A DNA stretch of 64,000 nucleotides, taken from positions 1,929,404-1,993,403 of the forward strand of contig CAJFCJ010000007.1 in NCBI GenBank assembly GCA_904063045.1. The letters run 5' to 3'. This document shows positions 1 to 64,000 of the stretch, one piece after another. A model generated the notes under the pieces. The model ran no database searches and was not told where the DNA came from. It saw only the letters and a program-made list of their open reading frames with translations. Every line of letters begins with the position of its first letter. Within the stretch, counting starts at the first letter, position 1. This DNA comes from Dimorphilus gyrociliatus (Eukaryota > Animalia > Annelida). Position numbers and translations under genes: made by a program.

Positions 1-3000
1 AAATGAAAAAAGTAAATGTAATATACATATTCCTTTTGTCAGATCTTCTATCCTGTCTTCTTTAAGAGTCTCTTCTAACAGTATTTTACAAAAATGTTGC
101 ACATTCATTAAGCTTAAACTATATCGAAATTTGTGGATGTCTGACGTTTTAACAAATCCAGCACTTAGAATGTCTCTAAACACCTTTAACAAATAGTCTT
201 CAACGTTCAAATCTTCTTCTATAAAGTAGAAAGGAACATGCTGATTTCCCGCATTGGCCAATAATACCAGGGGGTTTCTTACATCATCAACAATTTTTTC
301 CAAAAGTATGCCCCTATCTTCCGTATTACTCCTGCTAAAATGGTCAGCTAGATCTACTGCTTTTATCCGCTTGGAATGTTCTAACAGATTTGCATAGCTA
401 CAAAGCCATACGGCCATTACGGCCGCTATAGAGCACATTTCGCTTTTAATATTGAAAACGATTTCCTGTAGTTAAAAATTGTCGTCAAGTTGGAAAATGA
501 AATGTGAAAGGAACTCTTACGGAAATACAATATTCATCAGGAAAATTGTTATCTATGTGGGATTTTACAATGAGACTATAAGCTTTCATAACAGAAAAAC
601 ACACTCGCACCCAGTCAAAGTTAGAATCGATTTCCCTAAAATTAAAAATCTTCAGTTGAAGAAAAAAAATATCTTATGAAAACATACCGAAATGGAACTC
701 TTCTAGATCGTAACATATTTTCAAGAATATAGTTAACAAGACTTTCATCCTGTTCAGTCTCAAACATACAAGGGACCATATATTTTCCAAATTTATCAGG
801 TAAACAAGTCATTAAAAATGAAAATAGGGCGGTTTTCTGATCGCTTTCGTTTACTTCAAATAAAGTCTACAAGAAATTAATATTTCATTAAATTTTCACA
901 AAAATTTCATAGGTAAAAAACCTCATTGCCATGATTTAATGTTATTGCTATCAACATTAGTAACGAAATATCAAAAATGGAGCTTCCTTCTAATTGAGAT
1001 TCGCTTCGACTAATGTACATTTGAGTGAAGCTAATAAAAAAAAATTTCCGTTTAAAACTATTCGTATAACGAAATTAGATAACTAACCGAAAAAAAGTTG
1101 AGGTCAAAGTTTTCAAAGTCATGGTGAAAGAAGCCGCCGTTGTTAATAGACCGAAGCTTTTACCAGATATCAAATTGTTCAATATTGTTGATAAACTTTC
1201 CGATGGAGGAGAGTTATCAATTTGATCATCGTATTCCTGACCTAACCTAACCTAAATGAATTAGATAGATTAGTTAATGTAATTATTAAAAAACCTTAAT
1301 ATCTACCACTCGATCTAAAATGCTCTCAAGGGGTTTTTGGGCTTTGATGATAAAACAGCATGAAGGAGCATTTGAGGGTGAATAGTGCCATAGTTCTTTA
1401 CGTTCGACATCCGGCAATAATGAATGTAATTCCCTATGATAGTTTCGATTGAAACAGTAAGAACTTTATTTTTATAAGTTTATTTTAATTCACCTGAGAG
1501 AGTGTAATTTCCTTTCTTGTTCTTCTGAGATAATTTTGTGTTTGTCGCGTAGTTCACTTAGAAAAAACCCCAATGTATTACATCTGTAATAAACAAAACT
1601 TTTAATTTATTAATTATATCATATATAGAAATTACCCAGCCCGTTTATCCGCCTTGTCAAATAAAGATCCATACTTGACCAACATCTCAAGGGCAGAAAA
1701 AAGATTCAAGTTACCACATGATTCTAGTTGAACCATCTGCTTTAATACCAATGGCACCTATAAAGTATTATTGTTAGTGCAAGTTCAAAAAAAGACATAT
1801 TTATTGGTTACCTTTAGATATAAATGAGCATTTACTTTTATTTCATCATCATTGTCTGTGCCGTCATGCAAGGTTAACCAGCTGGCTCTCAAAAATTCTT
1901 TGTATAATTTACAACGTTTTAAGTCGTGTAGCTTTTCCAAATTCAATAAACAATTGACAACTGTATCTGTTTGACTTGGTTGATGAACAGCTTCCATTGC
2001 ACATAACATTGAAATACTTAAATTTAGTGACTGGTTGTTTGACTCTATTAAGTGGCATTTAGATGTTAAAGCTCTTTTTTCGTGAAAGCTGTTTTAAAAA
2101 ATCATCATTGTTTATAGATAATGTTCGCAAACTTTAAATATAGGCTTTTTCTTACTGAAGTAAATTTGAGAGAGAGAACTTGACAGAAGTTTTGAAGGAT
2201 TCATCTAAATCTAGTCGATCTAGATAATTTTCATAGTTAATCACTTTTGTATTAAGATTACTGAGTTGATCTGAAATTAAATGGAATTAGAGACTTGATT
2301 AAAGTTTCACATATTGATTATATGTACCGGGATGTCCAGCAATGGCGATTTTTAATAGGGCGAGTATATATTCATTGTTTATAATAAAATTTAAGCATTT
2401 GAGATGGATAGGAAAAACATTTTCTTCATACTCTCTTAATGAACTCACAGAACACTGTTGACAACATTTCGTAGCCAGCAAAATCAACCAATCCAAAAGC
2501 GAAAATATCATTGAGCTTGATGCTAATCCATTTTCGCCTTTATTTCTGTTGGAAATCGACAAACACAAATTATTCAAGGTATTACGATAAATATTAGTAT
2601 TAAAATCTTACAAGAAAGATTGCAATAAAGAATGAATTAAATTAAGGATAGCTTTAGCGCAGAGAGGTTTTGATTCAATGTGGACTTGTGTTATTTTTTC
2701 AACGGCAGATTTGTAGCTGATTTTCTGCAAAGAAGAGAATACTAAGACTATGAAAATATTAATAAAGCCTATAGTTACCCAAGAAGAGATTGAGTGCTTC
2801 AAGTAACTAAGAATCAAATCATTTGGAGCATCTCCTACGAAAGCTTCGCCCAATAAACATTCTGTATTGCATTAAAAACATAGATATTTTTATATGAAAT
2901 CTGTAGATGTATACAACCTGCTAATAAACTATCGTCTAAGTAATGTCTGAAAGAAAATTTATTTATTTCAATTCCCCATTGTATTTCATCATATCGGCTT

Positions 3001-3065
3001 CTCCAAGCTTTTAAGATTATATCCATAATAGCTGATTTTGTATCAGCATTCTCGATTTTAAACAT
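1..3065 (-). CDS. MED24: Mediator subunit 24, multi-exon; the 3' part runs off the window start
   Basis: ATG at 3065. The N-terminus IMDIILKAWRSRYDEIQWGIEI...GEAFVGDAPNDLILSYLKHSISS parallels human MED24 (LKQAILQAWKERWSDYQWAI...IGPSPNPLILSYLKYAISS). The exon at about 27-470 reads KSEMCSIAAVMAVWLCSYANLL...VFRDILSAGFV, paralleling the MED24 C-terminal half. Similarity recalled, not searched. Confidence 0.88.
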
Positions 3066-3177
3066 GATTAGTAATTATATTGACTATAGTAGATATTTAA
3101 GACATCGAAAATAAGGATTCTCACGATTATGTGTGAACGGTTAGATTTCTTAAAACCGGTTTGATATTATGCGTAAT

Positions 3178-3189
3178 TGCGCATGCGCA
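3178..3189. promoter_or_regulatory. NRF1/Ewg-type palindrome TGCGCATGCGCA in the 309-bp divergent MED24/ATG9 promoter
   Basis: Perfect 12-bp palindrome matching the NRF1 consensus between head-to-head ATGs at 3065 and 3375. Confidence 0.6.
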
Positions 3190-3374
3190 GTACACTCTAA
3201 ACAGTAAACAAGACATTGCTAAACACAAAGAAATCATTTTATTTTTATGCTTTGATTAATATCTGCAGACATTAATCTTTACAGAATCATACTTAATTGA
3301 ATAAATTCTTAAATGACAAACTTTTAATATCTAAACGATAAAGCTAATAATAGTTACATCAACTACCAGCTGAG

Positions 3375-6300
3375 ATGAGCGAAGAAATTTTAACTGGTTA
3401 TCAGACTTTGAAGACAAATGAAGAGGATTCACCACCTAGTCCAAAAATAGTTGAACACTCAAGCCAAAAGAAAAGCAGTAAGTATCTTAAATCTTTATAG
3501 TCTAAAAATTGATGTTTGGGTTTTAGCTAGATGGAGTCATATACAAAATTTGGATGAATTTTTTACTCGGGTATATCAATATCATCAAAGAGGTGGATTT
3601 TTGGCAATGGTTATTGAAGATTGGATGCAGCTATTGTAAGTCACTCTTTTTAAATATACCAAACTTTTATTTAGAATGAAATACACAGACAATTCGCGTT
3701 TATTATTGGCTTTTCTTCTTTCCTTTTGAAATGTGTCAAGTATGATGTACTTTTTCATGAAACCAAATTGCTAAATGGAACAGAAAAAGTTACTTTGAGT
3801 GATGGCGTTTTCAGTGTTGAGCAATGTTTTGAAAGGTGCGTTTCATTACACTATATACAGTATAAATATTAAACCGTTAACATTCAATTAAAAACAATAG
3901 ATTCGATCCTCTAATGATAATAGTTCTAATTGTGGCTGTGGTTTTGGCTTTACTGAAAACATGCAGAAATATTTACAATTCGTTTCAATACTATGACATG
4001 CGTAATTTTTACTCCCAAGTCTTAGAAATTACATCAGTAAGTTAAGAAAAAAATTTAAATAATATATTCCACAAAACAGTTCTAAAAATATCTAAAAAAA
4101 ACAGCAAGATCTGGGGAGTTTTACTTGGCATGAAATACAGTCAAAGTTGCTTTTAGGACAAACCGAACATCATTTATGCATTCATAAACATGACCTGACT
4201 CAGCTAGATATTTATCATAGAATTTTGCGGTTCAAAAATTATGAAGTGGCTATGATTAATAAAAAAGTTATAAATTTACAATTTAAGCTTCCCTTTCTTG
4301 GAGAATGGTAAGGAAAAATATCCAACTGTTCCTCTAATAATTTAATTCATGTTATTTCCATTATAGTGTCCTCTTCAGTAATACTTTGAAATATAATTTG
4401 GAGATAATTCTCTTTTGTAAGTACTGAATCTTTTATTTGTTCCATGTATAATCACTCATTATCATTAGGGGGTCCTTGGAGTCCATTTGAAAATCATTGG
4501 CATTTGAAGTCAGATTATAGAAATTATCATAAGCGCAAAGAATTGGCTGCACAGTAAGAATCATGTAAAGAAAATTATATACTAATTTAAAGTTTTCAGA
4601 TTATCAAGTCGAATATTTTGGATAGGCATAATTAACTTATTAGTTTCGCCTTTAAGTTTTCTATGGATTATCCTTTATTCATTCTTTAGATATGCAGAGG
4701 TAGGGATGATGTTACAGTAACAATTTGCAGCGTTATTTATTCGTTTCAGTTATGTAAAAGAGATCCTAGCATACTGGGATTAAGAATGTGGTCGCTTTAT
4801 TCTCGCTTATACTTAAGACACTTTAATGAACTGGAACATGAATTTATGTCAAGGCTGAATAGAGCCTATAAGTATTCAGTCCGATACATGGATTCCTTTA
4901 CACTTCCAATTACAGTAATTTTTGCTAAGTAATATCTTAAGACAATCCAATCTTAGAAATTAATAGCTATTTTTCATAGATACACCGTGTTTTTTTGTGG
5001 AAGTATTCTCATCGTTTTCGTAGTTTTAACCGTGATAGATGAAGATATTCTAGCAGTTCAGCATGTTATAGGCACTATGACAGTGCTAACAATAATTTGC
5101 TCTATTGGAAGGGCATGTATACCGGACGAAGTGAAGATATTTTCATATTTTACACTACATTTTACATAGAAGGCTTTTACTTTTCAGAATATGGTTTGGA
5201 GTCCGGAGATACTCATGCGAAGTATTTTAAGTCAAATACACTATATGCCTGAACACTGGAAGGGACAAGCTCACAAATTTCCTGTACGAGATGAATTTTC
5301 GCAGCTATTTCAGTATAAGTTTGTTAGTAATATTAAAACAAAGTCTTCCCATTTAAAAAAATTCTTGTAATCTCATTTGCAGAGCTATTTACTAGGCGAG
5401 CTATTTAGCCCAATAACCACTCCCCTTGTGCTCATTTTCTCCTCACGTAACAAAGCCCTTGATATTGTTGATTTCTTTCGGAATTTTACTGTTGAAGTGA
5501 CTGGTGTCGGGGATGTTTGTTCATTTGCCCAAATGGATATAAGAAAACACGCAAGTCCTGAATGGATGGTTTCAGAGACATCGACAGAAGCTAATGATTA
5601 CCGACAAGCTGAAAATGGAAAAGCCGCTCTGTCTTTAATTCACTTTAAAGTTTGTTACTCTTATTTCATGACAAGAAGCTGAGAAATTGTTTCCTTACAG
5701 TACACAAATCCAGAATGGGTTCCACCAGAAGACGAGAGCAAATTTTTGAACTCAGTTAGAGCACACAGTTAGTATAAAAGTGATAATTGTAAAGCTAAGT
5801 TTCATTAATCTCATTTTAATTAAAAGTGACGAGGGATGTTGCACAACTGGGATTGAATCCAGGTGCTGAAGCAATGTTCAATTCAATGCGAAGTTCGGAT
5901 GGTTTACCCTCAGTAAGAATATTTTTCGTTTTCTTGAACAAGGCTTAAAGATAATATTCTTCACAGATTTCTCAACCTAACTTAGCTGACGATGGAGTTA
6001 GGGTGAGAGGAGCTCATCATATAGAGGGTCCTCTGAGCAATAGCTTGAACTCTTTTGCTAGTTTGGGAACAATTCAAAAGAATCCTAACGAAGAGCAAAT
6101 AGAAATTTTGACAAATGAGATGAATCTGTCCGCTCTTTATCTTCATGACATAAGACGACAGAAAAAGAAAGTTCAACGCGAGCCTTTCATATCAGGGATA
6201 TCAGAACAGGAAAGTCTGCGAACTGCCATGTCTCATATTAGGGAAGAACCTAGTGAGACGGATTGGCCATCCCTGAAACTACCATCGTCTGTTCAATCTG

Positions 6301-6404
6301 GAAAAGAGTTGTTTAGAACATCTCTGACTTCGTCTACTAGAACAATAGATGAACAAAAGCCGCTGCTGCAGTATGATGAAAGAGACGAAGATGACATTGT
6401 GTGA
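3375..6404 (+). CDS. ATG9: Autophagy-related protein 9 (lipid scramblase), multi-exon
   Basis: Conserved motifs RWSHIQNLDEFFTRVYQYHQRGGF, YLLGELFSPITTPLVLIF, DFFRNFTVEVTGVGDVCSFAQMD, ENGKAALSLIHF and EMNLSALYLH. ATG at 3375, stop TGA at 6402-6404, about 50-nt GT-AG introns. Confidence 0.95.
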
Positions 6405-6511
6405 GAACAGTATTTTCTTGTCCTAGTTAACTATACATTTTATTAAGATATTATGAGCAGGATGTAAAAATTATTTTTATTATACTATTGTACATAAGGT
6501 AAACATTTTTT

Positions 6512-7864
6512 TCAAACAATTGATTTCTTTGAGCGTTTAGGGGATTCTTCATCATTTTTCAAAGCCTTACGTTTTCTTATTTGAAGTTTACTCATATCCT
6601 GTGGAGTCATGTGAATTTGACCGTGAACGTTACCGAACACATCTTGCGATTTATTTTTGACTTTTCTTTCCTAAATATAAATTTAAACATATAACTAGTT
6701 AACCTATTTCAATAGGAAAAATATCTAACCTTTGCAGCTTTAGGCACTTTGCAAGCCTTTTTAAATAGATCGTCAGAAGCGAGCTTGGTTCTCCTAATGC
6801 TTAGATCAAGTGAAGGTCCAATTTCATCCAATTCGATACGAGGAGTTTTCTGACCAGACTTTTTCAACATAATTTTGTAACTCCTTAATAAAATTTTCTC
6901 ATTTACGTAAGAAAAGCTAAGTACATGCTCTAGACCTTGAAGCGTAATGTTTTTCACTACAGGTCCCCTAAAAAAGTCTGATAAAAGGGTTGAATTTTAA
7001 TAACTCATCTGTCACACAAATTATTTTACCAATAAATAGATTCTTAATTCTTAAGAGTTGAGGATCTTCACTAAATTCCAAACCGTTAAAGACAAGGCAA
7101 GGCTTTGTTCCTAGACAGCATTTCTCTTTCTGAAATTTTTGTATGGTAACTTTGAAATTGTCAGAAAACAAAATGCAGTAATTATTACTTTGAATTCACT
7201 CATGCCCTTGAATTTTTCAACTCCAAATTCCGCCATATCCAAAATATGGTAGTCAAAGAACCGACCTATTTATTAATTGTAAATTTTTAATTTTCTAACA
7301 AATTAAAATATTCCTACCAAATACAAGATTATGAGGACGCTTTTTTGAGTGTGAGCCAAATAGAAGTAATGATGAATCCGATCGTTGTGAGAAAAACTCC
7401 TGAAAAATTATTTAAGTTGTTCATCACTTTAATGGAATTATAGTATTATAATGAATTTTGTCTATATTCTTACAACTGATGAGGTGTCTTCGAAAGGTCT
7501 CGTTATGTTTTTCCTGTAATACAAGAGATATAAACATGAACGATACTTTTTCAGACTTACTTTTTGTACAATACAGAATTCATCTTCTTCAGAGCATACT
7601 GATTGAGGGAAATAAACAAATGTAGCTGCATCATTATTATCAGATATATTACTTACTATATCTTTCAGAACGTCGATTATAACCTGGGATGTCTGGCCCC
7701 CTTTTATGATCATAGCATTTTTATCATTTTCATGTATTTTTGGAGCCCGATTTTCCAAAGCTCTCTTAGATCGCTGGGTCTTTGGTTTTCTATTAAAGAA
7801 AGTATGTTTAATAGTATTTTAAGCAAGATTTTTGCTAAACTTACACAACTCGCTGCAGAGCCAT
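6512..7864 (-). CDS. RPF2: Ribosome production factor 2 homolog (Brix domain), multi-exon
   Basis: MALQRVV|[50 protein letters not shown] and [29 protein letters not shown] match RPF2. Stop TGA at 6512-6514. Confidence 0.95.
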
Positions 7865-9399
7865 GTGTTTTTCATAGATTTGGAATACAAATAATCGAAT
7901 TGAACCGATATCAGAAAATACTTTTGGTGATTTATCAGAAAGCAAGATCGTTTGTATTTCTAAAAAGGTTTTTATATAAAATCGACAAAATATTCCAACA
8001 TAGGCATTGAATCGATTATCTATTCGATACTAATCGATTTTAGAATTATGAGTGTTGCGCCTAAGGGCGATATTACAGCGATCTTGTATTCATTTTATCA
8101 TTGTTATTTTTCTAAGAGAGGTTTTGTTGAAAGATACTTATAAGAACAATATTACAAATATTCAAATTTAGTTTTAATACGAAAGTTAAATATTAAAACA
8201 CTGTAATGCTTTATAATCACATGCCGAATGGCCAAATGCTTTTCAATTAATTAGGTTTTAGACAATACAGTAGGTACAATCGAAATATTTCAAGCTCTGT
8301 ATTTTTTATGAGAAATACTTAACCAATTTTAATAATTTTTTTATGCTGTAGCCTACATATCTGCTCTAGAAATATTAACAATTACTTTTTTAATAGTCCC
8401 TTCCATTCTCTATGTCTATATATATATATTCTAAATATTTCTGTTAGCAGGTTTCGACCCCTTAAAAGTCTTCAAATACAAAAATTATCTTAAGCCTACA
8501 TTATTTCTTAATTGACACGACAACGGCGTTTACAACTTTTTGACGTTTGATTTTCAAAAACTTCAGATATACTTAAACTATAAGTATTAAACTTTTCTTT
8601 TAATTATGTTTTAGGCGTTCAATAACCTGGAAAAGCACCATGTAGCTAAGCGATAAAAGAAATCGATTCAAATTAATCAATTGTTTATTGCTTTTAAAGA
8701 TTTAACGAACTCTCAAAGCATATCTTTAAACTAGAATTGTTTATTATTTCTTTTCATTTGTGTATTAAAAATTTTCTTATGAAAATTGGAGCAGGTATTT
8801 AATATATTATTAATACACGTGTGGCTGAAGCAAAAACCGGAAAATCAATAAACTTTGTCGCTTTGGAGACTGAAAAAGTTCAATGAAACGCTAGCTCATG
8901 ACTAATTCTTTGGAAAAACTATACCTGTTTGTTTGTCTAAAAATAGATTCTCAGCTATGACGAGACTAGGATCGATATTGTCTTGAATCAAAATCACGTA
9001 AACGATGAGCATGAGCTTTTAGGTTGTTCTAAACCATTCTAAAGCCTATTGTATCAAAAAACTTTTAAATTAATCTAAACAAAGAGATCCACAGTTGAGC
9101 AAATATTTCTTAGGCTATTTAATACCAATTAACTAATTATTTAATAGAGTGTTTTTCAAGTTGAAAAATTCACCAAACTTTTAAATATTTCTTTAATATT
9201 TACATATATACTAAACATTGAATAAATATCTAATGTTTGTATTCACTTGGATATAAAAGAATGTTTGCTTTCATTGGGCTACAAGTGTTCAAGTATGTAA
9301 AGTTCATTTGAAACCGAAAATACAATGTCTTAATTGTCATTACGTTTTATTAAATCTCATCTTGGCAATAAAATTCTATTGCGTTATATCTAACAATAT

Positions 9400-9907
9400 T
9401 TAAGGGTTAGTAGTAGTTGTTGTTGTTTGCATGACGATTGGAGCTTGCTGTTGCATTACGACACCGACACTCTTATGGCGAGATTCCCATTCATTTCTTA
9501 CTTGACACAGGACACAGCAAGGGCAAAGATGATTTATAATGCAATCACCGCAAATACTCCCATGGATATTAAACTTGCCTCGAATATGAGCACGAACAGC
9601 AGTCCAAGTGGCTGGCTGTCCAGCTAGCAAACATAAAGCTTCTTCGTGTAGTTGACAAGTTACATAACATTGATATATCGGATAGCAGAAACAAGCGGCT
9701 AGACCTAAAAAAATTAAGAAAATTTTACTTTAAGAAAAAAAAAAGCAAAATCTTATTACATCCTGGAATGTTATCGAAACAGCTACACAATCCGTGTATC
9801 CATTCGTTGTTAGCATAGCCCATTTGCTGGGGGACCATTGGTTGAGCAACCTAAAGTTAAATAATTAAGAAAAGTTCATTTTTGAAGTATTTTCAACTGA
9901 CCTGCAT
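9400..9907 (-). CDS. PLAC8/cornifelin family Cys-rich protein, 3 exons
   Basis: Spliced product MQ|VAQPMVPSKMGYANNEWIHGLCSCFDNIPGC|LAACFCYPIYQC...RAHIRGKFNIHGSICGDCIINHLCPCCVLCQVRNEW carries the PLAC8-domain signature (W..GLCSCFD, IRGK..I.GS.C.DC, CPCC.LCQ). Confidence 0.88.
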
Positions 9908-10256
9908 GACTTTCTTTTACTGCAGTAGAATATTCAAGCTAGATTGTAAATAGTTAAAGTTCGCTGTTCGACCGAATGCAAATGAATTTTCGTTCAATAT
10001 AGGTGGCTACGCAACACGTTACTACGAGCACCAAGCAAAACAACTTATCACCACTTCTCAGCTGCTAGTTAGATCCCACTGAACAATTAATTGACTGCAT
10101 GTGTTTAAATAATAAGACAGTATGAAATACCCTCATCCATATAGAATGTTTAGACATCATGATATGAAATAAAAGACAACATTAGGTTCAATGGAAAAGT
10201 TCAAGAAACTGTGTCATGTTAACATTCACATTACATGACATCTTTCATATATTCAT

Positions 10257-10286
<30 letters not shown>
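10257..10286. repeat. (TA)n microsatellite
   Basis: Uninterrupted run of TA dinucleotides. Confidence 0.9.
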
Positions 10287-10287
<1 letters not shown>

Positions 10288-10633
10288 TTATATATGTATT
10301 ATATCAAATTATTTAGCCTAAATGGTATTAAGTACCAATTAAAGAATTTTATCTATTAATAGTTTAATATCTTTAAATATTTCTAAAAGTCAGAGTAGCC
10401 AATCACAATTTCTCAAGATACACTGGATGACTACGCCATCTTTCGGACAATCTACTTTATACAGTTATCCAATACAAGTTCAATTAATGAAGCCAACTCT
10501 CTCCATCCTATGCTTTATTCTTTGATCATATACGGTATTGAGAACTTGCACGTCATTGTATAATTTAATCTCACAGATGAAATTATTGATAAGATAATAT
10601 CGAAATAATAGTACACTTGCTCAAAAGAGCACC

Positions 10634-13600
10634 ATGACAGAGGTTAAGTTTCATTGGGTTGATTATTTGGTTCTAGGAATCTTTTTATTTGGAACTGTTG
10701 GAATTGGAGCTATTTATGCATTCCTTGCTAAAAGATCTAAAAAAGAAGTTACAACAGATGACATTTTACGAGGTGGCGGAGGTCTACATTGGGCTCCTGT
10801 TGCTTTATCTATTCAAGCGTCATTTTTGTCCGCGATTTTTATACTTGGAATGCCTTCGGAAGTGTATCATCATGGAACAATGTATGCTTGGTTCATAATA
10901 TCGTACTTTATAGCATTTCCAATTTCGGCTCATACAACTTTAACAGTTTTTCATCGTTTAGGAATCACATCTTCAAATGAGGTATTTTTGACCTTGTGCT
11001 ATGTACAAAAAATAACCTCTAATGTAACATTACAAATACCCATTTAGTATTTGGAACGTCGTTTTAATAGGGTGGTTCGTCGAATGGCTACAGTAGTATT
11101 CTTAATTATGGTGGTACGTTCTCTCAAATAGGAGTTTTAGAATGGGCTTCTACTTTCACAACTTTTGCAGATTTTATACATGGCTGTTGTCCTTTACGCA
11201 CCATCTCTTGCCCTCAATAAGGTTACAGGATTAAAAATAGAGCTTTCAATAGTAATTATTGGCGGAGTGTGCACAATATACACAGCTTTAGGAGGTATGA
11301 AAGCAACTGTAGCGAATGATGTAATTCAAATGATGATAATTTTACTTGGATTAATTATCTTAAACGCATTTGGCATCCGTGATGCAGGAGGTATTACTAA
11401 TGTGTTTGATAACGCTAAACAAGGAGGTAGATGGGATTTTTATGAGTAAGTGTGAATTACTTGAAGATAAATAATATAATTAAGCTTTTTTTACGATAGA
11501 TTTAATCCAAATCCAACGATAAGACATTCGTTTTGGACACAAATTGTTGGTGGTACCTTTTTAAATATGACTATGTTTGGTGCAAACCAAACTATTATAC
11601 AAAAATTTGTCAGTGTTAAAAAACTTAAGGATGCCAGAAAGTAGCCTTTATTAAGTTTATTGCTCTCTTTATCATTTTAATTATTTCTTCTAGATCAATG
11701 TACGCTTGTTTAGCAACAACCTCTATATATTTCATATTAGTTATGTTACTTGGTCTAGTCATGTACAGTCGCTATATGACCTGTGATCCCACAATAACGG
11801 GAAAAATTGACAAAAAAGATCAACTAGTACCTTTTTTTACAATGGATATTCTCAGGAGTTATAAAGGTCTTCCAGGGTGAGTCGAAAGTAAAAAATAACA
11901 AAAGGCTACTAATCCAATAAGCATAAAGAAAAGTTATTGTATTTGTTGCAAATTGACAACTAATATGATTCAAAACAATCGAGATTAACAATTCAGCAAT
12001 ATATTTAAACTGTGCACACAATCTGTGTCGTTCCAAAAATAGTAATTAAAAAAGTATGCATTATTTGCTTAATTTGTCACGTCACGAAATAAAGAGACAT
12101 GGCCTATATGTGATGATATATCTGAACAGCTACAAGCAAGAATAGTTACAGTATATGCTTCGATAACAATATCCTACAAAAGACAACGACTTTTTAGAAA
12201 GCTTTAATGATTGTAAGATAAATTAACAGTTTCTTATCATTATCATTTATCTCGTAGAGATTAAGTTTGTTTATAAACGTAAATGTATATGATTTTAGAT
12301 TGTTTTTGGCGACGACTTTCAGTGCAGCCTTATCTTCCATTGCTGGAGGTTTAAATGCAATAGCAGCGGTTTTAGTTGAGGACGTTATTAAACCAATATT
12401 TCGACATAAGACAAAGAGAGAGCTGTCGGCCGTAAAAGGAGGGACTATTGCAAGACTCATAGGTAGAGGCGCCACCTGTTATTTAAATTTTAATTATACC
12501 AAAACGCCATCTTGCAGTTTTCCTGTTCGGAGCGCTTACTATTGGATTGAGCTTTATTGTACAGTTTTTGGGAGATACAGTTCTGCAATTAGCCCTCAGC
12601 ATCTTTGGCTTCGTGGGAGGGCCTATATTTGGGCTATTTATTCTAGGCATGTTCATCCCTTGGACTAATTCGCTAGTAAGTGAGCTCGCGCTACTGCTTA
12701 CTGATAATAGGTTCTCAACGTGATCTTACGTAATCGTTTAACGAAGCGGCGGCTATTATTGATGACAATAATCTTACGTGAATTTCGTTAGCGTTAACAG
12801 ATTGTCTAAAGGTGCTTTGCATAAGACAGGAATACCGGAATGTATAAGAGAGAATTTAATAATGTGTCAAGGGAATTTTTTGCAGGGGGCAGCCGCTGGA
12901 TTATTAGTCTCCTTAGCTTTTTCATCATGGGTGGCAATCGGAAAAATTGTTAGCAAATTTCCAATTCCATTAAAGAGGATGTCAGCAGAGTGTTTGAATT
13001 CAGCAAACTCAACGACTTCAGCCTATAATACTTGGGAGATGACAACATCGATACCAAGTTCAGAGAATCCGTAAGTTTGTTTATTATGACAAGGAATGTT
13101 TAAGTTTGCTCTTGCTCTTCAGATTGAAAAAATTCTACCGGCTCTCTTACTCGTATTATGCTTTGTTCGCGACGTTGATAGCCGTTATTGTCGGGTTGGG
13201 AGTAAGCTTCGCAACGGGTGCGTGTATATTTTATTTATAGACGGTATATATAAATATAGGTGTGTGTATATAGTGCTAGAACTCACACGAAGAAAGCAAT
13301 TTTAAAATGTAAACAGTCAATACAAAGAGAACAAATTAAAGTTTGGCCCGTTTAAACGTTCTCTTGTGATGAAGCGCGCTCCTTCTATTGAACCGTTCCA
13401 CTAAAACTTTGCGCAAACTTTTAATTCTGCGCTCTTTTTCTGATTCGAAAAGTCAACAAATTGTTGAATGCGTGTTTTTTTAAGGTGGCGTTGCAAAGGT
13501 GAGAAGGGGCGAAGATTTGTTGTTGTTGTGTATACAATACATATAATCTTATTTGTATATTTCCGGTATAGGTCGGAGTAAGCGAGATGAGCTCGACGAA

Positions 13601-13732
13601 CGTTTACTGTTCAAGTGGAATGATTGTTGTTCGCCAAAAACCGATTCTACCGAGCCAGATGAAAAGGAAATGCCGACTCAGAATGGCTACGACAATGCCG
13701 CATTTGACGATTTGAACACTTCCAAGTTGTAG
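10634..13732 (+). CDS. Sodium:solute symporter, SLC5 family (SMCT/NIS/SMVT-like), multi-exon
   Basis: Motifs [70 protein letters not shown] and [17 protein letters not shown]. Stop TAG at 13730-13732. The exact ortholog cannot be assigned by eye. Confidence 0.92.
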
Positions 13733-14433
13733 TGAAATACTTCAAGTATTTTTATTGCTGACCTATACGTATATATATGTAAAAATACTATTATCATAAA
13801 AGTTTTATTGCTTCAAGAGTTAAAGACAAAAATTTTAAAATAAGAAAATGCTGTCGTTCATACTTTATTGACGTTGCCAAGATGGTAGCTATAGACGCTT
13901 TATCGAACGCGCACACGCATCGTCGTTCGTTTGTATAAGTTTGTAGTTTTCGACCCGCCCACCATCGTCTTGTACAGTAATTGTTATTCAATTCTTACAC
14001 ATGAAAATAATTTTCAGAATAAGTTATATTTTTTTTGATAAATATTATGTGTACATTTACAACTCATATATATGCACTGTATTTATCTAGTACATATATA
14101 TGCATAAGTGTGTATGATATAAGGATAACATAAATAAATACATAAAAAAATAATAAATAAATAAATAAATAAATATATATATGTAGATTCTCTTTTGTTT
14201 GGTTGTGTGTTTGCGTGTTCGCGTACACTGTATAGGCCTGCTTTAAAATATATACAGTAATTCTTATACGCAAGCGCATATATAACGTAAAATGATTTCT
14301 TAAATTTATGCAATATATGCGTGCGTATACGCATTTACAAAATACAGCATATTAGAGGATAATATGATCATAAATTAATATACAGTGTAACTGTATACAT
14401 ACAGTATATTCATGCATGACGCACATAATTAAA

Positions 14434-17400
14434 TTAATGCACGTAACCGTTTATGGTTTGTGGAGCAGCATGCTGCTGTTGCTGTTGCTGTTGATGTTGT
14501 TGCTGATATTGGTGAGTATCGACAATAACGGACGTATAACAAGGTTCATAACGAGCGGATGACCAATCGGTTGTTTCAGGCCGTCGCATAATAACTGATT
14601 GCTGCCTTTCTTTGTCTTGTAAACGTCTTTGTTGTTCTTCTTCTCCACCGACATCGACGTCTGATGCAGAAGACTCAGATCGAGGCGCTGAATACGCTGG
14701 GGGTGGTTGGTACGAAGACGGAACCGGATAAGCGCAATCTGGGTAGTACTGTGAGTAATCAGCCGCATAAGGAGGGCGAGCGGCATAAAGGGGATGATGG
14801 TGATGATCGTATAAATGGGCGGCTGACGAATAGGCATGATACGCAAGTTCCTGACCAGTATACATCAGGCCAGCAGCGTGATAAGGAGAAGTAGAGGCAG
14901 AGTACTGATCGGCGATTGGATAATTTCGAGCTTCGCAGTCGTAGTCTTGTGATGCGGCAGCAACTGCAGCCGCTGCTACATGCAGCGAAGGTGTAGCAGG
15001 TGTGAGTGCGGGATAAGGCGATCTTCTAGATTTTGAACGGGGTCTACCTGTTTTACCAGTTCCTCCATTATTACCTGCTGAACTAGGTGGACTAGCAGAT
15101 GAATAAAGTGCTCCGCAATCAGACGTTTCCCTATTCGTTTGCTGATCAAGCGTCAATTGCAGATCTTTTGCTTCAATTTCGCTAAGGACATAATTGACAC
15201 TAACAATACAATGAGGCCGACTTGAACGACTATTGTGAACTATGGTGGCATAGCTCTGAACCCATACCCAACCACCATTTTTGCATAGCAGTCTATAATA
15301 CTTAGTAGTCACTTGACCCTTCATGAGTAGGCAATGATGCGAATATCGCATATGTATAATATCGCAGGCATGCACATAATGATAAAGAGTCTTTTCTATC
15401 AGATCTTGAGGTTCGTAACCGGTTAGAGCGGCCACTCTGGCGTCGAGAAAAATGAGTTTGAGATCTAGGTGGGCACGGAACATGAACATGTTATTGTACA
15501 TTTTGATTTCCGTTATAGCTGATGGTGGTAGAGAATGTCCAACGGCGACGAGTCCGACGTTATGGAAGCAGTTGTCAAAAGGCGGCATGTCGACTGGGTA
15601 CTGCTTGATTTTTAAGTAGCCGGAGCAGTGTATGACCTGTATATATAGTTGAAGGCGATCCATCAAGTGAAATTGTGTACATTGTAAATTTTACCATTTA
15701 AATAGCGGCGTCTATGTACGAGCATGCGTGTGTATTTGTTAATTGTATATTGTTATAAATAAATAAATGTAAGACTTATACCTATAAAGTGTAATACTGT
15801 ATACTGTATATACTTTTTACATATACAAGAGCTTCTTTGTAGCTTTATAATTTATAAGAGCTGCTAATATTAGAATGCTTTGAACTAAGGATAGTACATG
15901 ATGCACGTATACATCACATGTATATTAGCGCGTTGTATATATCCAATTTGTATATCTATTGTACAGTATACTACCAAATTGATAATACATTATATAAAAA
16001 TAAATAAGACCGTTTTAGAATGAAAGAGGAAATAAGAGGGAAAAAAAGAGAGAAAGCGAAATTCGAACGTAATTTCCCGCAACCAATCATGGTCGGTAAT
16101 CGTGATCAAATAAACGTCGTTTAAAGCGTAGCGCCTTTGATGTCGGCCGCGCCAACGATCGATAGCCTACTATTTGCTTTTCATTTTGCCGTTTGCGAAC
16201 CTTATAGCCGCCAGACGTCAGGCCTGCGTTCCTTTTCGCCAATACGCACTTCATTCGTAGGAAGAACGACCTCTCCAGTTCGTAATCTGTCACAATACAA
16301 AGTGGCACTAAGTCAATGCTTTAATCGCTTGCAATACAAGTCGCAGGTGCGCGTCTTTATCGCTATTCAAGAGTCATTAATATATGCTCTACAGTGTGAA
16401 AAATTTTGTAAAAAAAATAGATAGTAGTACCGTGTGTCATATGGTGATGAGCCGGAGGGTGGTAGGCGGCAGTAGGAGGGGCTGTGAGGAGGGCTTGCAT
16501 TTCTTCGTGATCGGCAGGGTGAATGTACTCATAAATGGAATTGCCTGTTAATTCAACTTGAGAGAGGCCGAGATGGACGGAAGCCGTTTCAGAGATATAC
16601 ATGATTTTCCCATCTGGAGCCACGACAAAAATGAAGCCGTCAAGCGTTTGTAAGAGATGTGACCCAAGTTCCTTTTCTCTGGGATTTACGTTTGTCTGTT
16701 TTTGTCCCCAAGCGTCTCCCAAACCTGTGTATAACACTGTATGTAGATATTGTTTGCCTTAAATTGCGACGAGATGCTTCTCAGCAGGAGACGTGTCCAA
16801 TTAGGGAAGGAGCGCGCGTACGGCTCGTTAACGGGAGGGTTCCTATAATTTACACTCGATGTCCGTGTTCTACATCTTTTCAACTAGTTGCAGTCATTAT
16901 TTTAAAACATATGTAAAATTTATTTACAGTTTTATGATGTACTCCTTATCTTTATGATTTTGGCTATTGCTCGTTCGGCATTCTCTAAACTAAAAGCGAC
17001 GTAGAGCGGTGCGCGGACAAAAACGGTAAGGAATCGGCGGAGAGACGGCGCGCGCCTGTGCACGCGCGAAGGGCGTGGTACGGAGGAGACGCTTAGAGAC
17101 GGCACGAAGACGACGTCTCTTTAGCACGTACATGGAGTTTAAGTGGCGTATTTAGGCGGCGTCTCTGGGACGGTGCGGGCGTGGTGCGATCAGCAGGTGT
17201 GAGGCGCCAATTAACGGTTACGAATCTTCTTTGAAGACTACCATATTCAAGGAATAATTATCCTATTGCAGATTCCTTACAATATATATAGAATGTTATG
17301 TATTGTATTTTTGTACTAATATATAGAGTATATACTGAATGTATTAATAATCAAATGCATATTTATATTTTTATACGTTAAGTTCTTATGTATAAGTAGG

Positions 17401-18155
17401 TATATATATACTAATCGTTATAATTAAACACCGTTATATTTATACATATGTATCGATTGCAAAACCGGTTCTCAAACAGGCACTAATCAAAATATTGACC
17501 ATGCAACCGTTGTCCGGCACCCTGGTATTTCGGAACTTTTCAACGCTAATGCGCCCATGATGAGTGTTGTAAAAAAGGGTTGTGGGCGGCGTTCGAACCG
17601 CCTCTGGGTGCGGCCTGGTGCCGCATTTAAGTGGCCGACTGAATAGAAGAGGGGCGGCGAATCTTTATTATACTCTTTATAATCATACAGCACGCGCGGC
17701 CCCTACCACTTCATTAAACAACTTGCGACAAACTATAGCTATATGCATGAAACGCGCTTCCTTTTTTAAAGTGTCTTTGTTTCTGTAGCCCCTAGTAGAG
17801 TATACATAGGCGAACGAAGCTAATCAGGCGCTCATTAGTAGAGCAGCGTTACGTGCCCCGCCCCAGGTTAAGTGCAGGTTAATTATGAAAGGAAGACTTT
17901 TTTGCTTCCTTCTCTTATTCTTCTTTCTTTTCCCATATTTTATTGATACGTTCCAATAACTATTGTCAAAGAAAACTTACCATCGGGAAACACAGCTCTC
18001 ATCTTTAGGTAGGAGGTCGTCAGGCGGATGATAGAAGCTTTATCGAGCTGCGAGGTGATTGCCGCCGGAAGTGGAAGCATTTTTGCCAACTCCTGGAATT
18101 CAGCATTCTCCTTCTCGCGTCGAGACCTCGCCGCATTTTTTGACTTTTCTTTCAT
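14434..18155 (-). CDS. sim: Single-minded bHLH-PAS transcription factor; coding exons 18155-17981, 16724-16431, 16286-16201, 15636-14434
   Basis: [53 protein letters not shown] (bHLH). PAS-A: [47 protein letters not shown]: [19 protein letters not shown]...[18 protein letters not shown]. Splice phases are consistent. Confidence 0.97.
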
Positions 18156-20470
18156 CGCTCCGTCCAACGTCACCCTGTATGCATGAACATCGTGATTGTA
18201 TTGTGATTTACGAAATACGCCTTATACGGAAGAGTTCGAATTGCCCAACGTCACCTGTCCACAACAATCATTTATTTGCGCAAGCTTTGGCAAATAGAGC
18301 TTGCGTTGGCGCGCGTGTGGGCTCGAAGCTGCTGTTGCACCGGTTCGTAATATAAAAAGTGCGTGAGAAAGTGATGGCATTGCAACGTGTTACTACTGAT
18401 TTAAAGCAACACCTAAATATCCTCCTACTGTGTTTATGCAAGTGAAGGGCAATGGAAGTATCATAAATAATTATCTCGATATATCGCTAACCATAAACCC
18501 TTTTGCTTTTCTTTTCATTTGAGAACTTTATACTTAGACCGACAAACACGCTTCGCTTGTTTTTGCTGCTTTGTAATTCCATTAGACGAAATGTGAGGCC
18601 TACGACAATGTGGCGAACAATATACTCTGTTGACTATTCGCCCGTGTTGTTCTTTATTCAAACAACCTTCAAAGCTTCCACGCTGACCTAGTTTTTTTTT
18701 GTTTTCAAACTTTTCCTTTGACGTATTAAGTGTGAAATGTTCATGAAGGAAAATGATAAAAACTGAAAAAAACTCGTATCTTTAAGTCGTTCTTTATAAC
18801 GAATAACTTTCATCGCTATGCATTCGTAAAACGTTTTTGCACAAACGAATATATTCCATATATGGTTTGGCTAAATAGGTCAAAATTTACATACCAGATC
18901 ACTGTTATATATGTATACGCCCTATTGTATATACACCTGTATATATAAAAATGTCAGTCAATAAAAATCCAAGAATAATAATGGCAGCAATAATGAGCGA
19001 ACGTCACTCAACGAAGCGCGAAAAAAATTTGCTCGCACGTGTACTAAAATCATTTATAGATATACACTATTGCAAAAAGAAATCAGAAGTAGTTACAACA
19101 TGTGCGTCCAATTGCCGTTTATGTAAATTGCTTGTATTCTCCTCCCGCAAAAAGAGAGATAAAATGATCTCTCCAATGTTTTGCAGATTGAACATGTGTT
19201 TTCTCCTACATGCAATATACACAACGTTTATATTGAACACCTCCGAAAGTATATGTTTAAGATATATGGAACGTTTTCAAGAATTATATGCAGGAGCACG
19301 TTTTCTTTTTATAAAGAAAGCGGTCAAACGTTTTGGACACAAGTGTCTATAACCATGCTCTTTAAAAGAGCGCTCACTTTCTTTCTTTTTTTCTTTCGTT
19401 TGTTTGTTTCAAGTAAGTGAAGCGGTTTATTATATTTTTCGTGACAAACGAGGCAGTTAGCGTCGCTTCAATGAACACGTCAAAATTCTTATCAAAAACA
19501 CATAGATAAGAATAATTTTCCGCTCTAAAGGGCGCGCGCGAGTAGTGTTTTTTCGTTTCGCAAATTATTTACCTGTTTTTCGTATACTCTGCTATCTAAA
19601 TTGAGCAGCTGCATACACTGATTAAGATAGCGACGTACCTTGACTAATTGTTTTATCGAATACTAGCATTAGGAAACTATGCGGGGAATTATCTAATACT
19701 CTAACTTGAAAAATTAAAACGTACAATCTTCGGTACGTATGTTAGAAGTACATATAATATATACACTCAGATATTAAAACATATATTTATACCTGCACCG
19801 TGCCGGCGCATAGTTCGTTTTCATTAAACGTCTCACTGCAAACTCGGCCATGTTTGACGCGATTCGATTGCGAATTTATAAGCATGTAGTAAGAAAAAAT
19901 ATATCTATATAGCGTACAACATGTCTTTGTATAGTTGTTTTTTCTCTTATTTTACAATCTATCTCCCGACTGAAAGAAGAACAGATTTGTGCCGTATAAT
20001 AAATTAATCAGGAATGTAACTCCCAAAATGTGTCAGATTCAACATACTACTTGATATAATAATAATTATTCTAGAGTTTAAGTCATCTTGTTCATATCAG
20101 ATTATTTATCTTTATAAGTATGGACATACAATCTATATACATATGCTATACATATCAAGAGAAAACAAAATAAGGAAATATAAACGAGAGACGCCTGGAG
20201 CACACCTGTTTTAGACTTATATATTAACTATGCATATCGATACAAATATTAGAAGCATAGAAGTGTTTAAAGTCGCTATAAATTTGGCACTCTAACGCGC
20301 AATTCAAACACTTTAAAAGCTTTTTATCAGTGAAACCTTTGGCGTTTGCCGGTGAAAAAGTGTATATATTATTAACGACATTTCTCGCACCATTTACAAA
20401 GTGATTTCTATTTATCAATTTTGACTTATAATAGAACCTTTTGAGAGTATGAAAGGAAATAAATAATTAC

Positions 20471-20720
20471 CTGGAAGAAGACGTTTGGTGCTGTTGAGAC
20501 GTGCAAGCATGATCCGTCGACGTCGTGGTGGTAATATATTTTTTAGCAATTATTTTCTTTTTGCAATTGATATGTATATCTATATTATAAAATAACACGA
20601 CTCCACTCGTATCGTCCGTATCCAACAAGCGGATAAATACTTGTGAAAGCGACTGCGATCAATCAAGAATTCGCATTCGACCGTGATTGGCTGATGAAAG
20701 CGAGACTGCGCCACCTGACC
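20471..20720 (-). promoter_or_regulatory. Candidate upstream promoter and non-coding leader exon of sim
   Basis: Minus-strand CCAAT box (ATTGG at 20686-20690), TATA-like TTATAATATA at 20581-20590 and donor CAG|GTAATT at 20471/20470. An unpaired acceptor, catacag|G, lies at 18175/18174 just upstream of the sim ATG. Confidence 0.4.
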
Positions 20721-21721
20721 TACTTGCATCTTAATAATCTAGTTCTACTATAGTATATACATTGTAACGTAACTGGTAGGGTGTACTGAACGTGCAGAGC
20801 GGCCACTGTCCGTCACGTTCAAACTGACACACTGTCCTCAATTGGTTTTACAGTATTTTCTATATTAAAGTTAATATATATCTATGCTATATAGACAGAT
20901 ATTTAAATTTATAAATACCTCCATACAGATCTATTTCTATACGTGGTATATATAGGTGCATAACTTGCAAAGCCTTTCTCAAATAAATTTCGTAATCAGA
21001 AGAGAAATATTGAAATTAGTACATGGTCTAAGTTAACGAAATGTGATATGAGCGCATAATGATAGTCGTATATAAATATAAAGATTATCTCTTTTATAGA
21101 AAGAATCACATTATTAATAGTATTGTTTTTCAGTCTATTCTATAAGGTAGTTAACTACATATTTCTAAAATCGATAGTAAAATAGGATTCTCTTCAACTA
21201 ATGACTTGAAAATACTTTTAAACAAATCATGAGAACTATTAGTTCTTTAAAATATATTTTTATGTCATTTATATATTTTCTACTATATACTCGAGCAAGG
21301 TTTCGCTCTCAGCAATAAGTACAGTTCAAGCGCCTTTCCATTCTCATCATCACGTTCGTTCCGGTTTTATATACCTACATACATAAGGCGCTCGGTATTT
21401 TTATTGATTATCTTAAATATATGTAGGATATGAGAATATATAAATCTTATAGATGATGATTTCTTAAGAGTAAGATAAACATTCATGGTTAAATTGTAAG
21501 TATGCTATGCATTATTCTAAATTTGATTAAGTCATCATTAACAATTGTATTGCACGGTACACTTGCATTTATTTATATATATATTGAAGACGTTTGTGAT
21601 TTTTATAATTTACGTAATGGAAACTGGATTATCTTGTTAATTCGACTAATGCGTTCAATTGAGCGGAGGACGTCGCGCGCCCAAAGAAAAGAACAACTGC
21701 TTTGGGCAATTTGTCAATATC

Positions 21722-21724
<3 letters not shown>

Positions 21725-21753
<29 letters not shown>
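21725..21753. repeat. (TA)n microsatellite
   Basis: Run of TA dinucleotides in the sim upstream region. Confidence 0.85.
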
Positions 21754-21756
<3 letters not shown>

Positions 21757-23443
21757 CTTTTTTACTTAACTGCATAATTCTCGTTTTTTATTTGGGAATG
21801 CAGTTCTCTTTATCTAGAATTTAATTGTGCTTTAATTTGTATGTCTCCGATTCTAAGCGATTCGGTAAAAACTGATAGAATATATCGACGACATCGCTAG
21901 CTGTTTTATTTAGAAAAGCTAGAAGCATCACGTTCGAGTTTCAAGCAAGAATGCATTCTCACTTCAAAGGCTTGCCCGAGTGTTAAAGCAATCAAGCATC
22001 TCGTCACCTGACCAGGAAGTCTGACGTCACGGATTAGCTTTCGGGCGTCGGCCGCTTTTTCGTAAATTGGAGAGATTTGTATGCGTAGGGAATGTTTGCG
22101 TAGTTTTAGCGTTGAACCGCTGTCGGTGGGAGATAACGCCGAAACGTTTTCAAAGAAGCCGCCGATCGAACAATGAGTAAGTCAAGTGGTATACGGAACA
22201 CCTGCAAGCCTGAGACTGCTTGGCGCCGGAAGTCAGCCCTTCAAGTTATAGGCCTATATAAAATATATAATATATTTTATATTTCTAGTATATATATTTA
22301 GATATAAATATAAATTTATATATATATATATATTTATATATTGTGTATATAAATATATAGTTGATCTAAGAATTAAACTCAACAACATATAGCGCTAAGT
22401 GTCTTTGGTGACGTACTGTGTATGACCGTGATTTTCTATTTATCTATGTACGCACTAGAATAAAAAAGTAGATTTCCATACATTTACACATAATGTGTAT
22501 GTCTTACATAAAAACTGTAGGTAATATATATTAATATATTAGTATAAATTCATATATACTAATATATATATATATATATTTATATGTATTTTTCGCACAT
22601 TTTTTTCTCTGTTTACGATCATCGTTTACACAGTTGCTGTGCTGAGTGCTTTAAAAAAGTCGCGCCAATTCGATTTTTCTTCCGACCGGAATACGATATT
22701 CCTATATATAATTAGCGTACGGCGTCCGGCATTATTTATATACTTAATCCCAGCATAAATACGAATTTCCTACAAACGTATAGATAATTAAATAAAAAGA
22801 AAACGCGCAACATTTTCATTCGCTCTCCCACTTCATTATGCACATCAAATATTGGCGCGAGCAGCAGACAAAGCGTCTGTTAAATAGGCGTAGTATAAGG
22901 CAATTAATAGAGAAAGTGGTATATACTCTTATATAGAGGCGACTATTTATATAAGGCTAGTAGACTTCAAAGAGGGCAGTTGGTTCTCGTCTAACGAACG
23001 ATACAGTTCGCGAGTTAGAGGTCGGTAAATAAACAAACATAAGCAGCGACCAGCTGCGTTCGACGTGCCGGCTAACTGATCACACAAACACTGGAGAAGA
23101 AAATTCTTCCAGGCAACATTCCTCTTCCGTCACCTGTTCGTCCAATTATCGGACGATTAGCGCGAGTGTCGGCGATGAGCGTGGCAAACATTCCCGGCTA
23201 TGCGAAATATTTACGACCGTCTTATAACGTCGAATATATCGCAGTCCGATACGTTCAGATAATGATAAGACACGAGCCCCAAGCGCATACTGCACATTCC
23301 TTTTAATTTTACCATCGTCATTAACGCCGTTCTACATAAAAGCAAAAGTACGGCTTTTGATGTGCGCGAGTTTTGAGCATGACTGAGTCGAGCTCGTAAC
23401 TTCTAAAGACGTGCGGAAGACGACAAAAACGGCTGCTCTCTTT

Positions 23444-23473
23444 TCCGCCGCCGCCACCACCACCGCCGCTGCC
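23444..23473. repeat. Imperfect (CCG/CCA)n trinucleotide tract
   Basis: ccgccgccgccaccaccaccgccgctgcc; GC-rich and atypical for this AT-rich background. Confidence 0.7.
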
Positions 23474-23941
23474 AACATTGCCATTTCTCTCATTCATGGA
23501 CAATGTTGTTCCCACCCTTACCATCCAATATCAGTCCCTCCCCCAACAAATCGATAAGCCTTCGATAACGACGCGTGATGAAGGAAAAAAGAAACTGCTT
23601 GAAACCGGCGACCGAGTCGTGTCGGACAATTTCCCGAGGATCAATGTCTGATTGAGTGTGTTCTGGCGAGTGGTCCGTTCACTCGCTCTCTACTTCACCG
23701 CCTGTTTACGAAGCGTGCAGTGACACCTTCTTTATTACGGGGCTAGCCTAGGGTCTTGCCGCCTTTAAAGCGAGTGTATATACTCTCATCTGTAGATGCG
23801 AATACACGAGAGTCGACCTTGCCTAAGGCCAATATGCTTAATTGCCGGCGTCTCGGGCGAATCACGGAGGCTAACTATAAATGCTTTGAAACTTAGATCT
23901 TTCCACTAGGTGGAGACAAATTATTTTTATCAGTCGAGTGT

Positions 23942-25646
23942 TTAGTTTAAGTACTGAAATAGCTGTCGAAAGGGATTGTCTTCTTTAAATGTCCACTTGT
24001 CGAAATCATTAAATGCTGTTGTACTCTCTAAAGTAGTCCAGTTAGTTCGTAAAGCGGCCTGACTCTTTAATAGAATTAAATGTAAAGCCAAATGATTGTT
24101 TGGCAGAATGGGACCAACAACGTCCATCCAATACTTGAAGTTTTCTTTCCCATTGCTCCCTTGTTGCATAACTCCATGACGGTATTTGCAAGAAACGAGT
24201 GTTGCACCACAAAATACAACAGGCGATAAGAGCGTCGGAGGGACACCGGCGTAAATTCCTGTTTGAGGAATTAGCGCCCGCCTGTTAATAATAAAGTTGT
24301 AAAAGGCGTGCACTTGGGAATCTTTAATTAGGACAGTCGAAGATGGCCGATCATCTACTTTCCGAAAATTTTCTTTCCATTTGCTATCAGCTGTAAAGCC
24401 GACAACTTGAGTTTTTTCAACCATATCTTTTATTATCTCATCCTCACTATCATCTTCGTCTTCATCAGAGCTTTCACTTTTATTGTCATTTACCACACAT
24501 TCTTTTTTCTCTTCAGAAGATTCATTTAGTGGCATGGAAAATTCAATTCCTTCGCTTGATAGGGCTTTTCTTAATCCAACCGACGTAGGTGTTAATGCCA
24601 CAGTCATTATCTCTTCAGGATGTAGCATAGGGCTTTTAAATAGAGCCGTAAAAAAAGGAGCATTTAGGTAAAAATATGGACATTTTCCCGCCTTTAACAT
24701 AGTGTATAAACTCGTTAAACTATTTTTCCTGTATTCAACAGTAATGACATTTTTAATATATAAAAAATAATAATTATAGCTAGTACAAACCAAGAGTCAA
24801 TAATCAATTTTTGGGCGTCGTCAGAAAGTAGATTTGGTAAACGTGCGCTTGATTTACTAAAACAAAAAGAAAAAGATAACCATTGTTTATTTGTACAAAT
24901 TAAAAGCAAATAACGAACGGGGATGAACTTTCTAATCTTGGAAAGAGTTTTAACCAAGGAAAAACCGGATGTTGCCAGAGCATATTCGCAGATTTTAATC
25001 TACGTTTTAGAACGTGAGGAGTTTTTTCTTCATTGTGAAGGAGATTTTTTAACTCAACAAACTCCGAAATAGAATCTGCCTCCTCACTAGTCCTTAGAGG
25101 CTGGCACCAATCAAACGGTTCGTTTGATAAGAATCTTAATTTAGTCTTCAAAGACCAATCAACAGTTGACCAAATTGTGGATTGTTCGTTCTGTTTCTCC
25201 TCAGGTACTTGTTTAGAACTTGAATTCAGATTTTCTGAAGACGGTACTTCAAAATCATTAATTAGTTTCTCATAATCGTCACCCGCGAGCACTTCATCGC
25301 TGTTCTGATAAATGATAAAGAAATTAAGCCGCTATCAAGGTTATCGTTTTAATGATGTGCTTACAAAAGATTGATTAAAACTGGGCTGCTTCTGAAGTCG
25401 CGAAAATACAGAATTATCATCTGGGTTTTCACTTTTAATGTTAATCCTGGGACTTTTAGATAAACTTTGTTGTGAAAGAAACGGGTTTTTTCGTTTGACA
25501 CCTGGTTTTCTATTTACAGTAGCAGGACCTTGTGTTGAAAAATCTCCGTCTGACAAACTTCTCACAGCAGGTAACTTTTTCTTTTTTTTCCGCCCTTTTA
25601 AAATATCGTTTGGTCTCTTCCATGGAGAAGTATCATTATCAGTCAT
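23942..25646 (-). CDS. DONSON: Protein downstream neighbor of Son (replisome factor), multi-exon
   Basis: N-terminus SPWKRPNDILKGRKKKK...KRKNPF. Core motifs VDWSLKTKLRFLSNEPFDW, WQHPVFPWLKLFPR, DSW|KNSLTSLYTMLKAGKCPYFY, GVPPTLLSPVVFCGATL and GPILP. Confidence 0.93.
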
Positions 25647-25760
25647 AACTGAAATGAGGTTATATAAAATTAATATAAATTCCTACATAAAACAATTGGT
25701 AAAGAATTTTATCATATTAAAAAAAACAGGTATATTTCTCGAATTAGCAACTTTATTTAG

Positions 25761-26810
25761 CTAAACTAATAGTTGTTTATGCGTCGTAAATTCTGTCATT
25801 GCATTTTCGATAGCTTCCGGAAATTTTTCCAAAGGTACTTTAGAAACAGGTGGACACTTAAGTTTATTCTTTTTTATAAGAGAAGAGAGATAGTCTAATG
25901 TGCGATATCGTTCGGCTGATTGATTATTTTCGTCATTCCATCTAGACATCCAAAATCCTTTGAAGGTAATATCAGCAAAAATTAAAGAGGCAGCGCTAGC
26001 CTTGAATGGTATTTTCGACATACAACCATATGTAACCATAGTTCCTTTCGGTCTTATATATTTAAGAAAATTAGTAGCGCTCATTCCGCCTACACAGTTG
26101 AGGGCTAATTTTGGCGCACTTTCCTTTCGTAAGATGTCCGATAATTGCGTTTTGCATTCTTCCTCTGTTAGCACATAATCAGCACCCATATCAAATAGAA
26201 ATCTTTTTAAATTTTCAACACGCGGTCGATCTCGAATTACATTTACGGTCTTGATCCTTAAATCTGTCGCTATTTGTATAACCGCCTGACCGACAGCACT
26301 ATTTGCACCGTTCTGTAGAACTACATCTCCCTCATCAATGCGTTCAAAGTCCATCAACATCCTATAAGCCGTACATGGATTTACAGATAAAGTTGCAGCT
26401 GATTCCAAAGGTAGGCTATTATCTATTTTAATAGCGTCTTTCTCATTGAAGACAGCATGAGAACGCCAAGTACCTGAGCCTGCTAAAGCTGGAATTACCC
26501 AATCGCCAACTTTTAAATTTTGACTTTTGGTTTCAATAACTGTAGCAACCCCCTCGTTCCCACCTACTGCTGGCATTGAGGGTTTTATCGGATAAACCCC
26601 TTGAATTTGATTAATATCTGCTGGATTGACTGAGGAGGCAAGGAATTTTAGCAAAACCTGACCATCTTTCAATGGTTGTATTTCTCTTTCACGTCCAACT
26701 AATACCTTTCTCGGATCACCATAATTTTCATAAATAACGTTGAAAGATGATAGGCAATTTTTTTGTTGAAAAAAACATTTAGCTGAACGTTTAACAGTAA
26801 ACGACAACAT
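25761..26810 (-). CDS. MECR: Mitochondrial trans-2-enoyl-ACP/CoA reductase, intronless, 349 aa
   Basis: Basic presequence-like N-terminus followed by NPADINQIQGVYP, VGGNEGV, GTWRSHA, AATLSVNPCTAYRML, QNGANSAVGQAVIQ, LALNCVGG and GFWMSRW. Confidence 0.96.
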   Translation of the reverse strand: MLSFTVKRSAKCFFQQKNCLSSFNVIYENYGDPRKVLVGREREIQPLKDGQVLLKFLASSVNPADINQIQGVYPIKPSMPAVGGNEGVATVIETKSQNLKVGDWVIPALAGSGTWRSHAVFNEKDAIKIDNSLPLESAATLSVNPCTAYRMLMDFERIDEGDVVLQNGANSAVGQAVIQIATDLRIKTVNVIRDRPRVENLKRFLFDMGADYVLTEEECKTQLSDILRKESAPKLALNCVGGMSATNFLKYIRPKGTMVTYGCMSKIPFKASAASLIFADITFKGFWMSRWNDENNQSAERYRTLDYLSSLIKKNKLKCPPVSKVPLEKFPEAIENAMTEFTTHKQLLV

Positions 26811-27077
26811 CGCGATGAAAGAAGGCGATAAATGGATAATAATACGACCTTATAGTGTCCGTAAAACTAAAATGGAGTATTGTTTAAAGCGAAATAGAAC
26901 TGAGGAAACGTTGGATGAATGTAAATACAAGTGTTACTTAATGTATACAATCAAATGTCTTGATTATCGCAAATATTATTTAAAGTGCCACCTTAAATAA
27001 AAACATAAGACGAAAATACTCTATATATAATTGTTTTTACCTCTTAAAAACAGAAAAGTCAAACCGCTATACAAAAT

Positions 27078-27088
27078 TTTTGGCGGGA
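27078..27088. promoter_or_regulatory. E2F consensus site TTTTGGCGGGA
   Basis: Matches TTTSSCGS in the short divergent interval between MECR/DONSON and SPAG17. Confidence 0.55.
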
Positions 27089-27112
27089 TCGAGTAAAAAC
27101 TGGTATTACCTA

Positions 27113-27125
27113 GTTGCTAGGCTAC
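27113..27125 (+). promoter_or_regulatory. RFX X-box GTTGCTAGGCTAC, 60 bp upstream of the SPAG17 ATG
   Basis: One mismatch to the 13-bp X-box GTTGCTAGGCAAC. SPAG17 is a motile-cilium gene, a class RFX is known to regulate. Confidence 0.6.
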
Positions 27126-27185
27126 ATGATTGTAAACAATCATGTTTCGAATGCGGTTAATTCTATAAAAACTAATTTTTGAACC

Positions 27186-30100
27186 ATGCCACCAAAGAGA
27201 GGTAAAAGTGGAGAGAGAAAAGGAGGTCAAGATGGTGATGCCGCTTGGGAAACAAAACTAGCTAATACAGTATTTTCAGAAGAGACTGAGGTAATATTAA
27301 CTTTATAGATATTAAGTTTTTATAGAATTTTATTTTAGGATGGATGGATTGCAACAATAGCCTGTCTCGTTGGCAACCGATATGAAGATTACGCATTAAT
27401 AAATAGCATCGAGGACACTATAAGATCAAAATCCAGAAGACTGTTTTCGACATTTTCCAAGAGTGAATTGTACAACGAGGTTAGAAGAGAATATATTAAG
27501 ATTTTTCATTTTCAACTTTACCTCTATTAAACCAAACCTCCTTTTCACAGTCAGTTGAATTTGGAAGCTCAAAAGGCAAAAAAGGAAAGGATGCCCCTCA
27601 ATTTGTCGAGGTTTACGAATATTGTAAAGAATATTTAGATAATAATGAGGAGGTTCCGTTGCAAGTTCAAGCAAAATTGATTAAGGCGAAATTACTTGCT
27701 ATAAAAAAAGAAGATCATGCCAGAAGAGAAGTAGAACGAAAGGTTTGATAAATTTTTATTATGCTCAACAAGTAATACATATAGTTTTTCTTTAATTAAG
27801 TGGCGTGAGGAAAGAGAGCGCAGACGGGCAGGTCAGAGCGATGGTGATGGAAAGAAAGGTAAAAAAGATAGAGGAAAATCACCGAAAGGGAAAGTGGGCA
27901 AAAAGACTCCGGAACCATCAGCGCCTAAAAATGAAAGTAAATTGCAAAAGAGAGGAGAGGAAGACTTAGACTCGAAGTATATTGGTAAGATAAAGCAGAA
28001 AGAAGATAAATTAAGAGATAAATTAAGACGACATTAAATTTTTTAAATTCTCCCATTCAGATGATGAACCAGATGATGGTAGCAAACACTATATTGTTAT
28101 ACATGGATTCAATCATCCTCACTTGTTTTCTTTTCTTTCGGAAATTGGCATTCACGTTGATGTGATCTATAAAGTTAAAATGGATGATTATAGTAGATTC
28201 GATAAATCTGAAGATGAAATTGTTGAAGAGAAAACAGAAAAACAACTATTAGTTGAAGAGGAGGAGAGAAAGAGATTAGAGGCTCTGACGAGAGAACTGG
28301 ATATGTTCTGGAGAGATATTACACCCGTCTTACAAATGAGTTCTGCATCGCCTAAATTGCACGACTTGCCAATTTTGCCGTTTGATATCAACAGTGCATC
28401 CATTCCAATTGATTTTCAAAATAGTGATAAAAAGGCTGAGGTTAGCTCCTCTCTTTTCGAAAAGCTAGCATGTGATACCTATGATTTATTGGATTGGAAA
28501 CGACAATGGCGAAATTTCATTGAAAATCTCAAACTATACCATGTTCCTGGGGTTTCTTCTGCAGCATTAGCAAATGATTCTCCTGGTACAGCAGCTCCTA
28601 CTCCCGCCCCAACAAGTGCTCCCCCTATAGTAGATGATTTAAGCTCAGACGTTGACATGCGTTACTATAAAGATTTAATGGACTGCATACCTCACGAAAG
28701 CGTTTCAGTTCCTTTGATAGTAAATTGTATGGTAGAGCAAGTTGCTGCAACAGCAGAGCATCGATTACCACCTTCTGCAGAAACTAAACTCCCAAGAGCG
28801 GACGGACTATGTGACTCTTTGGCTGATCATTTAAACAGATTGGCTTCAAACATGGCTCTCGATCCTAATGAAGTTAGAGCCTTATCTTCTGAATACGAGA
28901 TTCCAGATAAAAAGTTGGATGGAAATCGTCATCCTCTGCTCATCAACTACTCTGACGAAGCAAAGACCCGACTAAGAAACCTACAAACGAACATTGATCT
29001 ATTTAATCCTCTACAAACAGAAAGCTACATGAACACGAGATTCCCAACAAATACTCTCCTTGCTCCTCCGGAATCGCCTCCAGAAAAAGCTAAATTGAAA
29101 AGAATTTCTAGATTACAAGAACTTTTAACATTTTGTTCGACACCTGGTATCTCGAAAAACGAAGTAGATATAATTTTACGGCAATTTGTTTTTGAATGTC
29201 TAAGGTCAACAGAAGTTGATGAAAATGGACAGGTTGTAAAATTTTATGGAAAAAATCTTATTCCGTGGGATGATCCTTATCCATATTATCATGGAATTCT
29301 TGGTATTTTTAATATAGAGGAAGAGGATAAATTCCCCGTTACGCCTGTTAGACAAGAAAGTGTAGAAGTTCCTACGACAAGACCTGGTAAGAATTTATTC
29401 GCGATTTATTTCCATTTTATAATTTTGATTGTTTTTAGAATCTCGGTTATCGGAGAAGTCTTCATCGGGTGAATCGGCAGAAATTAGCACTCAAAAGTCA
29501 AGTAAAAAAGAGCGAAAAAGCCGATCAAAATCTAAAAGAGGTGCGACTTTTATGTATTTGCTAACAGTTTAGATAACACATTTATTATTTTCTAATAGTA
29601 TACCTTTCTTTCTTTCTTTTATTTTTACTATTACTTGTATGTCACTTTAATTATTGCTTTCTTATCTCAGGTAAAAACAGCGCCGATAAAGCAGTTAGGG
29701 TTACTGAAGAACCTGTTGAAGTAGTTCCGCCACCATCTCCTAAAGAAACTGGTGGAATACTGAAAGATTCTAAAAGACCGCGGTCCTCGTCCTCTCGTGA
29801 CTCAAGTGTGCACTTTGAAAGAGATGATATTGGTCTGACGGTCTCTCACCCTGGAGACGAGTTCGAAACCATAGATCAAGCGTCAATACTTGATAGATTA
29901 TCAGATATTGTTGAGGCTCAACGGAGAAACCTCGATCAGTGGACTTTTGTCGAACAATTAGATATAAATGTTCTACATCAGGTTATTAAAGAAGCCTCAT
30001 ATACACTACCTTATATGGATACTTTGTATTCAAGACGAGACAACAAACTCTTGGTTATGCTGAGTAATCCTTATGATAAAAAACTTCTAGCAAACTATGA

Positions 30101-33100
30101 TAAATGGGAGTCCCATTCACATACGGACGTTCATTTCCGTAATTATTTAGAACATGTGGCATGGAGAATTGAAGAATGGATCACGGCAGAAGAAGCAAAA
30201 TATGAGGCTACTAAAACAGCCAAGGAGAGTGCTCTATTCCAAAAAGAGTTTGAAGAATTAGTAAGACAAAAACTTATTAAAAAAAAATATATTATAACGT
30301 GAATAATATAATTTTAGGAAGCTGCAAAGGCAAGAGAAGCCAACGCAGAAAATGATAAAAAAAAGAAAAAGGATCGATCAAAATCACCAAAGAGGAAGAA
30401 AGCTGATGGTATGTATTCAAAAAAAAAAACATTTTTGCAACTTTTTTAATAAGCCTATAAAATCCTGTCCCTAGTTATTTCTGATAGCGGTAAGAGGATA
30501 TTACTTGTCTTCAATTGTATTATCACGTTTTTTGGAATGAAAATCACAAAAAAATCTATCTTAGTAAAAAATTAACGAATAACTCTTTTCTTTAGACTCA
30601 TCAAGATCGTCAACTCCTGAAGATTCTGAACCTTTTGTCAGGCAAAATTCTATCAAAGCGTACTTAAAAGACAAAGAACGAGAATTTGCAGAGGAAGAGG
30701 AAAAAAAGAAAGCTCTGGAAGAGAAGAGAGCTAATTCTGCTAAAAAAAGGAAGGAGGCCGAAAAAGAAGAAAAGGGTAAAAGAAGTAAAAGTCCAAGAAG
30801 TAGCGCAAAATCTCGTAAATCACGAAGAGAAACCGAAGTTGTAACGCCAGCTGGTGGACAAGAGCAAGTACCAACAGATAACTATTTTTCAGTACGTTAT
30901 AACACAAAGTTTTTTAAATGTGTTGAAAAGCTTAAGTTATTTAAATTTTGATAGTTTGAAGGATATGATTTGGGTGACGAAATGTTAGCGGCATCGGGGA
31001 TAACTTACAACATGTTTCCATCTGATGGTTCACTCATTAGAACCAATATTACTGAATTTGTCGAAGGTTCAAAAACAGTTCATACCGCTTTAATAAAAGA
31101 TAAGCATCAGCTCTTGGTTCATATAATAAATCCAAAGGATGTCGTTATTACTCCTTTTTCGGAAGATGATGTAAAAGAAAAGTCAGAAACAGAAAAACCT
31201 GAGAAAGAGAGTTTGTTGAAACACTATTACAAAATTAGTAACAAAAATTAATTTAAAATTGTTTTAGCTGCAGAAACTGAAATTACTGAGAAACATTCAA
31301 GCCAAACGGAAGCAGAGCTCCGAAAACCTTTAAAACCTATTGTTGGTGAATATGCATCTTTTAGTGCAACTTTGGCTGATGGAATCTGTTTAGCGTTTAG
31401 CACATATGGTAAAACTGGACGAGTAGATGGAGGTTAGTAATAATTTTCGGTTACTTTTGAGAGTTTAAAATGTACAATTATTAGAAAACTTAGCAAATCG
31501 GAGAGTGAGATATTTCACTTTTTTTCCTACCGTATATCTTTTTCATCTTTATCAGTAACTAAAACTTGCTTTAATAGGTGAAATATACAAACCCGAACCC
31601 TACGTAACACCACACATTAGAACACCTACACCAACAGCCCCTGTAGGTGGAAAGGAATCAGTGGCTAGCAAGAAGAAAGCAAAAGGTACTAAAGAAAAGA
31701 AAGAAGACTCAGAACCTCCGCCGATGAGAGCAATCGGTACGCCTGCTTCATCTTCTAATGTTCTAGACGGTGAAAGAAAATCAGTGAAAACAGAAAATTA
31801 TGAAGAATGCTCTTTTTTGAAACTGCAATTTTCTACACCTTCAGGATTGGTTGTAACATTTCTTAAAAGGGATGATAGCATAGGTAAAAATTTTTAATAG
31901 AATATCTGATAATATATATAAGTAACTAAACTGTCTACAGTGGTACAACAACAATATGCCTTCAAAACGAAGGAGATTGAACCCTGCAAAGAAATCAGCG
32001 ATATAGCTGGAAATGAGGAGAAAAGAATGTATTCCAGCGACGGTTCTTTATTAATATTTTCCAATAATCCAACAGCAACAAAAGTAATTTATAAGAGTAA
32101 TTTAAAAACTATTTTTAATTGATAGTTTATTTTTGCTTTTATAGATTTTATATCCTGATGGTAAGATGACTGAATATTCAACAACAATAGTGCCCAACGA
32201 TAAAGCAGTTGGAAGCCGCAACACTTCTCCACAAAGGGGTACAAGTCCAAAAGATGCCCCTAAACGTGCTGGGCGAAGAAAACATAGTCCAAAAATTGAG
32301 GATGAAGTAGCTGAAACTGTTACTAGAGAAAAATGGTATTCTGTTCAGCCGACAGGAGAACGACTAATTACTATTAAAGAGGGCGAGAATACAGAAAACA
32401 TACCTATTGATCCACTTCTAAAATGTGAATGCTTTGATCCATCAAGTAATCAAGTTATGATCACAAGAGACGACAAAACTATTATTGTGAAACATGCTGA
32501 TGGAACTATTATATCGGAACACCCTGATGGGACTAGATTCACAACTTATAGTCATGAGGATAAAAATTCTGGAAAGATTACTAAGTTGATAAAAATTGAA
32601 AATCCAGCCTACTGTACAGTAACTTTTGACTCTTCATCTGGTGAATGTCACGTGGAAACTGCTTCTAGAACAATTATAAACGCTTTTCCTGCGGGAAATT
32701 ATGAGTTACATCATGCTGATGGATCTTTTATGAGAATTGAGCAAAATGGGGGTGTTTCTTTCTCTCCAAAACCTAACGATTTTCAATTGGCTAATCCTCA
32801 GCAACCACTCATTTATCATATGCGTCACGATGCTGATGTGATCCTTTATTCTGTCGATAACAACGGAAATCGATTTTCAGTCAGAAATACTGGTCTGTCA
32901 AGCGCAACATTGGTTGAAAAAACTGCAACTGCTCCTCGATCAAGTGAAGAAGATACTATTATGACAATGGAAAACAGAACACCATCTCTGACTGCACCTG
33001 AGGAAAAAGATGAAAGTGAAGGACGGAAAATTAATATAGAATGTTATGATGAGCATGCTCCCAGATTTTTTGTAATAAATCCCGATGGCAGATCTGGTAT

Positions 33101-35308
33101 GGAACTTCTTCGATATCAGGAAGTTGCAGAGTGGATAACAAATGCGGAGGCTGATCCATTTACCGCTATTATTGTTGATCAAGTTGCTGATCGTCCTAAA
33201 ATTTCTTCAATATCAACTTTAATCCCATTCACAAAGAGTGTCTCGCAAAGATGGATAAAATCCTATGATGACAATTCAATTGTACCCCCTGGTCTTACTT
33301 TGAGAGATTTAACAACTTTTCCGCCTCAGGAAGAGAAAACGATGGGGCCAGGTTTTGGAACAAATGCAGGTCGAGGTCTTGAGATCGGTAGCAGAGAGGC
33401 TCCATGCTTATCTCCATTACCTAAATGCCCTGATACTTTACAAATTCGACAAGTCTTGCAATACACAGCTCTGACTCCTGAAATTCGAGAAGAGTTTTCA
33501 AATGGTATAAAGTCGTATGCAGATTTTGTAGTCTCAAGATTTAAGGATACACAGACCGTAGGAATTGAAGAATATCGCAGCGAAAGTGAACAACTTATGG
33601 CCGACACTTTATTAGAAGATAGTGGTACAGTTCATTTGATTGAGGACCGTCAAAGCGTCACATCACTAATCGAGGAGAGAGAAGATCAACAAAATACATT
33701 CAGAATAGAATCTTCTAACGTCCGCAGTGTCTATGAAAGATCAACTGCTCCCAAAGTACCATCCCCTATACCTCCTCCTTTACCAAAAAGGACAGCAGAG
33801 GACTGGGAGCAAGATAAAAAGGAACTTGAAAAAGAAATGGAGCATCGTAAAGTACTTAGAAATAAATATGTTCCTCCCTACTTTCAAAGCCAATTTGGAA
33901 AATCGTACTTGGATTCACTAGTAAGATTTATTATAATTTTTTAAACAATCTCAAATAGCCTCTTTTCAGGAGTCAAAAAACAACAAAGATGAAGAAGAGT
34001 CGGAGAGCGTTGAGCCAAAAAAAGGTTTAATTTTAAAATAACTTACCCATTTAAATTGCTATATTTAGGAACTATAGTTGCAGCTCCTCCGGAGGAAGAA
34101 AAATCTGCTCCTGCTGGATACGAAGAAGAAACGCCCTCGCCAAATCAAGGTTTGATAGAATAATAAAACGCTTTAAAGAAATTCCGCTTAATTATTTTGA
34201 CGCACACATTTTTGCTTTTATGAGCACTTGTTTAGAACTAAAATCCTTTACAGAATTGCTGTTTGCCTGTGATAGTGCCGAAAATGGCAAGCTCAGTAAG
34301 TTTTCAGATTGTTGTCTTCAATTACATACAACTTTTCTGATATCTTTTTTTTAACTATCTGCTGTTTACAATACCGATTCACTCTTAAAATTACCTGTTT
34401 CCGTTGTTTTTATGACTTTCAGTTATGATCTATATCTAGATATAATTTTTAATCTAGGTGTAACAGGAAATACTCCATCATCTATTAGGCCTACCAATCC
34501 AACTCCTGGAGTCGCAGGAGGTAGAACATCTCCAACAGCTGTACGGCCTACGGCTCCTACCCCTGTTCACGCCGTTACGCAAATGCAGCCAGCAAGACCG
34601 GAAGCTCCGACTCCAAATCAAGAACGAGAAGAAACGAAAGCTACCATGATGACAACTAGTTCATCTCAGTCGTATCATGCCGTTGCCAATGATCGCTTCA
34701 ACACAATTGAAGATCCGGTTAGACGAAAAGTTCTAACCGCTCCTATTGCTGGAGCTACACCATCTGGCGTAGAGAATTTACTGCAACTTAGAGGTTTTAT
34801 CCTACAACCCGATACTGCTGACTTTGGTTGTTTGAAAGAAGGGAACACTTATAATTTACGAATCACTCTCCGCAATACAGGACATGACACTTGTAGATTT
34901 AAAGTAAAACAACCTCCTGTAACTACAGGTATTCGTATTCTCTATAAACCTGGTCCTGTGGCGGCTGGAATGAAAGCGGAAATGACTATACAAATCTTTG
35001 GGCTTTTATCAAATGCTGTCGAAGGTGTAGCAGCCGTAAAGCATGAGTTAGAAATAATAACCGAAACACACGTTCTTTACCTACCGATAACAGCTACGGT
35101 CTTATCACAAGAGGCTTACTTGGAACAAGCACCGAGATCAGTAAAGAAAAACCCAAATGTCAGGCTTATTTCGACAGCAGCTCCAGTATTAACAAAACCT
35201 CGAAGAATTTACGAACAATCGAAACCTAACATACCAGCCTCGTTACCTATTAAGGCTCCTACGCCCCCTCCCAAAGCAAAAAACAAAGAGGCAGTAGTGG
35301 CCAATTAA
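27186..35308 (+). CDS. SPAG17: Sperm-associated antigen 17 (PF6, central-pair C1a projection), multi-exon
   Basis: N-terminus AWETKLANTVFSEED|WIATIACLVGNRYED; DDEPDDGSKHYIVIHGFNHP; DMRYYKDLMDCIPHESVSVPLIVNCMVEQV; GYDLGD; PPYFQSQFG; C-terminal Ig-like segment LRNTGHDTCRFKVKQP...YKPGPVAAGM. Confidence 0.9.
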
Positions 35309-35381
35309 AAGCCGTTAAGAGTTTTATTGCACGCTATATAATTTTTGATGGAACGCGTTACTAATAACTGAACACGGAAGT

Positions 35382-35811
35382 CTACGAGTAACAGAACATT
35401 TCTAATTCATCTTCTCCTCCTGGACATTGGCTTACACCATCACACAATTCTTTTTCCTTTATACAGCGACCTGTTAGATCATATCCATTGCCTGTTTTCT
35501 TCCTTAACGGACATGCGAACATTTTGCCTGACGGCTGCGAAGATTCGTATCCTCTCTCATAACAATCTATAAGTTTAATTAAGTATTGAATATAAATTTT
35601 ATAATTATAAAATTTCATGATGATATAATACATATATTTATATATTCAATTATAAAATACAAACAAACTAACTTAATGAAGAAATGATTAGCCTGAGTTG
35701 TCGAAATCGAGTCAAGTCTATTTCATTAAACGATCGTCGACGAACATGAAACGGAGGCAGAGATGATACAATACAAGCCACAAGAAGTAGAAGGGATAGT
35801 TCTCTTAACAT
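35382..35811 (-). CDS. Secreted precursor with signal peptide, RRR site, IDLTRF motif and C-terminal LDL-receptor class A domain (prohormone-4/IDLSRF-like); exons 35811-35673 and 35566-35382
   Basis: MLRELSLLLLVACIVSSLPPFHVRRRSFNEIDLTRFRQLRLIISSL|NCYERG...FACP...RCIKEKELCDGVSQCPGGEDELEMFCYS. Phase-1 GT-AG intron; six Cys in the LDLa pattern including CDG..C..G.DE. Confidence 0.75.
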
Positions 35812-36228
35812 GATCCGCACTTATTCCTGAACTTAATCTAACATTCAAAGTGATAAAGCACTCGCGGGTTTCACGTTCCGCGTCCTTTTAGTCATTTGTC
35901 TATAAATCATTTATACACTTGTGGCGTTTCAATAAATAGAAACGCTTGTGAGCGGGAGTAAACTGTAATTTATAATCATATTAAAATTTTTCAACATAAA
36001 CCACGATATCAAGTTTTGCACGATCTCAAACATCAGTTTAATACTAATTCTTATACACGGCATATTTCAAATTTAAAAGCATGTATATATACGAATTAAC
36101 AATATTTTGTGAAAATATAAGTATATATATGCATATATTTCATTAATAATACACTGTGTATAGTGTAATTGATATATTTTAAAAATATAAATTATATTGT
36201 TTATAATCCATAATTAATACTGTCTCCC

Positions 36229-38534
36229 TTATACCATGATCCTTGCACCGGGAACATAACGGGTGTCCCTCCAGACATTCGACTCTCCGCAGTTGTTTAA
36301 TCTTCTCTTACATTGGCCACATCTTCCATATTTATCGCATTGTTCATGGATTAGTTCTCCGTGGGAAGCAAAATTAGCAGACCTTTCTTCGCTGTCACGT
36401 TGCTTCTTATCTTCGGCGGCTCTTTGCCATTCTTCCTCCAGCTTTTTACGATTGGCAACGGCTCTAGAATATCTCTGAGCCAAGTCGTCTTTCAAATCCA
36501 TTCTATTTTTGCGCAAGACTTCTTCTTCGTCCTTTTGCTCTCTAAGTCTACGGAGAAGTTTATCTCGTTTTCGTTGTTCAACAACATCTCGCTGATCTCT
36601 AAAATATTCAATTGCTCTACGACGTCTTTCTGCAAGCCGTTCATTAGCCATGTCAGCTTTTCCGAAAATTGGTTCATCAGAATCAGACACTCTAGAGGGT
36701 ATTGGAAGAGGTTTATATCGGAGCTGAGTATCCAAAGCTCTGCGATAATTTTCTTTTTGTTCATCTCTGTGTTTCTGTACTTCTTGTCTTTCAGCTGCCA
36801 GACTGTAAAAAATTCATTTATAATATAAATATATATATTTATATATACAGTATATATAATATTCCACTTACTCTTCAGCTAATTGTACTTGCTCTAAACG
36901 CTCAAGGAAAGATTCGTCTTCTTTTCTTTTCCTTTTCACTTCTTCTTTAACGGCCACTTGTTGAGCTAATTCTCCATTATATCTTACCTGGGCTATTTGG
37001 CGTGGTGGTGTTAAAGCTCTCTTTTCAAAGATGTACGATGAATAGAATCCCTTCTCAGGCTTTCTAGATTTAACAGCCTCGGCTACTCCTAAATTGAATG
37101 CTGCATTTTTCTGTTCGTTGTGTCTCTTTTCCAAAGCAAGTTCTTGTTCTTTTAAAACTGATTCGGTAATTTTCAGTTTTTGATATTCATCTAGCAAACG
37201 ATCTTCTTCTGCTTCCCTCTTCTTTCGTTCTTCACGGAGAAATACTGGAATATTACGCCTTTCCCTTTGATGACACAAATAACATAACTCTTGTCCAGCA
37301 TTTCTATGCCCACAGGCAGATGGAGGGGCAGATTGTATTACTTCAGGCATAGGTTTAGGGGGAGCTAAGCAGTCGGCGCTCTGAGAACGAATATGAATAC
37401 TGGTAGAGGGTCTCTCTGCTAAAGGAGAAAGAGAGCGTCTAAAAATCAATGATTTGGCACTTGAATCTGTTCTTGCAGTGTTTGGAACTGTAGGTAATAT
37501 TGAATCGAAAGTAACGGCGCAAGCTTTAGCTAAATGCAGCGACTCTCTAGGATTTACTAATGTTTTCTTATTAGCCTTTTCAAATTCAAATTCTTCTTTG
37601 GAATCCAAATTTTCTTCATTTTTCCCTTCATCCTCTTCAATTGGTTTGTCTTCTTCTTTGGCTTGGCCATCTTCTTCGTCAATTGTTGGCATCTTAGTTT
37701 GTTTTGCATTATCACAGCAAGTGGCACCTTCGATTCTGTGAAAGGAAATGCAAAGAAAAAACTATAATAAGAAGAATTGTAACTATGAACTGTAGAGTTT
37801 ACTTTGGTAAACAGAGAGTGTTCGATGAAATAGGCCTAGTCGGTGGTCTATTAGAAATTACACTATCGCAAGTCCCAGGTCTATTTTTCATTGAGTCGAT
37901 TAATTTTCCGCCACTACCATCGACTGAGTTGATGAATTCTTTAAAAAATTTCATTTTGACTCGACCATCTCTTATTTGCAGACGACCAAGGGACGAGAAT
38001 AAAAACTCAATATTTTTCCCAGAGGCTAAAGACCTTTGCATAGCAAGAAGTACTTCTCTCACACATGATTCAATAACGTCTCTCTTGAAAGGACTTTCAA
38101 TGGATAGGGCAGAAAAATTAAGTGAACTACAAGTAACCGTTCCAGTCAAATGGTATTTGTTACTTTGTAGACCGTGGGTTTGAGCGAATTTTTCTTGAAT
38201 TTGGAATACAGGACGACGAATAAGGAGATACTTATTATTTCCTACATCTAATTTTTTTTGAACAAATGTAAATGTTCCTAATCCATTAATAGTTACTCCT
38301 TTTCCGCTAAGCATTTGCTTTTGGACGTAATCTGACACATATTCCCATACAGAAACGATATCTGTAAAGAAATCCATTTTTTAGTTAGTTCTTATGGGTA
38401 AATAGCAAAGATTATTTAAAACGTCTGAAGATCTCGTTTTAATTTTAGTACTTACCCTCATCTGACATTCCCAATGTTCCAGAAAATTTGTTTCTTCTGG
38501 CTATACTAGCCAATTCTTGCATGATGTCGGTCAT
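36229..38534 (-). CDS. CCDC81: Coiled-coil domain-containing protein 81 (HU-like domains), multi-exon
   Basis: GVTINGLGTFTFVQKKLDVGNNKYLLIRRPVF, LNFSALSIESPFKRDVIESCVRE, KMKFFKEF, GHRNAGQELCYLCHQRERRNIPV and C-terminal CEKYGRCGQCKRR-type motif (CDKYGRCGQCKRRLNNCGESNVW). Confidence 0.92.
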
Positions 38535-38602
38535 TTTCAGTAAAACAACACTGTTTTCGGCGCGCTCAACAGCACAGCCGTTTCTAAGCGTAATCAGACG
38601 CG

Positions 38603-38615
38603 GTTGCTAGGATAG
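38603..38615. promoter_or_regulatory. RFX X-box-like GTTGCTAGGATAG about 70 bp upstream of the CCDC81 ATG
   Basis: One mismatch to GTTGCTAGGATAC; upstream of a cilia/centrosome-associated gene. Confidence 0.5.
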
Positions 38616-38804
38616 TTTCGTTTAGTCTTTCAGATGGCGTTGTGGGTAGCTTAGGTTTGCTTACTACTTAATATATTTCCGACAAAAGGCCTTTCCTTAA
38701 TTTGATGGTGTATGACTTATTAAAGTATTTGTTATTAAGTTGTTTCACAGAGTATCCTTGTATGTGATAGTAAACAGTTTTCTTTCTTCTTTACATCAAC
38801 AAAA

Positions 38805-39167
38805 ATGAATACTTTTAATTATACAACTGCATCTCCGTATGACATAACGACAGTCTTCCGAGAAAAATATAGTGAAACTGTCACAATAGTATCAACTACG
38901 TTGATCCTTTTACTCATCACTTTGCCTTTCGTCGGATTTTTAATATATAAATATTGTCAAAAGAAAAGAATGAATTCATCACATAGTGCAAAACTGTCGA
39001 ATATTGACATAAGACATCCAAACGATATGGTCGCTGTTTCGGTGGCTGACTCAGATGGATCTGATCCGAATATATATGACATTGTTAATATCAATGAAGA
39101 CACAAAACCGAAAGAATGTGATGAAGAAGAGGCGGACTATGTTAATGGATTCTTTCAAAGAAAATAA
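38805..39167 (+). CDS. Orphan 120-aa single-pass membrane protein (no signal peptide) with cytoplasmic Tyr motifs
   Basis: Single ORF with AAAAATG context; hydrophobic TLILLLITLPFVGFLIY followed by KYCQKKR; tail contains NIYDIV and EEEADYVN. Confidence 0.6.
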   Translation: MNTFNYTTASPYDITTVFREKYSETVTIVSTTLILLLITLPFVGFLIYKYCQKKRMNSSHSAKLSNIDIRHPNDMVAVSVADSDGSDPNIYDIVNINEDTKPKECDEEEADYVNGFFQRK

Positions 39168-40087
39168 GACTAAGTGTAAATACTTATAAAAAGCATTATA
39201 TTTTTTAAGGTAAAAGGCTAATAATTTAAGTAATAAAACTGGAGCAAATACAGTACCTTGGTAAACAATAATGTATATGCTCCTATATGCATATATTTAT
39301 ATGCATATATATATATACTGCATATAAATTTATGTATTTATAATAGGGGGCGTTCTTTTCGGTTTGTTCAACAGACAAACAGAAATTTTAGTCAAACACC
39401 AAGTAATTATTGGTGGTTTGTATAAGAAATATTGTATCGACGTGAATTACGTGATAATAATACCAACTTGAACGAAAGCGTGAGAAGTCAAATAATATAG
39501 AAGTTATTTGTAGAAACTATTTAATAGTATTTCATAAAATATTAGGCTTTTAGGTGCAAGTCGTATATAGACGTGTATAGTGTACGAACGTGATTCGGAT
39601 AATCGATAAGCCATTGACAATCGATATTAATCTCATATAAAGTTGGTGCAGCCTGATATTGGCATGAATTTGAGTCTCATTCAAATCACCAAAAACGTAT
39701 GCATTATAAAAAAACAAAGTATATCCTAGTTATACTTGTATTTCAAAACATATTTAGCGATATTAAGAAAACAATAGTTTTGGCATCCGAATAAGGAACT
39801 CTAATTAACTTCACTAAGCAAAAACTTTAATATATAACAAACGTTGGACAATTCAATACCTTCCTGTAGAATAAAGTTACGATTTGTACAGTTTTATAGT
39901 AAACAAAAAAAATAAAAACAAAAAAGGAAACAAGAAAAATCGCCAAAGAGTGCGCGTATATGCAGGACCGATAGTTATCACAGATAAAAACCTTATTATT
40001 ATTATTAAATTAGAATCTATCTGCATGGAGGCACTCGCCAGCACCAGAATAATTGCACTTGCTGGCTAATGTAGAAGAGATGGTGAG

Positions 40088-41818
40088 TCAGGTCGGAGTA
40101 CTTGAAGTCGAAGATGAGCGTTCCAGAGAGGCCCTGTGTTCTAATAGCTGCTGCCAGTCGTTTTTACTTTGGATAAGTTCTCGATTTTTACGAGACTCGT
40201 AATGGAATTGAGGTGTCTTCAATTCGTACCTGTTGTTGAATGTTATAAAATTTATATATAAACTTTCAAAAATGGTTCTTTTACCATCTAATTAAAGGGC
40301 CTCGCATTCTCTCCAACTCCTCCTGTCTTTTTACTTGTAAAAGTTGAGCTTCCTCCATTCGTAATCTTTGCATTCGTAATTCAGCCAATTGCGCTTGGTA
40401 AGGCGACGACATTAGAGCGGCGGTTGCACCTGGCGGCAATCAAAAAGATTTGTATGCTTTAGTAGTAGAAAAAGTTTATTTAGTAGCCAACTAACTATTT
40501 GCAATCTTTATTTTTCGGGCGGCTCTCTTTTATATTGTATACAGGTAATTACGTTAGAAACTCTACACACGAATATGTTCTGACAGTCGCAATTCAATTA
40601 AAAATCCAATTGATTGCAACCAAAAAAGCGAACCTATAACACCAACACGCTGTTGTCACAGATCAATGAAAAATAGCCGACAAATTCAGATCAAAAAAAT
40701 CGCTGACAAATTTGGTTCAGCTATGAAAAACCTTATTCATTCACAAATGCTCATTCAGCTTATTGTTAATTGATAATTGATAAGCGTTATCTAGTTTATA
40801 GTGTAAAGATGTTAAAAGTCTCCTATAAAGCTCTAAAATTTACATTCTATATGCTTAAAAACAGTTTAATAGCTGCGTGACCCGAATACATTCGCGTAAT
40901 CTCTAAATATATTGCTTGAATGGAAGGCTTTAGCGCCAATCAAGCAGAACGATGGTCAAGCAGGCGCCGAGGATATGTTTGCAGAGCCGCCTAGAAAGTC
41001 AACTAAATATATTCAAACACGTCAATCAAAAATAAAAAAGGCTTCGAACCTGTTGTATATTGTGCGTCGACCGTAAGTAAGTGCATTCGATCTAGAGATG
41101 AGGCTTTTGAGGTGGATGACGAACTACTTTGAGCCGACCCTGGTCGACGCTTTCTGGTGGGAGGGGATGCATACGAGGTAGTTAGCTTTGACGACTCGAT
41201 AGCTCGTTTAACGTCATAAGCAGCACCAAGCGTGATTGGAAAAAATTCACGAGATAATGCGTCAATGGACATGTCGGACGCTTCAGTATTGGCTGGTGAC
41301 GTGATTCGCCCGTTGTTAAGTCTTATTGGAATGTCTTTACGTTCCAAACTTCTATGACCATTTACTAGGTAACCGTTTATCTGTTCAACGGGAAATGATA
41401 CGTTCTTCTTCATTCCGTCAAAATCAAAATCTGCATCGAGACCTGAATCGTCGGTTGCACCTTCTAAAGATTCCTGAATATTTGAGTACTGTGTTGATTG
41501 ATTAAGGCCGGTGGTTCGTCGGCTGTAAACAATGATTATTTCTTAGTATCGTTGATAGTTAAAAATGAACTTCAGAATAAAATCTAACATGTTTTGCGTC
41601 TCTAATTTTTGGCTTTCAAAACAGATATTCTGAGTATGCAATGTACAATTGATCGATGAAGAATTATTGAACATTAAGATTACATTTTACATTTGTTATT
41701 GCACAGTAGATGAGTTTTTGCTGATGATTTCTTCTAAATTAAGCTATAACATATCGATCACAGTTTTAACTCACCAAATAGCAGTTCGATGGGCATGCCG
41801 ACTAAAATCCTGTGACAT
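40088..41818 (-). CDS. Uncharacterised protein, multi-exon; Ser-rich middle and a coiled-coil-like C-terminus ending ELERMRGPLIRWYELKTPQFHYE
   Basis: Open exons at about 41522-41050, 40429-40285 and 40229-40088 with consistent splice phases (TG|G = Trp across a 55-nt intron). The first exon (ATG 41818) is tentative. Confidence 0.6.
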
Positions 41819-41846
41819 TTTGGCTGTCGTCCAGCTTCATTAGAAA

Positions 41847-41858
41847 CGCGCATGCGCA
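41847..41858. promoter_or_regulatory. NRF1-type motif CGCGCATGCGCA
   Basis: GCGCATGCGC core just upstream of the uncharacterised minus-strand gene. Confidence 0.5.
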
Positions 41859-42434
41859 TTAAACTTAAGAAAATGAATATGGACTAGAACTGCGAACAAT
41901 TACCCTAATGTCACCCATTCCTGACATGCCTTACATTTAAAATTTAGAAAGGCGAATTGTGGTTACCCATCAATAATATACCACACATACAATGTTTTAA
42001 AACAAATTATAAGGACTGTTTACTTTTTAAGTTTAATTTAAAAAAATATGCTCTCTTTTTGTATAAAACCAATAAGGAATGCAAAAATTTTGCCCCTTTT
42101 TAAGCCTAGTGTATAAAACGTTTATTGTTTTTTGTATTTGGGAACTGTACTCTCAAAATACTTAAAATAAGTGCGAAACTTATTTCGATTAATCGTGTAC
42201 ACTTTTCGATCTCCTGTCGATAAACGATATACAGAGTTAAATTTGTGTCATAATTCATGTGCTAACTTTAACAATAAATTGATTTGCGCAGCTTTTTAAA
42301 TAATGAAAAAATAATATTTTTTTACGATCACTAAAGAATATTTAATAACACTTTTTCGATTATAAGAAATAAACTGAATCGTTCAATTCGATATTATAAA
42401 CCGCGATTTAATGTCTACATTTTGAGGCGTGTTT

Positions 42435-42445
42435 TGCGCATGCGT
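42435..42445. promoter_or_regulatory. NRF1-like motif TGCGCATGCGT immediately upstream of CAPZA
   Basis: One-mismatch NRF1 core ending 6 bp before the ATG at 42452. Confidence 0.4.
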
Positions 42446-42451
42446 ATAAAA

Positions 42452-43797
42452 ATGGACCCGGTAGGATCATCAAATGAAAAAGTTAGTTAAATTTCCCTGA
42501 TTTGCTCTCTGTATTGAACTTCAATCAATGAATATATAGTATAATTTACATGTGTAAATCAGTTGGTATAGACTTTGCTTTAGAATAAAATGTAAAAGAC
42601 ACGAAAATTATATAAGAAAATATCTAACAGGAAATAGATGATCTGCAAAAATTTTATGATTGTTTAATTTTAAAAGACTTTTTTCCCAGTTAAGATTGTC
42701 TTTAATAGGTGTCACAATTTATTTCAGGGCAAAGCAGCCGGTGACTTGGTCTCTCTGGCTCCTCCAGGAGAATTAATGGAGGTGATGAATGGTGAATATT
42801 TTGGTGAAATTTTGCTGTTATAACCCTAAAACTTGTTGACTTTTTCCAGATATTAGAAACATGATTGGAAATGATAGTCTAGTAAAAAATCATATTGTGA
42901 AGTTAGTAATATCCGGCTATGATTCAGACATTTTACATAAGTTTTAACCTTTTCACCTTAGGGCGGCATTTGTGTACAGTATGGATCAGTATATACCATG
43001 TAAATTAGAAAATTGCGATGAGCAATGTTTAATAACTCAATATGCAAGAATTGGTGATAGATTTTATGATCCCAGATCAAAGCAGAGTTTTGTGTAAGTA
43101 GATAATATAAAGCATACTTTAGCATTTGTTAAGCAAAAAGTGACAATAGATTTTACTTTTTAAAATAGTTTTGATGCCTTGAAGAGCGAAGCTCGAGACT
43201 TTCAGCCATATGATGATTACGATAGAAATGCTGAACCATGGCGCCAAGCCCTTGAAAAGGAATATGAAAATATCAGGAATAATCATTATTCCGGAATAGG
43301 TAGTTTCTCAGTTTACGGTAGTACTGTAGAGGGAAAAATTAAGGTGGCTGCTTGCTTGGAGAGTCATCGATATAGCCCTAAGAATTATTGGAATGGCAGA
43401 TGGAGGACAGTGTGGTCTATGGAAATAGATAATGATATTTGTCTTGTACATGGACAACTTAAAGTTCAGGTCCACTACTTTGAAGACGGCAATGTCCAGC
43501 TGGTGACCACAAAAGAGTTTGAGGATAAAATAAAAGCTACAGTAATATCATTAACAATTTAATTTTACAAATAATCTACTTTTTGACTTTCAGACACCTG
43601 AAGAAACAGCGAAAGCGCTTTGCAATTTAGTTGTAGAAGCTGAAACTAAATATCAGACGGCGCTCTCTGAAAATTATAAAACAATGGGAGAAACAACTTT
43701 TAAAGCTCTACGCCGTCAATTGCCTGTAACTAGAACAAAAATTGAGTGGGAGAAAATTGTTGGTTACAAGATTGGAGCTGAATTAAAGAACCAATAA
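42452..43797 (+). CDS. CAPZA: F-actin capping protein alpha subunit, multi-exon
   Basis: [44 protein letters not shown] and [27 protein letters not shown]. Confidence 0.96.
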
Positions 43798-44124
43798 CTG
43801 TATCTGCTGACGGACTATTTTAAAAATATTTATATAAAACTATTTACATATACACGCACGTACAAAAAGCAACATTTTGTGTTATCAATATTCATGCCAT
43901 TCCAGATTCTGTAAATTTCCCTTGTCGCTCTATGGCTTTTACTATGCAATAAAATTCCGTTGAAGCATGTAGGAAATTCAACGGGATCAATTATCTCTTA
44001 TTTTGCATGTGATTTCTTTGATTTTTTTCTCAAAATAAATGGAAATTATATTTCAATAGTTTTTATAATATACAGTAGGTGGCACTGAAGCTTGTCTTTA
44101 ATAGGCGGTGTTAGTTAAGAAGAT

Positions 44125-44135
44125 AAGATGGCGGC
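44125..44135 (+). promoter_or_regulatory. YY1 consensus AAGATGGCGGC upstream of the TTLL gene
   Basis: Exact YY1 consensus. Related AAAATGGCG motifs occur near other gene starts at about 54893, 59429-59437 (minus strand) and about 61750. Confidence 0.45.
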
Positions 44136-44319
44136 CCTAGAAACGCAAGTAAACTGAAAGAGAAACTAAACCGGGTATTGAAAAAATAAGCCATTGCAAC
44201 TAAAAGATGAAGTAAAGATTACTAATTTCAAAATTGAGTGATTAGTAAATTGCTTAGTAATCGTTAATGATATTAAAAAAGCTTACGACAAATTCAAGAA
44301 ATTTAAATATTATTAAAGA

Positions 44320-47300
44320 TGAAGGCCTGTTTAATGAAAGTGAACTATGATCCAAGATATACATCATCAACATTTGAAGATAGATTTAGAATTACATCGG
44401 GTATCTATACTACCCCAGATAAAAAATCTACTAAGAAGATTAAAGAAAGAATTTCGGTCGACTTTAGCTCCAATGACAAAAGATTATCGGTAAGAAAGCT
44501 GTTCCTAATACAAAATATTTCAATTAAAGTAGAAATCTCAGCCAATAAATTTGTTTAAAATCTTAATGGAAATATATTTACTCTAAACAGCAGAAGGAAC
44601 AATTTCGAAGAAGCGAAGGATCCTTTAAAATAACATCATCAAAATCACCTGCCAGCGGAGTTCAGCTTGCTAGGATCCTCGAAGGTATTTATAATATGTT
44701 TTTCTATTTCGTAGTTTTCATCAGTTCGTTTTACATCATAAAAAAAATCTTCAATTAGACTATTGATAAATTTACGATTTTAAGAACTCAGTGTAAAAAA
44801 GAAGAAACAGAAGAAAAATGATAAATCTGGTTTGTACATTGATGTCATGATTATCAAACCAAAAAACAAAAAAAATATTAGAAATTAAATTCAGTGTTTG
44901 TTTGTCTTTAATTTTGTCGTTAATAATAATTTGGTTCACCGCCTATTAATCAGTGTCCCAAATTAATTTATCTTAATCATTTATCTTATGCAGTTTTTTT
45001 TTATAAAAACAAAAGAAAATTCATTGAAAATTAGGAGAGAGTGAGAGACAGAGAGAGAAAAAATATATTTATATCAATTTAAGCAACGTTGAATTTTTAG
45101 AATACTTTATTTTAGTCAACCAATTGCGTTTGCTGATTTTAGCTTGTTTATTGATTTGAAAGATTCGCTGAACCGTTGACACTTTTTTTGACAAATGAAT
45201 ATGTATGATAAAACGACAGAGTATATAGAAAGGTGAAAGAACGGGGAAATATGAAAAGAATATTAATAACTCTATTGTGTCTAAAAGTTTTTAATACGAG
45301 TGAGAATTGAAGCAAGTACTCCTTGCAGATAGTCCTTACAAAGACAACCTATTATCACCTAGAAATCGATCGAAAAGTTACTTTCAAATATTACATCATT
45401 CCGATAATCAATCGGCTCAACCAACTCGATACCATAACGGTTCGTGACTGGTAAAATTGAAATTAGAAAATTCTATATCTAATATTAGCTCTTTCAAATT
45501 ATTTTCAACATATTTTTGTACTTTAAAAAGCTATCTAGACCTTAAAGATAATAAATTTCCTGAAAGTCTTAAACAAACTGAAAACAATGCCTTTTTTCAT
45601 GATGAAAAATATCTTTAAAAGAACTTACTATTTCAATTTTTTTCCAATATAAAATTTCTGAAAAGTCATTTTATTTTATTAATAATTAATTTAAACTGTA
45701 TAACAGATAAAAAATGCTGTAGCACGCTTCCTAACATTTAATTCATTTCAAAATAACACATATGCTACTCTGTAGATAGTTAATGTTATCTGTTCATAAT
45801 ATATCAAAGAGCTTTTTAGTAATGGTTGTTATTTTAAATGTTTTTTTCTTTCAGAACATAATCAAACTATAACAAGAAGCTATACAATGCCCGAATATTG
45901 TAATCCTAGCAAAAACAAACTGAAGAAATCTGAATATTTGGAATTAGAAAGAAAAGCTAGAGTTGCTGCTGACAAAGCAATTAGAGTTGGTAGAAAATTT
46001 TTACAAAATAAATATTCAATGAGTTCCTATTTTCTTTTAGAACAAGAAAATTTTTCAAATTTTAGGACCTTATAATAGTTTAAGATTGGCCTTAAGAAGA
46101 AGAGGATGGGTAGAGAGATTTTCAAACATACCTGCAGCCGACAAAGAAAACGAGGATGTAACTGAAGGAGGTAGGATATGTTTATGGTTATTGTAAACTT
46201 GTAAATAAATTATCCATACTTGTAGATGATAAGAGAAAAGTGATCAAGCCTTGGCTAGAGGACAACGGAATATACGCCATTATGGTAACATATACTTAAT
46301 ACAAAATTACAATATTCACTTTTAGCAAGCTCGTTTAAGTAATAGACTAACCTTTAAGACTCAATAATAGCTATAAATTCACATAAAGCATGTATTCTAC
46401 CCAATAACAATATTTAACTATTGAATATAAAGCAAATAATTTTATTTAAAGCACGATAAATTCAGAAAGGCCAATAAATTAAATCATAAAACTGATATTA
46501 AGAATTCTTTGAAAATTCTCTTTTCATTTGTTTTTTTTTTTTACAGTCACACTGTGTTCGAAATTGTACACCAACGTTCCTTTTTAGTGTTAAAAGTCAG
46601 GATGTTGATACACGACTTATTAAATCTGGACAAGTTGTTAATCATTATGGTAAAGCAAAACATTTTACAACAAAGGTACTTAAGCTTTTGAAGTGAGCTC
46701 TATTGCATAATATTTAATGGTATATTTGCCGTAGGTTGGTCTATCCGTCAATATAAGAAATGTACCTTGGTATGAAAATGCCAATCCCAATCAATTTTTT
46801 CCTCGAAGTTATAAATTGGACGAAGCAGATGAAAGGGACTCATTTATAGGTTCTAACCAATTAACTCTTTTAAAATAGCCTTTTTCATACTAAATAACTA
46901 CCTCGATAACAGACGACTTTAGGTTAACTGCTTGTGTTAGCCTACTTAAACATTTTGTAAACAATCATAAAAATGATCTCACGAAAGACACTACGAAAAC
47001 TATATCTTTAAAATCCCTTGAAATGGCTATATCTCAATGTGAACTTTTTATTGCTGAAAGGCATCATGAGGATCTGGATAAGAAATCTAATGTTGGTTAT
47101 ATTAAAAAATATAGCTTTCATTTATTATTTAAAATATTCATTCATTCTTAGAAAAAGCTACAAGACGAGGAGTGGGATATACTATTAATGGACTCTTACA
47201 CATTAATACAGTAAGTGTTCATTTTAATAAAATGGTTTTCTATTATATTTTACTAATCTCAGTGAAGGAGCCAGAGTCACGAATGTTACGGAGAATATGC

Positions 47301-48339
47301 TTGATATTTGTAAAGAACTCATTAAAAAACTTCAACCTTTATTGCCCCAATACGACTTGGACGGGAATAGAAATGTTTGGATTTTGAAACCTGGAGCTAA
47401 ATCAAGGGGAAGGGGCATTTATTGTTTCGATAAGCTTCATGTCATTTTGCGTAGCTCCGAGGAAGCCGGCGAAGGGGCTATGCCTATTGTGCAAAAATAT
47501 ATAGGTTTGTATTTCGAATTATCTGCTTTCTTAATACAAGAGTGAACGTTTTATTCAGAGAGACCATTATTAATTCACAATCGCAAATTCGACATTCGAC
47601 AATGGTTCTTAGTGACCGACTGGAATCCCCTTACTTATTGGTTTTATAATGACTGTTACATCAGATTTTGCTCTGCGGATTATACACTTGCAGATTTTGA
47701 CAGGTGATAATTAGAACTCTTGAGATTTAATTGATTTTAATTATTTTTTATCCTTTATCAGATCAATTCACCTATCGAATAACATAATTCAGAAGGGATA
47801 CTCCAACAATAACGCCAAACTACCTGATGATCACATGTGGAGCAAAGATGAATTTATCGATTATCTTCGTAGTGAATCAAAAGAAGACCAATGGAAGAAA
47901 AAGATAGTACCTGCTATGAAATTAGCAATAAAATGCTCCCTCTTGTGTTCTCAAGAATTAGTTGAGAGTCGTAAACAAGCATTTGAGTTGTATGGTGCCG
48001 ATTTTATATTAACCGAAGATCTGCAGCCTTGGTTATTAGAAATTAATTCCAGTCCTACTATGGCAAAAAACACTAGAGTAACAAAGATTATGGTCGATAA
48101 TGTTTTAGAAGATACTCTTAAAGGTGATTAATTTTATCAAAATAGCTTATTATTTTTTTAAAAATTTGTTCATTTCAGTCGTATTGGATAGGAAAACAGA
48201 CAAATCCTGCAGCACTGGCCATTTTGAATTAGGCTTTCAACAGCAATCAATAAGTCAAGTTAATGCATCAACTGATTCTCACAGCTTATCAATTCAAGGA
48301 AGAAAAATCTTAAAACCAAAACCTGCTCTGAAGAGATAA
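44320..48339 (+). CDS. TTLL3: Tubulin monoglycylase, TTLL3/TTLL8 family, multi-exon
   Basis: [83 protein letters not shown] and [11 protein letters not shown]. The N-terminal exons at 44320-45440 are less certain; TTLL3 versus TTLL8 is not resolvable. Confidence 0.88.
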
Positions 48340-48821
48340 TTTCTTTTTAAAATTTTTTTATAGCTATATTACACTATGCAAAATTTAGCGATTCTGCAAT
48401 CTTACAACTAAATCAAATTTCTATCAATCAATCAGTCTCAAACACAAGAGATTATAAGCTAATTTCCTGTGCCAATACTTTTTCTGTAAATGATAATAAA
48501 TGATTATTAAGAATGCAATCTTAAAGTTAATTCCGAAACATTACTTTAGATAAATTTTTTACAAAAAGTAATGTCTGAAAAGAATTCACTGTTTTTAAAA
48601 AGTTATAGCAATATAAAGAATCAGAACTTTATAAATGAGTATTTATTATTGAAAAAGGGAAATAAGTTTAATTCATTAATCTAGTAATTTAACAGCGAGG
48701 TATAAAATGCTTACAAATATTGGTGTATTTCTTTTAAATTAACAATAACTTACTTACCTGTCCAACTATATAATCCAACAATAAAAAAAATACTCAGTTT
48801 TAAAATTTTGTAACAGTTTTC

Positions 48822-50316
48822 TTAGGAGGCATTGAATGTAAACTTTATTTTATCTCGCTTTGCATTTTTTCTATTAAGAATTAATTCCTGTTCAGCTCTT
48901 TGTCTAGCTCTCATTTCTTCATCTCGACGCTGACGTTCTTCTAATTCTTTTCGCTCTCTTTCCTGCTGCTCAAGCATTTGTTCTCTCTGCAGAGAATCGA
49001 AGTTTAAATTTATCTCGTAAAATTAATTTTACTCTTTAACAATTATTATTTACCATTTCTCTTTGTTGTTTCTCAATTTTCCGCTGATTTTCTTCCATAA
49101 TACGTTGCAATTTTTCCGCTTCTAACCGTTTTTCCTCCTGTAGAAATAGGTAATAATTATGTTTCTTTAAACAGAACGTTAAAAAGAAATCCACGACTCC
49201 TACCCAAATTTCCCAAATACCCACCCGCCCACAAAAAATCATTCTAAACATACAAAATACGCTTACACTTACAAATTGGCAAAAGAAAAATAAAACCTTC
49301 TTTCACCTTCCTTCGTCAAATTGTCCGGTCCTAGAGCGCGAAGAGATCCGATGGCCATTTCTTTTACAATACATTTAACACGTACTAATTTCGCCTAAAT
49401 TTTAACCTTTTTTAAAAATTGAACGTGTATGTATTCTTGTTTTTAGCATTCATTTGCCAAAAATTATTTCACGTATTATTAACAAGATAGAAAATGACGT
49501 CCATGTAATGTGGCTGAATAACAATACCGCTGGAAATGCGCCACACTATATGGTTGTCTCATTACAAATAATTTACCTCAAAAATACTAAAAAGGATTTC
49601 CTGAAAACAAACAACTCAGTTTTAAGAAACTATGAATCTTCGCCAAACTTCTATCGATGGGTTTAAGACAGTGTGTTGACACTAAGGAAGAGAACTTTAC
49701 CTCGCGTCTTCTACTTTCTTGTAATTCCTTTTCGCGTTGCCTTTGAATTTCCTCCATCATCTCACGTTCCATAATTTTTTTTGCTTCTTCCACGCGTCGT
49801 AATATTTCTATTTCGATTTCATCTTTTCTTTTTTCTAATTCTTCTTTGACACGCTTGGCCACTATTAATTCTACCCTTCGAGCAACCTCCTCTTCAATCA
49901 ATTGCTCTTCTATCTTGGCTTGTACCCTATCATGATTAAATTAATAAAATGCAAAATAAAAAAAGAGACAATACTTTTGTCTTTGCTTCTCTGTATCTAC
50001 ACGCTTCATATATTCTTCCTTTTTTCTCACTTTTTCAATTTTTCTGTCAACCTCTGTCTCACTTTCTGTAGCACTTGAACTGGTAGTATATTTTCTCTTC
50101 CTAAATCAGATGATGAATTTAAAAATGTATAAATTAGTAAATCATTGTTATTTACCTCTTCTGTCTTATTCTCCTAATCATTCGCTCCCTAGAAAATGAT
50201 TTATGTCGCCTTCTACGATTTTCTCGTGATCTGCTTCTTGAACGAGATTTTCTTTTTTTGTGTTTTTTATTTTTTAGCCGATTTTCCTCGGGACTTTTAC
50301 TCCTGGATCTGACCAT
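48822..50316 (-). CDS. ARGLU1: Arginine and glutamate-rich protein 1, multi-exon
   Basis: RS-rich N-terminus MVRSRSKSP...RSRSRSRE, then [44 protein letters not shown] and C-terminal [17 protein letters not shown]. Confidence 0.95.
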
Positions 50317-50441
50317 TTGAGAAATGTGGATGTTGACTTGTTGCAGAAGTTCTCTTATCGACTATGTTAAGTGGTAAACAACTGAAGAAACACGGAAGAC
50401 TAATGGTAAAGGCTTCCAAAATGTCGGCATAAGAACTTTAA

Positions 50442-50453
50442 TGCGCATGCGCA
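50442..50453. promoter_or_regulatory. NRF1-type palindrome TGCGCATGCGCA in the divergent ARGLU1/PSMD11 promoter
   Basis: Perfect palindrome centred in the 273-bp gap between ATGs at 50316 and 50590. Confidence 0.6.
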
Positions 50454-50589
50454 ACAGTTTTCACATATACAAGGAGATTTCCGTAAAACCCGTTAAAGAA
50501 GCTATATTTCAAGTATTACAAAAAAATCCAGTCTTTTGAGTAATAATATTTTACGCACTCTAAAGAACTTTATCAAACCGTGTTCTGTC

Positions 50590-52266
50590 ATGGCGACTTG
50601 TGACGTTCAACAGGCCATGAAGCTAAAATTAACAAGTAAACCGCAAGCCATTGAGGTTTTAGGAAAAATAGGTGATATTTTATTTATTATTTTTCTGACT
50701 TTTTATATCAAATAACTACCTTTTATAAATTGTTGCTATTCTCTTGAAAATAGCAAAATTTATATCCGGTTTCAATGATAACCAAATATCGCTCATGTAT
50801 ATATTTAGTTAAAAAAGACATCAATGAGAAAATTGAAGAGGAAGTAAAAAATAAAGAGCAAGCAATCTTGGAACTAGGAGAAATATTTGCTACAACTGGT
50901 CGAGCTGATGATTTAGCTGGATTAATCAAATTAACAAGACCTTTCCTACGATTAGTTAGTAAGGCTAAAGCTGCTAAGTTAGTGAGAACTTTAGTTGATA
51001 AGTTTTTGGATATGGATGCTGCAACTGGTAAAGAAGTATCTCTTTGTCAAGAATGCATAGAGTGGGCAAAGGAGGAAAAACGAACTTTTCTTCGGCAAGC
51101 TTTAGAGGTTGAGACTTTTCTTTTGACACTTGTCTTTTCTGTAATCTTGTATTATTCATAGGCTCGTCTGGTTGATCTATTCTATCGCTCAACTGAGTAT
51201 GAAAATGCGATAAATTTAAGTACTTCTCTTCTTAAAGAATTAAAAAAGTTGGATGACAAGGCTATGCTTGTTGAAGTGCAATTAGCTGAATCAAAAACCT
51301 ATCATGCTCTTAGTAACTTTGCAAAATCTCGAGCTGCTTTAACTTCTGCCAGGACAACCGCAAACGGTATTTACTGTCCGCCAAAACTGCAAGCCGATCT
51401 AGATGAACAATCTGGTATTGGATTTTATGAGCTGGAGTAAACAATCATAAATAATATTTTTTTTTTAAATTAGGTGTTTTACACGCAGCTGACGATAAAG
51501 ACTTTAAAACAGCCTTTTCATATTTTTACGAGGCCTTTGAAGGATATGATTCTATTGAGAGTCCTAGAGCAATCGTATCTCTAAAATATATGCTACTATC
51601 AAAGATTATGTTAAAGCAAGCTGAGGAAGTACAAGCAATGGTTAGTGGTAAACTTGGATTAAAGTATGAGGGACCTGAAATCGATGCAATGAAAAGTATT
51701 GCGGAAGCTGCTAAGAAACGTTCTCTAGCTGATTTTAAAAAGGTTGAAAATCCATTATTTCATGAAAACACATAATGAGGATTTTTCTATCTTTTGTTAA
51801 GACTGTAGATAAATATAAAAAACAATTAGAAGACGACAGGATCGTTCAACATCACTTATCTGCTCTCTATGACAAACTTTTAGAGCAAAATTTGTGCCGT
51901 CTAATCGAACCTTTCTCTCGTGTGCAAATTCAACACATATCAAGTTTAATTAAGCTTCCACAGGTTAACTTGAATTTAATGAAAGATTACTCTTTGATAA
52001 GATTAATTATATTTTCAGGACGTTGTTGAAAAGAAATTATCACAAATGATTCTGGACAAGACTTTTACAGGTAAACCAGGACATTTAAATTTATTATCAA
52101 TTATTCTGATAAACTGTTCACAGGAATCCTCGATCAAGGAGCTGGTGTGCTAATGGTATTTGATGAGAAACCAACCGATGATACTTATTGCAAATCCCTT
52201 GATACTATACAAAGCATGGGTAAAGTTGTTGATTCTTTGTATAATAAAGCGAAAAAGTTGTCATGA
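50590..52266 (+). CDS. PSMD11: 26S proteasome regulatory subunit RPN6, multi-exon
   Basis: [79 protein letters not shown] and [14 protein letters not shown]. Confidence 0.97.
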
Positions 52267-52547
52267 GATATCAATACCGTATAACTAATACATTTGTAAC
52301 ATTTAGCGTGGTACCTTTCAAATAGACGGAATCATATTTTATTTTATTTTTTATTTACTTTACTGGTAATAATAAAGAAAGTTTAAATATTTACAATTGG
52401 GCATGCAAAAATATTAGAATATTTAGAGTAAAAACTTAATGTCTTACGAAGACACTGTACATATCCCGCGAAATGTATTTACATCCGAAATTCTTTAAAA
52501 ACTATATCAATAATGAAAGATGGCTTTTCCAATGAGAACAATGAGAA

Positions 52548-54807
52548 TCAAGATTGTCCGAAAGTGTCAGAGAAATCTTGCGGTATATACGCAGTCTGCA
52601 GTTCTTTGATTTTTTCAGGTGTAGGCGTCCATGTATTGTATCCTCGATCATTCTGAAGAAAAACTATTAAAGTTGCGTGAGCTGATTTCTTATTAACTTC
52701 ATCCCTGTCAATTTCAAATAGGCAATATTAGATATAAATTTGTTTTTAATAACAAACACCTACTTTGGAACAATATGCTGAAAGCCGTGGCGATATTCAT
52801 GTTGCATAGCTGGTATACTCATTTGTTTTCTCTTAAATCTATATTTAAAGACAATAGTTAAATTCGAATAGCCACATGTCAGTTAGGTATTCTTACTTGC
52901 TGCTTTCCATCCTTAGCAATGCTTCTGTGGGAGGATCTCTCCATTCAGGGACAAACACGATGAAAGATAGTGCTTCATTACTCTCTTCTAATAAAGCTTC
53001 AAAATGATCAATCATAGCCACCATTAACTCCTCACTAAATGGTGGATTCGCTTCAAAAGATCCATGTATAGGTTTAAAATCTAAAATATTTCCTCTTGAG
53101 CCGAAGTATCCATCGGTATCAGCAAATGCAGAGCAAAATTGCTTGAAGTAGCAATTCAAAGGTGATGCAAAGCATTCGAAGGTTACGTTGAAACATCGAT
53201 GTAGACATTCAAACACTTTCACGGGTAAAGCTCCTTGTAACCCTGCTCCCTCTGCTTGACCTAATCCGTAATAACCACTGTATCTCCGAAGTAAGCACCA
53301 AACTCGAGCTAAAAAGTGCTCCTTTTTATCATCATCTTTGCAATTGACAGTATAAAGGCGTTCCTGCGGGAGATATTATAGATATTGAACTATAGTCTAA
53401 GTTTCATGAATATACAGTATATATAAAAATAAAACTAACCAGCTTTTCAAAGTAAGGCAGAGATATAATACGCGTATCGCCTTTATGGGTTAGCTTCACA
53501 CTTTGCTCTTCATCATTTCGTATTATGCTGGGCATTCTTGGACATGGTACCGATAGCAAAGCAGGGTAACAATACACCTTCTTTCGTTCAGGCACAGGAG
53601 GCGTAAAAGGTGCTAAAAAATATTGCAAATTTTTTAAATTTATTTTTTATGAAATAGAAGTGTAGCTTACGATTTACTCCGGCTGCTTTTAAAATACTCA
53701 TATGTTTTTCATGGATTTCTTTGGCTGCCTCGGAAGATTTTTCGTATAAAGTTCGACAAATACTATCGATCGAATCATTAGCAACTACCCGTAACTCTTT
53801 ATGACAAAAACGTTTTAAATGGCCCAGCCGTTCTAAATAATCGTCAAAGGAGGCATGTTGGTGAGTTCTTAAGTAAGTAAAAGTTTCATCAACCTTCCAC
53901 TTTATTAATTTACGACAATTAGGACTGGCATTGGGCCTGAATAGAAAAGAGATACATAAACTACTTGTATGTGTCAGAATTTTAGATTAATTTTACCTTA
54001 GATCAACCATCCGCTTAGCTGCTTCCGCATATCTATACAATTGTCTCTTGACATCACTCGTATATTTTGGCTTTACCAAAGCAATAGGTATATCATTCAT
54101 AACTTCTCTTTTTAACGATGGTGATATTGGATTATCACATTTGCTGGGTAAGAGTGGATCATCTCCTTCGTCAACTAGTTTCCTTTCTAACAGCCAACGA
54201 TTAAAAGATTCCGTTGGGGCTTCTATTCCCTCTTTGCTATGGCATAAGTCATCATAGATGATACGAAGTTTTTTTACTGCGTCTGAGCGCATTCGCTCAA
54301 TCTCAGGATGTGGAGGTTTTAATTCAAAATGAGGTCTATCCCACATAAAAACATTCGTGTCCACTTCTAAATTCCATGAATGCCTAATAAAACTTAAACT
54401 TGTATAACATATTTTAGTATTTACTAAAACTAATACCTCAAAGAAAATGATCTTTTTGGTGGTAGAGGCCCCGAATTGTCGGAACTACGACGTCTCCTGT
54501 CATTTGCAATTGTTTGACCGGCTCCAGAGCCGATTCCCAGAGGATCAGTTAAAGAATTTGGTACCTAAGGTATATTGTTTTGTTACATTGTAAAGAGGGT
54601 GAATATGAATTTAACCTGTGCACTAGGCATTTCCCAAAGACTTTGTTGAGTGAATTTATTGTAAAAGTACCATTTACTCAACCGCTGGCTCAAGTTAACC
54701 GTCCATCCAGCTTTTATCAATTCTTCTGTCAATTTGGGTTCGGGTTCAAATGTCAGGGAATTTTGACCACCAACGATAGATGGGGTGGTGGGTGCATTAT
54801 TTTCCAT
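52548..54807 (-). CDS. PCIF1: Cap-specific adenosine N6-methyltransferase (CAPAM), multi-exon
   Basis: N-terminal WW domain ([28 protein letters not shown]); FNRWLLERK; [11 protein letters not shown]; catalytic GSFEANPPF motif. Confidence 0.96.
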
Positions 54808-55463
54808 AGCGAAATCTGCAAGACGCAAGAGGACGATACCGTTTAGACCCTGCCATCTAGTGTCTATTTGCCAAAAAAATATTGTGCGGCACAAAATGGC
54901 GGTTTAGCTTCTATATATGCGTGTGAAAAATCGCCCTTAAAACTTTTTGATTTGGCCGATTTACATTTCTTTTTAAGCGTCATCTCGGTCTACATTTATT
55001 AATGCTTAATATGAACGAAAAATGCTAAGAGTTCAAGCAAGCAAACCTCTCTTATCTGCCTTTCTCGGGAGCGTAGCCCGATCTGACGAACGAAGAGCAG
55101 GCGATGTCGCAGCAAATATGGAGGAAGTTGCTATTGGTTAACATGGACGTTCGCGATAATTTGTTCCATATCTGTCTGATATTTATTTCATTTAATATCT
55201 TTTTTTATTTTATGAACGAAAATTGTGTCATTAATTTTTTTTAGTCAACAAAATGTTAGTGGCCTTAACATTGCGTATAATAAGTCCGCACCAAATGTTA
55301 ACTTAAAATTCAACTTTAATCTATATAAGGTTCATAGTTTTAAAGTTTAGATACTCAAAGTTAAATCATTATTAATCAATTATTTGGTTTATTAGTTTGT
55401 CTTGTATAACAGAGAAAGTCAAGAGCAAGATGGATCTGCTAATTTTGGAAATTTCTTTAACAA

Positions 55464-58400
55464 TTAGTCCAACATTTTTCGAATCATGAAATTTAAGATT
55501 CCGCCATGCCTATAGTAGTCCAATTCAACGTCGGTATCGAATCTAGCAACGACTTGGAAAGATTTTCCATTGTTCATCTGGAGTAAAGAGAAATTAAAAA
55601 AATTTCGTATAAATATTAATCACTAACCTTGACGTTGAGTTTGTGCATAGTGTGTAAATCACTAGGAATTTCGATGGTATATTGCTCTTTTCCCGTTAAT
55701 CCTAAACTATCAGCATTTTCACCAGGTAAATATTGAAGAGGCATTATACCCATGCCTACTAAATTGCTTCGGTGAATTCTCTCGTAACTTTCAGCTATAA
55801 CTGCTTTTATTCCCAGCAAGTAAGGACCTTTTGCCGCCCAATCTCTAGATGAGCCTGTACCATATTCTTTACCTGCTAAAATTATCACAGGATCGTTGGC
55901 ATTCATATATCGTTGTGCAGCATCAAATATATCCATCTACAAAATAAAGTTTAGCTAATGAAAGAATATTTACTGTTATAGCAAACTTACGGTTTCACCC
56001 GATGGCAAATGAATTGTCTTAGGACCTGCTTTTCCAATGAACTTATTCAATAGACGAATATTTGCAAATGTTCCTCGAGCCATAACAGCATCATTTCCTC
56101 TTCTGCTTCCATACGAATTGAATTCTCGTGGAACCAAACCTCTGTCTGCTAAGTAACTGCACAGAAATATTTCAATTAGTTTACCCTAATTAAAGAAAGA
56201 GAATATAGCGTATTACCGAGCAGCAGGGGAATTACGTGCTATGCTTCCTGCAGGAGAAATATGATCGGTTGTGACAGAATCCCCAAAATTCAAAAGTACA
56301 TAGGCATCATTAATGCAAGGAGTTGGAGAAAGTTCCTTCGTCATATTTTCAAAGAAAGGTGGATTCTTAATGTAGGTTGAACGCTCATCCCAGGGGTATA
56401 ACTCATGACATGGAGTATCTAGAGAATTCCATGCCTTATTACCAGAAGTTACGTGAGAATATACATCCCTGAACATAGCAGGCACGACGAACTCAGTCTC
56501 AACTTTTCGAATTTGTTCCCTTGATGGCCAGATATCACGCAAATACACTTCTTTTCCACCCTTTCCAATACCTATTGGTTCAGTTTCAAAATCTATTGAT
56601 ACGGTAGAGGCCAGAGCGTAGGCAATAACAAGAGGAGGGGAAGCTAGATAGTTAGCTCTGGTGAGAGGATGAATGCGGCCTTCGAAATTTCTGTTGCCAG
56701 ATAATACACCACAAGCTACTAAGTCTCCACTTTCAATAGCATCCGCTACTCCGCTATCTAATGGACCACTGTTTCCTATGCAGGTCATGCAGCCGTATCC
56801 GACGATGCTAAAGCCAAGAGCTTCAAGATACTTATCTACTCCACTTTTTTTCAAGTAATACGTAACTACTCCAGAGCCGGGAGATAGACTTGTTTTTATA
56901 AAAGGTTTTACTTCCAAGCCAGCTTCAACAGCATTTTTAGCCAATAATCCTGCACCAAGCATGACAGAGGGATTACTCGTGTTTGTACAGCTAGTTATAG
57001 CAGCAATGACTACTGAACCATGTCCAATTGAATATTTTTTATCATTAAATTTAAATTCAATACTGTTGTTTTGCTTTTCAGGCGAGATAGCAAAACCTTT
57101 AAAACCAACTTTATTGTTAAGACAACTCTTAAAGTCTTCTTTCATTTCTGAAACTGACACTCTGTCATGGGGTCTTTTAGGACCAGAGCAGCAAGGTACA
57201 ACAGTACTTAAATCTAATTCGACAATTTCTGAGTATACAGGGTCAAGTGCAGAATTGGAAAAATCTCTAAACATATTTGCGGCCTTTAAGTACTTTTCAA
57301 CTCTATCAATATCTTTTTCGTCTCTACCCGTTTTTTCTAAATACTTTATGGTTGCTTCATCTACTGCAAAGTAACCAATAGTTGCTCCATATTCCGGACA
57401 CATATTGGAAATCGTTGCACGATCAGCAATACTTAACTTGCAAACTCCAGGGCCAAAGAATTCAACAAATTTTCCGACAACTCCTACTTTTCTTAAATGC
57501 TTTGTAATAGTTAGCACAAGATCGGTTGAAGTTGCTAAATCGGATAATTCGCCTGTAATTTTATATCCAACAACATCAGGAAGCACCATTGAAATAGTTT
57601 GACCTAACATTACAGCTTCAGCTTCAATACCACCGACACCCCAGCCAACGACACCAAGTCCATTTATCACTGAAAAATATCACAGCTGCATGCAAAATAT
57701 ATACAATATAGTTTAAGAAAAATTACTCGTCGTGTGACTGTCAGTTCCAACCAAGCTATCAGGGTATAAAGTGTTATCATTATTAAAGACAACTCTTCCT
57801 AGATATTCCAAGTTCACTTGATGCACAATGCCTGATCCAGGTGGTACGATTAGCATATTTTTCAAAGCCTTTGATCCCCATTTCAAAAACCTAAATCTTT
57901 CCTTGTTACGTTCAAACTCCAGTTCTTGATTCTTTTCCAGAGCGTCAGCACTGCAAATTGTAATTGAGATTCACATTTTCGTTTTATAGATAATTTTTCC
58001 CAATACCTATTTGTTCGTAAGCGATGGAACGGGCATTCAACTTCGAAAGCAGGAAATTTGGCATCAGTACATAGTGCGCAAGACACAGAACGAGCACTTG
58101 TTTTTGAAACATTTGCCGAGCATGACTGTTTAGACCCAACGCCTGGGATTGTATTGCTGCAAAAGGCAGCCACCGTTAAATATTTACTTTAATGCAGTTC
58201 GTATTAAAAAGCAAAACGAACGACCAGCATTGCTATCTACTCGCCTTAAGACCTTGAATACATCAATGGTCAACAGTTGCCGCCCGAGTGAAAATGTCTA
58301 ACTTAAAAACGTTCTGTGTCGGACGCAACAAAAGCCAATTTGATTGTTTTAGCAATCATTATTATTAAGCTTAAGCTAAATTTAAATACAAAGTTCTACC

Positions 58401-59434
58401 ATTTTGCAAAATATGAATATATTTTTTTCTCGTATTAGATATTGTTTTAATTACTTATCACTAAATTATTTTATATCTATCAATAAGTGACTAGATCAAA
58501 GTCCAAAGACGAATTTGTTAAAAAAATTATTTGTTATTTTAGCAAAATCAGTTTCAGAGTAAGAGGTGTAGGAATATTTGTACATACCTTCTAGATACAT
58601 CAACTTGGACCGAATGATCAATTACTAGATCAGCAGGACAAACAGGGTTTATTTTTTGAGGATTTCCACCTAATCGTTTGACTGCGTCTCTCATGGCTGC
58701 AAAATCGACTACAGCTGGCACTCCACTAATTAAAAATTAATAATATAATAAAAAATTATTTAATAAACGATATATTAAAACTGTTAAATTATCTTTCATA
58801 ACTGTCTTACGTGAAATCTTGTAATATGACACGAGCTGGTTTAAAAGGAATTTCAGCGCTACCACCCTTATTTTTTTCCCAATCAAGTATTTTTTCAACA
58901 TCTTTTTCTAGAATCTATTGAATTTATGCGTTTAAAGTATATCATTTCGTAATATTCTTTAAGCTTTCTTACTTGGTAATTATCACAGTTTCGAACAGCT
59001 GATTCTAACAACACGCGAATAGAATAGGGAAGGCGCTCTGTTTGACAAACAACAAAATATTATTTTCAAGGTTATTTAGAATAGGGGACGTGTACCGTAT
59101 CGTTTTTCATCTATATTAGAAATGTCATAATAATTGTACTGTACACCATCAATTTCTACAGACTTTAAGGTGTTTTCAAAAGGATTTTTTCCTGAAACAT
59201 AAAAAATCGGTCATTATTAAAATATCTATGATTTTAAATAGAAGAGTCTCTTATCAAAAGCATGTTTACTTTTTTAGGAATTAGTATCTATTTAAACACC
59301 AAGTTAAGATTCAAGAATATGATATTTGGATAAATAAATATTTATATAAACATTATATACGCAGTTTAATTTTAAACAACCTCCAAAAAGCTATATTTTT
59401 TAGCAAAATTACCTGCAACGCTCATGTTCGCCAT
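55464..59434 (-). CDS. ACO1: Cytosolic aconitase / iron-regulatory protein with IRP1-type active site, multi-exon, plus a candidate IRP2-like cassette exon
   Basis: MANMSVA|GKNPF; [18 protein letters not shown]; [20 protein letters not shown]; [11 protein letters not shown]; [11 protein letters not shown]; [12 protein letters not shown]; [12 protein letters not shown]; [12 protein letters not shown]; [25 protein letters not shown]. Confidence 0.96.
58007..58156 (-). CDS. Predicted 150-nt phase-2/phase-2 exon of ACO1/IRP encoding a Cys-rich insert with CPFH
   Basis: Acceptor ttttgcag|C at 58157/58156, donor AG|GTATTG at 58007/58006; open frame [49 protein letters not shown]; the downstream intron is a typical 56 nt. 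Confidence 0.8.
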
Positions 59435-59543
59435 TTTGAACTTACGATTTACACTCTGTTAAAACGCCATCTGTAGTTGCAGAGCCATCTGATATATATA
59501 TGAAAGTAAAGCATTAAATATTTTTTTCTATAACTCAAAACAA

Positions 59544-60179
59544 ATGGCAACAAGCTCAGGAAAAGATCATGAAATTTCTTCATCAGAATGCTCGGAAGAT
59601 GAGAGTTTTTCGACTTCTGAAATTGCCAAGGTTTCACTATTTTGTCAAATTTTCGTTTAATTCCTATGTTCGTTTCATTGAAAACTACCAGGCACCATTC
59701 AGTATTCAATATCTAAAAGGTGACCTATTTCAACAAGCGGATGATGAAGATTCACTGGCTCATTGTATTAGCGAGGATTTAGCTTTGGGGAAAGGTATCG
59801 CGGCACTATTTAAGAAAAAGTTTGGAGGCATAGACGAACTTAGGAGTCAAAGTAAGAAACTTTGAGTGCAGCTCGCGTATAAATTGACTATACTCTTTTT
59901 TTAGAACCCTATGTTGGTGACATTGCAACTCTTAAACGTGGTAGAAGGCATATTATCAACTTAATAACAAAGGAAAAATTCTGGCAAAAACCCACCTATA
60001 AAACTTTAGAAAATAGTCTTATTTCTATGAAAAAATTTGCAGAACAAAATGAAATTAAAAAAATTATGATGCCTAAAATTGGCTGTGGTTTAGATCAGCT
60101 AAAATGGGAGAAAGTTAGCGAAATAATTATAAAAGTCTTTGAAAGTTCTAATATTTCTGTAACTGTGTGTTCTCTTTGA
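59544..60179 (+). CDS. OARD1: ADP-ribose glycohydrolase OARD1/TARG1 (macro domain), 3 exons
   Basis: [44 protein letters not shown] and [13 protein letters not shown]. Confidence 0.93.
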
Positions 60180-60288
60180 TCGTCTCTGCTTCATCGTCTA
60201 AAAGTCACCATTGAAGGAAAAACTGTATTTTTAAATTTCTAATTAAGAACCCTTTTAACAGTAGAAGTAATTACAAACAATACATTGG

Positions 60289-61621
60289 CTAAGCTTGTTT
60301 TGTAGTTTTCTTGTCTCTGAGCTGCTGTAAAACGAAGTCATAAACACCCAAAAAGATAGCGCCACCTATAGCGATCCATATAGTTCGAGGAATAGCTCCA
60401 GCGTATAATCTGCAATAGTGAATCAGAATGATGTATTTCGTTTATAAGGTATTAGGTATTCTAACCCTTTTATTCCCCCTTGGTGGTAAACGGAACGAAT
60501 AGCGTATATAACGTTTCCTCTGGACACACTATCATTTTTCTAAGCAAAGTGATTGCAATTTATAAGTTGTTAGTATCTTTTATGTTAAACTTACATCAGC
60601 TAACATAATCCTAGTCTTCGCAACGTCTATAGGTGTCGTTAAGTAACTCGAAATACTGCCTATTAGGGAACAGATCGTTAAAAATATTGGTCGTGTGGAA
60701 AGGGCATCGGAAAGGCTGTCTTACCCGCTACTGCACCGCATATAGCCGATTGCCACGGCTCTAAAGGTTTTTTTATTCTTGAGGACCAAGTATTCTAAAA
60801 ATTCATTAAAAAATTATGAAAAATAACCAAAAACAAGTAAATAATTAGCTTTAAAAGAAGATAAGGTATGCTAACTTTTAAATATTCCCATAAGGGAAAT
60901 TGTAATAGAGAGAACGGTATCTCTCGCACGACTGTGCTCCAATAGCCTCTATAGAAACCCGTTAAACCCTGAAATCGAACGGAAACAGACCGTTAACCTT
61001 TGCAGATACACATATGGTCAATATGAACATACTTCCGTTTTGATAACCTTCCGGAAAACGTCCCAAGAAGGAGAAAGTGTTGCCTGAGAGCGTTGCTTCA
61101 CTATCTCTGTAGGAACTCTAGCAAGACACGCCATCTGCAAAGAACAAATAAGTTTTCATTGAAAGCCAATATTGGCGTGTTTTTCTACTCCATACCAGCT
61201 CTCCGCTTGATGCTGCCGCCATATGAACCAATGGTAGGCAGCGTCCATCCACATAACGTTTTGACACATTTTTAGTAAACTCGTATGTTCCAAAAAATAA
61301 TGCAGCTAAACAAGATATATTGATTACTTAGCATTTCGGCGTCAATATAGAAAAACACCTCCGGGTACTGAGCCCACGGCAACAGAGCCAATTCCGGAAT
61401 AGATTCGTCGAAAAGCTCCCGATCTTCGAAACCCTTCTGTCGACTGAAGTCTAGTTTTAATTGTATCGATTGGAAAAAGAATGACGTCGACAGATAAGCC
61501 GGCTGTGCCTCCCGCCTGTAAGCGAATTTGTATTCAGTTTCGTTTCATTAACCACATAAAGTTTTATACGCTCATACGCTCTTATACGCACTAAAAAGGC
61601 ATGAAACAGATTCTCAGGCAT
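60289..61621 (-). CDS. SLC25A26: Mitochondrial S-adenosylmethionine carrier, multi-exon
   Basis: [10 protein letters not shown]|[59 protein letters not shown] and [13 protein letters not shown]. Confidence 0.94.
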
Positions 61622-62955
61622 TTAAGTCTTCTCGTGTTTTCCCTTTTTCTTACTTTTCGCCTTGGTAGACTAAATAATTCGCCGTCTGCATGCAAGTGCT
61701 CCGTCAATGAACTTCCGCAATTATCTACAAGACAAAACTACGTTTAGTAAAATGGCGCACGCGAGACTAAAAATATTCCAGCTCGATTCCCTACACTGGC
61801 GCAGAACGTTATTACGCGGCGAACGTTTGATACAGCGCCATAGACGCTGCACTAGACGGATAATACAGCCAATTAGACGCCAGTAAAACTCACTCAAATG
61901 TTTGACGTCCGACAACGACCGTTCGCGTTTTTCCTAGTACTCTCCATCGTATCACAGGGTAAGTAAAGAACAACTATCATTGATTGTAAGCAAAAATTAC
62001 GATTGAATAAGGTGATTATAATTAGTAAGGAGGGAGGTACTAGAAGGGGCGGCATACATGAAAGCGTTTAGCAGTAAAATACCGATTTTAAAGTGGAGGA
62101 CGTTCGATATCCGTAGCAAACAACTGCGATGAATGGTAGGGAAAGAGAAAACGAACGCGTTTAGCCGGCAGAGATCATTCAATTTGTGCGCAAAAGCGAA
62201 GCTCGGAGGCAGCGTCTAGTTGAATTAGAGAGAAATCTGTCGGACGACACTCTTATTAGTATACATTGCAAAGAAAAGAATCTATATATAAGATATATGC
62301 GCAAGTACATAAAAGCAAATAATGGTACATTTAAGAACACGGGGTATTTATAGATTGGTTGAGTTAGACATACAAATAGATAGATTGAATGATATAGACA
62401 AACTAGAAAGGGAGACAGAAGAGGATTACAACTGGCGTCCATTGCTAGAAAAAACGCCGCTAAATTGGCCTATTGACGGTTTATAGATGCGCGTACTGAC
62501 AACGTTAACTATATTCGCCGTATACTAGCGGCGTTTTATCGGACTTGATTGGATGTATCGATATCCAGGGAATTCTAATGCTCGTTCCTCTCTACACGAC
62601 TTAGCAAAGCTGTGTTGAAAGCATTAACCAAAGTTGAGAGTATAATTGACGAAACGTAGCTAAAATAATAGCACTACACTGATTATAAAGTCGAGTGTAA
62701 ACGACTAGAAGAGTATGTCTTTTCGCATCATCGCCTTTCTCGTATAGATATGAAGAATAAAGAACTTCAATGTTTTCCTTCATATACCTTATCTCGTTTT
62801 AAATCTAGTTTCGACACTTTAATATATTTATTAAAAGAAAAGATATAATCGGACTCGCCGCCTACAATCGATTAACGATCCGAAATCCAAACTAAGCCAG
62901 CGGCAAATATTCGATCTATAGATATGATAAATAACAAAGCAAAATTCATCAACAG

Positions 62956-64000
62956 GGCGTTTTTTACAAAGAGATGTTTGTAGCTGGGAAGAATTCCTTC
63001 CAAGATGTGAAAAGGACCATTTAATAATAATTCAACACGCCGAATTTGGCGCTCTTGAATCCGATCCGTGCCATTCAGAGGATAAAAGATTGTCCTCTAG
63101 TAGCTGTGTTTGGGATTTAATCGGTCGACTAGATGAAGCATGCTCCCTAAGAAATTCCTGCCGCTTTAAGCTTCCTCCTTTACCGAGAAAATATACGCTA
63201 AGATGTTCCAATTTTGGATTTCTACGCGTAAAATATGATTGCATACTGCCAACGCCGTCTAAGCAAATATGCGGAGTATTATCACCACGAGGTGGCAAAA
63301 TTATTTTTAATAAGTCTTGTCGAAAACATCTAGCTTGGACTATCACTGCCAAACCTGGACAAAGGATAAACCTTACTTTGCTCGACTTTACACAAAAAAA
63401 ACGCCCATTCTGTTTGCAAATCACTGAAGTCAAAAGAAAACGAAGCGTTTGTTCTAAACTAAAACGTCGGCAAAATTTTTACGAATCTACAAGCAATTCG
63501 CTAATCATCGAACCGTCCACTCAAACTAGTCAGCTTTCTAAATATATGCTCGAATACAGAATAGAGGGCTGTCCTAATATAAAACTTTCTAAAGGCATGT
63601 GGCAGAAGCGAAAAGAGAATCACCTTTATTATGGTTGTTCAAATAATAAAAAATCATGGAAGATTCATTGTAGAAATAATTTTGAATGGTCGGGAATGAT
63701 TCACAATTGTTCTACTAAACCTCTCGCTAGTGAGTAATTATATTAAAATATATTTCAAATGAGTTTCGTTCCAAAATTTTACTTTTTAGCAGGTCACAAG
63801 GCTGAATTTTGGCAAAGCGTTACTTGGGGATATATATCATTACCATATGGTTAGAGGGTATTCTTATAATACGTTTTTTTAATTATGTATTTTACGAGCA
63901 CAGGCATGTGGATTGTAGTCATCCTCACTACTGCCATTATACTCAGTGTTTCCATACTTGTCTGCGGATTAATTCTCATGAAAGCGTACGTTTTTTCTCA
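62956..64000 (+). CDS. Partial membrane protein: SUEL/galactose-binding lectin-like domain, CUB domain, Cys-containing module and TM helix; 5' exon unresolved, runs off the window end
   Basis: Exon 62956-63729: CSWEEFLPRCEKDHLIIIQHAEFG...C..DLIGRLDEACSLRNSC...FLRVKYDC, then AWTITAKPGQRINLTLLDF, then EYRIEGCP...YGC...WKIHC. A later exon encodes MWIVVILTTAIILSVSILVCGLILMK. Confidence 0.7.

Follow-up and report, generated by a model that had tools for sequence, protein, structure and literature searches.

How does a gene obtain the 5′ end of its mRNA when its start codon lies little more than a hundred nucleotides beyond the stop codon of its upstream neighbour? The question is raised by a locus of the annelid Dimorphilus gyrociliatus (the window analysed is a 64,000-nucleotide stretch of contig CAJFCJ010000007.1), where MECR and DONSON follow one another on the minus strand with 114 nt between the MECR stop (25761) and the DONSON ATG (25646). 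Here, conserved splice signals suggest that DONSON may borrow the promoter of MECR, by splicing over the whole of the MECR gene.

Layout of the locus

Working along the minus strand, we see that the coding sequence of MECR, the mitochondrial trans-2-enoyl thioester reductase (25761..26810, 349 aa), is a single intronless open reading frame ending in a TAG stop codon (25763-25761). It matches human MECR (1zsy) over residues 24-348 (E 1.5e-98), carries Pfam matches to ADH_N and ADH_zinc_N and is closest to characterised MECR/Etr1 proteins; the genome holds only one full copy. On the other side lies SPAG17, divergent from MECR, its first coding exon of 35 codons at 27186..27290 on the plus strand; further downstream in the same gene, the open reading frame at 28123-29469 matches PDB entry 9ijj_x, ‘Sperm-associated antigen 17’ (E 2.3e-53), and a PapD-like domain is found on its C-terminal exon.

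Downstream of MECR, and also on the minus strand, DONSON is built from four exons. Exon 1 (25365..25646) contributes 94 codons and is 77% identical to the exon-1 reading frame of a relative (species A), starting at the same ATG. In similarity searches made with each exon separately, exon 2 (24919..25304) matches residues 155-241 of Xenopus DONSON (8q6o_R; E 1.9e-9) and exon 4, which includes the stop codon (23942..24728), matches residues 271-527 (E 2.7e-38); between them, the frame of exon 3 (24791..24856) was set by hand, its boundaries being identical in species A. The exon model yields a full-length protein of 506 aa, and Pfam family PF27662 is present on the DONSON exons of relatives. The donors of the gene's own introns are weak (GTTCGT, GTTTGT). 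An initial annotation of this DNA had placed the two genes on one strand with a 114-bp gap; on re-reading, all of its coordinates hold, to the base.

The gap between MECR and DONSON

Moving into the gap, an AATAAA poly(A) signal for MECR (25752..25757, minus strand) is located 3 nt past the stop codon; in species A the equivalent signal is found ~20 nt past the stop. There follows a TG plus a run of eight T (25719..25728, minus strand), positioned like a downstream U/GU-rich element and not conserved in species A. The remaining feature is a module resembling a 3′ splice site (25649..25685, minus strand): TAGGAAT at 25685-25679, a branch-point-like TTAAT at 25673-25669, and then a zone free of AG up to TCATTTCAG, whose terminal TTTCAG ends at 25649 and is followed by TT and the DONSON ATG. 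The poly(A) signal, T-rich tract and TTTCAG of the initial annotation are thus all present at the positions given for them.

In species A the gap holds TAGGAAT, CTAAT and TTCATTCAG, likewise ordered, and conservation within the gap is confined to this ~37-nt module beside the ATG (TAGGAAT, YTAAT and TCATT(T)CAG). The identity of the gap to species A (47% and 58%, versus 61-64%) is comparable to that of two of the three DONSON introns, 1 and 3, and the comparison reveals no conserved promoter-like block within it. The conserved TCAGTT at the end of the module, also a fly-type initiator consensus, could instead mark a start site, a point against a leader shared with MECR.

Four GT dinucleotides are available as donors inside the gap: GTAGGA (25686) and those at 25751, 25727 and 25693. 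GTAGGA had been singled out as the only decent donor, and while the 38-nt intron calculated for it is correct, it does not stand alone; nor can weak donors be dismissed, because the donors of DONSON itself are weak. None of these GTs is conserved in species A, where GTAGGA reads ATAGGA, and we reject the 38-nt intron for that reason. The gap of D. gyrociliatus also contains two ATGs; were the DONSON mRNA to begin early in the gap and keep its leader unspliced, both would precede the DONSON start codon.

The promoter and putative leader upstream of MECR

The region between SPAG17 and MECR is of a different character. An X-box-like motif (27113..27125), presumably a site for RFX as judged from the consensus, precedes the SPAG17 ATG by 61-73 nt; it is conserved in species A, and a similar motif is found in the SPAG17-MECR intergenic region of Paralvinella. 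Closer to MECR, the E2F site previously noted at 27078-27088 is borne out as an E2F-like TTTGGCGG (27079-27086, read on the plus strand; in extended form GGCGGGAT), the core of which is conserved in species A; no E2F-like motif was found in the Paralvinella intergenic region.

The putative non-coding leader exon (27041..27100, minus strand, with a nominal 5′ end) stops at a donor, GAG/GTAAAA (27041/27040), that is conserved as GAG/GTAAAG in species A. This donor sits at the edge of a promoter block conserved with species A (77% identity by BLAST; across the full MAFFT alignment, A1, column identity averages 85%), and beyond it identity falls to 54% across the putative MECR leader intron (26867..27040, minus strand). 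Candidate acceptors for that intron are found at 26992 (AG at 26993-26992), 26900 and 26867, giving introns of 49, 141 and 174 nt, respectively; the coordinates of the splice pair originally proposed, and the 49 nt that it would remove, stand, whilst the choice of 26992 as acceptor is uncertain. In species A the leader-intron stretch contains five ATGs, with none in the flanking pieces of the leader.

The leader promoter holds the one E2F-type site that is conserved within 1.4 kb upstream of DONSON. A further E2F-like site, in the MECR coding sequence (26110-26117), was considered as a conserved element and rejected, having been lost in species A. Human DONSON is listed among RB-E2F targets (PMC9090780), and in the D. 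gyrociliatus genome the GGCGGGAT/TTTGGCGC motifs recur 90-110 nt ahead of the PCNA ATG; we infer that the E2F site upstream of MECR serves DONSON. Many housekeeping promoters hold E2F sites, so the one at the MECR leader need not do so.

Counts of the motifs within the window differ: TTTSGCGS by itself is not enriched (6 occurrences versus 4.6 expected), whilst the acceptor motif TTTCAGNNATG occurs 5 times versus 0.93 expected. Three of the four other TTTCAGNNATG matches are not at the start of a gene (two as judged by lists of open reading frames, one lying in an exon-like reading frame), and we assume these three to be internal acceptors. Both the acceptor and the E2F motif amount to more than chance because both are conserved in a second species.

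Conservation and evolutionary order

The MECR-DONSON tandem is kept in three taxa, with gaps of 114 nt (D. gyrociliatus), 99 nt (species A) and 90 nt (species B); the MECR proteins of the three are 78-86% identical in pairwise comparison (78% for that of species A). Comparison at the level of DNA is with species A alone, species B contributing gene coordinates. As in D. gyrociliatus, MECR is a single reading frame in species A and in Paralvinella, and the check proposed at the outset, of adjacency and MECR intron content among relatives, thereby returns the tandem in species A and B and an intronless MECR in species A and Paralvinella.

In Paralvinella, the intronless MECR is arranged head-to-head with SPAG17 and no DONSON is found within 10 kb of it. 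The SPAG17/MECR pair therefore came first and DONSON later; this shows that the promoter was ancestrally that of SPAG17 and MECR, with DONSON joining the MECR transcription unit afterwards and not the reverse. The earlier description of MECR as ‘nested’ in the DONSON leader does not, in its evolutionary sense, survive this comparison. We also considered MECR as a retrogene inserted into the DONSON leader, and rejected it on the same arrangement in Paralvinella.

A proposed leader shared by splicing, and its alternatives

We tentatively favour, at not quite an even chance, an explanation in which the DONSON mRNA would arise when the leader exon of MECR is cis-spliced to 25649, an event competing with use of the MECR poly(A) site. 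The two genes would then form one transcription unit, under the control of the bidirectional SPAG17/MECR promoter with its E2F site; transcription would start a few tens of nucleotides before 27041, generating a short non-coding leader exon. Where the donor at 27041/27040 is joined to 26992, 26900 or 26867, the product would be MECR mRNA, cleaved and polyadenylated soon after the AATAAA at 25757-25752. Alternatively, the polymerase would continue ~100 nt beyond the AATAAA, and the same donor would be joined to 25649, removing the MECR reading frame as a 1,392-nt intron and leaving a DONSON mRNA in which 25646 provides the first AUG; the ratio of the two mRNAs would be set by the competition between splicing and polyadenylation.

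Being intronless, MECR could sit whole inside one alternative intron, and in this single-exon nested frame the locus is like gene pairs that share a leader. A donor upstream of the MECR frame and an acceptor past its stop are both present and, at the level of sequence, both conserved in species A, from which we infer that the distal 27041-to-25648 junction (contig positions 1,956,444 to 1,955,051) may be used. The shared leader put forward in the initial annotation thus retains its donor, E2F core and acceptor, each conserved in species A, and a gap without a conserved promoter block, and loses the ‘nested’ wording. An intron of 1,392 nt would be unusual in a species with a median intron of 66 bp (PMC7854359), an observation that speaks against the shared leader.

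On balance unlikely, albeit to be taken seriously, is the alternative that MECR and DONSON are tightly packed independent genes, with a minimal DONSON promoter located either in the distal gap or towards the end of the MECR coding sequence. TAGGAAT would be a factor site and TCAGTT an initiator, with the mRNA starting between a few and a few tens of nucleotides from the ATG. High gene density, and narrow promoters with pyrimidine-purine initiators, are indeed features of D. gyrociliatus (PMC7854359). TCAGTT (TCAGCT in species A) fits the initiator consensus, TA-rich stretches are located ~27-32 nt upstream in both species, and TCAGTT also precedes the ATG of TCP11 in another tight pair. Against this, a start at the A of TCAGTT would give a leader of 4 nt, which in the scanning model is poor for AUG recognition, and the MECR poly(A) site would lie just ~60-80 nt upstream of the DONSON start. 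The gap lacks a conserved E2F site, and outside the module its identity is at the level of introns, as opposed to the 77-88% conservation of the real promoter nearby; moreover, a branch-point-like site followed by an AG-free zone and a pyrimidine-rich YAG is an order more in keeping with a 3′ splice site than with a promoter.

A start within MECR itself, which we consider improbable, would place a DONSON promoter or leader in a dinophilid-specific stretch of the coding sequence conserved at the nucleotide level (26211..26297, minus strand; codons 172-200), with a donor-like ACC/GTAAAT at 26246 joined to 25649 across a 598-nt intron; AAT/GTAATT, at 26240, is a second donor-like site, and both are conserved. 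In the bin of codons 176-200, third positions are identical to species A in 22 of 23 cases versus ~0.6 elsewhere (binomial p ~1e-4, uncorrected), whilst third-position identity to Paralvinella, which lacks the DONSON neighbour, is 0.25, and hence without excess. The block yields no RNA fold signal and no Rfam match and is unique in the genome, so is not an RNA structure, known RNA family or repeat. Saying this, no core-promoter or E2F motif is recognisable in the block or just upstream, where conservation stops, unlike what is expected for a promoter; it spans the NADPH-binding motif, such that the protein accounts for some of the constraint, and its conservation rests on a comparison of two species.

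Two further readings dispense with a cis-spliced leader. In an operon, cleavage at the MECR poly(A) site would divide a polycistronic precursor, and 25649 would accept a trans-spliced leader; the layout (AATAAA, U-run, ~100 nt and TTTCAG by the ATG) is that of nematode intercistronic regions, a short region of this kind being present across gaps of 114, 99 and 90 nt, and the gap has no conserved donor of its own. We nonetheless regard it as very unlikely: a conserved cis donor exists upstream, and the published k-mer test for a spliced leader in D. gyrociliatus was negative (PMC7854359), which speaks against the trans-splicing alternative offered in the initial annotation. A search of the literature found no report of spliced leaders in annelids, and the Rfam SL1 model returned no match on the genome, control genomes being equally silent. 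Less likely again is translation of DONSON from an unprocessed bicistronic mRNA, by reinitiation or internal entry. The single strand, the 114-nt spacer and the one conserved promoter upstream would all accommodate it, but reinitiation would have to follow a frame of 349 codons, past which it is very inefficient. A canonical AATAAA stands directly after the MECR stop, two ATGs lie within the gap of D. gyrociliatus, and the conserved acceptor-like module would be left unexplained.

Splicing of the MECR leader to DONSON may have counterparts, there being two further tight pairs on the same contig in which the upstream gene is intronless and an AG lies 0-5 nt before the downstream ATG, both picked for this pattern. 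It is conceivable, if doubtful, that there exists a class of promoter-less ‘hitch-hiker’ genes, expressed by cis-splicing of an intronless upstream gene's leader, over that gene, to an acceptor just before their own ATG. Such a class would be the cis-splicing counterpart of operons, with MECR-DONSON, ARL14EP-TCP11 (near contig position 1,557,300) and RCE1-zinc-finger (near 1,185,400) as its members on one contig.

Discussion

Use of the distal splice would leave a core replication-initiation factor without a promoter of its own, making DONSON reliant on the promoter and leader exon of an unrelated mitochondrial gene and on how strong the poly(A) site of that gene is. This would provide one route by which, in the absence of trans-splicing, genes come through breakpoints and extreme compaction. 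The published analysis of D. gyrociliatus describes a canonical promoter landscape in which operons are absent, the MECR-DONSON locus not being tested there (PMC7854359); the distal splice, if true, would qualify its conclusion of canonical gene regulation after compaction. Should the gap instead hold a minimal promoter, the locus would merely be an example of very tight gene packing.

Amongst known systems, the cholinergic locus (VAChT in the first intron of ChAT; unc-17/cha-1) is likewise organised around a single-exon reading frame, preceded by a 5′ non-coding exon and followed, on the same strand, by the first coding exon of a second gene. There, two mRNAs are made through alternative splicing and several promoters, in an arrangement conserved in nematodes, flies and mammals (PMC3053374). 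Its two products share a pathway, whereas no functional link is known between MECR and DONSON; at MECR-DONSON, in addition, just 114 nt separate the stop of one from the ATG of the other, the promoter was originally that of the upstream gene, and use of the shared exon is our reading of the sequence.

The spliced-leader operons of nematodes and tunicates resemble the locus in their upstream poly(A) signal, U-rich tract, ~100-nt spacer and TTTCAG before the ATG, but differ in that MECR-DONSON has a conserved cis donor upstream and no annelid spliced leader is known or found in D. gyrociliatus (PMC7854359). In composite terminal exon or intronic polyadenylation switches, such as that between the secreted and membrane forms of immunoglobulin mu, polyadenylation competes on one precursor with splicing to an acceptor further downstream and so determines the mRNA produced, as is proposed here; the outcome of switches of that type is two forms of one protein, where MECR-DONSON would give two unrelated proteins. 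Lastly, tightly packed tandem genes of compact genomes have similarly short spacing, the downstream promoter overlapping the 3′ end of the upstream gene; the spacer between MECR and DONSON, by contrast, is without a conserved promoter block, and what is conserved in it resembles a 3′ splice site.

Gene content of the locus

MECR, on the minus strand, is an uninterrupted open reading frame of 349 codons (26810–25761) with the Pfam domains ADH_N and ADH_zinc_N; it matches human MECR (1zsy; E 1.5e-98), and the genome has no second full copy. Its stop codon lies 114 nt from the start of DONSON, which we modelled by hand on the same strand as four exons, searched singly: exon 1 (25646–25365), exon 2 (25304–24919), exon 3 (24856–24791) and exon 4 (24728–23942), separated by introns of 60, 62 and 62 nt; exons 2 and 4 match Xenopus DONSON (8q6o_R; E 1.9e-9 and 2.7e-38, respectively). 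All motifs and coordinates of the initial annotation are found in the window sequence.

The plus-strand gene starting at 27186 is SPAG17 (ORF 28123–29469 against PDB 9ijj_x, E 2.3e-53; last exon with a PapD-like domain), which places the E2F-like site within a bidirectional SPAG17/MECR promoter. This promoter also holds an X-box (RFX)-like motif (27113–27125; 61–73 nt upstream of the SPAG17 ATG), kept in species A and with a similar motif in Paralvinella (contig L008, ~9545); its presence is consistent with SPAG17 being a ciliary gene.

Gene order in relatives

A MECR word search identified two close relatives, species B (79% identity to the window) and species A (78%), which share 86% identity. 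In species A (contig L001) the order is SPAG17 first exon, intronless MECR, 99 nt, then DONSON exon 1; in species B, gene coordinates alone give 90 nt from the MECR stop to the start of the next gene. In Paralvinella palmiformis MECR is likewise one ORF, head-to-head with a 2,278-aa PapD-like protein (SPAG17), and the gene downstream of it is Oscp1, on the opposite strand; searching the 21-kb Paralvinella MECR locus with the DONSON exons (tblastn) gave no match, the control on L001 being positive. The intronless state of MECR and the SPAG17–MECR pair are thus old, with DONSON put behind MECR later—reversing the initial proposal that MECR is nested in the DONSON leader.

Conservation across the locus

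The window and L001, from the one relative with DNA, were aligned end to end and identity computed per feature. The promoter block, from the SPAG17 ATG to the leader donor, is conserved (0.77 by BLAST; column identity averaging 85% across the entire MAFFT alignment A1), and species A keeps both the E2F core and the donor, GAG/GTAAA. Identity is 0.54 in the leader intron, 0.72–0.78 in the MECR CDS, 0.47 and 0.58 in the proximal and distal parts of the gap, 0.74–0.86 in the DONSON exons, and 0.61 and 0.64 in DONSON introns 1 and 3. Only three gap elements are kept, in unchanged order and with no AG between them: TAGGAAT, then YTAAT, which resembles a branch point, and lastly TCATT(T)CAG, which stands two bases before the ATG. 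None of the GT dinucleotides of the gap is conserved with species A, where GTAGGA reads ATAGGA. In species A the presumed leader intron has five ATGs and the leader pieces on either side have none; this distribution argues for a genuine 5′ UTR intron, and for a proximal acceptor, itself uncertain, downstream of 26992.

Three further stretches stand out. Within a MECR CDS block of 0.93 identity (26300–26196), synonymous sites at 26297–26211 (codons 172–200) are near-invariant against species A, but not against Paralvinella; 22 of 23 third positions are identical to species A in codon bin 176–200, compared with ~0.6 elsewhere in MECR. The stretch 26297–26211 includes conserved donor-like GTAAAT and GTAATT, and a search there for a fold signal, repeat or Rfam match found none. 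DONSON intron 2 (24918–24857, 62 nt) has a weak GTTCGT donor and 94% identity to species A, against 61–64% for introns 1 and 3; six read-through codons lead to an in-frame TAA, beyond which lies a conserved AATAAA. Intron 2 may be retained in a regulated manner, or may contain a poly(A) site yielding a short N-terminal DONSON. Finally, 23990–22700, with more blocks to ~20100, comprises >1.2 kb without a long ORF at 90–98% identity to species A, far above neighbouring coding exons (72–80%); it starts within the last ~60 nt of the DONSON CDS. The next minus-strand gene beyond (16737–14434) is a PAS-domain gene which, by eye, resembles single-minded; the conserved blocks probably belong to this developmental gene, as regulatory elements or as 5′ exons.

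E2F sites

PCNA of D. gyrociliatus carries GGCGGGAT ~110 nt and TTTGGCGC ~92 nt upstream of its ATG, indicating that replication genes in this genome appear to use canonical E2F sites; human DONSON is itself listed among RB-E2F targets (PMC9090780). The sole conserved PCNA-type E2F site upstream of DONSON is that of the leader promoter, and neither a strict nor a relaxed pattern finds an E2F-like motif in the Paralvinella SPAG17–MECR intergenic region, at a locus from which DONSON is absent. This pattern is consistent with the site serving DONSON through a common promoter, as a correlation rather than proof. A copy of TTTGGCGC within the MECR CDS is lost in species A and was rejected as a conserved element.

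A proposed shared leader for MECR and DONSON

The mechanism we favour, tentatively and at sequence level, is a single promoter and leader alternatively spliced to MECR or DONSON. One short non-coding exon would serve both genes: joining donor 27041 to a proximal acceptor would give a MECR mRNA, cleaved past the AATAAA, and joining it to acceptor 25649 would remove MECR as a 1,392-nt intron, giving the DONSON mRNA. Plausibly, the arrangement arose by a breakpoint within an ancestral DONSON 5′ UTR intron; its acceptor and the coding exons would thereby have come to lie behind MECR, and transcripts reading through MECR could have rescued expression of the relocated gene.

A minimal DONSON promoter in the distal gap, where TCAGTT matches an initiator consensus, is rather unlikely: it would leave a 4-nt leader, and the rest of the gap looks neutral. 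It seems improbable that DONSON has an internal leader within the conserved MECR block, spliced from the GTAAAT donor at 26246. Trans-splicing of a spliced leader onto DONSON, raised in the initial annotation, we consider very improbable, given a negative k-mer test (PMC7854359) and the absence of annelid reports from the literature searched; a plain bicistronic MECR–DONSON mRNA is the least probable of these readings. Some probability is given to none of them.

The gene layout on which the alternatively spliced leader would act recurs at two further same-strand junctions on contig CAJFCJ010000007.1, chosen for the pattern and so speaking to recurrence, not frequency (gene identities from Pfam). 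At ~1,557,300 (L010, 4287–4437) intronless ARL14EP is followed after 128 nt by TCP11, with AAATCAGTTAAG abutting its ATG; at ~1,185,400 (L011, 3321–3543) intronless RCE1 is followed after a T-rich 219 nt by a zinc-finger gene, with TTGAACAG abutting its ATG. Both pairs have an AG 0–5 nt 5′ of the downstream ATG, and the ARL14EP and RCE1 5′ regions each have donor-like sites. Separately, the Paralvinella MECR ATG (L008, 9995–10003) is directly preceded by GATTTCAG and two bases, the layout seen at DONSON in the window; 5′ UTR intron acceptors placed right before the ATG may be common among annelids. The nearest known case to the arrangement proposed for MECR and DONSON is the VAChT/ChAT locus (PMC3053374).

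Follow-up and report, generated by a model that had tools for sequence, protein, structure and literature searches.

A strongly conserved long intron in the ARGLU1 gene of the annelid Dimorphilus gyrociliatus and its candidate role in unproductive splicing

The ARGLU1 gene and its third intron

The window analyzed here is a stretch of 64,000 nt from the genome of Dimorphilus gyrociliatus, and all coordinates refer to it. Reading of its minus strand between 48300 and 50700, with translation per exon, yielded a gene with five coding exons that begins with the ATG at 50316-50314 and ends with the TAA at 48824-48822 (Table 1). Exon 3 alone matches the Pfam ARGLU family (PF15346) with 59.3 bits (cut-off 27) over profile positions 3-71, and the profile is continued by exon 4 (positions 72-98) and exon 5 (positions 101-149). 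The translation of exon 1 abounds in RS, KS and RR repeats, giving an Arg/Ser-rich N-terminus, and exons 3-5 are rich in E, R and K, giving the Glu/Arg/Lys-rich C-terminus of the ARGLU1 family. The gene is a member of this family, and the PF15346 match bears out the name that a preliminary description of the same DNA had given to it. It occurs once in the genome of 77.9 Mb and 349 contigs.

The four introns of the gene measure 55, 48, 563 and 67 nt, so that intron 3 (563 nt) stands apart from the rest (48-67 nt), with a length far beyond chance for this genome. The preliminary description had reported an intron of this length after the residues ...ESRRRE, exactly where we find it, in phase 0, and had put the other introns at about 50-60 nt, a fair approximation. 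Intron 3 occurs only once in the genome, and an origin from a repeat or transposon was therefore rejected. The D. gyrociliatus assembly of about 350 scaffolds has a median intron length of 66 bp, and intron retention in this species increases with intron size (PMC7854359); an intron of 563 nt is therefore intrinsically prone to retention. Short introns are probably ancestral among annelids (PMC7854359), and the suggestion in the preliminary description that introns shrank to an extreme degree in this lineage should be corrected accordingly.

In the 3′ UTR, a consensus donor sequence (CAG/GTAAGTAAGT) stands upstream of an AATAAA at 48647. A scan for bacterial promoters and terminators, a method irrelevant for a eukaryote, returned nothing.

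Table 1. Features of the ARGLU1 locus in the window. Slashes mark (putative) exon/intron junctions.
Feature	Coordinates	Strand	Basis or remark
ARGLU1 coding region, 5 exons	50316-50156, 50100-49975, 49926-49701, 49137-49054, 48986-48822	(-)	exon-wise translation
Intron 3, 563 nt, phase 0, GAG/GTAAAG ... TTTCTACAG/G	49138..49700	(-)	assigned as homologue of vertebrate ARGLU1 intron 2
Conserved non-coding element, 507 columns at 95.1%	49218..49721	(-)	longest window of >=95% identity to the relative
Perfect identity run, 153 nt, spanning the 5′ splice site	49561..49713	(-)	longest in the aligned region 50700-48600
Candidate mini-exon A, 24 nt, in frame, stop-free	49577..49600	(-)	100% conserved in the relative
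Stop codon TAG upon retention, 37 codons into intron 3	49587..49589	(-)	reading-frame translation
Predicted local hairpin, mid-element	49501..49553	(-)	z = -2.7, 0/200 shuffles fold as well
Candidate poison (decoy) exon B, 24-nt shortest form	49307..49330	(-)	acceptor, stop and three donors identical in the relative
In-frame TGA of exon B	49316..49318	(-)	precedes the exon 4/5 junction by 93 nt in the 24-nt form
Purine-rich (GAA/GGA) tract overlapping the first donor	49296..49314	(-)	sequence composition
Competing donor-like cluster: AAG/GTGAAA 49306, TTT/GTAAGT 49272, AGT/GTAAGC 49266	49261..49306	(-)	100% conserved
Five G-triplets within 30 nt, 3′ of the donor cluster	49203..49232	(-)	conserved down to 49218
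Consensus donor CAG/GTAAGTAAGT, 3′ UTR	48748..48760	(-)	conserved in the relative; 64 nt past the stop codon

Conservation of intron 3 against a relative

An open reading frame of a relative of D. gyrociliatus (P0004) was found in three Logan assemblies. Its exon-derived part differs from the D. gyrociliatus protein at 4 of 54 residues, and the residues that it reads from the intron are identical at all 37 positions. Two contigs of this relative (L002 and L003) are collinear with positions 53926-48633 of the window at 75% identity and carry the same neighbours, including a divergently transcribed RPN6/PSMD11-like gene. A global alignment to L002 gave 80-88% identity for the exons and 45-48% for introns 1, 2 and 4, a level at which these introns are unalignable. 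Intron 3, which measures 560 nt in L002, reaches 91.2% identity, with 516 matching, 41 mismatching and 9 gap columns.

Substitutions were counted per exon over whole codons, with split codons excluded. This gave pS = 0.69, a saturated dS of ~1.9 and dN = 0.036, with 27 of 53 fourfold sites identical between the two species. The strong divergence of the exons and the short introns identifies the two loci as old orthologues. The divergence of intron 3 (K = 0.077) lies ~25x below the dS of ~1.9, and the difference between intron 3 and the fourfold sites is highly significant (Fisher test, p = 1e-13). Judged from this pairwise comparison, intron 3 is under extreme purifying selection.

The conservation sets in with the last 13 nt of exon 3, continues over 140 mismatch-free nt past the 5′ splice site and falls to the neutral level in the final 55-80 nt before the intron's 3′ splice site. 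Among the eight longest stretches of perfect identity in the alignment, six lie in or across intron 3 (153, 72, 52, 46, 30 and 28 nt) and the remaining two (30 and 29 nt) outside it. The conserved element of 507 columns begins in the final codons of exon 3 and stops ~80 nt short of the end of the intron, and a window of 236 columns reaches 97% identity. Hence, at a dS of ~1.9 the element shows >=95% identity over >=200 nt and at least the conservation level of coding sequence, measured against one relative only, a scope that cannot single out the sub-element that matters. Two metagenome scans, one with the exon 3 protein and one with a 22-nt conserved word of the intron, returned no further relatives. 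The indels between the two introns are 1-2 nt long, and the conserved block is therefore not coding. Likewise, a nested protein gene was rejected, as the open reading frames on both strands are short and broken by these 1-2-nt indels.

Splice-like signals and the homologous intron of other animals

The preliminary description had placed an internal acceptor, an in-frame stop codon and a cluster of donors within intron 3, and all of its internal coordinates proved correct on the minus-strand reading. The acceptor ctcttcgcgctctag ends at 49331 (AG at 49332/49331) and is followed from 49330 by GAC CGG ACA ATT TGA, the start of candidate exon B. Depending on the donor, this exon would also have longer forms, to 49273 (58 nt) or to 49267 (64 nt). 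In the 24-nt form, the distance from the TGA to the last exon junction exceeds the 50-55 nt criterion for nonsense-mediated decay (NMD). The relative, at saturated synonymous divergence, has the AG, the TGA and each of the three donors unchanged. Conservation of the internal splice sites, one of the points on which the preliminary description had staked its proposal, was thereby found; exon B as a whole carries a single substitution, at 49319. Another acceptor candidate, with an exon start at 49243, is not conserved in the relative. The purine-rich tract at the first donor resembles an exonic splicing enhancer, and the stretch of G-triplets downstream resembles an intronic G-run enhancer, both judged from their composition. 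If intron 3 were retained, the reading frame would end at the TAG 49589-49587, the position that had been predicted.

A second exon-like segment, candidate mini-exon A, is preceded by the acceptor tgtttgttttcag ending at 49601 and followed by the donor GAG/GTAAAT at 49576, the 9-mer of which is identical to that of the intron 1 donor. These splice sites make up the best-looking internal pair of intron 3. The best-looking internal exon is thus one without a stop codon, an observation that counts against a poison exon.

The frequency of splice-like motifs in intron 3 was compared with 1000 dinucleotide shuffles. Donor-like sites showed no excess (6 versus 6.8 expected), acceptors a slight and non-significant one (5 versus 3.1), and exon-like pairs numbered 6 versus 2.1 expected (P = 0.08). 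The motifs are no more frequent than chance, and our argument therefore rests on the length, position and conservation of the intron instead.

A whole-library HMMER search with exon 3 as the query returned hundreds of open reading frames from many animals. In nearly every frame inspected the match ends at ...[K/R]E, with V, corresponding to GT, as the next residue. For example, vertebrate read-through frames have ...AQKARE/VTLGR, and the spliced vertebrate proteins have ...AQKAREEEER. The exon before the long intron ends at ARGLU profile position 71 in the D. gyrociliatus gene and in five others, namely those of the relative, two vertebrates (one of them a fish) and two invertebrate clades. 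The exon on the 3′ side of the long intron has 28 codons in the annelid, in an insect-like clade and in a third invertebrate clade. Since the preceding exon ends at position 71 and the following exon has 28 codons, intron 3 is, by its place in the aligned sequences, homologous in position to intron 2 of vertebrate ARGLU1 (profile 71/72, phase 0). An intron at this position was found in every other animal clade sampled. The preliminary description had named the junction of the human autoregulatory intron as equivalent, and the shared exon end in vertebrates and invertebrates supports this equivalence.

No significant blastn match was obtained between the annelid intron and the fish ARGLU1 intron (L014, 8364-10471, ~2.1 kb), nor did blastn detect similarity to the homologous introns of two other invertebrates. 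Within clades, conserved blocks appear in the same intron. Three species from another invertebrate clade (L008, L010 and L011) share one intron block that is conserved like the exons, at 73-82%, and carries two invariant donor-like motifs, CTG/GTAATT and GG/GTGAGA. In the insect-like pair L015 and L016 several conserved blocks lie within the homologous intron of ~930 nt. Upstream splicing followed by read-through into this intron is seen in two vertebrate products (P0188 and P0201) and in an annotated isoform X2 of a frog (P0177), which matches expectation because its retention in vertebrates is known.

The preliminary description had proposed that the feedback architecture survived in this lineage. 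By the present comparison, the annelid and the vertebrate intron have their position and, as far as the candidate signals go, their architecture in common, but not their sequence, since the annelid element cannot be aligned to the fish intron. The sequences do not establish homology of the element itself rather than convergence at an intron of conserved position.

A candidate unproductive-splicing switch

The closest known system is human ARGLU1, whose intron 2 is retained and contains an ultraconserved element and an NMD exon (Pirnie et al. 2017, PMC5389617). This alternative exon has a weak annotated donor (aca/GTaaat) with stronger competing donors downstream; it promotes retention, which is abolished by mutation of its acceptor, and its inclusion creates an NMD substrate (PMC5389617). 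Overexpression of ARGLU1 increases both the retained and the exon-included forms in human (PMC5389617). Moreover, the human ARGLU1 decoy exon was expressed as a cassette of 58-200 nt and acted as a transferable decoy (Parra et al. 2018, PMC6097662).

The annelid intron shares with vertebrate ARGLU1 intron 2 the gene family, the phase 0 position at profile 71/72, a conserved non-coding block of ~500 nt with ~95% identity between distant species, a frame that is truncated upon retention, and a following exon of 28 codons. It also has an internal acceptor followed by a stop codon and a cluster of alternative donors, which in the annelid are candidate signals. In these respects the annelid element resembles the human parts in miniature, with its acceptor, immediate stop, purine-rich tract, donors at 24, 58 and 64 nt and G-triplets. 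The two differ in that the annelid intron is only 563 nt long, with a block that takes up ~90% of its length and adjoins the 5′ splice site, whereas the fish intron has ~2.1 kb and no detectable sequence similarity. Retention, exon inclusion and feedback were proven in human cells (PMC5389617), and their annelid counterpart is a candidate. The decoy-exon model (PMC6097662) describes cryptic cassettes with competing splice sites inside retained introns of RNA-processing genes, which the candidate annelid cassette resembles. That one annelid form is 58 nt long, matching the lower end of the 58-200 nt human cassette, may be coincidence. Such decoys lie mostly in mammalian introns >1 kb, unlike the situation in the annelid, the spliceosome of which is tuned to introns of ~60 nt. 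As far as they are treated in the work on human ARGLU1 (PMC5389617), the ultraconserved poison exons of SR and hnRNP genes are similar in that a splicing regulator carries a non-coding element constrained above its own coding sequence and in that inclusion introduces a premature stop, for which the annelid exon is a candidate. They differ, within the same account, in that ARGLU1 is without an RNA-recognition motif and in that they were defined among vertebrates, whereas the annelid element was defined between two small marine invertebrates at saturated synonymous divergence.

We consider it probable that the intron 3 element is an unproductive-splicing switch through which ARGLU1 limits its own expression by means of a decoy or poison exon. 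The non-coding element of ~500 nt would act on the pre-mRNA and make the removal of intron 3 a regulated and partly unproductive step. The terminal splice sites would compete with internal ones, namely the acceptor at 49331 with the purine-rich tract and the donors at 49306, 49272 and 49266, and possibly with the second acceptor/donor pair at 49601/49576. Two dead ends may follow. Either intron 3 is retained and translation stops at 49589-49587, or the 24-, 58- or 64-nt exon with the TGA 49318-49316 is included, which would render the transcript a target of NMD. The factors UPF1, UPF2 and SMG1 were found in the genome, showing that the decay pathway exists. By homology with vertebrate ARGLU1, the protein may push splicing towards these dead ends and thereby exert negative feedback on its own level. 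The use of these splice sites, the detained or degraded products and the part of ARGLU1 as the regulator are inferred here. Within this explanation the exon 49330-49307/49273, rather than the 49600-49577 pair or both, carries the larger part of our confidence and is, taken by itself, a tentative choice.

The main surviving rival is that the conserved block is a cis-regulatory element at the DNA level, such as an intronic enhancer or a site of open chromatin serving ARGLU1 or a neighbour, with incidental splice-like motifs. Most vertebrate ultraconserved non-coding elements are enhancers, and the chance frequency of the splice-like motifs in intron 3 fits this possibility as well. In D. gyrociliatus, 944 ATAC peaks were reported in unusually long introns (Martin-Duran et al. 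2020, PMC7854359); intron 3 resembles these introns in being far above the 66-bp median, and differs in that its proposed role is in RNA, whereas such peaks mark open chromatin, a DNA-level feature. Against an enhancer speaks that the conservation is continuous over ~500 nt and not patchy, and that it is anchored at the exon/intron boundary, with the perfect 153-nt run extending over the 5′ splice site. Moreover, the gene encodes a splicing regulator, the same intron of its vertebrate orthologue holds an RNA-level element, and other clades conserve this intron around donor-like motifs on the sense strand. The splice-site-anchored, continuous conservation, the biology of the gene and these sense-strand motifs lead us to favour a role at the RNA level and to regard the enhancer as unlikely.

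Selection might alternatively act on an independent non-coding or structured RNA hosted by the intron, for instance a snoRNA-like, miRNA-like or long non-coding RNA. Long introns of host genes often carry small RNAs, and the local hairpin at 49501-49553 folds better than 200 of 200 shuffles (z = -2.7). The intron as a whole, in contrast, folds no better than its shuffles (z = -0.39), which led us to reject a global RNA structure. A known RNA family was rejected too, as no Rfam 15 family matched at E <= 0.1 and the sole match (E = 0.74, 19 bits against a threshold of 50 bits) is not beyond chance. In addition, 500 conserved nt far exceed the size of a small RNA, and the two sequences contain no compensatory changes or covariation in support of a structure, which makes a hosted RNA quite improbable. 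Hardly different, if anything slightly less probable, are alternative coding micro-exons that give rise to protein isoforms. The segment 49600-49577 would add the residues EILFSIFE, is in frame and stop-free, and has the strongest-looking acceptor in the gene besides a donor identical to that of intron 1. Yet the perfect 153 nt in and around it are without differences of the synonymous type, whereas the real exons differ at 69% of their synonymous sites; none of the orthologues inserts residues between profile positions 71 and 72, and a hydrophobic insert would presumably fit poorly into a charged helix. That the intron is merely longer and nothing in it functional, its apparent conservation resulting from contamination, recent transfer or an assembly artefact, has in its favour that a single relative was found and that its sequences come from Logan assemblies. 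Over 5.3 kb, however, the locus of this relative is collinear with that of D. gyrociliatus and has the same neighbours, and its exons and short introns have diverged strongly; its open reading frame appears in three independent runs, and the intron is single copy in the D. gyrociliatus genome, so that we give this explanation next to no weight.

Unproductive-splicing feedback in splicing regulators, and specifically in ARGLU1 intron 2, was known already. To our knowledge, descriptions of ultraconserved non-coding elements and of the ARGLU1 feedback intron exist only for vertebrates, and no report on the regulation of invertebrate ARGLU1 was found in the literature searched. New is an annelid member with the degree of conservation that is called 'ultraconserved' in vertebrates, with an unrelated sequence and within an intron of 563 nt. 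Vertebrate-grade conservation over ~500 nt in the homologous intron of an annelid whose genome has 78 Mb suggests an ancient circuit, and it suggests that selection can keep an intron long where the introns of the genome measure ~60 nt. Should the switch be real, it would provide an unusually compact natural model for decoy-exon and detained-intron control, because the whole switch fits into 563 nt flanked by tiny introns.

A more far-reaching reading, possible but in our view doubtful, is that the self-regulation of ARGLU1 via this intron is at least as old as the bilaterian ancestor. Its core would be a device rather than a sequence, namely a decoy exon whose weak donors, arranged in tandem, trap U1 snRNP beside a purine-rich tract, and each clade would have come to hold its own ultraconserved version of it, among them vertebrates, dinophilid annelids, the insect-like clade and the third invertebrate clade. 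Under the same reading, the consensus donor in the annelid 3′ UTR might serve as a further brake on this message that depends on U1.

Searches of the protein collections, with the read-through frame of exon 3 and with a profile headed by a 247-aa homologue, yielded no spliced or intron-retaining product of the species or of its relative; these queries recovered only the genomic frame P0004 of the latter. Of the sampled words, a marine metatranscriptome (X1) contained 0.39, with ~0.38 calculated for a fully spliced message, and the data set with the largest share (X19) contained 0.68, near the ~0.63 of a message that retains intron 3. Partial coverage of DNA would explain the X19 value equally well, and the two shares are weak hints that do not amount to evidence.

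Conserved blocks in the homologous ARGLU1 intron

The homologous ARGLU1 intron measures 1.7–2.1 kb in the three species that represent another invertebrate clade (L008, L010 and L011). Within it lies one block, and two donor-like motifs plus one TTAATTATTTTGTC in this block are invariant among the three species. In the insect-like pair (L015 and L016), the conserved intronic blocks reach about exon identity (71–73%).

A further invertebrate Logan contig, L006 (1831 nt), carries an open reading frame at 318–1061 in which the ARGLU1 N-terminus and domain are complete and uninterrupted, followed by 770 nt that read into the homologous intron. This contig represents either an intron-retaining ARGLU1 transcript or an ARGLU1 gene lacking the upstream introns.

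Conserved intronic blocks and the donor-like site of the 3′ UTR
Feature	Sequence	Coordinates	Strand	Location or conservation
Single intronic block	L008	5682–5822		Equal to exons
Single intronic block	L010	2605–2751		Equal to exons
Single intronic block	L011	2234–2315		Equal to exons
Several conserved blocks	L015	1508–2440		Within homologous ARGLU1 intron
Several conserved blocks	L016	783–1270		Within homologous ARGLU1 intron
Consensus donor CAG/GTAAGTAAGT	Window	48748–48760	Minus	ARGLU1 3′ UTR

A donor-like site in the ARGLU1 3′ UTR

A consensus donor is located 64 nt past the ARGLU1 stop codon and is enclosed by a 29-nt perfect match between the window and the relative with the syntenic orthologous locus. 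Downstream of this donor there is a conserved AATAAA at 48647, and candidate acceptors for a putative 3′ UTR intron occur near 48575 and 48484. The donor could mark such an intron or, alternatively, could be a U1 site affecting polyadenylation. If true, either function would add a second layer of control on ARGLU1.

The divergent neighbour and the first ARGLU1 intron

An RPN6/PSMD11-like gene on the plus strand (ATG at 50590, extending from about 50590 upward in the window) is transcribed divergently from ARGLU1, with only 273 nt separating the two start codons. The arrangement is kept in the relative, in which an RPN6_N open reading frame is found on the collinear Logan contig L002, and both genes presumably have a bidirectional promoter in common.

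On the same contig, ARGLU1 intron 1 (L002 3704–3759) apparently uses the GC donor AAG/GCATGA, the window counterpart of which is GAG/GTAAAT.

An ARGLU-like segment of ~65 residues was also observed in the middle of P0029, a library protein of 662 aa that is otherwise a much larger, unrelated protein; this segment may be a captured exon or reflect a mis-called gene.

What the first reader, a model, noticed from the sequence alone, without database searches (positions are those of the whole stretch)
57951..58587. One IRP gene may encode both IRP1-like and IRP2-like proteins through a CPFH-containing cassette exon
Seen: splicing 58588 directly to 57950 gives a clean IRP1-like junction ([26 protein letters not shown]). 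Inside that 637-nt interval lies a 150-nt exon (58156-58007) with a good acceptor (ttttgcag) and donor (GTATTG), phase 2 at both ends. It can therefore be included or skipped without a frameshift. It adds 50 aa with 4 Cys, ending [13 protein letters not shown]. Established: vertebrate IRP2 differs from IRP1 by a 73-aa Cys-rich insertion at this same point (after DHSLQIDFSK), which contains the heme-regulatory motif Cys201-Pro-Phe-His204 (CPFH). The rest of this protein keeps IRP1-type catalytic residues: SGNRNFEGR and GSSRDW, where IRP2 has GNKNF and GNSRDW, plus all three Fe-S Cys. Inference: the IRP2 insertion predates the vertebrate IRP1/IRP2 duplication as an optional exon, and this animal may toggle a heme/redox-sensing module on an active aconitase by splicing. 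The ORF track shows it only as an anonymous 96-aa ORF. I cannot verify whether this has been described in invertebrates.
Basis: partly seen in the sequence, partly recalled or inferred. Interest (0 to 1): 0.92.

Follow-up and report, generated by a model that had tools for sequence, protein, structure and literature searches.

The report
Ancient optional IRP2-type exon in IRP
This worm's single iron-regulatory-protein gene really does make two proteins by including or skipping a 150-base exon, and that exon matches the "IRP2-specific" insert of vertebrates, which turns out to be an optional exon already present in sea anemones, corals, molluscs, arthropods, echinoderms and amphioxus.

Summary
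The cassette exon (58156-58007, minus strand, 150 nt, intron phase 2 on both sides, GT-AG) is real. RNA-derived contigs carry both the skip joint 58588>57950 and the two inclusion joints. Inclusion is about one third in two data sets of the same organism label, and a 566-nt contig from a relative bridges the exons on both sides.

A syntenic relative keeps the exon at 94% nucleotide identity, against about 80% for the constitutive exons. This includes an 89-nt run with no change at all.

The peptide aligns with a module (PNPGGG … CxxC … ΦPxxDxxCPFH) found at the same site in IRPs of cnidarians, annelids, molluscs, arthropods, echinoderms, a hemichordate and amphioxus. RefSeq lists isoforms with and without it in many of these species. 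HMMER aligns the sea-urchin insert through the human IRP2 insert (NAPNPGGGD; C201-P-F-H204). In Nematostella and amphioxus it is a separate phase-2/2 exon at the same place. Fish ACO1 keeps the intron, but it is empty.

Heme or redox sensing remains untested. I found no paper describing this.

The parts
55464..59434 (-). Whole coding region of the IRP / cytosolic aconitase gene. It has 10 constitutive exons plus the cassette, and encodes 896 aa (skip) or 946 aa (inclusion).
   Evidence: The spliced model was built from the RNA joints and is open in both forms, with all introns GT-AG. Pfam Aconitase and Aconitase_C domains match. The big exon is 70-73% identical to animal IRP1/ACO1 proteins.
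58588..58725 (-). Constitutive exon upstream of the cassette (…[16 protein letters not shown], ending with 2 nt of a Ser codon).
   Evidence: Joints 58725>58811 and 58588>57950/58156.
58157..58587 (-). 431-nt intron upstream of the cassette. It is unusually long for this gene, whose other internal introns between coding exons 2 and 10 are 50-85 nt, and unusually conserved.
   Evidence: It is 75% identical to the relative L001, against 46-77% for the other introns. Several blocks are perfectly conserved.
58276..58329 (-). Conserved intronic hairpin (an 11-bp stem with one bulged base).
   Evidence: Both arms are conserved in L001 and only the bulged base differs. There is no covariation and the z-score is only -1.65. 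Its function is unknown.
58007..58156 (-). Alternatively spliced cassette exon (150 nt, phase 2/2), orthologue of the exon encoding the IRP2 insert.
   Evidence: Inclusion and skip joints in RNA contigs. It is 94% identical in L001, where it is 153 nt and in frame. The peptide aligns with invertebrate IRP inserts.
58024..58035 (-). Codons for Cys-Pro-Phe-His, the heme-regulatory-motif-like core.
   Evidence: C, P and H are invariant in all 62 sequences anchored on this motif (a CP[FYM]H selection), and F is present in 57 of 62. The motif aligns with C201-P-F-H204 of human IRP2.
57992..58080 (-). 89-nt run (the last 74 nt of the cassette plus the first 15 nt of the downstream intron) that is 100% identical in the relative.
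   Evidence: The last 24 codons carry no synonymous change, whereas only 46% of codons in the big constitutive exon are identical. Local RNA folding is not unusual (z = +0.75).
57951..58006 (-). 56-nt intron downstream of the cassette.
   Evidence: Joint 57950>58007.
57727..57950 (-). Constitutive exon downstream of the cassette ([19 protein letters not shown]…).
   Evidence: Joints. It aligns to IRP1 and IRP2 directly after the insert site.

Best explanation
The 637-nt interval is one intron of a single-copy IRP / cytosolic aconitase gene, and it contains a real, frame-preserving, alternatively spliced cassette exon. The genome is probably that of the annelid Dimorphilus gyrociliatus.

Shown:
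- Skipping the exon gives an 896-aa IRP1-type protein.
- Including it puts 50 residues into a surface loop of domain 1, between ...[10 protein letters not shown] and ADALEKNQ....
- The exon is the orthologue of the exon that encodes the 73-aa 'IRP2-specific' insert of vertebrates. It has the same position and the same intron phase (2/2). It carries the same short motifs: a degenerate PNPGGG (here IPGVG), a CxxC, and ΦP-x4-E/D-x-CPFH.
- The module exists as an optional exon from cnidarians to amphioxus, on proteins that keep all the aconitase and Fe-S residues.

Inferred:
- The vertebrate pair ACO1/IREB2 partitioned the two ancestral splice forms. ACO1 kept the intron but lost the exon. IREB2 made the exon constitutive and lost catalytic residues.
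- The loop is disordered and acts through short linear motifs. The invariant Cys-Pro-x-His most likely works as a heme-regulatory motif (Cys/His ligation of heme). This would give the long isoform a heme- or redox-dependent control of stability or activity in addition to the Fe-S switch.
- Inclusion is regulated by conserved exonic and intronic RNA elements.
For: Splicing: both joint sets and the skip joint appear in RNA contigs of four runs, and a 566-nt contig bridges the cassette.

Frame: the model is open in both forms.

Conservation in a syntenic relative:
- The cassette is 94% identical, against about 80% for constitutive exons.
- It contains an 89-nt identical run.
- A 3-nt in-frame indel preserves the frame.
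- The upstream intron is 75% identical, against 46-77% for the other introns.

Homology:
- Alignment A2 has invariant P, G, G, P, C, P and H columns that include the window peptide.
- Of 58 insert-bearing IRPs, 55 have CP[FYM]H and 49 have PNPGGG.
- The sea-urchin insert aligns through the human IRP2 insert in one domain, with NAPNPGGGD identical.

Optional exon in other animals: RefSeq isoform pairs exist in Lytechinus, Asterias, Acanthaster, Haliotis, Biomphalaria, Oratosquilla, Nematostella and Branchiostoma.

Same exon position and phase: Nematostella has an 84-nt exon and Branchiostoma a 189-nt exon, both phase 2/2. Fish ACO1 has an empty 96-nt phase-2 intron at that spot.

IRP1-type residues.

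Disorder: the AlphaFold2 model of the annelid Paralvinella long form has pLDDT 82 overall but below 50 across residues 134-190. This agrees with 'appears to be unstructured' for IRP2 (PMC3048577).

Heme motif in IRP2: Ishikawa 2005, as cited in PMC3904948.
Against: - No functional data exist for any invertebrate long isoform.
- The role of the 73-aa insert in IRP2 degradation was 'experimentally rejected' according to PMC3048577, so the heme-sensing function is contested even in mammals.
- The window peptide on its own does not hit IRP2 by phmmer; the best hit is parkin at E = 0.12. Homology rests on the multi-species alignment, the position and the phase.
- The PNPGGG motif is degenerate here.
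- Inclusion ratios are k-mer depths of assembled contigs, not read counts.
- The library type of X4, X21 and X17 is not on record; they are inferred to be RNA only because their contigs are spliced.
- Translation of the long mRNA has not been shown.
- The human IREB2 exon boundaries were taken from the literature and not checked here.
Confidence: 0.85

Rival explanations
1. The exon is real and homologous to the IRP2 insert, but it does not work through heme. The Cys/His-rich loop would instead bind another metal (Zn or Fe, through CxxC…C-x2-H). Or it would act as a docking, degron or protease-sensitive site for a partner protein.
For: Most bilaterian inserts have C-x2-C 11-15 residues before C-P-F-H, a C2-CH spacing. 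PNPGGG is as conserved as CPFH and has no known link to heme. A review states that the proposed degradation role of the insert was rejected. It also notes that the insert is needed for a tumour-growth effect unrelated to known IRE targets (PMC3048577 and PMC2854138).
Against: Cnidarian inserts lack the CxxC but keep PGG and CPFH, so the universal core is the CP-x-H motif. The loop is predicted to be disordered, not a folded knuckle.
Confidence: 0.35
2. The exon is a regulatory, non-productive exon. Its inclusion would only tune mRNA level or fate, and the peptide would have no function.
For: There is extreme nucleotide-level conservation (89 nt identical, no synonymous changes in 24 codons) and a conserved upstream intron. 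Both are hallmarks of RNA-level constraint.
Against: The exon is frame-preserving, has no stop codon, and keeps its frame after a 3-nt indel in the relative. The peptide motifs are conserved across phyla whose nucleotide sequences are unrelated. In vertebrates the same module is a constitutive part of IRP2.
Confidence: 0.05
3. The insert arose independently in this lineage (convergent insertion into a permissive loop or intron) and only resembles the IRP2 insert by chance.
For: The 49-aa peptide alone finds no IRP2 match. The PNPGGG motif is degenerate here. A sponge-like IRP pair has a different 19-aa Cys-rich insert at the same site, which shows the site tolerates unrelated inserts.
Against: Position and phase are the same in a cnidarian, amphioxus and this worm. 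The motif order is shared, with invariant residues. Other annelids (Paralvinella, P0168) have the canonical form.
Confidence: 0.03

Closest known systems
Vertebrate IRP2 (IREB2) and its 73-aa insert (human chain 6vcd_A, residues about 137-209)
   Same: - The insertion point is the same, after DHSxQxDxxR/K and before xxLxKNQ.
- It is encoded by its own exon (PMC3048577).
- It is Cys- and Pro-rich and disordered.
- It shares the motifs N-A-PNPGGG and C-P-F-H (C201/H204).
- The sea-urchin insert aligns through it in one HMMER domain.
   Different: - In IRP2 the insert is constitutive, 73 aa long, and sits on a protein that has lost aconitase residues (SGNKNFEGR, GNSRDW).
- Here it is optional and 50 aa long.
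- Here it sits on a protein with all the IRP1-type residues.
- Here PNPGGG has degenerated to IPGVG.
IRP1 / ACO1 (cytosolic aconitase, human 2b3x/2b3y, rabbit 3snp)
   Same: The skip isoform is a standard IRP1. It has the aconitase domains, the three Fe-S cysteines, SGNRNFEGR and GSSRDW, and is about 70% identical. Fish ACO1 has a phase-2 intron at exactly the cassette site.
   Different: In the one vertebrate ACO1 examined (fish, Poecilia) there is no cassette in that intron (96 nt). This gene has one and uses it in roughly a third of transcripts.
Computationally predicted 'cytoplasmic aconitate hydratase-like isoform X1/X2' entries of invertebrates in RefSeq (e.g. Strongylocentrotus, Asterias, Haliotis, Biomphalaria, Magallana, Nematostella, Branchiostoma)
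   Same: They show the same alternative exon at the same site, with the PNPGGG…CPFH module, on aconitase-competent proteins.
   Different: These are database predictions without any stated link to IRP2. In ten full-text searches I found no paper that describes them. Insert length ranges from 27 aa in cnidarians to about 290 aa in decapods.
Heme regulatory motifs (Cys-Pro motifs) of ALAS1, PER2, eIF2α kinase and IRP2
   Same: It is a Cys-Pro dipeptide in a disordered segment with a nearby His. For IRP2, C201 and H204 have been proposed as heme ligands (Ishikawa 2005, cited in PMC3904948).
   Different: Heme binding has not been shown for any invertebrate IRP. The flanking ΦPxxD and PNPGGG motifs are not part of known heme regulatory motifs.

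Membership tests
IRP1 / cytosolic aconitase (ACO1) | Aconitase and Aconitase_C domains | tested here: met
   PF00330 at E = 4e-121 and PF00694 at E = 4e-29 on the window's exons.
IRP1 / cytosolic aconitase (ACO1) | Three Cys ligands of the [4Fe-4S] cluster (human C437, C503, C506) | tested here: met
   [10 protein letters not shown] and [12 protein letters not shown] are present in the spliced translation. The second motif aligns to human IRP1.
IRP1 / cytosolic aconitase (ACO1) | Catalytic Arg and Ser that IRP2 has replaced (SGNRNFEGR; GSSRDW) | tested here: met
   The window has R and S, as IRP1 does. IRP2 has K and N.
IRP1 / cytosolic aconitase (ACO1) | Aconitase activity and IRE binding | not testable with these tools
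   This needs enzyme assays and a gel shift with a ferritin IRE.
IRP2 (IREB2) | Cys/Pro-rich insert in domain 1 at the DHSxQxD…KNQ loop, with PNPGGG and CPFH | tested here: met
   Met in the inclusion isoform only. CPFH is exact and PNPGGG is degenerate (IPGVG).
IRP2 (IREB2) | Insert encoded by a separate exon | tested here: met
   Shown for the window, Nematostella and Branchiostoma. For IRP2 this is taken from PMC3048577. The human exon boundaries were not checked here.
IRP2 (IREB2) | Loss of aconitase active-site residues and no enzymatic function | tested here: not met
   IRP1-type residues are retained. They are also invariant in 17 insert-bearing invertebrate IRPs.
IRP2 (IREB2) | Insert always present (constitutive) | tested here: not met
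   The skip form predominates: inclusion/skip depths are 649/1257, 7.7/18.1 and 3.6/63.
IRP2 (IREB2) | Iron- and oxygen-dependent degradation via FBXL5 | not testable with these tools
   No data were available, and an FBXL5 orthologue was not searched for.
Heme regulatory motif | Cys-Pro dipeptide in a flexible region | tested here: met
   The CPFH sequence is present. The loop has pLDDT below 50 in the model of the Paralvinella homologue.
Heme regulatory motif | Heme binding through the Cys (and His) | not testable with these tools
   This needs spectroscopy of recombinant protein and of point mutants.
Regulated alternative cassette exon | Both inclusion and skipping junctions in RNA, with the frame preserved | tested here: met
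Regulated alternative cassette exon | Higher conservation of the exon and its flanking intron than of constitutive neighbours | tested here: met
   The cassette is 94% identical against about 80% for constitutive exons. The upstream intron is 75% identical against 46-77% for the others. There is an 89-nt identical run.
Regulated alternative cassette exon | Inclusion level changes with condition or tissue | not tested
   Only pooled contigs were available. There were no iron or heme treatment series.

The most novel reading that the evidence does not exclude
The 'IRP2-specific' insert is not a vertebrate invention. It is an alternative exon that dates at least to the cnidarian-bilaterian ancestor. 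In animals with one IRP gene, splicing would switch between a plain Fe-S-switch IRP1 and a long form. The long form would carry a heme/redox-responsive Cys-Pro-x-His loop on a still active aconitase. After the vertebrate gene duplication the two splice forms would have been hard-wired into ACO1 and IREB2. If so, the function of the insert, debated for 30 years, could be studied in tractable invertebrates simply by deleting one exon.
Probability: 0.4. Interest if true: 0.9.

Novelty: new variant of a known kind. Interest (0 to 1): 0.8.

Why it matters
Reviews describe the 73-aa insert as a feature that sets IRP2 apart from IRP1 and as a product of a late duplication 'in higher eukaryotes'. Its function is still unsettled: a degradation domain was proposed and then rejected, heme binding has been proposed, and a tumour-growth effect has been reported. 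Papers on sponges and an earthworm state that only IRP1 is present.

The data here make three points:
- The insert is far older than IRP2.
- It is optional in one-gene animals and sits on catalytically intact proteins.
- Its invariant core is PGG … Cys-Pro-x-His. That points to which residues matter.

It is also a clean example of alternative splice forms being divided between paralogues after duplication. The model can be tested by deleting one small exon in Nematostella, sea urchin, oyster or this worm.

Tried and rejected
- phmmer of the 49-aa peptive alone against PDB sequences gave only chance hits to parkin and no IRP2. The peptide is too short and diverged, so homology had to be built through other invertebrates.
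- The Rfam scan of the whole window at gathering threshold found nothing, so there is no IRE or known RNA family.
- Folding of the ultraconserved exon half is no better than shuffles (z = +0.75). The intronic hairpin is only weakly supported (z = -1.65, no covariation).
- The first AlphaFold2 run with 17 sequences was unusable (pLDDT 55). A 103-sequence alignment gave pLDDT 82.
- Raw reads of run X24 were uninformative: only 13 reads mapped, all under 90% alike, and they probably come from another organism's IRP.
- The bacterial promoter/terminator scan is irrelevant to this eukaryotic locus.
- The Pfam scan of the insert found no family.
- The Piccinelli & Samuelsson 2007 paper is not held.
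One counted search was badly designed.
- The chance-ORF and convergence readings were rejected for the reasons given under the rival explanations.
Full report
**What is in the sequence.** The finding lies in a gene on the minus strand. The exon before it ends ...GTA TCT AGA AG|gtatgt at 58588. A 150-nt stretch, 58156-58007, is preceded by ttttgcag and followed by gtattg. The next exon begins at 57950 after tttgcag. I built the whole gene from RNA joints. It has ten constitutive exons, all introns are GT-AG, the ATG is at 59434 and the stop at 55464. It gives 896 aa without the 150-nt exon and 946 aa with it, and both forms are open. The other internal introns between coding exons 2 and 10 are 50-85 nt, so the 637-nt interval stands out. 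The inserted peptide is [51 protein letters not shown]. The ORF list shows it as part of an anonymous 96-aa ORF.

**Is the exon used?** Yes, and alternatively.
- Run X4 has the same organism label as one other run, and its contigs are spliced at eight introns, so they come from RNA. It contains the skip joint 57950>58588 at k-mer depth 1257. It also contains both inclusion joints, 57950>58007 and 58156>58588, at depth 649 on a 207-nt bubble contig. That is about one third inclusion.
- Run X21 gives 7.7 against 18.1.
- Run X17 has a 566-nt contig running E4-E5-cassette-E6, with 107 and 138 nt on either side of the cassette.
- The metatranscriptome X7 has an inclusion contig (depth 3.6) beside a 2859-nt contig of the skipped form (depth 63).
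- X17, X21 and X7 carry the sequence variant of a close relative (a 153-nt cassette), so the event is shared between species.
- A coral metatranscriptome (X1) shows only the skip form, at low depth.
- These depths are assembler k-mer depths, not read counts.

**Conservation in a relative.** The best protein match to the large exon (P0001, 91% identical) comes from a 43-kb Logan contig (L001). That contig has the same neighbours: sestrin, RPN6 and ARGLU1.
- The cassette is present in L001 with intact splice sites and a 3-nt in-frame insertion.
- Nucleotide identity is 94% for the cassette, against 71-94% (80% in the large exon) for the constitutive exons. It is 75% for the upstream intron, against 46-77% for the other introns.
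- The last 74 nt of the exon plus the first 15 nt of the next intron are identical.
- The last 24 codons carry no synonymous change, whereas only 46% of codons in the large exon are identical. The chance of that is about 1e-8.
- Local RNA folding does not explain this, so splicing-control sequences are the likely cause.
- A conserved 11-bp hairpin lies in the upstream intron, but it has no covariation support.

**What the insert is.** Alone, the 49-aa peptide finds nothing meaningful among PDB sequences. A motif scan of the IRP hits was more informative.
- It showed a sea-cucumber protein with a 48-aa insert at the same point.
- A region-restricted search with that protein returned insert-bearing IRPs from sea urchins, starfish, a chiton, gastropods, an annelid, a millipede, a tick, a mantis shrimp and spiders.
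- A profile search added bivalves, a scorpion, decapods, a hemichordate, amphioxus, and the cnidarians Nematostella and Porites.
- A search of 1.8 billion cluster representatives added vertebrate IRP2 and further crustacean-like forms.
- Of 58 insert-bearing proteins, 55 have CP[FYM]H, 49 have PNPGGG and 40 have CxxC.
- Anchored on the motif, the consensus is Φ-P-Φ-x-D-x-x-C-P-F-H-x3-T/S.
- The window peptide aligns with these column for column. The invariant columns are P, G, G (of PNPGGG), P, and C-P-x-H.
- HMMER aligns the sea-urchin region through the human IRP2 insert as one domain. NAPNPGGGD is identical and CPYH lies over C201-P-F-H204. IRP1 matches only as two flanking pieces.
- No Pfam family covers the module.

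**Optional exon, same place, same phase.** RefSeq lists forms with and without the insert in the same species:
- Lytechinus 950/895
- Asterias 957/896
- Acanthaster 946/937/896
- Haliotis 945/894
- Biomphalaria 984/892
- Oratosquilla 1174/895
- Nematostella 920/892
- Branchiostoma 958/895

In the genomic loci, the Nematostella cassette is one 84-nt exon and the Branchiostoma cassette one 189-nt exon. Both are flanked by phase-2 introns after the same Arg-Ser/Lys codon, as in the window. Fish ACO1 has a 96-nt phase-2 intron at the same point with nothing in it.

**The host protein stays IRP1-like.** The window has [27 protein letters not shown] and [10 protein letters not shown]. Human IRP2 has K for the Arg and N for the Ser. 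These residues are invariant in 17 insert-bearing invertebrate IRPs.

**Structure.** An AlphaFold2 model of the annelid Paralvinella long form (103-sequence alignment, pLDDT 82, pTM 0.82) leaves residues 134-190 below pLDDT 50. These lie between a strand and a helix of domain 1. This agrees with the description of the IRP2 insert as unstructured (PMC3048577).

**Organism.** Another note of this scan names the genome as the annelid Dimorphilus gyrociliatus. I did not verify this. It fits the very compact gene arrangement, the roughly 55-nt introns, and the nearest tree neighbours, which are Paralvinella, a chiton and Capitella.

**How it most likely works.**
- Shown: splicing yields two proteins that differ by a disordered 50-residue loop carrying an invariant Cys-Pro-x-His.
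- Inferred, at about 0.4-0.5: the loop is a heme-regulatory motif, as proposed for IRP2 (Ishikawa 2005, cited). It would add heme/redox control to the Fe-S switch.
- The main rival, at about 0.35, is another metal or a partner-docking or degron role. The degradation role of the insert in mammals was rejected, and PNPGGG has no known link to heme.
- Cnidarian inserts lack CxxC but keep PGG and CPFH. That makes Cys-Pro-x-His the universal core.

**Evolution.** The simplest reading is an alternative exon present in the cnidarian-bilaterian ancestor. In vertebrates it was then divided between ACO1 (exon lost, intron kept) and IREB2 (exon fixed, catalysis lost).

**Novelty.** Reviews and papers on sponges and an earthworm describe the insert as IRP2-specific and describe those animals as having only IRP1. 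Ten counted full-text searches found no description of this exon outside vertebrates. The isoforms do exist as unremarked automatic predictions in RefSeq. The library I could search is limited to open-access papers, so prior description cannot be excluded.

Noticed in passing
window 58276-58329 (minus strand): A conserved hairpin sits in the intron upstream of the cassette. It has an 11-bp stem, and only the bulged base differs in the relative. Other perfectly conserved intronic blocks lie around 58225-58260.
   Followed up: partly
P0020 / P0010 (JGI contigs; group with the sponge Geodia in the tree): Two 97%-identical IRPs differ by a clean 19-aa Cys-rich insert (MNVPMVCQCGGCVMQGRES) at exactly the same site. 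The insert has no PGG or CPFH. This may be a sponge version of an alternative micro-exon in the same intron.
   Followed up: partly
P0183 (Batillaria), P0253 (Octopus), Babylonia isoforms X1-X4: Some molluscan isoforms carry only the PNPGGG half of the insert without CPFH, and Babylonia has four length variants. The module may therefore be split over two independently spliced exons in some molluscs.
   Followed up: no
P0136, P0195, P0205, P0207, P0211, P0218, P0223, P0251, P0258 (malacostracan crustaceans): In malacostracan crustaceans (decapods, a mantis shrimp and krill) the insert is expanded to about 230-290 aa of low-complexity Pro/Ser-rich sequence between a P(N)PGGG-like start and …GIPIQDxVCPFH. 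The insects in the lists show no insert at this site.
   Followed up: no
runs X1, X7, X9, X12-X15 (coral and other metatranscriptomes): Transcripts of this animal or close relatives turn up in coral and marine metatranscriptomes. About half of the cassette's sampled 31-mers occur in runs filed under at least six other organism labels. This is probably small worms living in the sampled material.
   Followed up: no
window 59413-59434 and 59191: The first coding exon is only 22 nt (MANMSVA-). An aligner placed the exon 2 start at 59198 because the polypyrimidine tract mimics the end of exon 1. The canonical junction is 59413|59191.
   Followed up: yes
window about 50700-55000 and 59500-60200: The neighbouring genes are tightly packed. 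They are an RPN6-like proteasome subunit, a WW-domain PCIF1-like gene on the minus strand, and a macro-domain-like ORF on the plus strand directly upstream of the IRP start.
   Followed up: no
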